64,000 nucleotides of DNA from the human T2T-CHM13v2.0 reference genome, Homo sapiens: NCBI RefSeq assembly GCF_009914755.1, contig NC_060934.1, one strand, 5' to 3'. Positions 1-64,000 of this stretch are shown in pieces. Both the position numbers and the translations under genes were made by a program. Position 1 is the stretch's first letter, and each line of letters begins with the position of its first letter. A model generated the notes under the pieces. It saw only the letters and a program-made list of their open reading frames with translations, was not told where the DNA came from and ran no database searches.

Positions 1-599
1 TGACATATATGAATCTGGACTTGGCCACAAGGGACTGGAAGAGGGAACTCTGAGACCTTGGCTGGTTTTAGCTTCCTCATTGCTGAAAAGGGGTGTTGCT
101 GTTGATGGTGGCTTGAAGTCCATGGCTGAGGGAATGGCACTTTTGGTTGCTCTGGCTTCCCCTGTTCCAGGGAAGGCCCTGGTCCTCATGCAGCGGTGGG
201 GATTGGTGGCTCTTTGTTGGGTCTCAGGGCAGGATATCTCAGGATGATATTGCAATCCCTTCCCTGACTCATTTCTTCTTTAAAATGGCCTCTTGAGAGC
301 CTTCTTTGGCCATCTGCTAGGAATCTGACCAATACCAATTACTTTCTGAATTTTTCTTGCTCTAAAGTCAAGAAACTAAGATGGAGTGACCAGTATCAAT
401 ATACTTTCCTTTTCTGGTTTCTGGGTGAAGAAAGATTAGCATTGCTGGAAGGTGAGATGGTTATATTAAATTCATTGCTTCTATGCTAAATCTTGACAAA
501 TATGAAAAGCAAAGGGAAAAAGGGGAGGGGATCCTAACTCAAGCCTGGAAGCTTTTGAATGGCTGGAAAATCATTGCATTAAGACACAATAAACATCAA

Positions 600-1900
600 T
601 CTGCAGGTATGTTATAATTTTATTTTTTTAAGATAACATTGACTGGCTGTAACTGCTTTTGTATCGAAGCAGGGAAGCCGTACCCGAACTTGAAAATCTT
701 TCATCTGTTATCCCTAATACATACTCACAAGCACATCGCAGTCTTGAGGAAGTACAATTAAAAAGGGGGTAATCCTTTTTTCAAGTCCTCAGGTTTAATT
801 TTCCTGATTATGGTAGATTATGAGTCATTCTGGGTCTTGGTCTCCAAGAGAGACAGCGCCTTCCCTTCAGTCCCTTTCAACAGTTGTTTATGGCAGTTTC
901 AGCCTCTTTCTGCCGCTCGGAGGCTCTTTATTTTTAAAGCAAGGCAGACAAGGCCTAAAATTATTCCATTAAAGAGGGGCAATTTTTGTAATGGGACTTA
1001 GAGTGCTTTGCAGAAGTGCAGGCAAGTTTCTTCAATATCCTGAGCATTATTCGCTCATTTAGTTAAATGATGTTTCTAATTCCCTGGTAATTACATGTAA
1101 TGAGGCACTTTTTCTCTTCTTGATGAGACTTTAGCTTAATATGAGATGGCGTATTTTTTTCTTTTTTTCTTTTTCCATGGGGATAATTACCCCTTCCCAG
1201 GAAAAGCAGGGTTTGTTGTGCAGAATATAGCAAATTATTTTATTTCCTGCCATCTTGACTGCCAGTAAATTATAAAATTAAGTTTCAGTGGCGCATTAGC
1301 ACCATTTTGGAAAAGGCTCAAGACTCCATTTTTTCTTTTTCTTTTTCTCTTTCTTTCTTCTTTTTTTTTTTTTTTCAATTCATGTACTGCTTTCCTCTGG
1401 GACTGTAGAGGCTATTATTCATAGAACAGATTTTTTTTTCTGCCAATTCCTAGTATTCAGATGTATTGAAGCAGCAACATAGGTTTAATTTTTCTGGATG
1501 GTATCCAGCGTAGAATGTTCTTATAAGCGTCTTTGTGTTCAGGTAATTATCATCATAAAGTTAAGTAATATGTCCCCTCTTTTCTCTGGTCTCCTCTCAC
1601 TCCTCCTTTGGATGTCAAATTACCTATTTTTGTGCAATGCTTTAATTAGGCGCAAAGCAACTAAATTTGAATCACATGAAGGTGGTGACACCAACTATTA
1701 AAAGGCAAGAAACTCAGTTAATATAGTCACTCTACTTAGCTCTTTCTGTTGTTAAAAAGCAAATTCGAGGAAAGAAAAATATGGGGAGAGCATCATTTAA
1801 TTAAGGACAATGTCATGCTGAACTTTGGTTTTCTGGATTTAATTATTTTTACCAATTTTAAGAATTATATGTTTGTGTGTGTGTTTGTGCAAATGCACAC
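600..1900. promoter_or_regulatory. Repeat-free AT-rich block, candidate conserved non-coding element/enhancer
   Basis: No recognisable repeat over ~1.3 kb; many TAAT/ATTA cores, TAATCC (~770), TTTATGG (~887) and palindrome ATTACATGTAAT (1090-1101). Function is inferred only. Confidence 0.3.
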
Positions 1901-1989
1901 TTCTGCCATTTTTTATTTTTGTTTGTGCAGAAGAAACATTTCTTTGGAAGAAGCAGCCAAATGAGATGAAAAGAGGAAAAGAGAGCTTT

Positions 1990-2105
1990 GGCCGGGGAGC
2001 CAGGGGGCTGGAGTTGTAGGGTAGACTCCATTTACTCCCACCTGGCTGTGTGCTTCGGGCAAGACAATCTTTTTGAGCTTCAGTTCCCTCCTGTGTAAAA
2101 TGTAT
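1990..2105 (+). mobile_element. MIR fragment
   Basis: Degenerate MIR core 'ctgtgtgcttcgggcaag...gagcttcagttccctcctgtgtaaaatg'. Confidence 0.6.
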
Positions 2106-2376
2106 GAGTCGCAGCAGAGGATCTCCAGTCTTTAGAAACTTGAAAGATCTTCCTATCAGTTAGCAAAAGAACCATGTCGTTGGGGTTATAGCAAAGTAGC
2201 CCAGATTTAAAGTTTGAGGTTGGATTGTTGTTGTCATTTTTTGCCCCCCACCACCTGCTCTATCATCCCTTGTAAAGATGCTGGTTCCCAGGGATCCAGG
2301 TGCCCCCATCTCCTGTCTTGCTGATGGTCGTATGGTTCCTGTTTGGGTTCTACTAAACTTCTAGGCCTGGAAAGTA

Positions 2377-2695
2377 GGGAGATGCCACCAGTGCCCTGTC
2401 CACGCAGGATCAGTGTTTCAGGTGCGAGTGAACCAGGGTCATTCGCTGCAGAGGGAGATGCCACCCAGTGCCCTGTCCACCCAGGATCAGTTTCAGGTGT
2501 GAGTGAACCGGGATGCCCTGTCCACACAGGGTCAGTGTTTCAGGTGCGAGTGAACCAGGGTCATTCGCTGCAGAGGGAGATGCCACCCAGTGCCCTGTCC
2601 ACCCAGGATCAGTTTCAGGTGTGAGTGAACCGGGATGCCCTGTCCATACAGGGTCAGTGTTTCAGGTGTGAATGAACTGGGGTCCTTCACTGCAG
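2377..2695. repeat. Higher-order minisatellite, 122-bp unit (77+45 bp subunits), ~2.5 copies
   Basis: Anchor TGCCCTGTCCA at 2392, 2469, 2514, 2591 and 2636 (spacings 77, 45, 77, 45). Confidence 0.92.
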
Positions 2696-3169
2696 CCCTC
2701 AGTTTCCCTTGAGTCATGGGTAGCCTAATATTTTCCTTTTCTTGAGGGCAGCCGGAGAATTTTTTTGTTTGTTTGCATATTTGAAATCAACAGCAGTGTT
2801 CTGAAAATAATACCGTCCTTTTCAGATAAATGTCAAAAGACTGATGTGAGCTGATTTCTTCATGTTTGGGGAATGGGGAATGTTTACCAAAATGATAAAT
2901 CTTTCTCACTTGTATAATTAGCCTGCAATAAAAACCTCCCATCCGGAGTTTTTATTTTAAGAAACTGCTGTTTGGAATAATTCTGTTATAGGATAGTTAT
3001 GTTGGTCACTTCACTGTTTCACTTGGGATCACCGAGGAGGCTCATGCCGGCTTCCTGATGGGTCCTCCATAGGCATAGCTCCAGGCACGTGCCTTCTCAG
3101 CTCAGCACCCTTCAGGAGCTCCATGATGACCACATCACAGTGTAAACTCTGAATCTCAGCGTGGACCAG

Positions 3170-3400
3170 AGGTGGGCCCAGAGTCAGATGGATTCGGGTC
3201 TGAGTCTTAGATCTGCCACTCACAGAGTCTGTGATCTTGGGCAAGTTGCTTACCATTTCTGAGCCTGTTTTCTCATCTTAAAAATGAGCATCGTAATAAT
3301 ACCTCGTCAGGTAAAATAAGATACATGTAAGGCACAGAGCTTGGGACTTAACTGCTGAGTAATGTGAACTGCTGGTATTATTGTTGTTATGATTACTACC
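3170..3400 (+). mobile_element. MIR SINE
   Basis: MIR core 'tgtgatcttgggcaagttgcttaccatttctgagcctgttttctcatcttaaaaatg'. Confidence 0.8.
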
Positions 3401-3541
3401 TCACCTTTTACTGCTTGCCTAGATGTATGTGTGCCACATCCCAACCACTGGTTCCTAACTCACCCCAGGCTCTCCTGTCCTTGTGCCTCTGTTTATACAG
3501 GTTTCTCTGCCCAGCATATTTTCCCTTTCTTACTTCCCCTG

Positions 3542-3594
3542 CCATTCATTTATTCATCTCCATTCATTTATTCATCTCCATTCATTTATTCATC
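3542..3594. repeat. 18-bp tandem repeat x3 (CCATTCATTTATTCATCT) derived from an L2 3' tail
   Basis: Units start at 3542, 3560 and 3578 and run into L2-end-like 'caaatacttatggggagcatccatgatgtgccag'. Confidence 0.8.
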
Positions 3595-4242
3595 AAATAC
3601 TTATGGGGAGCATCCATGATGTGCCAGTCCTATTGGCCTGTTGGGCTCATCTCAGACACAGCTTTGGTGACTGTCCTAGTGGGAAGGGCCCTCTGCATCC
3701 CCCACAGGCCTGCAGGCCCATGCTTTGCTGTGGCCACATATAACGCACAGGGCCCTCTCTCAGTCACTCCTGTTCTCCTCTTTTCCACGTTGGTCCTAGT
3801 ACATCATTTCCCATGGAGGAGCTATGTGAACAGAGACTGAATTGAGGGAAATCACTTTTGGAATCCCAGCCCTCTCCTCAGGCGCCAGTGGAGCATGAGC
3901 TGTGCTGTGGATGAAGTCCGTTGGCACAGTGAGTCCCTGGGATGGAACCTGCACTCGCTGCTTGACCCATGGCTGGGTGAGTGGTGAAGCGGTCAGCACA
4001 AGCTTCTAGCCCAGGCTTCCCTCTTAGCAGCATGTGGCCTTGGGCATGTCACAGAGTCTCCCTTCCCTCTCCCCCATTTTCTCTTCTGTCAACCGAGCAT
4101 AACTGACGCTACAATCTCACTGACAGATGGTGAGCGAGGATGGAGTGAGCGGGCATGTGCGGCTCTTAGCTCCATGCATGGCTCACCGACGTTGGCCGCT
4201 CTTGTTATCATTACAGTGATGATTATTAGCCTTTCTACATGA

Positions 4243-4412
4243 CAGATTCTCAAACCTGGCTGCTACCCATGAGAATCATGTGGACAGCCCTTAAACAAAG
4301 ATTCCTGGGCTCCCCCTTGAACTTCTGCACCAGAACTGCCAAGATGGAGTCCGGGAATGTGTTAGCTACGTGCTTTTAAGACGACTCTGGTGCCCAGCCT
4401 GGGAACCCACAA
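4243..4412. mobile_element. MER5-family hAT-Charlie MITE
   Basis: Termini 'cagattctcaaacctggctgc' and 'cagcctgggaaccc', ~170 bp. Confidence 0.55.
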
Positions 4413-4489
4413 GGGGCATACTCCTGGCATGGGCAATGTCTGTGTTTAGTGGGGCCAAATACTGCCCCATTGAATCAAGAAGTGCACTC

Positions 4490-4908
4490 TATACTGGGCT
4501 GAATAGTGTCCCCTCCCAAAATTCCTGTCCACCTGGAATCCATGAATGTAACCTTATTTGGAAATAGGGTTTTTGCAGATATAATCAAGTTAAGATGAGG
4601 TCATGCTGGAATAAGATGGGCCATAAATTCAATGTAACTGGGTGTCCTTATAAGAAGAGGGGAACTTTGTACACAGAAACAGACATAGATGGAAGTTGGT
4701 CATTTGCCTGTGGAGGCAGAGATTGGAGTGATGCTGCCACAAGCCAAGAAGCGGCTACAGAAGCTGAAATAGGCAAGGACGGATTCTTCTCTAGAGGCTC
4801 TGGAAGGGGCAGACTTCTGACTTCCAGAACTGCGAGAGAATACATTCCTATTGTTTGAACCCCTCAAGTTGCGGATGATTTGTTACGGCAGCCCTAGGAA
4901 ATGTGACA
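4490..4908 (+). mobile_element. MLT1B/C-like MaLR solo LTR
   Basis: 'gaatgtaaccttatttggaaatagggtttttgcagatataatcaagttaagatgaggtcat' through 'ttgttacggcagccctaggaaa'. Confidence 0.85.
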
Positions 4909-5879
4909 GGCTCCAAGTCACATTTTGAGAATCCTACACTGAGGCAGAAACTCTGCTGATGAGGCCCACTTTGTGAATAGTTGACATGCTTCCAGCTTTA
5001 TAAACATCAATTCAAATCTTAGAAGAGAATTTCCCCCTCTGGGCAAAATGGGCGTTGACGTATTTTTTTAAAATGGGAGTTAAATGCTGAGGGTATAAGG
5101 CACCTCTGGCCCATATGGGACTGGCTGAGTCCCAGGTCTTCTGTCTTCCCGGCCAGGCCTGAGCATGTGCAGGGAGGAGGCCGACGACTGGCTGGGCAGA
5201 TGCAAACCTCCATTTGTGTATTGCTACCTTTCCAGAGCCTCGGGGATGCTCGGTGGACACCTCACAGGAGGTGAGATTGACAGAGCCGGTTCTAGTCTTA
5301 GCTGTCTTCTTCCTTCCTGAAGGTTCCTGGACAAGTCACCTGATCTTGTGGAACCCAAGTTTCTCCACCTCTAAATGGAACACACTAAATTGTTATGAGT
5401 GAGCATCAGAGGAAATCAAGAGTGTGTGATTTAGCTCTGCATGCAACGGGCTCTGTAGATAATTTTCATTGCAGTTATTTTGACTTCACTTTGGTGAGTC
5501 GACTACCCCAGGTTTTGAAATGAACACAGGGAGGCAGAATACGTGTTGTAATCCCAGGCTACAGTTCTGGAGCCTTTATTGAAGGAGAAGACATTTTTTA
5601 TTTGTAAGAATGAAAAACGGAAGGCGGGGAGCCTATGTGGCATGGAATTCAAGAAATGGAGCAACTGGCCACTGGCGATGGGAAGGCCCATGGCAGATTC
5701 TGCAAATCTCTCTGGAGTTTCTGCTTGAGTTCCTGTTCGCCGCTGTGAGCCCCTCACTCTTTCGTTGCTGAGACACCTTCACCATGGCTCAGGAGGCCAC
5801 ATGCTATTCCTCAGGTGGCGGAGGGCAGAGACCGAGGGAGTCGGTAAAAAGGAGAGGGCTGGAAAATTCCTCTTAGCAT

Positions 5880-6300
5880 AAGAATAAACAGTGATTTGAA
5901 TATTCAGTTGTGAGGGTTATAAATAACTGTGAGTTTTCATTGACGTGTAAGCGGTGATACATTTTGTACAATAATTAGTTATTTGATTACTTTTGTTTTA
6001 GCCTGAAGTAGAGGACAATTGACAAATGTGAATACCTCTGAGACTGATGGGGCGCAGTAAACTAACTTTATTTATTACAAAATGCAATTTTATTAATATG
6101 AATTGACAGTAATTAATTTGCTGGTGTTGATGTTGTTAATAATTGCATGTAATTTATGAAATATTCATGCTAGAGCAGAATAAAATAATGCACGGGTCCT
6201 CTGGCTTGTTTGTTAAGTCTGTGAATATTTCAACAAAGCCTTTCTAATTCAATGTATTCATAGTACAGTGGTTTAAAATCCCACAAAATTACCAAAAATA
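5880..6300. promoter_or_regulatory. Candidate homeodomain-site-rich enhancer/conserved non-coding element
   Basis: Non-repetitive AT-rich block with TGACAGTAATTAAT (6104-6117), TAATTAG and TAATTGCATGTAATTTATG. Confidence 0.4.
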
Positions 6301-6970
6301 TTTTAATTTCTTATTTGAGTGTTTCTTAACTCAACTTCCAGGCATGTCCAGGGATACTGTGCTTATACTTCAGGGCACCATGAAACTCCCTGAAATTAAA
6401 TGGAGGAGGTGTTTTTTTGAGAGCCTCCCCCAGAAGATTAAGTACCAGTGCATTGTCTAACTTAATCTTCTTCAATGCTCCAAAAATACTTTACTCCCAT
6501 TTCATAGATACAGAAACCAAGGCTGAGAGAGATGTCATTGTTGCTGGTCCCATGTAAGTTGAAGTGTCAGAGGTAAGATTCAACTCTGTCCTCTGGCTTC
6601 TAAATCCAGGACCCATGGAGTAAAATCTAATTTTGCCTTTATTCCAGTTTTTTTTTTTTTCTGAATGAAAGTATGGACTGTTTCCCCCTCCTAATTCAGT
6701 TTGGCCCTCTTGTTCCTAGAAAAGGATTGTAATTAGAGGGCATCACAATTGAATTCAGCTAATGTGATCAGCAACATGGGGGCCCCGCTGGAGCCTGTGG
6801 TCAGGCTCTGTGGAGGCGCTTCAGTCTGCTCCCTTGCTTTGGAGACCCCCTCCCCACTCTGAGGGCTGCAGGCCAGGGGCCAGGAAGTGGCTGTATTTCG
6901 GAAGAGGCAGCTGTGGGGTGCTGGCACATGCTCTAAACCCCCTAAGAAGTCAGGGCTCAGTTCCTAACTC

Positions 6971-7124
6971 CAGGGCTGACTTCCTGGGCCTGCACCGTGT
7001 TTGCGGGCTGAGAAGGCCTCCACATTTGGTTCAGTGCTCTAGTGTCACCAATCCTTAGTAACTTTTGAACAAGGACTCTACATTTTCAAGTTCCCTGGCC
7101 CCGCAAATTATGTAGCCACTTCTG
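6971..7124 (+). mobile_element. MER91A (hAT-Tip100) inserted in a MIR
   Basis: Starts 'cagggctgacttcctgggc' and ends 'ggccccgcaaattatgtagccacttctg'; MIR sequence continues on the right ('caagttatttcgcttctccgagcctcag'). Confidence 0.75.
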
Positions 7125-7659
7125 TATTCCCTCTGGGACTCTAAGACAAGTTATTTCGCTTCTCCGAGCCTCAGCTCTTCATCTGGGAAATGGGGACGAG
7201 ATGTTTTACTCTCTCAGATTCTAGAGGGCGATAAATGAGTGCATGCCCAAAATGCCTTTTACATTCTGAAGCCCGGGGCCAATGCCAGGGATTTGTATCA
7301 GAGTGTTGTCTTCCAGTGTCTGCACCTTCCAACTCTCCTGGGAGGGAGCAAGAGCTGCAGAAGGATGACCACAGGAAGACTGAGTCTCGAGAGCTCTTTG
7401 TCAGCCCCCTTGACCCGCATCCCAGGGCAGAGGCATCGAACAAAGACCTAAGTCCATGGATAATCCAAGGCAATAAATGCGCTCCACATTCTTGGCTGGG
7501 GGTTAGCACCAAAGCCATCACATGGGAAGGTTTAGGGTTTGAGAAAGCACCACCATTACCTATGTGTTTTCACCACCCAGGCATGTTCCCTATTTGTTTT
7601 GAGAAGAAAATGAAAGAAACAAATTTTCTGCACAAAGTTTCCAACTGGCAAACATTTTT

Positions 7660-7830
7660 CCAGCTGTGAGACCTTGGACACATTTTCATCTCAGAACTGT
7701 TTTTTCTTTTGTAAAATGATGTAATAATTGCAGTTATCTCCCTGGGCTGTGGTGGGTATTAGACAAGAAAATGCAAGTAGAACTCACAGAGATTGGCCTG
7801 TAGGAAGCACTCAGTAACAGCTTTGCTTTG
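7660..7830 (+). mobile_element. MIR fragment
   Basis: 'gctgtgagaccttggaca...gtaaaatg...ggcctgtaggaagcactcagtaa'. Confidence 0.6.
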
Positions 7831-7886
7831 TCTTCTTGTGATTGTTATTCATTAATAAAATTTATGCTGCTCACAGAGCTCTGTTA

Positions 7887-8176
7887 CTTATTTATTTTTT
7901 TGAGACAGGGTCTTGCTCTATCCCTCAGGGTGGAGGGCAGTGGTGTGGTCATGGCTCATTGTAGCCTCTGCTTCCCGGACTCAAGCAGTCCCTCCATCTC
8001 AGCCTCCCAAGTAATTGGGGTTACAGTGGCGCACTGTAACATCTGGCTAATTTTTGTATTTTTTGTGGAGACGGGGTTTCACCATGTTGCCCAGGCTGGT
8101 CTTGAACTCCTGAGCAATCCCCATGTCTCTACCTTGCAAAATGTTGGGATTACAGGCATGAGCCACCACACCCAGC
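7887..8176 (-). mobile_element. AluJ
   Basis: Diverged dimeric Alu in antisense with T-rich tail on the left; CTCTGTTA on both sides (TSD remnant). Confidence 0.9.
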
Positions 8177-8669
8177 TAACTCTGTTATCTTTGACAGGGT
8201 GGATGAAGGGTTAAGGTTGGAGTGAGAAGGTGGAATTCGTCTTGTCACTCTCGGCCTGCCTAGCTCCTCTTGCTCACTTACCTCCCCCATTTTCTCACTC
8301 TGTTTATCCTCCCTGAGTATCTGGGGAGACTTGCACCCTACCACCTCCAACCCCCAACACCTGGGGAGGCAGTTCAGGTGGGAGCTTGGCTACCACACTG
8401 CAGGCTGCTTCTTTTCCCCGGAACCTTGATTTTTACTCCTCAGACGTCATCTCAGTGATCTTCCTGCACTGGGATTGTGGTTAAATGTCTGTACTCAGGA
8501 TCCACATGAGGGTGAGCCGCTCATGGAGGGAGAGCACTTTTCCTCCACCTCATCCCAGGCCTAGCTCGGCATGGGGCCTGCCCTGGCTGATTCCCAGTGA
8601 ACACCTATCGAATAAACAGGGAAACCGAACCTTGAAAGGAAAGGGGCGTCTGCATATAGACAACACCTC

Positions 8670-9365
8670 TTTTTCTTTTTTTCTTCTTTCTTATTTTTTT
8701 CTTTTTCTTTTTTAACTGTCTTAACCATTTCCAAGTGTAAAATTCAGTGCATTAAGCACATTCGCAGTGTTGTGCAACCATCACCACCATCTGTTTCGAG
8801 AACTTTCCTTCATCCCTTACAGAAACTCTGTACCCATTAAGCAGTAACTCCACATTCTCTCCTCCCCCAGCCTTTATTTTACTTTCCATCTTTATGAATT
8901 TGCCTATTCTGGATGCCTCACATAGGTGGAATTGTACAATATTTGGCCTTTTAGATCTGGCTTCTTTCATTTAGTATGTTTTCAACATTTATCCATGTTG
9001 TAGCAGATAGCAGAATTTCATTTCTTTCTAAGCCCGGATAATATTCCCCTGCATAGATTTTGGTTATCCATTTTGTTTATCCATTTAGTTACTGATGGAC
9101 ACTTGGGCTGTTTCTACCTTTTGGCTATTGTGATGAGTGCTGCTGTGAACATTGGTGTACAAATATCTGTTTGAGTGACTGCTTTCAGTTCTTTTGGGTG
9201 AAAATTACCTAGGTGTGTAATTGCTGGGTCATTGGTAATTGTATGTTTAACTTTGTGAGGAGCTACCAAACTGTTTTCCACATGAACCGCACCATTTCAC
9301 ATTCCCACCAGCAATGTCTGAGGATTCCAGTTTCCCCACTTCTTCACTGACACTTGTTATTTTAG
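8670..9365 (-). mobile_element. L1MB-type LINE-1 3' end
   Basis: 'gtgttgtgcaaccatcaccaccatc...agaaactctgtacccattaagcag...gctgtgaacattggtgtacaaatatctgtttgag'. Confidence 0.85.
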
Positions 9366-10354
9366 ACAGCACTTTTAATCATCGGGCAAATAATTGCCTC
9401 CTTCTTCACAGGCATCTTTGCTTGAAGCAGACTCTAAATCAGGAAGAGCAGGTGCAGGAAAGGAGAGGGCCTGGGGAGCCACAGTTATTTACTTTTGCTC
9501 AGAGACGCTGAGGGTACCCTTGTTCTTTAGAAAATAGCTGGGACAGTCTCTGGTGGAAGTTGCTGAAAGCCCATGTTCCTCTCTGCTCTTCCAGCAACAA
9601 GAGCAACAGGGAAACAGAGGACATTATATGAGTGAAGATGGCAGCCACCTTCTGATGCCATTCTTGGCTAATTCTGACTACATAATGTGGAGTAAAAGTT
9701 TGTCTCCATATGACGTGCTGCAACAAGTAATGAACCGTTATTCTCCTGGACAGAGGTGTGGTCAGGGTGTGTGGCTGGGACTGTCACTGTGGAGGCAAGA
9801 TGAATGTACCAAGCACTCTCTATGCTGAGGACCCGGTTGTTTTGGAGTTATAACACCCTAGTCGCTTTAGTCATTCATGAGCTTCATGATGACATTGAGT
9901 CATCTGACACTCCCACCCTTTGTATGGGGCTCCACTGGGCGCCAAGCAGGGGCTGCTGTGTGCAGATGGTGTCCTGGGATTCTAAAAGACACAAAGTGCC
10001 CTCTGTCTCGTCAGGATCTCTTTCTGCAGCAGGGACCCTCGATAGAGGTTATCCAGCCTGGACAGAGGATGAGGATCCTGGATTCTCTGGTCTGAGAACC
10101 TCTCTGGGTCTGCTAGAGATCCCAGCCTGTCCTGCAGTGACCAGGGCACTGGGGTGGAGCTCATCTTCATCAGTGGAACTGGCCCCTCTTCTTGGTGGAC
10201 GCTGAGGCCTGCAGGAGCATAGTCCCACAGGGTGGCAGGGCAGACCAGGGCAGCCACAGTTTACTGGTAAATGGGCCCTCAGCATTCTTACTTGCAACAC
10301 TGGGTCAACAAGTGGGGATGGGCGGGGGGGCAAGCCCTTAAATGAAGGTAAATA

Positions 10355-10681
<327 letters not shown>

Positions 10682-11469
10682 TCAGGTTTCCTGGACACTC
10701 CCGGGACCGGTGCCTTGGGAGATGTGGTGGGCATGGAACCACCCTCTTGCCTTTCTGGACTTGGGCAGTCAGTGGCGCTTCATTGAGACCTTACTATATC
10801 CCAGGTACTATGCTTTGCACTTGACAGACCCCTCACCACCCACCCTATGGTGGGGATTACCAACTCCCCTTTGCAGTGTGACTGGCACTTGGGTTGTGGC
10901 TATGACATTTCCCAGTTGAGTGATCTTGGGCAAGTCAGTTTACCTCTGTGGGCCTCAGTTTCCTAGTTTGGGAAAGGGAGATAAATGTGAAAATACTCTG
11001 TGTAAAGTGGAAAACATGTTTTAAATGTTAGAGCTACATGGAGTGAGAAGTTACTGTGTGACAAATTTACGTTGACACAAAGAACTCATGAAGATGTTAG
11101 GATTCACATTAACAAATAAGGGAAAGTTGGAGTATCTTATGTGTTCAGGCACAAATATCGATGGTGAAGTGTGCAATTATTAGCAACACCAGCAGAATAA
11201 CCACTGCACAGCTGGTAGGGTCTGAACAGGTATTCAAACTCTGATCCTTCAGAGATCAAAGTCCATGTCCTTAAGCACCGCACTGCAGGGACCCCATGAG
11301 CTTCTGTGAGTCTCACAGTGGTCTTGTTCAGCAGGCCAAGAAGCAAGTAATAATTCCCTTAAAAAATGAGGAGATGGAGGCTGAAAGAGAGGCGTTAAAT
11401 GTGAGAACTCATAAAAGGGTGTGGAGCCAGAGGAAATTTAGTCTCAGATCCTAAGGTCTGGAGTTTATA

Positions 11470-11990
11470 ATTCATTCATTTATTTAAGAAATGTTTATTG
11501 AGCAGCTGTTATGTACCAGGGACCGTTTGGGGAGCTTTGAACGCCATGATGAGCAAATTCAGACCTTATGGACCTTTTGGGATATGGGGGAGGCAGACAA
11601 GTAAATAACCCCACAAACGAGACACGTAGTTGCAGCTGGGCTAAGAATTTCTATTTGCTCCTACAAATGACAGATATGATGCAACAAGGGCCTGGGAAAG
11701 CCTATCAGGGAGCTTCCCTGAGGAAACACTGCCGGACTGGAGAGGAAGACAGAGGGGAGAGGATGCCTGAGCAAAGGCCCTAGGGAAGGCGCCAGGGACT
11801 GTGGGGTTGGAGCTGAGAGCAGGAAGTGAGGGTGGTATGAGGTGTGTGGGTGGTGAGGAGGGTTAGGGCCATGTTTTGAGGTCTTGTCTTCATCCTAAGA
11901 GCAGTGGGAAGCTTTCTGAGGGTAGGAGAGAGATCAAATTTGGGCTCCAAAAAGCTTATTCTGGCTTCAGTGTGCAGAGTAAACCAGAGA
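11470..11990 (-). mobile_element. L2 LINE 3' fragment
   Basis: 'attcattcatttatttaagaaatgtttattgagcagctgttatgtaccagg' is the antisense L2 3' terminus. Confidence 0.75.
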
Positions 11991-13129
11991 AAAACCAGTT
12001 AAAAATGGCAAAAGATGAAGAGCACGTCATCCAAGTAAAATCTTAAACAGCTTGTGCTTTCCCTAGACTAAAAAAGATACTCAACCTAGGTATCTGCATG
12101 TGTGCATGTAACGCACACAGCCTTGTCACATTGCACTTGGGCCAGCCAACAAGCTTCAGGAGGCACCTGATCCTCCCATTTTTGTGGGTCCCCTGAGCCG
12201 GGTCAGCACCTGTACTGAGTCCTCAAGAGCCCTCAAGACCTCTTGCTAAATAAATAAACACATTAGTGATAGTGCCATCCTTCCAGCCAGTCTCTGACAC
12301 CTGAGATGAGAGGAGTTCAGGGTACCATTGCCCACCACCCCTCTAAGCTTGGGGGCCTCCTAGGTTGGTCCTCAGGGACTGGGCAGTGGAGTTGGAGGTC
12401 CTGGAAGTAGTACTCTACACAGTACCGAGAAGTCCAAGGGGAAGGCTGCTTAAAACCGTCCAACATTCTAACTCGTTCTCCTGGGAGACACTGAAGGCAG
12501 GGGAATGGGAGCTACCGTAGAGCCTGCAAGGTTACAGACTGAGAGCCCCTGAAAGCAGAGGAAACTCGAAGTGGAGTGGATGGGGTTGGGCATTTGTCTT
12601 CATAGTTGCCTCTCCATGTCATGTACATCTACCCCATCTCCCTGGAACCTCCAAGGGGCTGTAATGGGGCTATTCCTTACATCTGCTGCATCAGAATACA
12701 AGGTGGGCCACAGGAGTGGGTTTAATAGGGAGCCTTGGCTTTTCTGGCAGCAATCTAGGAAAAGACATGAGCAGGAGAGAGTTGAAAGGAAAGACCAGGA
12801 GTTTGCTGGAGTGAAGAGTTACTTTCATAAGTTGGAGTCCTGGACAGTGAGATGCACCATTTTCCTCCCATTCAGTGGTGGCCTCTGCGTCTCCACTTGG
12901 CCTGTGGTTTGAGATGGGCCAAATCATGATTCCTTGAGGACACTGAAGAAAAGGAATGTGTCATGAAGCAATTTAGTGGCAAATATCTGAGGGAAGAGGT
13001 GTCAAATAGAGACAGAGGAGTAGGGGAGGCTCATAGGGTATGTGAGGGCAGCATGACTGGGGTCCTTGGGATCAGGCCCAGATAAAAACTGGGATTTTCC
13101 AGTATGGAGTTGGGTTTGCCCACAACTTC

Positions 13130-13562
13130 AGAATAGCTGGGTGGTTCTGACTCAGGGTCTCTCATAAGGCTACAGTCAAGCTCTCAGCAGGGGCTCCAGT
13201 CATCTCAAGGTTTGAATGGGGCTGGAGGATTCACTTCCAAGGGAGCTCACCCATGTGCCTGGCAAGTTGGTGCTGGCTGTGGGCAGGAGGCCTCAGTTCC
13301 TCACCAGGGGGACCTCTTCATAGGGTGGCTTGAGTATCCTCACAACATGGCAGCTGGCTTTCTGGAGAGCGAGTGACCCAAGAGAGAACAAGGTGAAAGC
13401 AACGGCTTTTCTGACCCAGCCTGAGATGTCACACTCCAACATTTCCACAATGTACTGTTGCTTACACAGGGCAGCCTTATTTGATACAGAGGGGACTATA
13501 CAAGAATGCAAGTATCCAGAGGCAAGGACCATTGGGGGGCATTTGAAATGCTGGCAACCACC
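13130..13562 (-). mobile_element. MLT1F-like MaLR LTR (partial)
   Basis: 'ggcaagttggtgctggctgtgggcaggaggcctcagttcctc...tcctcacaacatggcagctggcttt'; homologous to the copy at 57232-57760. Confidence 0.8.
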
Positions 13563-13694
13563 CCTGGCCTCAGTGTCCTCACCAATAAGGGGCAATCGTG
13601 CCTGCTCAATTGCCTCACTGTAGGAATAAAAGGAGATCCTTTGTGGGAAGGATGGGAAGTGCCGTAGCAGTTAGGAGCTCAGGGATAAGACAGG

Positions 13695-14188
13695 TGTGAT
13701 GGTTAATTTTATATGTCAACTTGATCGCTAAGGGATGCTCAGCTGGCCGGGTGCATCTGTGAGGGTGTTTCCAGAAGAGATTAGCAATTGAATCAGTGAG
13801 CTGAGTAAAGAAGATCTGCCCTCACCAAAGTGGGTGGGCAGCAGCCAATCCATTTAGGGCCAGACTAGAACAAAAAGGTAGAGGACAGGCGAATTTGCTC
13901 TCTCTATTTGAGCTGGGACATCCGTCTTCTCCTGCCCTCAGACATCAGAGATCCATGTTTTCAGGCCTTCACACTCTAAGGCTTACCCCCAGCAGTCTCT
14001 CCGTCCCTGGTCTCAGGCCTTCAGACCCAGGCTGAATCACAACACTGGCTTCACTGGTTCTCCAACTTGCAGACAGCATATTGTGGGGGCTTCTTTCATA
14101 ATCACGTGAGCCAATTCTCATAATAAATCCCCTGTTATATATCTATATATCCATGGTTCTATTTTTCTTGAGAACTCTAACTAATACG
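13695..14188 (+). mobile_element. MLT2B-like ERVL solo LTR with 5-bp TSD
   Basis: TGTGATGGTTAATTTTATATGTCAACTTG start and CTAACTAATAC(G) end; ACAGG at 13690-13694 and 14189-14193. Confidence 0.9.
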
Positions 14189-14204
14189 ACAGGATAAAAC
14201 AGGG

Positions 14205-14445
14205 TGAGATGTCTGAATTGAGATGTATTGTAAATGTAAAATATACCCCCAGATTCCTAAGACTTAATATGAAAAAGAATGTAAATTATCTCATTAACAT
14301 GTTGAAATGATATTTTGGATAGTGTGTGAAAGACATTTTTTATTAAAATTAATTTTACCTGTTTCTTTTCTTTAGTTAATGGGGCTTCCAGAAAATTTGG
14401 AATGATGTATATGGTTGGCATTCTATTTCTATTGGGCAGCTCTGG
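14205..14445. mobile_element. MER33-like hAT-Charlie fragment
   Basis: 'aattgagatgtattgtaaatgtaaaatatac...ttattaaaattaattttacctgtttctttt...tatttctattgggcagc'. Confidence 0.7.
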
Positions 14446-14955
14446 CCTACACCATGAGCCTGGATGGTGTCCTCATCTGTGTCTCTCCAGAGCTTCCAAA
14501 GGGCTCAATGCAGAGTAGATGCTCAATACACGTCTGAGTGAGTGCTCAGAACACAGTGGATGTCCAAGGAATGTCAAACAGACACCCTGGGGGAGAGGGA
14601 ACTCCATGATCTTTGGAGTCAGACAAATCTGGATTCAAATCCTGGTTCAACTCCTGGTTGGGTGAGTCCCTAACCTTGTGAACCAAAGATTCCACATCTG
14701 CAGAATGGGTCTGCTAGTCCCTGCTCAGCTCCCTCTGCCCAATTCAAAGGTGCAAATGAGGTGTAACTGTGCTGATGGGAGGCCTCGTTGGGCAAGCTCT
14801 TAATATAAGTGCATACTGGCTCAGGCTAAAAGCAGCTCAGGTGTGGGTGGTAGGATGAGGCTGAGGAATGGCAGCGCATGGGCATGTATGCACATACATG
14901 TGGGCCAGCTGCACACTAGCCATATGCTTGCTGTTGGCAGAGCCCCTTTGGTGAA

Positions 14956-15240
<285 letters not shown>

Positions 15241-15849
15241 TGAATCCTGTTGGAGGCAGAGACTACGGACAAAGGGGGTGAGAGTACAGCAGCCTTCCCA
15301 GCACTCTCCTGTATCCTTAGCCCATCCTGGGCAACCCCAACAGCTTGGGGGACACCCCTCCTGACAGTGGAGACTAGTCCCAAGGCAAGAGCACAGGAGC
15401 ATGTCAGAGGGGCAGTCTTCCCCGAACCAGGGGTGTCTCTCCAGGGGCCTTCTGACCCCTCCCCTTTGCTAAGAATCAGCTCCAAGCTCCACACCCCCAT
15501 GTCTGTTCCCAAAGAGACCAGAGGCAAAAGGAAGATGCATTTTCTGTTATCAAGCCACGAAATCCTTATGCTTAATTAAAATGTGCCATGGCAACCAGTG
15601 AGGTGTGTGTAGCCTGGCGTAGAGTGGCCATCACCGCCAAAGGCGATGCCCACGTGCCATCCCTTTGTTCTTGGCTCTGGGAGAGGTGACCACACTGTTC
15701 CCTTTGTGAGCGTGGCCTTTGTCTGCAGCACAGAGCAGAACCGCAGAGCCTCGGTGGGGCTGATGCCTGGGGCCTTCTTTGGGCCAGTGCCCTTGCCAGG
15801 CTGGGAAGCTGGGCAGTCCCAGGGCAGGCATAGCCCAGTGTGTGTCAGC

Positions 15850-16330
15850 TGAGGGCTGTGCTGAGGACACAGGTGTGGTAAGACATGGTCCCTGCACTCT
15901 GGATGCTGCTGAGGGAGACAGACACACAGCCAGATTGCTATGTGACAGGGCTGTAAGACTTTGGTAGGGCATGAGAAGCAAGGTACCATGGAGCCTAGGC
16001 AGGGGCCTGAGGGTGGAATCAGAGGGGCTTCCTGGAGGAGGGGTCATTCGAGTAGTTGAGGACTAGTCAGGAGAAGGGAGGTGAATGTGAGTGAGATCAG
16101 AAGTGAGGAGGGAAGGGATGCTCCTGGCAGAAGGAGGAGCACAAGCCAAGGTGTGGGGTCATGGTGTGCAGGGGCTGGTGCGCAGGTCCAAGCTCCTGGA
16201 CCATAAGGATCAGGAGGAAGTTGCAGGGACTGCGGAGGCTGGAGCAGGATCTTGGAGAGCCTGCGTGCCAGACTGAGAGACCTAGATGTGATGTGATCTG
16301 GGCAACATGAGCAACAGAAGGTGGCTAAGT
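15850..16330 (-). mobile_element. Degenerate L2 fragment
   Basis: 'taagacatggtccctgcactct...ggaatcagaggggcttcctggaggagggg'. Confidence 0.55.
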
Positions 16331-16652
16331 GGATCAGAGTCAGATGAGAGGCTGCTGAACCAGTGGCCACCAGTGTGCCCTGGAGAAACTCAGATGGCTC
16401 CTCTGTCCCCCTGTGAGGCTGACATGTGCAGGGGCCACAGGGGGTCCTGAGGGACAGAGGGGGCGACCTGGGAGAACACTCACTCCCATTACGGAAGGAC
16501 AGCACAAACTGCAAGCCCAGTGAGTGGCAGATCAGCAGGGCCCTAGGAAGGAGGTAGCCCAGCATCCAGGGACCAGAGTCGGTCTTGGAATCAGGTATCA
16601 TTACTGCTGTGTGACCTCAGACAAGTCGCTTAACCCCTCTGGGCTTTGGGTT

Positions 16653-16888
<236 letters not shown>

Positions 16889-19473
16889 GTGTTTCTCATT
16901 TTTAACATGAAGAGGAAATGAAATCACTTGCATGAATGATCTGTTTCATCCACTGACCATGAGTAGAGATCATCAAATATTGACAGAATGAGTAAGGGAA
17001 GGTAGTGTTGACCCACAGCACTGGGCACTCACCAGGCCCAGCAGTTTAAATTGTCAGGAGATGCCAGGAGAGTTGTGACAGCATTGGCTGCAGCAAAAGA
17101 GTCATTAGACTTGAGTTTAAAAGCTAGGAGTGTGAGGTCACTGCAGCTGTCTTAATATCCTAAATTAAAATCATATTAAGGCTTCATGAATGTTCCAGCT
17201 GCTTCTTAGTTGCCTTTGAGCTGCTGCATGAAGAATGGGAGGCCCTTGGGTTGTTTTTCGCAGGCTCCTGGCTTAGACTGGGCAGGAGAAGGCACAGCTG
17301 GGTGTGGCATGCACAGGGCCAAGGTAGGGAGACCAGAAACCTCACTTGGGAAACTTCATGGTCCAGAGACAGAATGTATCTCAGTACAAGGGCTGTTGCT
17401 TGTGTGGGGTAGATTTCCAAGATCTTTTAAAAGCCATCAATATAGAGGCTCCAGAGTCCCTGGACCATGATTATTTAAGTCATTTATTCGACATGAGGCT
17501 CCCTCTCCCGCCTCATCCAATTTACCCTCTGTCTTCTCTAGGTCAGCCTAGAAAGGAGGAACTGATTTTCTTTAAATAAATATGGGTTGCAGCTTATGAT
17601 GCAGAGGGTCTAAGGACGCTTGTGATTTCTCAGTCCCCTTGTAAGGTTTAGGTTTGGAACCGAATTAAAACACCAAAGGCAAGAAGTCTAAAAGGGAGAG
17701 ATGATTCCTGCTGATTCCTTCTGGCACCTGCAGTGCCTGTGACAATCTGCCCCACGGGGAGCCCATGCCACTGAGAGGGAAATGGTTCAATTCAGGACTG
17801 GTAAGAAATTGGGCTCATATACCAGCCATTAGGGAACTTTACTTGATGAGAAAATGAGAACCTTTTGTAGTTGCTAAAGAGAGCACCATTCTTAATTTGA
17901 CCTCTTCTTGGTCATGGGAGATGGGCACTTTATCGGAAACTCAAGTGCTCAGAGTAAGAAGAAAAAGGAAGCCGCTGGTGTGAGGAAGGGAGGCCAGCCG
18001 CATCTTATTCCCTTGTGTCCATGCTGTGTTCTTGGTGTGCGGTCCCTGGAGCAAGTGCAAGGAATAAGACAAAGACATCAGTGACTGTGTCTCCGATGGA
18101 CAGTGACGCTAGTCTTTTGTAAGAGCTACGATGGGACAACATGGGGATGCATGAGAGCTCTCTCATGAGCAGCAGACAAAAACTGTTTTCAGAGCAGGGA
18201 AATCTATATTGGCATTTGGCACAACATTTGAATTATTTGATGAACTAGATAAGGTCTGACATCCTTTTGGTCAGGTTGTTTGCCCAAGGTTTATACATGG
18301 GAACAGTCCAGTTAGACAAGTAGACTGAAGGGAAGTGGGATGAAGTTCAGAAGTGGGGTCTGGGTGGTTTGAGTTCTGCAACTTGATCCATTTTCAGTTG
18401 TTTGAGCTTGAACTATGTACTGTAACTTTTTGGACTTTATTTTTCTGAAAGATGAAACATGTTTCATAAATTTGATTTATAATCAGAATTGTTTCCAGGT
18501 CCAGGTATTATGAGTCCGTAATGATTTCCACTGCCCTAGACTCCCACCAAGGCACAGATTGGCTTCCAGAAAGTTGTTCTGATGATCTCCTCCCTCTAGG
18601 CAGCCAAAGAGCAGCTGCCAATTAATTCAGGGTTAACCGTGTCTATCTGCCTCTCTGGGGAGTGCTGTGGTGTGGTACACAGTTGACTTTATCAGGGCTT
18701 GTTACTTGACAATTTTGAAGGTGGAAAATGTGCTTTAGGACACCATGTATATTGGTCTAAACCACTGACTAGTTTAGTACTTGCAACAAATGGCCTTCAC
18801 AGACAACATTTGAAAGATGCGATTTTGCAGTAGCCAGGGAGAAAGCCCAAGTCTAGAAGGGAAGGAGAGCTTTGAGGGGGCTAGAGTGGTGGGGCGGAAT
18901 TGTTTAAAAGAAGAATTAGAGGAAAAAGAAACAAGAAACTTGCATGCATGCTACTTCCAATCCTGAGACTTTGTGATACAGAGCAGGGAATCAGCTTTAA
19001 TCTGAATGCCTACCAAAAAAGTGGGAGGATCACTCATAATACGAGTAAATTTCTCATATCTAAAACAATGCTCTTCTCAGTTACATGGAGACAGTCACTG
19101 TCAGAACTGAATGGAGTCAGGGTGGCTCTCTGGCCCCTTCCTTATAATCAAATAAAGGACACTTTTAGCAGCCTTAGCCTGTGTGGTAGATTTGTAGGGT
19201 AACTTGTTGGTGACTTTCATTTGAATTTCTTGATTACAAAAGAGGTCAATTACCTTTTTATTAATACATATTTACTGGCATTTAGGTTTCCACTTTGTAA
19301 AATGTCTGTTCAAGTCTTGAAAAAAATACTGAATTGTCTGAGTTTCTCATACTGATTTCTGAGGCTTCTTGATATATTCTGGATGTGAGCCCTTTGTTGG
19401 TTTTATGTGTTGGAAATAATTTCTGCTCTGTGGCTTCCATTTCCTTTCTCTTACTAGTATGTTTTGATAAACA

Positions 19474-20417
19474 GAAACTTTTAATTTGAATGTAATGAAT
19501 GTTACCAATCTTTTGCTTTATAATTAATGTTTTATAATTCTTTCTCACAAAGACAGTCTTCTGTACTATTTTGCCTTTTACATTTAGGTCTATAATCTGC
19601 CTGGAGTTGACTTTTGAGTATAGTGTGACGTAGAGGTCCACTTTAATTTTTTTCATATGGATATCAAATTGTCTCAGCTCTATTTGTTATCCTCCCCCAT
19701 GGATTGGCAGTGCTAGCTTTACAATAAATCAAGTGTCTATACATGCTGGGATTTGTTTCTTGGTTTTATATTCTGTTCCATTGGTCTATTTGTCTCTCTT
19801 TGAGCCAGTATATTGTGCTACATTTAATAACAGTTTTATTTTCTGATCTTAACAGCTAGCAGGAAAAGTACTCTATCTTGTTCAAGAGTTTCTTAACTAT
19901 TCTTGTCCTTTTGCTTTTTCATATAAAATTTAGACTTGCCTTTCAATTTACACAAAATATCTGTTGGGATTTTGCTAATGGTATTGCATTGAATCTATGG
20001 ATCATTTTAGCGAGAAAATTAGTATCTTTGCAATCATTGAGGCTTCCAATCCATGAACATCATGTATACGTAGCACAGTATACTGGCTCAAAGAGAGACA
20101 AATAGACCAATGGAACAGAATATAAAACCAAGAAACAAATCCCAGCATGTATGGACACTTGATTTATTGTAAAGCTAGCACTGCCAATCCATGGGGGAGG
20201 ATAACAAATAGAGCTGAGACAATTTGATATCCATATGAAAAAAATTAAAGTGGACCTCTACGTCACACTATACTCAAAAGTCAACTCCAGGCAGATTATA
20301 GACCTAAATGTAAAAGGCAAAATAGTACAGAAGACTGTCTTTGTGAGAAAGAATTATAAAACATTAATTATAAAGCAAAAGATTGGTAACATTCATTACA
20401 TTCAAATTAAAAGCTTC
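19474..20417. repeat. Near-perfect inverted repeat: 348-bp arms (19474-19821 and 20070-20417), 248-bp spacer
   Basis: Base-by-base comparison gives 345/348 identity, no indels (paired coordinates sum to 39891); the same peptide MKKIKVDLYV... appears on opposite strands in the ORF track. Confidence 0.97.
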
Positions 20418-20432
20418 CATTTACTTAGGTCT

Positions 20433-20549
20433 CTTTTTAACTTTTATTTTAGGTTCAAAGGTATATGTGCAGGTTTGTTACATAGGTAATCTGCATGTTA
20501 TGAAAATTTGGTGTACAGATTATTTTGTCACCCAGGTAAATGCATAGTA
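20433..20549 (-). mobile_element. Very short 5'-truncated old L1PA (PA15/16-like) with 11-bp TSD
   Basis: 'ttttaacttttattttaggttcaaaggtatatgtgcaggtttgttacatagg'; TACTTAGGTCT at 20422-20432 and 20550-20560. Confidence 0.88.
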
Positions 20550-21669
20550 TACTTAGGTCTTCTTTAATAGTTTCATAATTATGTGGTTTTATCCATGGAG
20601 GTCTTGAAGAAGTACTTGCTACTTTTGATGCAACTGAAAATTGTATCATTAAAAATTATTTTTTGTATATAGAAATACAATTATTTTTTATATATTGATT
20701 TTTAAAAAAAATGTAGTAGGCTTGCCGAATTCCATTATTAATTATAATAAACTAAGGATTTTAAAGGATTTTAAAATATAAACAATAGTATCATCCACAA
20801 ATAATGACAGTTTCATGTCTTCCTTTCCAATCCTTACACTATTTATTTATTTGCCTTATTGCACTGGCTAGGACCTCTTGTAAAATGTTCAATAGAAGTA
20901 GTGACAGTGGACATCATTGTCTTGTTTGCAATCTTAAAAATAAAACTCTCATAATTTTACCATTAAGCATAATGTTTGGTGAGAGTGTATATCCTTTATC
21001 AGTTTAGGGAAACTTCCTTCTATTTCTGGTTTATTACAACTTTTTCCTCCCCCCATCATGAAGGATGATGAATATTATCAAATGCTTCTTCTGTACTATG
21101 AAAAAAAGTCACTTAATTTTTTTTCTTTAATCTGTGAATGTGGTAAAATACATGGATTTTTCTAATGTTAAACCAACCTTGAATTCCTGCTCTAAACCCA
21201 ACTTGATCTATATTGCTGGATTTGGTGTGTTAATATTTGTTTAGGATTTTTATATCCATGTGAATGAGAGATTGGGATATGATTTTCTTTTATTGTACTG
21301 TATTTATCAGATTTTCATGATGAAGTTATACTAGCCTAATGAATTGAATATATAGCTACAGTGTTTTAGTTGTAATAGTCTTGCCAGGACACTGCTGTTT
21401 CTGCTAGATATTACCACTGCTACCACTGCTTTCGGATTCTAACTTTCTCTTGTTTATTTTCTCATTTGTTCCAGATTCAAAGTCCTGGGTGGAAGTATCT
21501 GATTGGTTGAGTAGACTATTGGGAGATGGTGAGAGGGAGGCTCAAGTTCTCTTGTTGTTTATGATTAGGAAGGGTATACTGCTTTCCAACAAGGCTGGTG
21601 CGTGTTGTATGCTATACAGATTGTCCTGTCTGCCTCTACCCAAAACCCCACAAATGTCCTGTACAATAA

Positions 21670-21996
<327 letters not shown>

Positions 21997-22038
21997 AGTA
22001 CAGTTATTCTTATGCTCATTAAAGATTAAGAACACTGT

Positions 22039-22531
<493 letters not shown>

Positions 22532-23853
22532 ATTAAGAACACTGAGTTGGACCAAAGGAAGGAATAAAAGAAAATGTATATACAGATTGACAGATTTTTG
22601 GGTGTTCACCCTGTTCTGCATTTAAGATAATCTGAAGTCCCTGGTAGTGAAGTTTGGAATTTGGGTAACCCAAGGGGTTCTTGCTTGCTTGCAGGATTTA
22701 CTCTATTTTAACTCAACATCACCCTCCGTAATCATCATCCTTAATACACATTAAAGCATTGGTGAGTTGTGAGGAGTTAGTGAAGTGATAAATGTGAAAG
22801 CACCATGCACACTATTCAGCACACAGTACCTGCTCAATAAATGATTGTTTTGAGTATTAAACTTCCTTGATAAATTCCACATACAATGGTGTTTTAAAAT
22901 GTTATACAGGAGAGCATGGCTGCTTGCATTTTCAAGTTGACTGCGCAGTGGAGCTAAACAGAAAATGCTGTCCCTCTTGCAGCCTTGGCCACTGGGCTTA
23001 GGATGCCTGGGACAGGTGAATCTTCTCTAATGGTCAGGTTCTAAGGTAGTTCCTAAGTTAAATTTGCATTTGAGATGCCACTGATTTACTTTTTACCACT
23101 AATTATTTTATGGATTTCAAACATGTTTGTCTTTAACTTTCTGTTTTTCAAAAATTATGAGAAGCTTATGTTTCCATTGCTCTTCCCAGGCAGGTGATTG
23201 ATTTTGGATGTATTTGTGATCTCCCCAGTTTCCATCATGGCTGGTTTGCATAAGTCCAGCCACACACCTGTGTATGATATGCCAGGGCATGCTCGAGGTG
23301 GGGGGGTCGGGTTTTTGTCCCCCTCCCTCCCCTACTCCACACCATTGTTAGTGATTCCCAGAAATCTGGTTATTTTTATGGTCTCAACAGAACAGTGTGT
23401 TCAGAAAACAGTAGATCCTGGAGTCTACATCTGGTATATAGAATCCTGGTGTAATCAAGAGCTTCAAGTCCTAAGTCTTTTAAGAGGGCTGCATCTTTAT
23501 TATTTTTTTCTCCAGATTTCTCTTCTAGCTGCCCAGGATCCTCTCAGCCTCTCATGAAGCCCTGGAGATAGAGCTCTTTATCTTCATCTCCATTGAAGAA
23601 CTGGAAATCACAGCACCCCTTAGGCATGGAGGTGTTAGTGTTCTGCTGTTTTAATTGTTCATGAAGTGATGATTGACCCATCCTGAATGTTCAGGGGGTC
23701 TCCCAGTGTGCCCCCTGAACAAAGGAAAATAGTTAATTTAAAGAGTTTTTGTTCATTTGTGAAGATTATTTATTTGGTTATTTTGGGCTCTCTTTTGCTT
23801 GTTCCTGTGATTATAAACATAGCATACATAATTATTAAATGAACACTGTCTCT

Positions 23854-24481
23854 CTTTTTTTTAACTTTTATTTTAAGTTCAGGGGTACATGTGCAGGTTT
23901 GCTACATAGGTAAACGTGGGGTTTACTGTACAGATTATTTCATCACCCAAGTATGAAGCCCAGCACCCATTAGTTATTTTTCCTGATCCTGTCCCTCCTC
24001 CCACCCCCCACCCTCTGATAGGCCCCAGTGTGTGTTGTTCCCCTCTATGTGTCCATGTGTTCTCATCATTTATCTCCCATTCGTAAGTGAGAACATGTGG
24101 TATTTGGTTTTCTGTTCCCATTAGTTTGCTAGGGATAATGGCCTTCAGCTCCATCCACGTCCCTGCAAAGGACATGATCTCATTCCTTTCTATGGCTGCA
24201 CAGAATTCCATGGTGTATATGTACCACATTTTCTTTATCCAGACTATCAGTGATGGGCATTTAGGTTGATTCCATGTCTTTGCTACTGTGACTAGGGCTG
24301 CAATGAACATACATGTGCATGTGTCTTTATAGTAGAACAATTTATATTCCTTTGGGTATATACCCAGTAATTGTATTGCTGGGTCAAATGGTATTTCTGT
24401 CTTTAGGTCTTTGAGGAATCACCACACTGTCTTTCACAATGGTTGAACTAATTTACACTCCCACCAACAGTGTATAAGTGG
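23854..24481 (-). mobile_element. 5'-truncated old L1PA with ORF2p C-terminal remnant
   Basis: ORF 23879..24340 contains FIAAL.TVAKTWNQPKCPS...WIKKMWYIYTME; TSD AATGAACACTGTCTCT/AATGAATACTATCTCT (23838-23853, 24482-24497). Confidence 0.92.
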
Positions 24482-24753
24482 AATGAATACTATCTCTTAA
24501 GAAATGTTTTATTTTTCCTATTTGCAAAAGGCCTATGTTCTTTGTAGAAAGTTCAAATAATATACAGATGTTTGAAATAGAGTATAAATATCTCCTTGCC
24601 CTCTACTTTAGTATTACTCCCTAAAGGGTTACTATTGACCAAAGTTAGGTGTATATTATTCTAGATTTTAGAAATGTAAATAGAAGCTTCATGCACAGCT
24701 ACTTGTGAACACAAACACTCATACCCACACATCCACACAATGCATATATTGAG

Positions 24754-25040
24754 TTTTTTTTTTTTTTTTTTTTTTGAGACAGGGTCTTGTTGTGTTGCCT
24801 AGGCTGGAGTGCAGTGGCATGAGCATAGCTCACTGTAGGCTTGATCTCCTGTGCTTAAACAATCCTCCCGCCTCATAGGTGTGAGCCACCATGCCTGGCT
24901 AATTTTTGTTTTTTAAATGTTTTTGTAGAGATGGGGTCTCATTATGTTGTTCTGGCTGGTCTCATCCTGGGCTCAAGTGATCTTTCTGCTTTGGCTGTCC
25001 AAAGTGGTAGGGTCACAGGCATGAGCCACTGTGCCTGGCC
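24754..25040 (-). mobile_element. AluJ with a small internal deletion, within old L1ME-like sequence
   Basis: Poly(T) then 'gagacagggtcttg...'; right arm lacks 'gcctcccgagtagctgggac'. Confidence 0.9.
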
Positions 25041-26639
25041 TGAGATTTTTTTTCTCCTTGAAAATTGGATCATCCTATAGTAATATTTTTCAGTTCTCTT
25101 TTTTTGATTCCCCAATATATCATGGGTATCTTTCCACTTTAATTAATACTCATTGATCCAGTTCTTTAATGGCTGTATAATAATCTATTTAGTCAATCCC
25201 ATTGTTTTGCTATACCAAATGATGCTGCAGCCAGCTCCTTGTATAGCTGCCCTTGCACAGCTGCGTGAATATCTCTGTTGCATAGATCCCCAGAATAAGA
25301 TAGGACCTTTTAATTAAAGCCCCCAGCACAGGCCACAAGCCTTTAGAGGGTTGCTCCATAAATATTGGTTGATGACAATACTATGTTGTCATATTAATTA
25401 AAACAGGAAAAGACCCATTAGGGCAACAAATGCACATTCACAGGGCAAACTGCTTCTAAGGAAGGCAGACATAACACTTAATATTCTCATCTGCGAAAAG
25501 CCAAACCACATTAAATGTAATAAGTAGCAAGTTGCCTGTGTTCTAGCATGTAAAATATTCCCAAAGGAGTGTTAGCTTGACAGAATGCATAAAGATACTG
25601 CATTAAAGATAAAACAGAGGGACTATTTACCCAGCATATTTACGTAGAAAATATACAATTTGATCTAGATAGAGGCTTTTACTGTATAAATTATTGTGGC
25701 CCCTACTTCAATCACAAACAGCCTTCAAGTTGGGCAATTGCGTTATAGAAAAAGGAGAAGAGAACAGTTTTCAATTGTCTAGAATGAGCTTCAAAAACAG
25801 GCAACTCGGTTCTGATAGAACAATTTAAACTGCCCGTCTCCTTATCTGATGTGGACATCATTTTTCAGAGGGGGCAACCAGCTCGAATTAAATAGTTTTG
25901 CTGCAGACAGTCTGTCTGTCTATTCCCGCCCCCCCGCACTTTCCTTCCCCATGCAGGGTGCTGCAGGCCTCTGCTAATTTAGGAAGATTGGTCTGGGCAG
26001 TGGTAAAGTGAGATGAATAGAAACAACTTTAACAGAGAAAAAAATGAGTGATATTAAAAAAAAAAGAATAATAATGGATAGTCAGAGACTGATTTGACAC
26101 TGGAGACTACATTCCTGCCTGTTTGATTGTCTCATAAAGCCTTTAGAAACCCTGAGCTTTATTTGCAAATGATCTTCACTGTGGACCAAGAGTTCAACAG
26201 GAAAAATAATGAGTAAAATCTATGAGTTGGCTTGAGCCAAATAGGGCTATCGTGCCTTTGTGAGAAGAGGTGAGAGAGAGCATCTCAGAGACCATTTTGA
26301 TCAAATTGCCATGATTCAGGCAGGGGCTGCTTATCTTATTGTCTCAGGTGCTTCCCGGGCCTCCTGCATTCCCCTGGCCTCCTCCCTCCATTTTAACTTA
26401 GGCCGAGTGAGCTGCAGCTGCAAGGACAGGAGGGGTCTCTTCCTCCAGCCCCAGTGGAGCATTTGAGCAGACAGAATGCTGGGGGGTGCAAAGAGCCGGG
26501 TAGGCATTTAGAGAACTTGAAGACATTCAGGGATAGTTTCTTTTCTTTCTTTTTTGTTTTTGATTTGCTACAAGATGCTGCAACTCACAGTCGGCCTAAA
26601 GCTGCCTTTCTTCCCGGCATACAAATGTAAATGTGTATG

Positions 26640-27600
26640 ATTTTTAAAAGCCTTTTTATTTTGAAATAATTTAAAATTTACCGAAAATAACTCCTGTGTA
26701 CCAGTCACCTAGATTCACCAGTCAGTACCATTTTGCCACATTGCTTTGTTTCTACAATTTCTCTTTCACATGTAAATACTTCAGTGTGTATCCCCTGAAC
26801 ACAGGGACATTCTCCTGCACATGGTAGTAAGGTTATTGACACTGGGAAATGTAACAGTGATACCTGCATGTATGCACACATGCTGTTATCCAACCTACAG
26901 TCCATATTCAAATTATAGCAAGTGTTCTATTTTTTAATCTTCTTTTATCTGGAATGATTCTTTAGCCTTTCTTTGCGTTTTACGACCGTGATAATATACT
27001 TTCTTAAGATAGAGTCTTGCTCTGTCGCCCAGGCTGGAGTGCAGTGGTGTGATCATAGCTCACTGTAGCCTCAAACTCCTGGGCTTAAGTAATCCCTTCA
27101 CCTCAGCCTCCTGGGTAGCTAGAACTACAGGCATGCAACACCACACCAGGCTAATTTTTAAATTTTCGTAGAGACAGGGTCTTGCTGTATTGTCCAGGCT
27201 GGTCTTGAACTCCTGGCCTCAAACTATCCTCCCACCTCACTACTCCTGGCCATAGCTTGATATTTTTGAAGAATAAGGACTAGTTTTGTTTTGTAGAATA
27301 TCCCTCACTCTGTGTGTGTCCGATGTTTCATGATTAGATTCAGGTTATGTGTTTGGGCAGGAAGCCATAGATTGTTGTTCTCAGTGCATTATGTAAGTGG
27401 CACGTGATGCCAATTTGTCTCATTAGAAGTGATGTTAATTTGGATTAGCATCAGGTAAGAAAGCTAGTGTCTGCCACTGTTAAATTACTATTTTCTTTTT
27501 TGTAATTAATAAATAATCTGAATCTTGTAAATATCCTGTTTCCCATTAAACTTAATAGTTGTAGCATCCTGGCAATTCTCACATGTATTATTTTTGTAAT
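26640..27600 (-). mobile_element. L1MC-like 3' fragment interrupted by AluJ
   Basis: 'ttattttgaaataatttaaaattt...cacctagattcacc...gattagattcaggttatgtg'. Confidence 0.7.
27001..27251 (-). mobile_element. AluJ (left arm partly deleted)
   Basis: 'gtgatcatagctcactgtagcctcaaactcctgggc' J-type right arm. Confidence 0.88.
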
Positions 27601-27819
27601 TAGTGGGACACAACTAGGTTCCTGGAGATGCAGTTGTTTGGCAAAAGACTGTATTTCTGAGCAGCCAGAGTGGATCTAGTCAGATCAGAAAGAAGCCAGC
27701 TTATCTGGGTGACTTAAAATTTACACTACTTTTTCTTGTCTTAGGCTGTGACATTCTTCTCCCATGTGGCCCAGGTTGTTCTGTGATAGAACCAGGGTTG
27801 CAAGTCATACCCTCACTTA

Positions 27820-28000
27820 GTCATTCAACAAATATTTACTGAGAAGCTACTGTAACCCAGGCACTGTTTGAAGAGATACAAAAAAGAAAAAGAAGTCCTA
27901 GCCCCTGTCCAGAGGCTGGTGGGAGAATAGATATGGGGACAGGGCTGCGGATCAAGGGGCAGCCCCTTTAAGAAGGTGAGGGTCACTTCACAGAAGAAGT
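27820..28000 (-). mobile_element. L2 3' end
   Basis: 'cattcaacaaatatttactgagaagctactgtaacccaggcactgt'. Confidence 0.75.
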
Positions 28001-28835
28001 AAATTGTTTTTAAACTGATTATTACAAAGGTGATACAGGAGTTGGGGGTGGGTGGTTCCACACACCCTTATCCAGTTTATCCCAGTGGTTATATTTTACA
28101 TAATTATAGTACAACATAAAAAATGAGAAAATTGACATTAATACAATGTGTGTGTACAGTTCTATGATATTTTATTATATGTGTAGGCTTTTGTATCCAC
28201 TACTGCAATCAAGATACAGAACTATTCCATTACCACAAATATCTCCCATTTCATAGTTATTTATATCCATTCTCCCACAACCTTCCACCAACTCTAACTT
28301 CTGGCAACCATCGATCTCTTTCATTTTGTTTCAAGAATGCTCTATAGATGGAATTTTGCATTATGTGATCTTGAGATTGGCTTTTTTCACTTAACATAAT
28401 ACCCTTGAGATCTGTCCATGTTGTTGCATGAATCAGTATTCCATTCCTTCTTCTTCTTCTTTTTTTTTTTTGCTGAGTAGTATTCCATAGTATGAATGTA
28501 GCACAGTTTGTTTAACCACTTACCTACTGAGTGACACTTTGGTTTTAGTTTTTGGCTATTACAGAAAGCTGCAATAAACAATCATGTACAGGCCTTTGTG
28601 AGGACATAAACCTTCATTTCTCTGGGATAAGTGCCTAGGATGCAATTGATGGGTTGTATAGTAAGACTGATTTTTTTTTTTAAGATTGTTATGTTTTCAC
28701 GGTAAATTGACCCTTTTATCATTATGTAATATCCCTCTCTGTCCCTGGCAATTTTCTTTACTTTGAAGTCAACTTTTTTTCTTGTGTTAATATAGCTACT
28801 CCTGTTGCTTTCTTTTGATTAATGTCTGGATGGTA

Positions 28836-29240
28836 TGGTCATTTCTTAGTATCCTTGGGGAATTGGTTCTAGGACCTTCTGTGGATGCCAAAATCTGCTG
28901 ATGCTTAAGTCCCTTATATACAATGGTGTAGTATTTGCACGTAACCTACACACATCCTTCTGTATACTTTAAATTATCTCTAGGTTACATATAATACCTA
29001 ATACAATGTAAATGTGATGTAAATAGTTGTTATACTGTATTACTTAGGGAATAATGACAAGGAAAAAATCTGTACATGTTCAGTATAGGTGCAGTTTTTC
29101 TTTCAGATATTTTCAATTCACAGTTATTATGTTGGTGCAAAAGTAATTGCAGTTTTTGACGTTAAAAATAATGACAAAAACCACAATTACTTTTGTACCA
29201 ACCTAATAGTTGACTCCACAGATGTGGAAACTACAAATAC
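28836..29240 (+). mobile_element. MER2 (TcMar-Tigger), interrupted by MADE1
   Basis: 'tatccttggggaattggttctaggacc...gtcccttatatacaatggtgtagtatttgcacgtaacctaca'. Confidence 0.88.
29127..29206. mobile_element. MADE1 mariner MITE, full 80 bp with TA TSD
   Basis: TTATGTTGGTGCAAAAGTAATTGCAG...CACAATTACTTTTGTACCAACCTAA; TA at 29125-29126 and 29207-29208. Confidence 0.95.
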
Positions 29241-30383
29241 TTTCAACTTATATATATCACTATATTTGAAGAGAGTTTCTTATAGACAGCATATAGTTAG
29301 GTCATTTTTTTGAAGTCAATTCTGACAATCTCTGTTTTTTAATTGGCGTGTTTATATCATTTACATTTAATGTGACTATTGCTGTGATAAGCTTAAGTTT
29401 GCCCCTTTTTTTGTTTTATGTTTCTTCTCCTTTTTCATTTTTCTGTTTTTTTTTCTGCCTTTCTGTGAGTTGCTTGAACATTTTTTAGAATGCTAATGTT
29501 TTTGGGTATATCTCTTTGTATGACTTTTTTTTAGTGGTTGCTTTAGACATTGCAGTACATGTACATAACTTATCTAAATTGACTAGCGTCCACATTTACC
29601 AGTTCAAGTGAAGTGTAGAGACCTTATCATCTTTTATATCCTTTTGTCATTCTTGATTTATCATATTATTGTCTTAAACATTTTCTCTAGGTACATTGAG
29701 AACCACATTAGACAATTTTATAATTTTTGCTTCAACTGCCAAACTAATATAGAAAGCTCAAGAGAAAAAGGAAACACTATTGTATTTATCTGTATTTTTG
29801 CATTTTCTGTGCTCATTCTTCCCTCCTGAGGTTGCAAGATTTCTTCTTTAATCATTTTCTTTCTGTTGAGGGAACTTCATTTAATTATTCTCTTAGGACA
29901 GGTCTGCTGGTGAGAAATCATCTTAGTTTTTTTTTTTTTTAATCTGGGAATGTCTCGACTTCCTCTCCATTCATGAATAATATTTCTTTTTTACTGGATA
30001 TAAAGTTCTGCATTGACAGGTCTTTTCTTTCAGTACTGAAAAATGTGCCAATTTCTTCTGGCTTTTTTAGTTTCTGATGAGAAATCTATAGTAATTTGGA
30101 TGGTTTTTCTCTTATAAGCAACAAGTTACTTTTTTTCTGGCTGCTTTCAATATTTTTTTCTTGTCTTTAATTTTTAGAAATTTGACTGTAATGTATGTTG
30201 AAGTGGATTTCTTTGGGTTTATCCTGTTTGGGTTTGCTCAGCTTTCTGAATTTGTAGGTTTATGTCTCTTGCCAAATTTTGTTAGTTTTTAGCCATTATT
30301 TCTTCAAGTACCTTTTCAGCTGTATCCACTTCCTCCTCTCCTCCTGGGACTCTACTGACACAAATGTTTGATCTTTTGTTATG

Positions 30384-30735
30384 CAGTAGTCATCTCTTGG
30401 TATCCACAGGAGATTAGTTCCAGGACCCCTCTCGAATACCCAAATCCACCGATGTTCAAGTCCCTTAAATAAAATTGCATAGTATTTGCATCTAACCTAG
30501 GTGCATCCTTCTATATACTTTAAATCATCCCTAGATTACTTATAATACCTAATACTATGTAAAATGTCATACAATATAATACCTAATACAATATTAATAG
30601 CTTTATACTGCATTGTTATTTATTTGTATTATTTTTATTATTGTATCATTTTTTATTTTTTTTCCCCCAAATATTTTCAATCTATGGTTGGTTGAATCCA
30701 TGGATGAGGAATCCATGGATACAGAGGGCCAACTG
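30384..30735 (+). mobile_element. MER2-family Tigger MITE
   Basis: 'ggtatccacaggagattagttccaggacccc' through the terminal 'ggatacagagggccaactg' followed by TA. Confidence 0.88.
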
Positions 30736-31639
30736 TATTTCCCAGGCTCCTGATGTTCTGTTCATTATTTTTAGTTTATTTTCTCTCTAATCAATTTGAG
30801 TAGTTTCTATTGTTTTGTCTTCAAGTTCATGGATTCTTTTCTGTGTCTTCTCCATGCTGCTGTTGAGCCCATCCATTGAGGTTTTATTTTGGTTATTGTG
30901 TTTTTTGGTTCTAATATTTCCATTTGATTTTTCCTTATAGCTTCCTTATAGCTTTGGTAGTATTTTCTGTTTCTTTGCTGTTATTTTCAATTTTTAAAAA
31001 TTTGTTGCATGTTCTTAACTGCTTATTGAAATATTTTTGTAATGACTACTTAAAAATCCTTATTAAATAATTCTAACATCTGTGTCATTTTGGTGTTGAC
31101 ATCTGTTAATAGTCTTTTTTCATTTATTTTGAGATCTTCCTGGTTCTTGGTATGAGGAGTGATTTTGAATAAAACCTAGGAATTTTGATATTATGTTATG
31201 AGACTCTGGGTCTTACTTAAAATTTGTGTTTTAGCAGGCTTTCTCTGACACTACTCTAGTGGATGAAAGAAACCACCATGGCTAGGAGGGGCATTAGTGC
31301 CTCTTTTCTACACCCTACATGGTCTCCACTGCCATTATGTATGTATGTGTGTTGGGTGAAGGGGTGGCCTTGTTCTCTCCAATGATACCACCCCAGTGGG
31401 GAGAAGGAGCACCTTTTTATACATGGATTGGGTGAAAATCTAAGCTCCCCATGAGGTCTCCACTGACACCTTGGTGGTGGTGGGGCACCTTGTTTCTCTG
31501 GGTGGGATGAAAGTTCAAGCTCTCTCTCAGCCTTCTTTGACACCTCCCTAGCAAGGCTAGGGTGGGGGTTGGGGTGGCTTGTTGCAGCCTGATGAGGGTG
31601 GATGTTTAGGTTCCCCACTTGGCCTCTGTGGGTCCACTG

Positions 31640-31960
31640 GAGGGCTTTGAGGTGTGGCAAGATCGGATTGTAGTTTTAGAAAGTTCACCCTGATTGCCTT
31701 ATGAAAAATATTAATAGCTCAGGCATGGGGTGGATCAGAGGGTGGAGCAGGAGAGCAGTGAAAAGGCTATGGTAAGATCCAGGGTCAGATATGGTGGCTG
31801 GGAGGAGGACAGTGGAAGCCAGAGTGGTGGTAAGAAGTGAGACTCCATATCTACGGCAAAGGTTGAGTTGGCAGCATTTACCAAGGGACTGGATGTGGAT
31901 GTGTGAGGAAGATAGGAGAGGAAGTGGACTGACTGAGCCAATGTGGGGTGAGAGCAATGG
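31640..31960 (-). mobile_element. L2 fragment, possibly the continuation of the L2 at 27820
   Basis: 'ggagggctttgag...ttttagaaagttcaccctg...ggactggatgtggatgtgtgagga'. Confidence 0.65.
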
Positions 31961-32554
31961 TTGATTTGGAAGTTGCTTTTTTTTTTCTTTTTTTTAAGTA
32001 AGAGAAAGTTAAAGCATTTTCATTTGTTTTTAATGGGAGCAAGATGTTCAGGGAGCCATCTTCTCACAGGGAGCAGGAGAGCAGGATAGAGCCCTGGGTG
32101 GGGGAACAGGCAAGATGCTTATGAAGTCATTTGTGCAGCTGCGTGATCTTGGACAACTGCTCCGGTTCATTTAGTTACTTAGATCTGTAAGCCTTCGTTT
32201 TTATCATCTGGAAAATGGCAATAAAAGGGGAATCAGCCTCATAGGTAATCCTCTGTGAGAATTAAAAGAGGTGAAGGATACACTGAACATAGTGCCTGAT
32301 GCCTACAAAGAGAGCCATGATGTTCTTTCTCTTCGCAATGGAAGTAGGATGGAGCTGCCGATTCTGCTCCCTGATCCTGGACCACGGCTCCACCCTTGTC
32401 CTGGTGTTGACATCCCTTCAGGGGTAGGGGCATGGGCTCTAATCCACATCTTTGCCTCTGATTTTGCAGCCTGCTGAAGGGCCTTCACCTGATCTGGCAG
32501 GTGCTGTGAACACCCTGAAAGCTGTTGAGGGTCCAACAAGATCACCCTTGGTGT

Positions 32555-32765
32555 GGACCGACCTGGGCACTATTGACAGTTTGAATCAGATAATTCTTTG
32601 TTGTGGAGGGCTGCTCTACATACAGTAGGGTGTTGAACAGCATCTTTGGCCTTTATCCACTAGTTGCCAGTAGCACCTTTCCCCCATGTGACAATCAAAA
32701 AATGCCCCTGGACATTGTCAGATGCCTCCCAAGGAGCAAAATTACACTGATTTGAGAACCACCAG
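32555..32765 (-). mobile_element. MER20 (hAT-Charlie)
   Basis: 'ggcactattgacagtttgaatcagataattctttgttgtgg...gtgacaatcaaaaatgcccctggacattg...ttgagaaccac'. Confidence 0.85.
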
Positions 32766-33184
32766 TGCAGACTGATTACTGAGGTGTAGTGACTGGGGGA
32801 TGGCAGAGGAGAGGGCCCTTTGTGACCTTGGATGGGGCCCAGGGTGGGAGTTTTCTGCCCTTTAGAGGGAGCTTCAGGTTGTTCCTCTTGGCCATCTTCA
32901 CACAGAAAAGGTCACAGGGCCTTTGTCTCAGGGCTGTGGTGTGCTCTGGAATGGGGAGCAGGATAGGAGTGTGGCTGCTGTTCCCTGCTCTTCCCTCCTT
33001 TCCCCAACTACACCTTGACCTCCATCCCATTCTCCTCCTGCCCCTGCTGGTCCCCCATGGCTAGCCATGGGGCAAGTGTTGCAGGATGAAAAGGTCAGAG
33101 AAGTTCCAGAGCCATCATCAGAGAGGAGAGGGCCTCTATGCAGTCCTTCCACTGAAGCATCCATTTGTAAATAAGGAATAGCTC

Positions 33185-33425
33185 AAGAATTGGGCTTTAG
33201 AGTCATTGGAACTGCAGGCAGTGCCCGTCACTGCCATTTCCTAGTTGTATGCCCTCAAGGGCAAGTAACTTCTCCTCTGGGCCTCAATTTCCTCATCTGT
33301 AAACTGGGATAATTACATCCCTGCCTAATAAGGCTGCAGTGAGGCTAAAATGCCCTGATGGATATAAAGCATTTAACAGAGTGTCTGCTACATAAATATT
33401 AGCTATCATCATCATCATCGTCATC
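33185..33425 (+). mobile_element. MIR SINE
   Basis: 'gggcaagtaacttctcctctgggcctcaatttcctcatctgtaaactgggataat'. Confidence 0.8.
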
Positions 33426-34569
33426 AAAAACAATCATATGTGAAAGTACTTGGTGGATTGTGGGGCTCTATACACATGGTAGTTGTAGAAAGGAGGTGTT
33501 CTGTTGAGAGACTCAGGGTGTCTTAATGCTGTGCATATTATTTAGTAACCAATCAGATGCATGTTCCCAGCCTTAGAAACTGTCACATGACAGTCTTAGG
33601 ACTACCAAGGCATAGGACAGGCAGGGAGAAAGGAAAGACAATATCATCTACTTTGCTAACAACATACTTCCTTGGAGGAGAATGGGCTGAAGGGAACATG
33701 AAGTGTGTTATTAAATAAATTTTCAGTCATTTCTTCAGAAGGGTAAGGCATTCAGAGAAGGAAGGGCACCCTTGAAGATGGAAAACATTTATCATGAGGA
33801 TGTCCAAACTTGATACTTGCCCTGCATAGATCTGAGCCCCCATCTCCCCAGTGTCCATCACACCTCAGGAGATACTTCTCAATGTCTAAGCGAGACACGG
33901 TGTCACTTTAACCCAATTCCACAGACCCTGTGGCCATAGCTCAGTTGCTTGAGAACAAACTAGGAGAAGCAGCTGCCAGCTGAAAGTTACAGGTTGCTTC
34001 CATTAACCCGCCAATGACTACACTTGACACAGAAGAATGGGTCTCAACCTCCCACGTCTGGTGATAGATTGAAGAAGTTCAATTTGCTTGAAGTTACACT
34101 TGGTGGGAACTTTATTACCACATCTGTCTTGACAATCTTCTGTTCTGTCTGCTTGCATGTTCCTGGAGAAGCTTTGAACTGCAGAGTCAAGTCTCTGCTT
34201 TCTTTGAGCTCCCGAATTCTCAGAGGTGACCAAGAAATGGCTATTCTCAGATTGGGGTGGTCTTATCCTGGCATTGATTGGAGAACTTCACAGGGTAATG
34301 TAGTGGGGTAGTCTCCTTAGTCACATGGCCTGTGGATTGGTCCCTCTCTCTGGGTTGACACTCTGAGGCCACATTTACCCTGACAAGCCAATTTAATGCA
34401 TTCAGCTTGAATAGGGGTTCATTCAAATCAGGAGAACAATTTGTTTGTGAGTGGAGGGGGGCAGGGGGAGGGGTAGATTGAAAAATTGTTATTCCAATAA
34501 TTTTTTCTTGGTTGCTAGTAAGAAAAACCCAATGCACACTGCAGTAAATAAAAATTTACTGGGATTGTG

Positions 34570-34890
34570 CATGTCTTTTGCAGCAACATGGATGGAACTG
34601 GAGGCCATTATCATTAGTGAATTGACTCAGAACTAGAAAGTCAAAAACCACATGTTCTCACTGATAGGTGGGACTTAATGGCCACACACAGGCATATAGA
34701 GGGGGATAGGAGACATGGAGACTCCAAAAGTTAGGAGGGTGGGAAGAGGGTAAGAGATGACATACTACCTATTGGGGACACCATGTGGGTGATGGGTACA
34801 CTAAAAGCCCAGACTTTATCACTATGCAGTGTTTCCATGTAACACAAGTGCACTTGTACCTCCAAATCCATAAAAATAAAAGATTTTTTA
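34570..34890 (+). mobile_element. L1PB/L1MA 3' end
   Basis: 'tcttttgcagcaacatggatggaactggaggccattatc...gggtacactaaaagcccagactt...aataaaa'. Confidence 0.85.
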
Positions 34891-35273
34891 AAACGAGATT
34901 ATGTTATAACAACACAAAGGAATTGTAAGTAATTCAAAGATACTCAGTTACTGTGGGCCCTCATGTGGGAGAGGAAGCAGGATTGGAAAGGGCCACGTCC
35001 AGAGGCTGCCATCTTTTTCACTTTTCTCCCAGTCATACCTCATGGCTGAAGATGGCTCTCCTATAACCTGGAGAGTTTACATGTCTCCCTTCTAGCCAGT
35101 CTCAGGGACCAAGACAAATATACTCCAGCTTCAATTCTAACCTCCATCCCAAGGCCAATAATGTGGTCAGGGGTGGAGTTAAGTATGACTAACGAGGCTG
35201 CCGGGGTCTTTCCCCTTGGGTTGGGAGAAGTAGCTCTCACAGAAAGGGGCTTTTAGTGAGTTTGGTAGACACC

Positions 35274-35807
35274 TGTTTCAGTTATGTATTATTGTTTAGG
35301 AAACTAACCCAAAACTTAGTAGCTTAAAATGACTGCCAACTTTGTCATTTCTTATGATTCAGTGAGTTAAGAATTTGCACAGAGCATAGTGGGATTGGTT
35401 TGTCTCTGTTCCACTTGATGTCCATGGGGGCTGGAACAGCCACAATGTCTTTTTCACTCACTGTCTGTAGCTCAGCTAGAAGGTACCCAGGGCTGCAATA
35501 AGTCCTGGGTATGGGGCTTGTTGTCTCAAGGCATCTCTCTTCATAATAACCTCTCCATCTGGAGTCTCTAGCAGGGTAGCTCGACTTCTTATATGGTGGC
35601 ACTAGGCTCCCAGGAGGTTAAAAGCAGCAGCTTTAAAACGTTCTGGAAGCTGAGGCCAAGAATTGGCATGGTATCACTTTCCCTGCATTTTATTGGTTAA
35701 AGCAGGTTGCAGTCTCAGTCCAGATTCAAGAGGAGGGAACTACACAAAGGCCTGAATATGAGGAGGTGTGGTTCATTGGGGATCACTAAGGTAGTAGATT
35801 ACCCGTA
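35274..35807 (-). mobile_element. MLT1G-like MaLR LTR
   Basis: 'cccaaaacttagtagcttaaaa...cagattcaagaggagggaactacacaaaggcctgaat'. Confidence 0.75.
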
Positions 35808-36215
35808 TAACTCAAGAGCTTCCACTACAGCAAATGATCAGGTTGACTTTATTTAATTAACTAGCTGAAGGTGAAGATGTACACGTATTAAATACAGCTA
35901 ACTTCACTGACCATGGAGAAAAGCACTAATCTTCAGCCTTATCCTTAGTCCAGAAGGCAAATCCCCACCTCGAAATAAACTTGTGAAATGATACTGAGTT
36001 ACTGAACGTTGATTCCTCCCTTATCTCGGTTAAGCCTTCACACCTTGTTGGTGGATTGTTTCCATTACTTCCTAAGTGGCCTGCCCCATTCCAGCATTTC
36101 TTTGTTGTAATCTGTCCTCTACCCTGCTTCCAGGCTAATCTTTCTAGAATGGTACTTTTATTGTGTCATTCTCCTGCCCTAAAACTTTCAATGATTTCCT
36201 TGTATCTACCAATGA

Positions 36216-36514
<299 letters not shown>

Positions 36515-37368
36515 AAAATCTAAAGTCTTAACCTGGCTTTCTATGGTTTCTGTAGTCTGGTTCCGACCAACCATTCCAAAGTTATGGCCCATTGTGCTTA
36601 GACTCAAAATCAGTCTTCCAGCCACTGCAATTTTCTCTCTGGTCCTCATTCTGGCGCTACCCCTTTGCTCGCCCTGATCCCCTTACCTGGAATGTCCTTC
36701 CTCTCTCAGCTGCACCCTTATTAGCCCCTCTCACAAGGCTTTGCAGGTCCTTGTTTTCCCTGCCACTCCTGGCCACAAGGACCTCACCTTTTACAATCCC
36801 CTCAAGAGAACCCTGGATTTTAGCATAATTACAGTCATGCATCAATGACTGACCAGCTTCTCATAAGGTGATTTTAATGGAGCTGAAAAATTCAGCTATG
36901 ACCTAGTGACATTGTAGTTGTTGTGAATGTCTAGCAGAATGCATTACTAAGGTGTTTATAGTCATGCTGGAATAAACAAACCTACTGCACTGCCAGTTAT
37001 ATGAAAGTCTAACATACACAATTATGTATAGTACATAGTACTTGATAATGATAATAAATGGCATTGTTACTGGTTTATTTACTATATTATACTTTTTATT
37101 GTTATTTTAGAGTATATTTCTTCTACTTATAAAAAAGCAGTTAACTGTAAAACTGCCTCAGGCAAGTCTTTCAGAAGGTATTTCAAAAAAAGGCATTGTC
37201 GTCATAGAGACGACAGCTCCATGCATGTTATTGCACCTGAATACCTTCAAGTGGGACAAGATGTGGAGGTGGAAGACAGTGATATTGATGATCCTGACCC
37301 TGTGCTGGCCTAGGCTGATGTGTGTGTTAGTGTCTTAGTTTTTGTTATTAATGTTTTTTAAGAGATGG

Positions 37369-39475
37369 TGTATTAGTCCGTTTTCACACAACTGACAAAG
37401 ACAAACCCAAGACTGGGCAATTTATAAAGAAAAAGAATTTTAGTGGACTCACAGTTCCACGTGGCTGGGGAGGCCTCAAAATCATGGCGGAAGGCAAAAG
37501 GTACATCTTACATGGTGGCAGACAAGAGAAAATGAGAGCCAAGTGAAAGGGGTTTCTCCTTATAAAACCATCAGATCTCATGAGACTTGTTTACTACCAC
37601 AAGAACAGTATGGGGGAAACCACCCCCATGATCCAATTATCTCCCACCAGGTCCCTCTCACAACACATAGGAATTATAGGAGCTACAATTCCAGATAAGA
37701 TTTGGGTGGGGACACAGCCAAACCATATCATTCCATCCCTGGCCCCTCCCAAATCACATGTCCTCACATTTCAAAACTAATCATACGTTCCCAACAGTTC
37801 CCCAAAGTCTTAACTCATTTCAGCATTAACTCAGAAGTCCATAGTTCAAAGTCTCGTTTGAGACAAGGCAAGTCCTTTCTGCCTACGAGCCTGTAAAATC
37901 AAAAGCAAGTTAGTTACTTCCTAGATACAATGGGGGTACAGGCATTGGGTAAATACAGCTCCTCCAAATGGGAGAAATTGGCCAAGACAAAGGGGCTACT
38001 GGCCCCATGCAAGTCTGAAATCCAGCAGGGCAGTCAAATATTAAAGCTCCAAAATGATCTCCTTTGACTCCATGTCTCATATCCATATCATGCTGATGCA
38101 AGAGATGGGCTCCCACAGTCTTGGACAGCTCTGCCTCTGTGGCTTTGCAGGGTACAGCCTCTCTCCCGGCTGCTTTCACAGGCTGCCATTGAGTGTCTGT
38201 GGCTTTTCCAGGTGCACAGTGCAAGCTGTTGCTGGATCTACCATTCTGGGGTCTGGAGGACTGTGACCCTCTTCTCACAGCTCCACTAGGTGGTGCCCCA
38301 GTAGGGACTCTGTGTGGGGACTCTAACCCCACATTTCCCTTCTGCACTGCCCTAGCAGAGGTTCTCCATGAAAGCCCCGCCCCTGCAGCAAACTTCTGCC
38401 TGGACTTCCAGGACATCCGTTTCCATACATCCTCTGAAATCTAGGCAGAGGTTCCCTAACCTCAATTCTTGACTTCTGTGCACCTGCAGGCTCAACACCA
38501 TGTGGAAGCTGCTAAGGCTTGGGGCTTGCATCCTCTGAAGCTATGGCCTGAGCTGTATCTTGGCCCCTTTTAGCCATGGCTAGAGTGGCTGGGACGCATG
38601 ACACCAAGTCCCTAGGCTGCACACAACAGGGGGGCCTCGGGCCTGGCCCATGAAACCATATTTTCTTCCTAGGCCTCCAGGCCTGTGATGGGAGGGGCTG
38701 CCACAAAGGTCTCTGACATGCCCTGGAGACATTTTCTGCATTATTTTGGTGATTAACATTTGGCTCCTAGTTACTTATGCAAATTTCTGCAGCCAGCTTG
38801 AATTTCTCCTCAGAAAATGGTTTTTTCTTTTCTATTTCATCATCAGGCTGCACATTTTTCAAACTTTTATGCTCTGTTTTCCTTTTAAAACTGAATGCTT
38901 TTAACAGTACCCAAGTCACTTCTTGAATGCTTTGCTGCTTAGAAATTTCTTCCACCAGATTCCCTAAATCATCTCCCTCAAGTTCAAAGTTCTACAAATC
39001 TCCAGGGCAGGGGCAAAATGCCACCAGTCGCTTTGCTAAAACAGCAAGAGTCACCTTTACTCCAGTTCACAAGTTCCTCATCTCCATCTGAGACCACCTC
39101 AGCCTGGATTTCATTGTCCGTATCATTATCAGCATTTTGGTCAAAGCCTTTTAAGTCACTAGGAAGTTCCAAAGCTTCCCACATTTTCTTGTCTTCTTCT
39201 GAGCCCTCCAAATCATTCCAACCTCTGCCTGTTACCCAGCTCCAAAGTTGCTTCCATGTTTTCGGGTATCTTTACAGCAGCACCCACCTTACCAGTACCA
39301 ATTTACTGTATTAGTCTGTTTTCACGCTGCTGATAAAGATATACGTGAAAATGGATACTTTATAAAGAAAAAGAAGTTTAATGGACTCACAGTTCCACTT
39401 GGCTGGGGAGGCCTCACAATTGTGGTGGAAGGCAAAAGCCACGTCTTACATGGCGGCAGACAAGAGATAATGAGA
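37369..39475 (-). mobile_element. THE1 (THE1C-like) MaLR provirus: intact 3' LTR 37369-37730, internal region 37731-39306, truncated 5' LTR 39307-~39475
   Basis: Both LTRs begin TGTATTAGTC on +; left LTR ends CCAAACCATATCA; typical MaLR internal sequence between them. Confidence 0.92.
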
Positions 39476-39740
39476 CAGTTCTCTCTGTCACCCAGGCTGG
39501 AGTGCAGCAGCGTGATCATAGCTCACTGCAGCTGCAAACTCCTGGGCTCAAGGGATCCTCCTGCCTCCTGAGTAGCTGGGAGTAGAGGCCTATGCCACTA
39601 AGCCCAACTAATTAAAACAAAATTTTTTTAGAGACGGGGGTCTTGTTTTCCAGGCTGATCTTGAAATGGCCTCAAGTAATCCTTCCACCTCAGCCTCCCA
39701 AGTAACTGGGATTACAGGTGTGAGTCACTGCACCCTGCTC
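39476..39740 (-). mobile_element. AluJ body whose tail lies at 37344-37368, split by THE1
   Basis: TSD TGTCTTAGTTTTT at 37331-37343 and 39741-39753 brackets tail, THE1 and Alu body. Confidence 0.88.
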
Positions 39741-39784
39741 TGTCTTAGTTTTTAACAGCATATTTTTTACAAAGGAAAAAAAAA

Positions 39785-40110
39785 AGCCAGATGTGGTGGC
39801 TCATACCTGTAATCCCAGCACTTTTGGAGACCAAGGCAGGTAGATTGCTTGAGTCCTGGAGTTTGAGACCAGCCTGGGCAACATGATAAAACTCTGTCTC
39901 TACCAAAAATACAAAAAATTAGCGAGGCATGGTGGTGCACACCTGTATTCCCAGCTATTCGGGAGGCTGAGCTAGTGAGGATTAACCGAGCCTGTGAGGT
40001 TGAAGCTGCAGTGAGCTGTGATTGTGCCACTGAATTCCAGCCTGGGTGACAAAGTGAGATCCTGTCTCAAAACAAAAACAAAAACAAAAACAAGAAAAAA
40101 AGAAAAAAAA
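39785..40110 (+). mobile_element. AluJ (Jb-like) in Tigger3
   Basis: Dimeric Alu with (AAAAAC)n tail. Confidence 0.9.
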
Positions 40111-41039
40111 TTAAAGTAGAAAAAAGCTTATAGAGTAATAATATAAAGGAAATATTTTTCTATAGCTGTACAATATGTTTGTATTTAAAGCTATGTTATT
40201 ACAAAAATATCAAAGTTCTTAAAATAGAATTAAAACGTTTATAAAGTAAAAAGGTTACATAAGCTAAGATTAATTTATTATTGACGAAATAAAATAAAAA
40301 TAAGTTTTTATAAATTTAGTGTAGCCTAAGTGTATGGTGTTTAAACATCTACAGTAGTGTACCATAATGTCCTAGGCCTTCACATGCACTCTTCACTCAC
40401 TCACTGACACTCACTCAGAGCAACTTCCAGTCCTGCAAGCTCCAATCTTGGTCAGCGATCTATACATGTGTACCTTTTAAATATCTTTTATATGGTATTT
40501 TTACTGCACCTTTTCTATGTTTGAATATATTTATATGCACAAATACTTACCATTGTGCTATAATTGCCCACAGTATTCAGTACGGTAACATGCTGTACAG
40601 GTTTGTAGTGTAGGAGCACTAAGCACTAGTCTATCCCATATAGCCTAGGTGTGTAGTAGCACATCTAGGTTTGTGTAAGTTCACTCTGTGATGTTTGCAC
40701 AGTGACACATTTCTCAGAATGTATCTCCATGGTTAAGCAAATCATGACTATATATTCACTTTGGGAGTTCAAAGGAATTTAGCAGGGATAATTGAGTCTG
40801 TAGGAATCCCTTCAGTGACAGAAGTGGATGGGTTATCTAGTTCTTAAACTTGTGAGTTGCAGAGTTGAACTAGCAGGGTTGAGTCTTAGCTTTGTCAGTT
40901 ATTAGTCATTAGCCTTGGTTTTCCTCTTCTGAAATCGGTGATGATATCAGTACATACTTAGAAGATGAAATGAGTCTACACCTGTCAAGCCGGTACCAAA
41001 GAGCTTGGAAAAAAGTAAACACTTGAGGACAGGTCACTG

Positions 41040-41720
41040 TGTTCATCCCATTGTCACCTACTTCCAGCCTCTGCTTGAGAGATGGCTATCTCAGTTTTCC
41101 TGGATGCTCATTCCTTAGTTTGGTAGCCTGAAGTATTAGAAAGTTCTTCATTTATGGAGCTGCAATTTGTCTATTTCTACCTCAAAGTCATTGGTCCTTG
41201 TTTTGTCCTCTGATATGACACAAGAATCAGTAAAATCTCTTCTCTGTAAGATGGTTTCTCAAATATTGAAGGTGGTGCTATGGTGTGAATGTTTGTGTCC
41301 CCCCTAAAATTTATATGCTGAAGCCTAATACCCATTGTGCTTGTATTAAGAAGAGGGGCCTTTGGGAGGTGAGTAGGTCATGCATGGGCTTAATGCCCTT
41401 ATAAACGAGACCTAGGGGAGCTTCTTTACCCAGTTCTACCATGTAAGGACACAGTGAGAAGGCGCCATCCGTAAGAAACAGGCCCTCATATAACACAGAA
41501 TCTCCTAGCTCCTTAATCTTAGATTTCCCATCTTCCAGAACTGTGAGAAATAAATGTGTGTTATTTATAAACCACCAAGTTTATGGTATTTTTGTTATAG
41601 CAGCCTGACTAGACTAAGACAGGTGGCTATTATGTCCCCATGAAATCTCTTCTCTAGGTATAACTCTCTGTTTCCTGCCCTCATTCCTCAAATGCATGGT
41701 TTTGAGAGCCTTGGTCTTTG
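41040..41720 (-). mobile_element. L3/CR1 LINE fragment split by MLT1A
   Basis: 'ttagaaagttcttc...cattggtccttgttttgtcctctg...caaatattgaag' resuming as 'gctattatgtcccc...tcttctctagg'. Confidence 0.6.
41276..41621 (+). mobile_element. MLT1A-like solo LTR with 5-bp TSD
   Basis: TGCTATGGTGTGAATGTTTGTGTCCC...GACTAAGACA; GGTGG at 41271-41275 and 41622-41626. Confidence 0.9.
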
Positions 41721-42856
41721 GTTTGAGTGAAACATTGGTTGGAACAATACCCTGCCACTCATTCCTTTGGAATTTAAAACTTATTGGTCTATCTTCAGCT
41801 GCCGATAGAACACATCAGCACACCAGGTACCCCTTGATGACAAGAATCTCTCCGTACCAAAAAAGGACAAAGTGTCAATTTTAGAATACAATGTAATGGA
41901 CACACAGCCCATCTAATCCTCCGGGAATTCTAAATTCTACTTTTTCTATCATGTTTTACAGGTCATCAGAGAGCAACATGCCCAAATCACGTGAGCATAT
42001 GCTCTTACAGGATGTTTTTTCTGAGTTATGTTGAAAATCCATTTCTCATTCTTTTCATATGAAAGCAGTGCTATCAAATCGTGTTTGCTGTTTTTATAAA
42101 GTCATTTGTGCCAACTCTGTCTTCTTTTTGTCCCTACAGTTCCCCTGGGAATCTGTCTGTGACTACGGAGACCTCACACCATGAGAAGGGACTATACCCC
42201 CTTGGCCCATGCACCTGTTAGGCTCCCTCACCTGACCATTAGAGAGCACCTTGACAGAGAGCTGTTAGGGGCTGCCCATCCTCTGTGTGTCTGATGATCA
42301 AAGTAAAGAACTCTAGTTTGTCTTAGTTTTTAAACTCCTTAAAGTTTTTCTAAGGGTAGCTTCAGGCAGAGGGAAAGGAAATGTTTTCATAGATCTGCTG
42401 GGCATTTGGGGATTTTGAATTTCTTTGGAATTCAGAGACCTTAGCATTTTGTGGTATCCCATCCCCTTTGGGTATCTTTATGTTATGCGGGTTCCCATTT
42501 GCTTTCCTCTGTGTAGCTAATTAAGCACTTCATGCATTAGTTGCATAGAGGCTAATTACGACAGATGATGTTTTAGCTATGGCACCTGTATGTAGAGCTC
42601 CCTGTAGACAAGATGGCCTGTTTGTTTTTGCAGAGACCAAACAATCTTAATTTTGAGAATACCAAAATGAAATGGAAGACATTTTTGCACACACAGTGAG
42701 GAAATAGTGGAAGACGCTGGCAATCCACAGCCAAGTCCAGTAGCCAAAGGGTTTCCAGAAGGACTCTGACATTTCTTCCTAAGGAACCCATTGGCTGTGG
42801 TCCTTTAGGAATTCTAAATGCCTTAACTGAAATATTTGTTAATATTATAGAAAAGA

Positions 42857-43206
42857 AGTATTAGTCCATTTTCACGCTGTGATAAAGACATACCTGAGAC
42901 TGGGCAATTTACAAAATAAGGAGGTTTAATGGACTTACAGTTCCACATGGCTGGGGAGGCCTCACAATCATGGCAGAAGGCAAGGAGGAGAAAGTCACGT
43001 CTTACATAGATGGAGGCAGACAGAGAGCTTGTGTGGGAAACTTCCATTTTTAAAACCATCAGATCTCGTAAGACTTATTCACTATCACTATAACAGGATG
43101 GGAAACACCCACCCCCATAATATAATTACCTCCCACTGGGATGTGGGAATTGTGGGCGTTACAATTCAAGATGACATTTGGGTGGGGACACAGCCAAACC
43201 ATATCA
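42857..43206 (-). mobile_element. THE1 (THE1B-like) solo LTR
   Basis: 'gtattagtccattttcacgctgtgataaagacatacc...gggtggggacacagccaaaccatatca'. Confidence 0.92.
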
Positions 43207-44142
43207 GAAATCCACAATTATTTTGATAGAGAAAAACTCTTTGATGCAGTGCAAAGGGTAGCCTTGGTAGGTGCCCCCCATCCAGCTCAGTCCCAGCCCC
43301 TTGTGAGCCCCCACCCTGCTCACTCTCCCCCTCCTCGAAGACTCATTTGTCACCATTGTGTGGGTGTCATGTTCGGTGATGAAGTGCATTCTCGCTCTTT
43401 GCCTTGGCAGCTGTGTGCAGGAACAGGCATGGCCACAGAGGTGAGAGGGAGGCTGGGCTTCTCATTGCTCAAGGCTCATGAATCATGTCAGGCGGGTTGG
43501 TAACGTGAACCCATCTCACCCCTTGCCACAGACCTCCATGACATTCCTTCCAACTTAATTTCAGCCTAAGGGATGCTTTTAAGAAGATTTTAGAGCACGA
43601 AAAGATCTCTTCAAAAGAATTGTAGTTGCATTAAAAAGTAATTATCAGAGCTTAGGGGTATAGATCTGCTGCCATATTTTACGTAGAGAGTAATTCATCT
43701 CCCAGACCCTGAAACATCATTACATAATAGGTTAAGGACACCAACCCAGGTGATACTGGGAAAAAGGTAGTAAAATCACCAAACCCCTGGAAATGATGAG
43801 CAATATGATTATGACAAAATAGCTCTGCCCTCCCGCTACAGCAGTTTCCAATATAACACAATTTAAAAATAGCACATCCTCAATGAACCCATGCATAAAA
43901 GTGTGGGCAAATGCAGTTTATCTGGGACCCCCAGGCTAAATGTGATATTTATCTTTGAAAGACTTGGCCTTTTTGGCATAAAGAACCAGATATTATAATG
44001 AGAAAAAAGATGACATGTTTCCAAGTGTCCATGTCATATACAGCACTGTGCCAAGTATTCACATGTGTTATTTGAGTCTTACAGTAAACTAATAAAGGTG
44101 ACTATTGCTATTTATTCCTATTCTACAGTTGAGGAGTCTGTG

Positions 44143-44550
44143 AGAATCAGAATGTTTTTGGTTGTAGATAACAGGAAACAACTCCAATTGGCTTAAACAA
44201 GAATGTATTGTTTCAAGTAACTCAAAGATCCAAAGTGAATGGTAGGCTTGAGTCAGAAAGTCAACAGTGATATCACAGACCCAGTTTCTTTTTGTGTCTC
44301 TGCTTTCTAGAAGTGCCACTTCATCCTTTCATGGTTCCAAGATGGCTGCCAGAAGCGCCCAGGACACCATGCTTCCTTGCTTACATCCAGTGAGATGTTT
44401 TTGTCCCAACATTTCTTTGAGTCCTTGTGATTGGATTAGCTTAGGTCACATGGTTATGGTGGAATCAGTGACATGGTCTGGGTGATGGAATGAGTTGATT
44501 GACTTAATTTAGATCACTTGTGCTACCCCTGGAGCTGATCGTTAGAGTCA
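44143..44550 (-). mobile_element. Old MLT1 (J/K/L-like) LTR
   Basis: 'ttggttgtagataacaggaaacaactccaattggcttaaac...caagatggctgcc...gattggattagcttaggtcacatg'. Confidence 0.65.
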
Positions 44551-44555
44551 TTATT

Positions 44556-44898
44556 TGATATGGTTTGACTCTGTGTTCCCACCTAAATCTCATCTCAAAT
44601 TGCAAACCCCACGTGTTGAGGGAGAGACCTGATGGTTGGTGATTGGATCATGTTGATGGTTTCCCCCATGCTGTTCTCAAAAGATCTGGTGGTCTTAAAA
44701 GTGTGGCACGTCCCGTCTCTCGCTCTTTCCTGCTGCAATGTAAGACACGCCTTGCTTCCCCTTTGCCTTCCTCCATGATTGTAAGTTTCCTGAGGCCTCC
44801 CCAGCCATGTGGAACTGTGAGTCAATTACATCTCCTTTCTTTATAAATTACCAAGTCTTGGGTAGTTTATTTAAGCAGTGTGAGAATGTACTAATACA
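44556..44898 (+). mobile_element. MSTA-like MaLR solo LTR
   Basis: TGATATGGTTTGACTCTGTGTTCCCACC...GTGAGAATGTACTAATACA. Confidence 0.88.
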
Positions 44899-45507
44899 GT
44901 GTTCTTCAATCCTTGAGGATCCCAAATGGAAGCCCAGGGAATGGTAGCTGGGGACAACCCCAGATGTTCACTGGGGACAGGGACATTAAGTAACTGGTCC
45001 ATGATTCACACAGGTAATTAGTGACAGAGCCTGAATTTGAACCCAGATAGTCTTACTCAAGAGCCCTTTCTCTGACCTGTGGTCCTTCTAGATTCTCCGA
45101 CTCTTAAAGTTTTGTAATAAATATCTTACACGTATATCTTATGGTTTCTTCACTAAGAATGTCACTCTGTACCTAAGTGATACTAACTTTTGGCAAACAA
45201 TAATTCCAGAAAACCATAGAATGTATCATTTTATGGTGTGAAGTGGTAGTAAGGGCACTGGATTAAGAACTAAGACTTGGTCCCCTGTTAACCTTGGACA
45301 TGTTTCTTACCTCCCAGAGCCTCTGTTTTCCTCATTGGCAAATGAAGGGTGATGACTCCCCTTACATACCTGGCTGTGTGGTTCTAGGGGTCAAGCAAGA
45401 CAGTTTGAAGAGCCTGAAAAGCACTAAACGTTTATGAGCACATAAATTATTATCACTATACATAGGATTGTGATCTATTTTGTTCCAAATATGAGAACAT
45501 AACACTT

Positions 45508-46012
45508 TTTTTGAATTTGTTAAATTTGTTAAATTTTCTTCATTTTTTTCTCTCTCTCTCTAGACTCTCTCTCTCTATGTATATATGTATATATACTGTC
45601 TCTCTCTGTCTATATATATATACTTGTACTGCTGAACTTAAACATATACATATACATACATACATATATATGTGTGTGTGTGTGTGTTTAAATTTAAGTT
45701 CAGGGGTACAAGTGCAGGTTAGTTACATAGGTAAACTTGTGTCATGGGGGTTTGTTGTACAGATTATTTCATTACCCAGGTATTAAGTCTAGTACCCATT
45801 AGTTATTTTTTCGAATCATCTCCTTCCTCCCACCCTCCACCCTTGGATAGGCCCAGTGTCTGTTGTTCCCCTCTATGTGTCCATGTGTTCTCATTATTTA
45901 GCTCCCACTTATAAGTGAGAACATACGGTATTTGGTTTTCTGTTCCTGTGTTAGTTTGTTAAGATTGATGGCCTCCAGCTCTATCCATGTCCCTGCAAAG
46001 GATATGATATTG
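45508..46012 (-). mobile_element. 5'-truncated old L1PA whose tail carries (CT)n/(TA)n/(TG)n microsatellites
   Basis: L1 3' UTR at 45690-46010; degenerate TSD GAGAACATAACACTT (45493-45507) / GAGAACCTGACACTT (46013-46027). Confidence 0.85.
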
Positions 46013-46131
46013 GAGAACCTGACACTTAAAGGGCCTCTTTTAAGCCTCATGCACATACTTTAATTCAATAAAGGTTTTCATTGATAATAGCCTGTCACTA
46101 TCACCCAAACAGAAAATTAGTGGATCTTCAG

Positions 46132-46361
46132 CTCCCTTCCCTTCCCTTCCCTTCCCTTCCCTTCCCTTCCCTTCCCTTCCCTTCCCTCCCCTCCCCTCCC
46201 CTCCTTTCTCTCCCTCCCTTTCTTTTCTTTTCTTTCTTTCTTTCCTTTCCTTCTTTCTTTCTTTCTTTCTTTCCTTCCTTCCTTCCTTCCTTCCTTCTTT
46301 CTTTTTCTTTCTTTCTTTCTTTCTCTTTTTTTCTTTCTTTTCTTCTCCTTCCCTCCCTCCC
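46132..46361. repeat. 230-bp pure polypyrimidine compound repeat: (CCCTT)10, (CCCTC)3, (CTTT)n, (CCTT)n
   Basis: No purine on the + strand from 46132 to 46361; followed by ~40 bp of an antisense Alu 5' end (to 46399). Confidence 0.95.
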
Positions 46362-46552
46362 AAAGTGCTAGGATTCCAGGTGTGAGCCCCACACTGGCCC
46401 TTCAGGTATGTTTCATAAAACCCATGCCAAGGTGGCAAGATGTGCATTCATAAGAGGCTCTTAGTTGCCTCTTGTTGAGGTGTGATGATTATGTACATAA
46501 ATGTTATTCTACTTTTAATTAAACTATTGCCTCATTAAAATAGGAGGTAGAT

Positions 46553-46937
<385 letters not shown>

Positions 46938-47789
46938 TTAGAGATGAGATCTCTGACCTCCCATACTCCCCACTAATCTGCCTTCTCTGAGGTGTCAGAA
47001 TGAGTGGAGACAGGGAAATGAAGCCCATAATTTCAACAAAATGAAGGAGACATCTAAAGATTTGATATTCATTCTCAATAAATGGTTTCAAGGATAACTT
47101 GTGAGCTTTTAGTAGTCATGTGACCACCAGGCACAGACATGTGCACAGGCTACTGCATTTGTTGTTGTTTTTGATAGGGTGGCTACAGAGGTGAATCAGG
47201 CAGTGAGGTTAATTGTATCCTTCTTTCCTTGCTTGCTTTTTAAATTTTTTCGACAATTATTTATTGAGTGCCTACTACTGCCAGGCACTGTACTAGGTGC
47301 CAGAGATATGGCAGTAAACAAAACAGGTAACACCCTATGTCCTTTGGGAGGCTGCAGTCAAACGAAGGACTTTAGTATTGCATACCTCACTTACCTCACT
47401 TCAGTAAGGTGTTAGACCAGGCCTCCCTTGGAATCCCTGGAACAAGATGGAGACACCACAAGTTGATTTATGATCATATTGGAGGAGAGATGATTCATGG
47501 ACTGGGTGGGTGAGGCCTCTGGAGGTGTGCCAAGGGCTCTGACCCATTTCATCTAGGGTATTGGATAAGAGCAATGTGCCCCAGCCATACCTAGCTTCAC
47601 GCAGCTCCTTGAGGATACAAAGCTCCTCTCATCTCAGAGTTTTGCACACATTCTTTCCGCTGCCCGTACCATGACTTGCATCCCACTCATCTATGTGCCT
47701 TCCACTTGCCCAACTCCTGATTGTCCTTCAAATGTCAGGTTACATGTTACTTTCTCTGGCAAACTTCCCCTGAGCCCTCAGGTCTGTGT

Positions 47790-49850
<2,061 letters not shown>

Positions 49851-50256
49851 CTCCCTTGTTTCTGAACCATTGTTCTCTGCTGGTTTTCTTCCTAGCTCTT
49901 TGGTCGTCCATCTCAGCCTCCTTCTCTCAGGAAGAGTGTCCATTGTCAATTGGTGTTTGTTGGTGGTCTCCTAAACATTAATTATCCTTTCTCCTCTCAT
50001 CAGCTTTAATTTCCTGGAAGGATTCTTGTGGTTCAGGAGAAGCTGATACCACCCCATGTTCTGAGGGTGAAGCCTGGGGCCTGGGTTTGGCCAATCAGCA
50101 CATTTCATGACCCTGGCCAGGGTAGCTGCTTCATAGGTGGGCATCCATTGAGCCAGTTCAAATGAAAGGAAGCACTGGACTTGTGCTGGGCCAGAGATTC
50201 TCCTTTTTTTGAGGAAGGGTGTAGCTCTGGGATCCATGTTTAAGATGAAGACTACA

Positions 50257-50384
50257 TGGGCAGGGTGGTGTGTGCTTGTAATCCCAGACACTTGAGAGGC
50301 TGAGGTGGGAGGATTGCTTGAGGCCACTTGTTTGAGACCAGCCTGGGCAACATAGTGAGACTTCGTCTCAAAGTAAAAGAGAAA
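50257..50384 (+). mobile_element. FLAM (free left Alu monomer) with perfect 15-bp TSD, inside an old MLT1-like LTR
   Basis: AAGATGAAGACTACA at 50242-50256 and 50385-50399; single monomer with short A tail. Confidence 0.85.
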
Positions 50385-50599
50385 AAGATGAAGACTACAC
50401 TCAGGAAAGCTAAGCAGAGAAATGGAAAGAAAATGGGTTCCTGCAGATGTGGCTACATCCTTGATCAATTCTTGGCCCAGTAAGAGATTATCTCCAGATC
50501 TCCAGACTTTCCAATTTCATAAATTTATTTTATTGTTTGGTAACAAGTAACTGTTGTGTTACTTGCAATCAAAAGCATCCTTACTGACCTACGTTTTCT

Positions 50600-51490
50600 T
50601 CCCATCCCTTGGGGGTTGCTGCTCTGCAGAGGGTTATCTTTGGCTCTTTTCTTCTCACTTCCATACTTGCCCTGGGCACTTTGGTTTTCTTCTATGACTT
50701 AACTTTCCTTTGTTTTCTCCAGCTCACGCATCTCTCTTGCATTCTCTATCTGTAGAACTGGATGCTTGCTGGACATTTCCACTTGGATGTCTGGGTAGCA
50801 CCAAAATCCTGATATGTCCCAAGATGAGCAGAACTCATCTTCACCTTGTAAGCTGCTTTTCCTCTTGTCTTCTCTCTTTTGTTTGTTGATTAGCATTGCC
50901 ATCATCCTGGTTTCTCTAGCTAAAGCCCGGGCAAGTTCTTGTCCTCTCCTTCTCTCTCACTTCTCCCCCTGCCCATGAACTTATTCACTCATTCTGGTTA
51001 ATACTTTCCCCCTAGTTAACTCTCAAAAGGATCTGCCATTATCCATGGTCACTGCTATTGCTCTAGTCATAGCACCACCATACCAATATGAACCCTCTCA
51101 ATACCCCTATCTCTAATCTTGCCCATCCACTCAAGAGCCAGAGGGATCCTTCCAAAGTAAGGTCCTTCCTTTGCTTAAAATCTTTAGTGACTCTTTATCA
51201 TCCAGAGAATCAGCAACACTTCTCATAATGTGGCCCAGACCCAGCTCAGGGTTTCTTTCCCACTTTTCCTCCCATATCCTGGCTTTATTTACAATTCACG
51301 GTGTTATAAGCCATCCCTGCTCTCCACGACATTTGCACGTGGTTCTTTGCATGTGCTGTGTCCTTTTTCTGAAATGTCCTCCCTCACCTCCTTTCCTTTT
51401 ATCTTCTTGGCTATCTTCTGTTTGACCTTCAGGACTCAGCTTAGGGGGCTACTTTCTTCTGGAGGCATCTACAGATCCCTGCCCCAAACT
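50600..51490 (+). mobile_element. L2 LINE fragment
   Basis: 'ctggacatttccacttggatgtct...aactcatctt...agccagagggatccttccaaa...ttcaggactcagctt'. Confidence 0.75.
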
Positions 51491-51495
51491 CATAC

Positions 51496-51711
51496 CAGCT
51501 GATATCAGCTCAGACTGGTTTATAATGGTATGTGAGAGCCAATACTGGGCATCTCTTTCCAGCTCCAAGTTCAGTGATTTCACCTTGATAGCTTAAAATC
51601 AGAACGGTGGAAGTATTTACACCACCGAAATCTGCAAATGCTACAAATCAGGGTGTTTTTGTTTGTTGATTTGGTTTTTCCCAGAGAGGCAGTTTACCAG
51701 CACACCAGTGG
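51496..51711. mobile_element. MER63A-like hAT-Blackjack MITE
   Basis: 'ggtggaagtatttacaccaccgaaatctgcaaatgctacaaatcaggg...tttaccagcacaccagtgg'. Confidence 0.75.
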
Positions 51712-52457
51712 GCATAATTGCCCGTTGATTTTCCCACTTCCTTCTTTAACTGGTAAGACCCTTCGGGGGCAGCCTCAGCAGCCCATCCACCCTCTGCCCC
51801 CAGTCTCTGCACAGTGCTTGATCTACAATATGATGCAGGAGTTCAGGATGATGTGGGCATGCCACCCTCCTCTTTCCTTACTAGTTTGCCACACAGAAAC
51901 TAAAAGCTGGCATTTTCTTCCTCCAGATTCTGAAGACCTGGAAGTTATTTCTGAGAAAATATTATATTCTAACAGTCTGGAGTCTTTGGGTGTTCCCTGT
52001 GGTGGAATTTTATCTGTTGGTGCACTCCATTCCAATTGCCATCAACATGGTCCAATTTTCCAAAGGAGATATATTTCCATTCATTTTAATTTAGAGTAAA
52101 CACTTTACCATCCTCAGGGATGTGCAGCTTGAGCAGAAACAAAGGGAGTTAACAGAAAGGATATTAATTAAACATCTACCCAGGATTGATGTTTTCTCAA
52201 GAGGCAGCATAATCTTATGGTTAGAACATAACCTTGGAAAATCGGTTTGTTTCTTTTTTTATGGCCAGGCCCCACCACTGACTTGAGTGATCATCTGAGT
52301 GGTGTGGACTCTCTTGCTTCTCAGAAATAACATCCGTCCTCCTGTGACTCCAATGACACTTTAAGGGGCAAACTTACCACCTAAAACGTGCTTAAATAAT
52401 AAATTCAGCTTATTTGCTAAAATAATTTGAAATCTTGATTTAAAGACTCTCAAGACT

Positions 52458-52705
52458 CCCTTGGGAGGCTGAGATGGGTGGATCACCTGAGGTCAGGAGT
52501 TCGAGACCAGCCTGCCCAACATGGCGAAACCCTGTCTCTACTAAATATACAAAAAATTAGCTGGGCATGGTGGCAGGCACTTGCAATCCCAGTTACTTGG
52601 GAGGCTGAGGCAGGAGAATCGCTTGAACCCTTGAGGCGGAGATTGCAGTGAGCTGAGATCCCAGCCTGGAAGAGAAGAGCAAAACTCCATTAAAAAAAAA
52701 AAAAG
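52458..52705 (+). mobile_element. 5'-truncated AluS with 13-bp TSD
   Basis: GACTCTCAAGACT at 52445-52457 and 52706-52718. Confidence 0.92.
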
Positions 52706-53409
52706 GACTCTCAAGACTATAAATTGGATAGTTACCTATTTATCGAGCACATACTATGTGCCACATAGTACTAGGGGCAGCAGATTTAATTTAATAAGAC
52801 ATAATCTTTTCTCAAGGGAACTTGTGGTCTGGTCCGAGAGGCAACACACATAAGCATCTGCTATTTAAGAGAGTGGCAAGTGCTTATAAAGGAGCTCCCT
52901 GTAAATGAAGTTCAGGGAGGCTGTGGATGTTAATTCACTCAGCACATATTTGTTGAATGCCCCTCATGTACCAGGCTCAATGCTGGGCTCCAGGGATCTG
53001 GTGCTGGACTCACAGCTGAGAGAAGAGGCAGGGAAGTAAATAATTACAGAACAGACTGATCAATACTATAATAGAGGTACAGATTCAGTGCTCTGAGAAG
53101 TAACTATAGTAAGGTTCCTGGAAATCAAGGAAGGCCTCTCAAGGGAGGTGACCTTAGACTTCTGGTGTGAATAGATGTCTAGGAAAGGTGCTACCATAAA
53201 AACAACCACAGGAAAGAGAGAGGAGAGAAGAAAGAACCTTCTAAGTGAGTGAGCAGCAGTCCCAGAGTATGGAGGGAAGACTACATGTGTAATGTGGGAA
53301 CTGTGCTGGCCTCGGGCGCAGGGGCTAAGCTGCCTAGAAGATGTTCTGATGGGCTCCTTTCCCCAGGATGCCTAGGAGGTACAGCCTTGGAAGCCCCCAT
53401 GTTTCTGCG

Positions 53410-53410
<1 letters not shown>

Positions 53411-53448
<38 letters not shown>
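53411..53448. repeat. (CAT)12 trinucleotide microsatellite
   Basis: Perfect run of 12 CAT units. Confidence 0.95.
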
Positions 53449-53450
<2 letters not shown>

Positions 53451-54089
53451 GGCCAGAGAGAGGATCTCCAGGGGGATTTTGTGAATCCAAGTTCCACTGA
53501 TCTCAACTGGAATAACTTTTGCTCTTGGTCCTTTGGATGGGCCACCTGGGATTTGTCTGGCTGTGTGTATCACCTGTGATTTTACACATCCATCAGTTAA
53601 ATCAAAGATGCAGACACAAAGTCGAGAGCCAGGGCATGTTGGGTGGATTCATGACACTCTCTGGGGGACTCTGGGTACTTAAATGAATGAATGGATTTTG
53701 TTCAAGACATAAATATAATCTTTTCATCAGTGACAGCTATGCCTAGAATCTCTCACCAATGTGGGCTGGCTGGCTATTGAGCTGAATTGTTTTTGGAGAA
53801 ACTTGCTGAGATATCGGAGGGTACCAGGGCAGCTTTGGGGCCTGGGAGGCTGGCTTGCTCACATGAACCCAAGGCTGGTGCTCTGGGCAGTAGATGGACA
53901 GGGCAGTGGGGAAAACTGACTCCATTTTAAGCCAAAGGTGAGCATAGCCTGAGCCTGTTTAATCAACAAATATTTATTCAGAACCTACTACATGCCAAGT
54001 TCTGATCCAGGTTCTGATGATACAAAGGTCGCTAAGACATGACCCAGCCCCCAAGGCACTTGCTATCTAAATGGCTACAATAATATGTA

Positions 54090-54320
54090 ATATTGGAGGT
54101 CCTGGACTCTGAAACCATGCTCTTCCAAGTTCAAATCCTGGCCCTGTCATTTACTGTGTGATCTTAGGCAAATTACTGAACCTTTCTGTGTTCCAGTTTC
54201 TTCAGCTGCAAAGCAGGGACAATGATGGTAGGTTTGCTATGAGGATTAAATGAACTAATGTGTATGAACAGTTTGGCACAGGGCCTGTTTCATAGCTAGT
54301 GCTCACTAAGGGTCTAACGT
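54090..54320 (+). mobile_element. MIR SINE
   Basis: 'gttcaaatcctggccctgtcatttactgtgtgatcttaggcaaattactgaacctttctgtg...gaggattaaatga'. Confidence 0.8.
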
Positions 54321-55059
54321 TTCTATCTCAAGAAATAGAAGCTCCTGGGAACCATAAGAACTGTGATAGTGGTGTATATAAGATGCTAAGGGGCCATGAG
54401 GAGGAAGTGGTTAAGTAATTCTGTATGTCACTTACTCCTCATTAGCTTTTTTTCAGATGTGTTGATCTCTGCACCTGGAGGGTGGGGCTGTGCTCTCTGC
54501 TTTTCTGCTTGGGTACAGGTACGTCATAGGAACTGCCTGTTTGCTTATTGGTGGAGACCAATTTATTCCAGTTCAGTTACCATCGACACATATTTCCTGA
54601 CAGTCCATACATTTGTTCATCAAATGTTAGTGTATCCTTCAGTGTCCCAGGCACTGGGGATGTTGAGATGAACTTTGTTTCACCTTTGATCTTCTTATGT
54701 TTAGTACAGGACCCAGACTTGACAACAGACTGCTGTAATGCAGGCTCATGACTGCTGTGGCTGTCTCTGGGCAGCAGTGTTACCACCAACAGCCCCAGCT
54801 ATAACAGCTACTACTTATTACATTATGTGCTTACTGCGTGCCAGGCACTGTTCTGGGGGCTTCGTAGGCATGACTTCATTTTATCTGCACAGAAACCCTA
54901 GGATGTGGATACCACAATGATCCCCATTTACACCCCGGGAGTCTGAGGAGCTTGCACTGGCCTGTACCTCCTTCCTGCCCTGGCACCTCCTTCCTGCCCT
55001 GGGTTCTGTTCCTCAGATCCTGTGGCTCGGGCAACAGCAACACTTAGCCAGCACAACTG

Positions 55060-55600
55060 TATTTTGAAACATTCGTGATAATTTCCTGTTACCAAAAGAA
55101 TGTGTGCTCACTGTAAAAAATAAACCAATACAGCAGGAAGTGATGTAAAAAATGAGCTCTCTTACCTACTCCTAGCTTTCTTACTCCTCAGTGATAACCA
55201 GTGGAATAATGTGGTCTCTACCTTAGAGATTTTTTTCTGTGCATTACAGGTGGGCACATGCATCCATATCATAGATGTGTTTACAGATGCTATTTTAAAA
55301 TGTATTTACTTATTTTAAGCTGTGAGTGTGCTACATATACATTCCATAGTGATTCTATGGAAATTCATTGTACTTTACCTACTTTTTTATTGATAGATAT
55401 TTGAGGTTGTTGACAATTTCTTTTTTCTTTTTTTTTTGCTATAACAACAAATGCTTCAATGAACTTTTTTGTATACTCTTGTAAGTTTTTTGTGAGATAA
55501 ATTTCTAGAAGTGTAATTCCTGAATTGAAAGGTTTGTTTATTTCAAATTTTGTTTGATGTTATCAAATTTCCCTCCAAAAAGTTAGCACCAATTAATGCT
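55060..55600 (-). mobile_element. L1ME-like degenerate 3' fragment
   Basis: 'attgatagatatttgaggttgt...gctataacaacaaatgcttcaatgaac...ataaatttctagaagtgtaatt'. Confidence 0.6.
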
Positions 55601-57231
55601 AATTCAACAATACTATTGAATTTAAACATCAAGTTGGTTGGTGAGTTTGCATTCAGAAACGACGGTGAGCTTTCTCCTGTGGAGCTGGAGGGTAATGATT
55701 TAGGGAAAGGGAGAAGTGAGGAAAAGGTCTATGGGTTAAGTGGGGAAGGGCAGGAGTTAGGGAAAAGGCACCTCGTTCTTGAGACCTAGGACCAAGGGCA
55801 TAGTCCTGATCTTGGAAGAAAAGTCGCCACCGTCCCCCATCATACAGTAGTTGGTGCTTCCAATTTCCAGTTTCATTCTTCTTAACAGTGGCATGGCTGG
55901 GTCTCCTCATTTGGATTCTGTTTTTATTTTAGCATGACCCTAAAACTGCCAACAAAATATCATTGTCTCAAGAAATGGATGTGAGCATCAGAAACAACTT
56001 TTATGCCACTCTTCAGATGCCAAGGATAATAATTCATTGGCTTCTCCAGCAGCTTGATGATCACATCCCTGCACGACGCACTTGGGGCTGCCAAGCCGTG
56101 GGACTGCTCTGTCAGTGTAGCCACGATTTAGTTTAAGAAGGGAAAGTGGACAGTGGAGGTAGGGGTGCTCCCTAGCATGGCTCTAGGAGAATGAGTGCTG
56201 ACTACAGTCACATTCAATCTACAAATATGTGCTAAAAGGAAGGGGCAGGCAAGTGATCTTATGGCTGCCGAGCATCTAGAAGAAAATAAATCAGAAGGGA
56301 CCCCAGCAGAGAACCTTCTACAAGCCACACCTAACTTAGGGTTTCCAAGTGTTCGGGGGGGCAGAATGAGCTAGAAAGTAATCTTGGAACCTCATTGTAG
56401 GGCATTTGTCTGGGGAATATTAATTCTTGTAAATCCACTGTGTAGCACACTACCTAAGATTCTTACCCCACCAGGAGGATTCAGGAATTCTCAACCAAGC
56501 AAGTTCACTGTCTTCATAAATCCTGGAGTTAAGGACTCTCTCCAGTGCAGCTATAATGGGAATGTTTCACACTGGCTCTTCCCTCACCACTGCAGTCACA
56601 TTTTTGGTGCTCAGAATGGACAGAGACTAGAAAGCAGGATGCTGGTCCTGGTTGGATTCCATATGGGAAAGCTCTATGCTCATTTAAGATTTCATTTTAT
56701 CATTGGGTATGACTCACAGTCCATAAGCTAAATATTATGATCTCCCTTTTACAGATGATGACACAGAGAAAACTTATTGAAGAGTGTCCCTTGAAAGATT
56801 CTTGTTTTCCATATCAAAGCCATCCTAAAGTGGGTTGTCAGGGCACATATTTGGAGTGGTTTTCTGTTTTTGTGCTCATCTGGATCTCCCACACATTTCT
56901 CCCCTGGTGACGAGGAGCCTCTGGGCTATCGTCCTGGACATTGGTGAGTCCAGCCACAGTGTGGTCTCAGTCCAGGGCCTGGGGTCTCCAGGCCTGGAAC
57001 CAAAGGTTAATAGGTAGAAGGTGAGTCAGTACTGAGTCTCCTGCCTGACAGACTGGGAAACACATGCAGACACTAGTGTCCACTCCCTGGGCACTCTCAC
57101 TGATTTTGATGAGTATTTACAGAACAGGCCTTGCTAAGCATGACTTACCTTTCTTAAATCACAAGTTTCCCTACGATTTTGTTATTTACCTCAGTTTGAC
57201 CATAAAAACTGCAGACTAAATACTCTCCCAA

Positions 57232-57760
57232 TGTACTGGTTATCTGTTGCTGCATAACTATACATATAGGCTTAAAACAATAATGAACGTTCTTTATGTC
57301 TCACAGTTTCTGTGGGTCAGGAATTTGGGAGCTGTTTGGCTGGGTGGTTCTGGCTCAGGGGCTCTCATGCGTTGCAGTAAAGAGGTCTGCTGGGGCTGCC
57401 ATCATCTGGAGGCTCTACAGGGGCCCCACTTCCAAAATGGCTCACATGAGGTGGGCAAGATACTGCTGGCTGTTGGCAGGAGACCTCAGTTCCTCCCCAG
57501 GTGCACTTCTCCATAGGGCTGCTTAGTGTCCTCACAACATGGCACCCGAACTCTCCCAAAGTGAGTGAGCCAATTAAGGGCAAGGTGGAAGCCACCATGT
57601 CTTTTTTGGCCCAGACTTGAAAGTCACACACTATTGTTTTTGCAATATCCTATCAGTTACACAGGTCAGCTCCATTCAGTGTGGAAAAAGATTACATGAA
57701 GACACGACTACCAGGAGGTGGGAGTCACTGAGGACCACCTTGGAGGCTGGCTACCACACA
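57232..57760 (-). mobile_element. MLT1F-like solo LTR
   Basis: TGTACTGGTTATCTGTTGCTGCATAAC...GGAGGCTGGCTACCACA; flanks CCCAA/CCCAG. Confidence 0.85.
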
Positions 57761-58703
57761 CCCAGGAAAGTGTATGCTTATCAATTCCACAAGAATCCAA
57801 ACAAGAGGACTAAAGGGCATCTCATGACTTAAGAAAGGAAAGTGTCTTAGAGAGCAGGTAAAATGGCTTCTGTAGTACTTGCCACATGTGAAGTGATATG
57901 CAAATGCAGTGTAGCTCATGTGATAATGGCTATGAATGGCTAAAAGGGTGTGATATCCTGAGCAGCTGGGGCCAGAGAGGGGACTTAGCAGCATTGTGAA
58001 GGAAATATGGCAAGGATATGAATCTGTTTAATGGGAGATCTATTTCCAGCCTGGACCTAGGCAAGAAGTAAGCCTCTCACAAGTAGCATAGTGTAGAGTT
58101 GTATGGCGTGTCCTACAGCAAGAAGCAGCAGCAGATAGACAAAGCAGCCAGATACAAAAAGGTAAACTCGTAAAAATACCCCACTGGGTCGTATATATTA
58201 TTACATTACATATAATATTTTTCTAATGTACTCATTTAAAGTTTAAAGTGTGCTATAAATACTTATATTGTATTTTGCATCATGATTTGGTGCTTGAAGG
58301 ATCTCTGCAAGGGCACACAACAGATAATGAGAGTTTTCTGCCCTTAGAAAAAGGGACCTCGGCCCCGAAGATGTTTGTAGAGACTGTCAATGGATGAGCA
58401 CAGAGGGGAACGCGCAATGCAGTTTTGACCCACTAGGGACCAATGAGCAAAGGGCCAACTTACCTGCATCAGAAAAGAGCTCATTTTGTAGAGTTCTGCC
58501 TGCCCAAAGGGCTTCTCCAGCTCCACGGTGAGGCGCACTTAGACATCAATAATAGGAGTGCTGCCTGTCATTTGTAGTTGTCACGTGCAATCTTGCCCAG
58601 GACTTCTCATTCCCGATGCGGGGATGTTGTCATTCTCAACAAATCCTCTTATTGTCTTCAGAAAGCCCCAAGTTAAGAAAAGCTTTTTCAGGTCTTATTA
58701 TAA

Positions 58704-59175
<472 letters not shown>

Positions 59176-59664
59176 TAAAAATCTTCTGTGATTCCGGTTT
59201 TAGTAAGAAAGACTGCTCTTGACTTCAACATTTGAGGTTTCAAACAGAAATGGGTATGTTTTAAAGGGATATTTGCCAGGCTCATGAGAAGGCCCTGGGG
59301 AGTCGTGGGATTTCAGAGAGCAGTCAGATCTTGGGGTGGGTCAGACTTAAGGACAAGAAAGTGCTGGTTCAGGACAAAACCCAACCAACCAAACAAACAA
59401 GTGCAGGTGATCCCTTGTGAGGGAAGGCAGGGATTGAGGGAAAGACAAGAGTACTTATTTAGTACCTACTGCCTACCCAGCACTGTACATGTGTAATCTA
59501 CTAGAGTAGTTTGTGACGATTAAAATTTACTCCACAAAAAGTTAACTCTGCCCCTCTATCCAGAAACATTGTTAGCCTAAGAAAGGAAAGAAATGCTGAG
59601 AAACCATGTGATGTGATAGAGGAGTCACTGGCTTTCAGGCTGTACAAAGATTTGGTTTGCTCAG

Positions 59665-60386
<722 letters not shown>

Positions 60387-60410
60387 CTTAGCAATCTCTA
60401 TTTCCTAAAG

Positions 60411-60742
60411 CAGGGATTGGCAAACTTTTCAGGCTAAGAGCTAGATAGTAGATATTTTAGGTTGTGTAGGCCACACAGTCTCTGTCTCAGCTACTTGACT
60501 CTGCTGCTGAAATGTGAATGCAGCCATAGACACACATAAATGAATGGACATGGGACTGAGTTTCAGTAAACTTTATTTATGGACACTAAACTTTGAATTT
60601 CATGTATTTTTCACACGTCCTGAAATATTCTTTTGATAAACAAGAAACTTTTAAAAATGGAAAAAGTTATCTGAGCTTGAAGGCCATACAAAAACAGGTG
60701 GAGGACTGGATTTGACTGGTGGCTATGGTTTGCTGACCCCTA
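60411..60742. mobile_element. MER58B (hAT-Charlie) with 8-bp TSD
   Basis: TIRs CAGGGATTGGCAAAC / GTTTGCTGACCCCT; TCCTAAAG (60403-60410) and TCATAAAG (60743-60750). Confidence 0.88.
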
Positions 60743-60958
60743 TCATAAAGAAAAAAACGCTTTATGCTAAATTGTAGCTGGATATGCTAAGTCAAGCCTG
60801 ATTAATAATAAGCCTTAAGCAGAAAAAGGTGAGCTTTAGGACAGAAGTCTTTGGGTCACCCTAATGACTCTTGAGAAACAAATTGCCATCTATAAACCCA
60901 AATATTTATGTCCTATTTCCATGCTGGCTTACCTGCTTTCAGAGCAGATAGCAGGTTA

Positions 60959-61387
<429 letters not shown>

Positions 61388-62522
61388 TTAGCTCTGCCTG
61401 CCTCAGAAGCAGGAGCTGATACCAGCGCTTGTGGGATGTGTGAGAGCTGGTGTTAAATGTTTGTCACTGCATGCACTTCCTGTACTGTTCGTCTTCAAGT
61501 TTACCTTTCTGTGCAGACACTAAGCCATCTCACCTGTTGCCCTCAATTGGGAGGACCACTCTGAATGGGGTTTCCATGATTACCATTTCTCTTCTATTTA
61601 GAGAGAATCTGCCATCTTAATATCCTGAAAACCAACAGACTTGAAGAGGCTGCAGACTGCACTGTACGGGAAGCCATAAGCAGAAGGAAAATAAGCTTAG
61701 CAAAGTATAGAGGAAGTTGGAGCAGGGGGGTAGGAGAAGAGGAGAAAAAAGCAGCTTGAATTTCAGCTTTTGTTGAAGGAAATAATTGAAAATTAAAATC
61801 ATTTTGATTTTCCTGGGAAACTGAATTGACTGGGAGCTCACCTGATATGTGAAAAGCAAGCTCGAGGTTCACCTACCATGCCGAATGTGTTCTGGTTTCC
61901 CACCAGCCACCCCGTCTTCCTTTGATGAACAGAGCTTTCTCTTAAGTAAACATTTAAGACCTAATTGGATCATTGGTGTGGTGTCACAGTAATTAATGCA
62001 CAGCCTGGAGTAGTTACACAAATGTTGGTCTGAGCAATACCAAGTACTGCTGAGAAATCAGAGGGGCCCGTGGGATCCAGCCAATGAGCCTGGTGCTCGA
62101 TTGTTCTTGGTGATGAGGAAGAAATAGCAGGAATATCTCCAGGATACAAGGTGTATTATTCAAAGATTAAAAAAAAATCTCAACAATGGCTGACCAGTGA
62201 TTAGAGCTTTATTATTTTGTTTAGCTAAGAATAGATTAAAATGACCCCAAAGAGAGAGCTCAGTGTTCTCATTGATTTTATGTTTTGTTATTTGGTTGAG
62301 ATTGGGGTGCAGAAACCAACTTGAGCTAGTTTAAGCCCAACAAAGGAATTCACTGTAAGGATGCAGAGGTTTTTGCTGGAACCCAAGAGCAGAAGTACAG
62401 CTAGGCTTCTGGAAAGGAATGGTCTTAGTATAGGGAAGCTGGGTGTGTTGTCTCTATCTCTCCTGCCTCTGTGCTCCAAAGAGCCACTACCTCATTTTTT
62501 CCCTCTCCCTGGAAATTTTCTC

Positions 62523-62938
62523 CACTGGTGTTGTAGTAAATGTCTAATACTCAATTCTCTGATGAAAGAGATGCCCCGATTTGCAGTGGTTGCCAATTTC
62601 CATGGTGTAAATACTTCCACCATGGCTGATTCAAAGCTACCAATGTGGAGGCAGAGTTGGGAAGAGATGTGCAATAGCTTATGATTATATAGTATTCCCA
62701 CCTTACAGATATATGGCTGTAAAGAATCTCAGGAGCATAGATTATAATAAACTATAATAAAATAATTAGGAAGTGGTGCATTTCAGTACTTATTACCTTT
62801 GTTTTAAATATAATTTAAATTTATATAATTTAATTTTTAATAATGGTTGTGTTCACAATTTGGCTTGCAGAATTCCTGCTAATTTAAGAAATCAGTCCTT
62901 GGGAGCTGGTACTTATGAGCTGATTCTAGCATACCACA
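62523..62938. mobile_element. MER63B/D-like hAT-Blackjack element, inside an old MLT1-like LTR (~62270-63180)
   Basis: 'ttgccaatttccatggtgtaaatacttccaccatggctgatt' is the reverse complement of the motif in the 51496 copy. Confidence 0.75.
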
Positions 62939-63229
62939 TTTCTTCCCCACTTCAGGGTACAGCACAAGGCAACACATGGCTGCCCCACAACTGTCTCTCC
63001 CAGAGGGATTCCACATTGGAATATGGCCCAATTCTGCATTATAGGAAGAGAGAATGTGGTTGGTTGAGTCTGGGTCAGGTGTTCTTGTTTGGGCAATCAG
63101 CTCTGGCTGGGAGTGTGCTGGAAGCAGGTCTTCCCTGGAAGGGGCAGGGGATGATGAATGTGTTAAAGGAATTTCCAGCAGCTTCCACGTCAAAGAGTAG
63201 TGCTTGTTCAGGATTTGTTATGTGCCAGG

Positions 63230-63420
63230 CAATTCAAAGATATTTTCTCATTTTTTCCTTCAGACTTCTGTGACGTGGACACTATTGTCCCTATTTTACA
63301 GCTGAGGAAACAGAGGGCCAGAGAGGTTTAGTAACTTACCTAAGGTCACATGGCCAGTAAACTGCAGAGATGAAATTCACATCCAGGCCCTGTTTTACCC
63401 CAAAGCCCTCTTTCACCAAC
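63230..63420 (-). mobile_element. MIR SINE
   Basis: 'cctattttacagctgaggaaacagagggccagagaggtttagtaacttacctaaggtcaca'. Confidence 0.85.
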
Positions 63421-63530
63421 CAGGTTATCTCTCATGCAGAGATACCATGCAAAATGGGAGGCCTGAGCAAGAGTAATAACGTTCCTGAACCTGTAGAGGA
63501 ACAGCAACAGCTGGAATAGAGAATAAGGAG

Positions 63531-63578
63531 GAAAAAAAACACACACACACACACACACAAAACAAACAAACAAAAAAA
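63531..63578. repeat. Compound (AC)10 / (AAAC)n microsatellite
   Basis: Seen directly in the sequence. Confidence 0.9.
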
Positions 63579-64000
63579 CCCAGAATGTGAATAAGAGGAA
63601 TGAGAGCAAAAGCATGTATTATTTTTACTGAAAAACTCCAATCTTGCTGCAGTTGCTTCTCTTCTTTCTTTTAATCTCTGGGGGTGAGAGGCAGATACTG
63701 ATTTCTTTGTAATTTAGGGTTTTGTTGCAGATCCTGTTGAGTTGAATAGGGGTGTGGATGCTCATTTTTACTTTATTCATTGTTTGCCTTCCCCGGTCAC
63801 TTTTGTGTGCTTCTGCCCCCAGGTATTGGGCACAGTTAATTCTTCCTGCAATTAGTATTCATGGTCAGCTAAGCAGAACTAATGCAACAACCGTTTTTAC
63901 TTTGAAGGTTATATTACATGTTTCCAAGGTCCTGCAGAAGAGGCTCTTTATGAATAAGATATTCTTGACCCTCTCTAGGAATTTAATTTTCCCTTTTCCG

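What the first reader, a model, noticed from the sequence alone, without database searches (positions are those of the whole stretch)
19474..20417. Near-perfect 348-bp inverted duplication inside an ancient L1 relic
Seen: 19474-19821 and 20070-20417 are reverse complements with only 3 mismatches (all transitions: 19477/20414, 19738/20153, 19813/20078), no indels and a 248-bp spacer. The host L1M is heavily decayed, so these cannot be two independent insertions. Removing arm 2 restores a collinear L1 read ('ccatgaacatcatgtata' + 'cttccatttacttaggtc'), so arm 2 is a locally templated inverted copy with almost no loss at the site. Inference: it arose by replication template switching (FoSTeS/MMBIR-like) and is either recent or kept homogeneous by arm-to-arm gene conversion. 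Possible consequences are cruciform/hairpin fragility, recurrent flipping of the spacer and, if transcribed, a ~350-bp almost perfect non-Alu dsRNA stem (potential ADAR, Dicer, PKR or MDA5 substrate).
Basis: partly seen in the sequence, partly recalled or inferred. Interest (0 to 1): 0.8.

Follow-up and report, generated by a model that had tools for sequence, protein, structure and literature searches.

The report
Small inverted duplication in L1 relic
A 344-base piece of an ancient, dead LINE-1 element was copied backwards and inserted 248 bases downstream, a real but ordinary kind of small human DNA rearrangement with no sign of a function.

Summary
Positions 19474-19821 and 20070-20417 are ungapped reverse complements with 3 mismatches. 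In the whole T2T genome only these two copies match at 99% or more; the next best match is 71%.

The host is an antisense LINE-1 ORF2 relic. Minus-strand ORFs match human ORF2p residues 945-1069 and 804-833. Arm 1 and the spacer lie in their original place. Arm 2, best placed at 20070-20413 (344 bp), is an insertion: 13 of 17 independent L1 copies show a 335-368 bp excess there, and 4 of the 17 show one clean 345-bp gap with no host base lost.

This is a "3-2-1-4" template-switch event in the four-point model. It also fits the "inverted duplication" class, the commonest inversion-type variant in 1,019 long-read human genomes (277 events, median 284 bp; PMC12350158).

- **Age:** arm divergence suggests a few million years, with a wide interval of 0.4-25 My.
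- **Recent origin or gene conversion:** this cannot be settled, because no primate genomes were available.
- **Fragility:** the 248-bp spacer argues against strong cruciform fragility.
- **dsRNA role:** no transcript is annotated over the locus, so this is unsupported.

Verdict: a genuine, probably neutral new member of a known kind. Interest is low.

The parts
19326..21315 (-). Host: decayed LINE-1 ORF2 relic. L1 sense is on the minus strand. The coordinates are the minimum extent shown here.
   Evidence: The minus-strand ORF 19285-19686 matches human L1 ORF2p residues 945-1069 (E 2e-12). ORF 19946-20059 matches residues 804-833 (E 0.003). Collinear blastn matches to other genomic L1 copies run from about 19366 to 21315.
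19478..19821 (+). Arm 1: the source segment, in its original place in the host L1 (19474-19477 possibly included).
   Evidence: It is collinear and in the same orientation as its left flank and the spacer in other L1 copies (L003, L005, L007). The ORF2p alignment runs unbroken across its outer edge.
19822..20069 (+). Spacer of 248 bp: host L1 sequence in its ancestral orientation.
   Evidence: It matches other L1 copies at 71-78% in the same orientation as arm 1, and ORF2p residues 804-833 on the minus strand.
20070..20413 (+). Arm 2: inserted reverse-complement copy of 19478-19821 (344 bp, 2 mismatches).
   Evidence: Ungapped comparison. It is absent from other L1 copies: 13 of 17 show a net excess of 335-368 bp, and 4 of 17 show a single clean 345-bp gap with 0 bases lost. 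No other copy at 72% or more exists in the genome.
20414..20417 (+). Ambiguous 4 bp at the outer junction. It is either the first bases of the resumed host L1 or the end of the copy. Three of the 4 bases fit both, so this may be 3-bp microhomology.
   Evidence: mismatch at 20414, matches at 20415-20417; other L1 copies continue with the equivalent bases directly after the left flank.

Best explanation
This is a one-step, locally templated inverted insertion. While the + strand was being synthesised, during replication or during repair of a break, the growing 3' end stopped after base 20069. It switched to a template of opposite polarity 248 bases behind it, either its own nascent strand folded back or the complementary strand. 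It copied 344 bases backwards (19821 down to 19478) and then returned to the original template at the very next base. [quoted passage not shown] This is type '3-2-1-4', which creates an inverted repeat. The product is an inverted duplication with a 248-bp spacer inside an old LINE-1 ORF2 relic. It was probably made within the last few million years and is probably neutral. Shown here: the structure, the local origin, which arm is the copy, and the absence of loss at the target. Inferred: the polymerase mechanism, the age, and the neutrality.
For: - Arms are 345/348 identical, or 342/344 on the refined boundaries, with no indels.
- Whole-genome search with arm 1: only the two arms reach 99% or more. 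The next best of 40 scored matches is 71% over 235 nt; the highest for any piece is 89% over 62 nt.
- Arm 1 and the spacer are in-place L1: ORF2p residues 945-1069 and 804-833 on the minus strand, collinear, plus collinear blastn matches to other L1 copies.
- Arm 2 is the insertion: 13 of 17 L1 copies give a 335-368 bp excess at the site. L012, L018, L010 and L014 give one 345-bp gap with zero bases missing from the L1.
- There is no target-site duplication: the only k-mer of 4 or more shared by the 30-nt flanks (CTTCCA) lies 22 bp from the junction. Neither end of arm 2 has an A or T run. This excludes retrotransposition.
- No other young duplication lies within 9000-31000 and no other near-perfect IR lies in the window. 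The event is simple, with two junctions.
- Literature read in passages. Type 3-2-1-4 with its mirror creates an inverted repeat and makes up 31% of high-confidence human-chimp events (PMC5453318). Patterns 1-4-3-2 and 3-2-1-4 are the majority in great apes (PMC7954356). Inverted duplications are the commonest class among 733 non-MEI inversions in 1,019 humans: 277 events, median 284 bp, with a replicative origin suggested (PMC12350158).
Against: - The left junction has no microhomology: 20069 does not pair with 19822. The right junction has 0-3 bp. In PMC12350158 most inverted duplications have 1-15 bp.
- No pre-existing quasi-palindrome is visible that could have nucleated the switch.
- At 344 bp copied from 248 bp away, the event is larger than the 'short' template switches the published scans were built for (search space +/-100 nt in PMC7954356).
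- Two of the three mismatches lie within 10 bp of an arm end. My hand calculation gives about 1% under uniform mutation, but the test is post hoc. That pattern also fits conversion of the interior, or error-prone synthesis just after the switch.
- Polarising the mismatches with 23 other L1 copies was inconclusive: 19738 gave T 9, C 5, A 1; 19813 gave T 4, C 2, G 1.
- 4 of 17 L1 copies gave deviant excesses of 195, 256, 278 and 506 bp.
- Three minus-strand ORFs to the right of the insertion gave no ORF2p match.
- No orthologous or population data were available, so the ancestral empty site is inferred from paralogous L1 copies only.
Confidence: 0.8

Rival explanations
1. The inverted duplication is old (tens of millions of years). 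Its arms are kept nearly identical by arm-to-arm gene conversion, or by repeated template switching between the arms.
For: Two of the three mismatches sit within 10 bp of the arm ends. Conversion tracts that homogenise the interior better than the edges would produce this. Template switching between IR arms is described as homogenising arms and inverting spacers (abstract of PMC8604942, search listing).
Against: The edges of homology are sharp to within 4 bp on both sides, with no zone of eroded similarity beyond them, and the host L1 resumes immediately. The arms are short (344 bp). Other inverted repeat pairs in the same window have diverged normally to 71-85%. Recent origin needs no extra process, and polymorphic events of this size are common in living humans (PMC12350158).
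Confidence: 0.1
2. The locus is a functional or consequential long-hairpin RNA source (ADAR, Dicer, PKR or MDA5 substrate), or a fragile or inversion-prone site under selection.
For: If transcribed, it folds into an uninterrupted stem of about 344 bp (RNA MFE -650.8 kcal/mol for 19440-20450). On the + strand both internal mismatches become G.U pairs. It meets the sequence criteria of the 'long, highly paired' class (over 300 bp and over 96% paired) in PMC11838218.
Against: The hub gene table shows no transcript over the locus; the nearest lncRNA ends at 2964. No Rfam family matches 19000-21000 at E up to 1. The same paper reports that 88% of the 2,018 such structures are intergenic, 74% are unedited, and most are inverted LINEs, attributed to lack of transcription. 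The locus was not found in the held supplements of PMC12695637. Lengthening the spacer from 12 to 100-200 bp cuts IR-driven recombination or rearrangement 20- to 300-fold in yeast (PMC10164571).
Confidence: 0.05
3. Assembly artefact, or a private rearrangement of the CHM13 cell line, not a feature of human genomes in general.
For: Only one assembly was available. Fold-back chimeric reads are a known long-read artefact (my recollection, not a call).
Against: The copy carries 2-3 substitutions relative to its source. It has a 248-bp spacer and sits precisely within a collinear L1 with no loss. Read-level fold-back artefacts would be expected to be spacerless and identical (recollection).
Confidence: 0.03
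4. Arm 2 arrived by the L1 machinery (twin priming or retrotransposition of a local transcript), or the whole 944 bp is a foldback-type transposon.
For: The host is an L1. A separate 117-bp L1 3' end with an 11-bp target-site duplication lies only 8 bp beyond arm 2.
Against: Arm 2 lies outside that target-site duplication. It has no poly-A tail and no duplication of its own. It is the same L1 segment as arm 1 at 99% identity, whereas independent L1 copies are about 70% alike. A twin-priming inversion made when the old L1 inserted would have diverged by now. Arm 1 and the spacer are collinear host L1, so the unit is not an inserted element.
Confidence: 0.02

Closest known systems
Template-switch mutations of the four-point model, type 3-2-1-4 (Loytynoja & Goldman 2017, PMC5453318; Walker et al. 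2021, PMC7954356)
   Same: [quoted passage not shown] No pre-existing perfect repeat is needed.
   Different: Size and distance. Here 344 bp is copied from 248 bp away. The published scans target clusters of a few tens of bases and search within about +/-100 nt. This event is a pure insertion: point 4 directly follows point 1.
Inverted-duplication structural variants in human populations (1,019 long-read genomes, PMC12350158)
   Same: An insertion whose sequence is an inverted copy of adjacent sequence. The size is typical (344 bp against a median of 284 bp). A replicative origin is proposed for the class.
   Different: Most catalogued events have 1-15 bp of microhomology. Here there is none at one junction and 0-3 bp at the other. 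Whether this locus is polymorphic or fixed is unknown. It was not found in the held (truncated) supplements.
Long, highly paired predicted dsRNAs (dsRNAscan, PMC11838218)
   Same: Stem over 300 bp and over 96% paired, formed by inverted LINE sequence, and intergenic. That paper counts 2,018 such structures in the human genome.
   Different: As I read that paper, those mostly pair two separate inverted LINE elements. Here both arms come from one element by local duplication. Its tables were not held, so I could not check whether the locus is listed.
Large palindromes and inverted repeats kept alike by gene conversion (Y-chromosome and X-linked type; recalled, no call)
   Same: Arm identity of about 99% with a unique spacer.
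   Different: Those arms are kilobases to megabases long and carry genes, and conversion was shown by cross-species comparison. Here the arms are 344 bp of dead L1 and conversion is untested.
L1 twin-priming 5' inversions (mentioned in PMC12350158, 1,047 events)
   Same: An inverted segment inside an L1.
   Different: Twin priming inverts a different, adjacent part of the same RNA at the time of insertion. Here the same segment is present twice, and the copy is about a hundred-fold less diverged than the host element.

Membership tests
Four-point template-switch mutation, type 3-2-1-4 | The novel fragment is the reverse complement of nearby sequence on the same molecule. | tested here: met
   342/344 (345/348) ungapped; no other source in the genome above 71% over a comparable length.
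Four-point template-switch mutation, type 3-2-1-4 | The switch points lie in the order 3 < 2 < 1 < 4 on the ancestral sequence. | tested here: met
   Coordinates 19478 (3), 19821 (2), 20069 (1), next host base (4).
Four-point template-switch mutation, type 3-2-1-4 | An ancestral state without the fragment, shown by a closely related genome. | not testable with these tools
   No primate genomes were available. The surrogate is 17 paralogous L1 copies, of which 13 show a 335-368 bp excess in the window.
Four-point template-switch mutation, type 3-2-1-4 | Short range: events of tens of bases, with the template within about 100 nt. | tested here: not met
   344 bp copied from 248 bp away. PMC7954356 uses a +/-100 nt search space.
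Inverted-duplication SV class | Inserted sequence is an inverted copy of adjacent sequence, hundreds of bp in size. | tested here: met
   The class median is 284 bp.
Inverted-duplication SV class | Microhomology of 1-15 bp at the breakpoint junctions (most members). | tested here: inconclusive
   Left junction 0 bp. Right junction 0 bp, or 3 bp if the copy ran to 19474.
Inverted-duplication SV class | Segregating in human populations. | not testable with these tools
   Coordinate prefixes were not found in the held, truncated supplements of PMC12350158. The GRCh38 prefixes were derived from a recalled BUB3 position, so this negative result is weak.
L1 twin-priming inversion | Inverted and direct parts are adjacent, different parts of one L1 RNA, of equal age, and lie inside one target-site duplication. 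| tested here: not met
   The same segment is present twice at 99%, whereas L1 relatives are about 70% alike. No flanking duplication around arm 2.
Foldback or long-TIR transposon | The whole unit is an insertion, and further copies exist elsewhere. | tested here: not met
   Arm 1 and the spacer are collinear host L1. Only this locus matches at 99%.
Long, highly paired dsRNA (over 300 bp, over 96% paired) | Sequence able to form such a stem. | tested here: met
Long, highly paired dsRNA (over 300 bp, over 96% paired) | Both arms transcribed on one RNA. | not testable with these tools
   The hub table lists no transcript over 19474-20417. No expression data were available.
Conversion-maintained palindrome | Arms more alike within a species than between species. 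| not testable with these tools
   No orthologous sequences were available.

The most novel reading that the evidence does not exclude
The inverted repeat is older than its 0.6-0.9% arm divergence suggests. On this reading it is kept homogeneous by arm-to-arm conversion or repeated template switching, its 248-bp spacer flips recurrently in human populations, and read-through transcription yields a 344-bp near-perfect non-Alu hairpin. That hairpin would feed ADAR or Dicer, or trigger MDA5, when the region is derepressed. It would be a young hairpin-RNA locus born by template switching, as has been proposed for new miRNAs (PMC10710096, seen in the search listing and abstract only).
Probability: 0.05. 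Interest if true: 0.5.

Novelty: new member of a known kind. Interest (0 to 1): 0.2.

Why it matters
As it stands it matters little. It is one clean, sequence-resolved example of a small inverted duplication, useful as an illustration in three ways:
- Template-switch events extend well beyond the tens of bases that current scans look for.
- The decayed L1 background allows the copy and the source to be told apart without an outgroup.
- Both junctions can be placed to within 4 bases.

If the locus proved polymorphic, flipped its spacer or were transcribed, it would be a convenient natural test case for how the genome tolerates a long, perfect, non-Alu hairpin. Nothing seen here points that way.

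Tried and rejected
Pfam on 15 stop-to-stop ORFs of the locus then gave nothing significant: best E 0.02, below the cut-offs.
- **Two younger-looking L1 loci (L029, L030)** were fetched to obtain Pfam L1 domains. They had no long ORFs. Of 21 L029 ORFs scanned, only an unrelated rve integrase domain matched, so this route was dropped in favour of phmmer against solved ORF2p structures.
- **ORF2p search with three ORFs** to the right of the insertion found no match.
- **Rfam** over 19000-21000 at E up to 1 found no match.
- **Polarising the mismatches** with 23 L1 copies was inconclusive.
- **Low-penalty gapped alignments** fragmented the insertion gap and were replaced by a stiffer gap-opening cost. 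The script stopped with an index error after three loci, and I used its partial output.
- **Supplements:**
  - The dsRNAscan tables are not held.
  - The locus is not in the held supplements of PMC12350158 (the only hit is an unrelated chr12 Alu).
  - The locus is not in the held supplements of PMC12695637.
- **Retrotransposition, twin priming, foldback transposon and independent L1 insertions** were considered and rejected (see rivals).

Full report
**1. The observation**

The repeat finder reports one long inverted pair at 19468-19826 / 20065-20423 (359 nt, 98%). Positions 19474-19821 equal the reverse complement of 20070-20417 except at 19477/20414, 19738/20153 and 19813/20078. All three differences are transitions and there are no indels. 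Similarity collapses at once beyond both ends.

Among the 11 inverted pairs of 100 nt or more (within 5 kb) in the 64-kb window, this is the only one above 85%. The other ten are 71-85%. Between 9000 and 31000 no direct repeat of 40 nt or more exceeds 91%, and those found are Alu-like or L1-end pieces. The event therefore stands alone.

**2. Where the arms come from**

The window's own genome is held (G000; the window is C10:124062001-124126000). A search with arm 1 scored 40 of 580 candidates. Only the two arms reach 100% and 99%. The next best is 71% over 235 nt, and the highest identity for any piece is 89% over 62 nt. The spacer is single-copy at 100%, with the next match at 78%. Arm 2 was therefore copied from arm 1, or the reverse, and not from another repeat copy.

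**3. What the host is**

Pfam found nothing significant in 15 stop-to-stop ORFs of the locus. phmmer against solved structures did:
- The minus-strand ORF 19285-19686 matches human LINE-1 ORF2 protein residues 945-1069 (E 2e-12; entries 8sxt and 8uw3).
- The minus-strand ORF 19946-20059, in the spacer, matches residues 804-833 (E 0.003).

The two matches are collinear on the minus strand, so the host is an antisense LINE-1 ORF2 relic. The first alignment runs unbroken across the outer edge of arm 1, which shows that arm 1 is in place. Pairwise identity to other genomic copies is about 68-78%, so the element is old. I did not test the subfamily name 'L1M'. Three ORFs to the right of the insertion gave no ORF2p match.

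**4. Which arm is the copy, and what was lost**

blastn of 17000-23000 against 25 other L1 loci shows arm 1, the spacer and the sequence from about 20660-20800 onward collinear in one orientation. Arm 2 matches the same L1 segment as arm 1 in the opposite orientation.

I aligned 17 L1 copies across 19900-20760 with a stiff gap-opening cost:
- 13 of 17 show a net excess of 335-368 window bases between 20030 and about 20425.
- The other four give 195, 256, 278 and 506.
- Four of the 17 (L012, L018, L010, L014) show one clean gap of 345 bases at 20068/9-20412/3 with zero bases missing from the L1 copy.

The printed junctions show these copies running straight from the equivalent of the left flank into the equivalent of the bases that begin at 20414.

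It also moves the outer boundary. The host resumes at 20414, so the copy is best read as 20070-20413 (344 bp, 2 mismatches), and 19477/20414 is an edge effect. The alternative is that the copy ran on to 19474 and returned through 3 bases of microhomology (20415-20417), which needs one later transition. At the inner junction there is no microhomology, because 20069 does not pair with 19822.

The 30-nt flanks of arm 2 share only CTTCCA, which lies 22 bp from the junction, so there is no target-site duplication. Neither end of arm 2 has an A or T run.

**5. Mechanism**

In the four-point description of template switching (PMC5453318, passages read), the points fall at 19478 (3), 19821 (2), 20069 (1) and the next host base (4). 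This is type 3-2-1-4. With its mirror it 'creates an inverted repeat' and makes up 31% of high-confidence human-chimp events. In great apes the patterns 1-4-3-2 and 3-2-1-4 are the majority (PMC7954356).

Either a switch within a replication fork or snap-back of a resected 3' end on its own strand would give exactly this product. The sequence cannot tell them apart, and this step is inference.

The event is larger than those scans were designed for (+/-100 nt search space). It is typical of the 'inverted duplication' class of structural variants. In 1,019 long-read human genomes that class is the commonest among 733 non-MEI inversions: 277 events with a median of 284 bp, mostly with 1-15 bp of microhomology, and a replicative origin is suggested (PMC12350158, passages). 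The lack of microhomology at one junction is the main point on which this locus departs from the typical member.

**6. Age**

Divergence is 2/344 or 3/348. Using recalled human mutation rates of 0.5-1.0e-9 per site per year, this gives point estimates of 2.9-8.6 My. Exact Poisson limits span 0.4-25 My. The event could be human-specific or shared with other apes.

Two of the three mismatches lie within 10 bp of an arm end. Under uniform mutation that has roughly a 1% chance by my hand calculation, but the test is post hoc. It shrinks to one of two mismatches if 19477 is an edge. The pattern could mean conversion of the interior, error-prone synthesis just after the switch, or nothing.

Polarising the mismatches with 23 other L1 copies was inconclusive: T 9, C 5, A 1 at 19738, and T 4, C 2, G 1 at 19813. 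Without orthologous primate sequence, recent origin and conversion cannot be separated. I favour recent origin for three reasons: the edges of homology are sharp, the arms are short, and neighbouring inverted repeats have diverged normally.

**7. Consequences**

The stretch 19440-20450 folds into one uninterrupted stem. The free energy is -650.8 kcal/mol as RNA and -425.7 kcal/mol as DNA. On the + strand the two internal mismatches are G.U pairs.

It meets the sequence criteria of the 'long, highly paired' dsRNAs (over 300 bp and over 96% paired). dsRNAscan counts 2,018 of these in the human genome. Most lie between inverted LINEs, 88% are intergenic and 74% are unedited, which the authors put down to lack of transcription (PMC11838218, section 10 read). 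Its tables were not held.

Three results argue against an RNA role:
- The hub's table lists no transcript over the locus.
- Rfam gives no match.
- The locus is not in the held supplements of a study of MDA5-relevant dsRNAs (PMC12695637).

For DNA fragility, passages of PMC10164571 state that widening the spacer from 12 to 100 bp lowers IR-induced recombination 300-fold, and widening it from 12 to 200 bp lowers rearrangements about 20-fold in wild-type yeast. Widely spaced repeats do interact once the DNA is single-stranded. A 248-bp spacer therefore argues against strong cruciform fragility. Flipping of the spacer by recombination between the arms is possible but untested. In this assembly the spacer is in the ancestral L1 orientation.

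**8. Verdict**

The structural part of the interpretation (a local templated inverted copy with no loss) is supported. The functional suggestions have no support. The locus is a new member of a known and common kind of small rearrangement.

Noticed in passing
window 20422-20560: Only 8 bp beyond arm 2 lies a separate, older insertion. It is a 117-bp, severely 5'-truncated L1 3' end (20433-20549, antisense, short T-run at its left end) flanked by an 11-bp target-site duplication, TACTTAGGTCT, at 20422-20432 and 20550-20560. It matches the terminal part of other L1 copies at 77-82%. L003 and L008 show the same element terminus next to unrelated flanks. L012, L026 and L014 show it as a 123-129 bp gap. 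Two insertions have therefore hit the same 20 bp of the host L1. I take this as coincidence and did not test that.
   Followed up: partly
window 23858-23913: Another L1 3'-end piece, 91% identical over 56 nt to 20434-20489 and in the same orientation.
   Followed up: no
window 21742-21878 / 22168-22304 and 46631-46823 / 47852-48044: Inverted repeat pairs of 137 nt (83%, 289-nt spacer) and 193 nt (85%, 1028-nt spacer). From the Alu-like repeat units seen these look like ordinary inverted Alu pairs. They serve as a local yardstick for how far independent inverted repeats have diverged.
   Followed up: no
L029 6636-7175 (G000:C23, fetched for comparison): A 180-aa open frame with a retroviral integrase core domain (rve, E 2.9e-13) next to an L1 fragment on chromosome X. 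It is unrelated to the finding.
   Followed up: no
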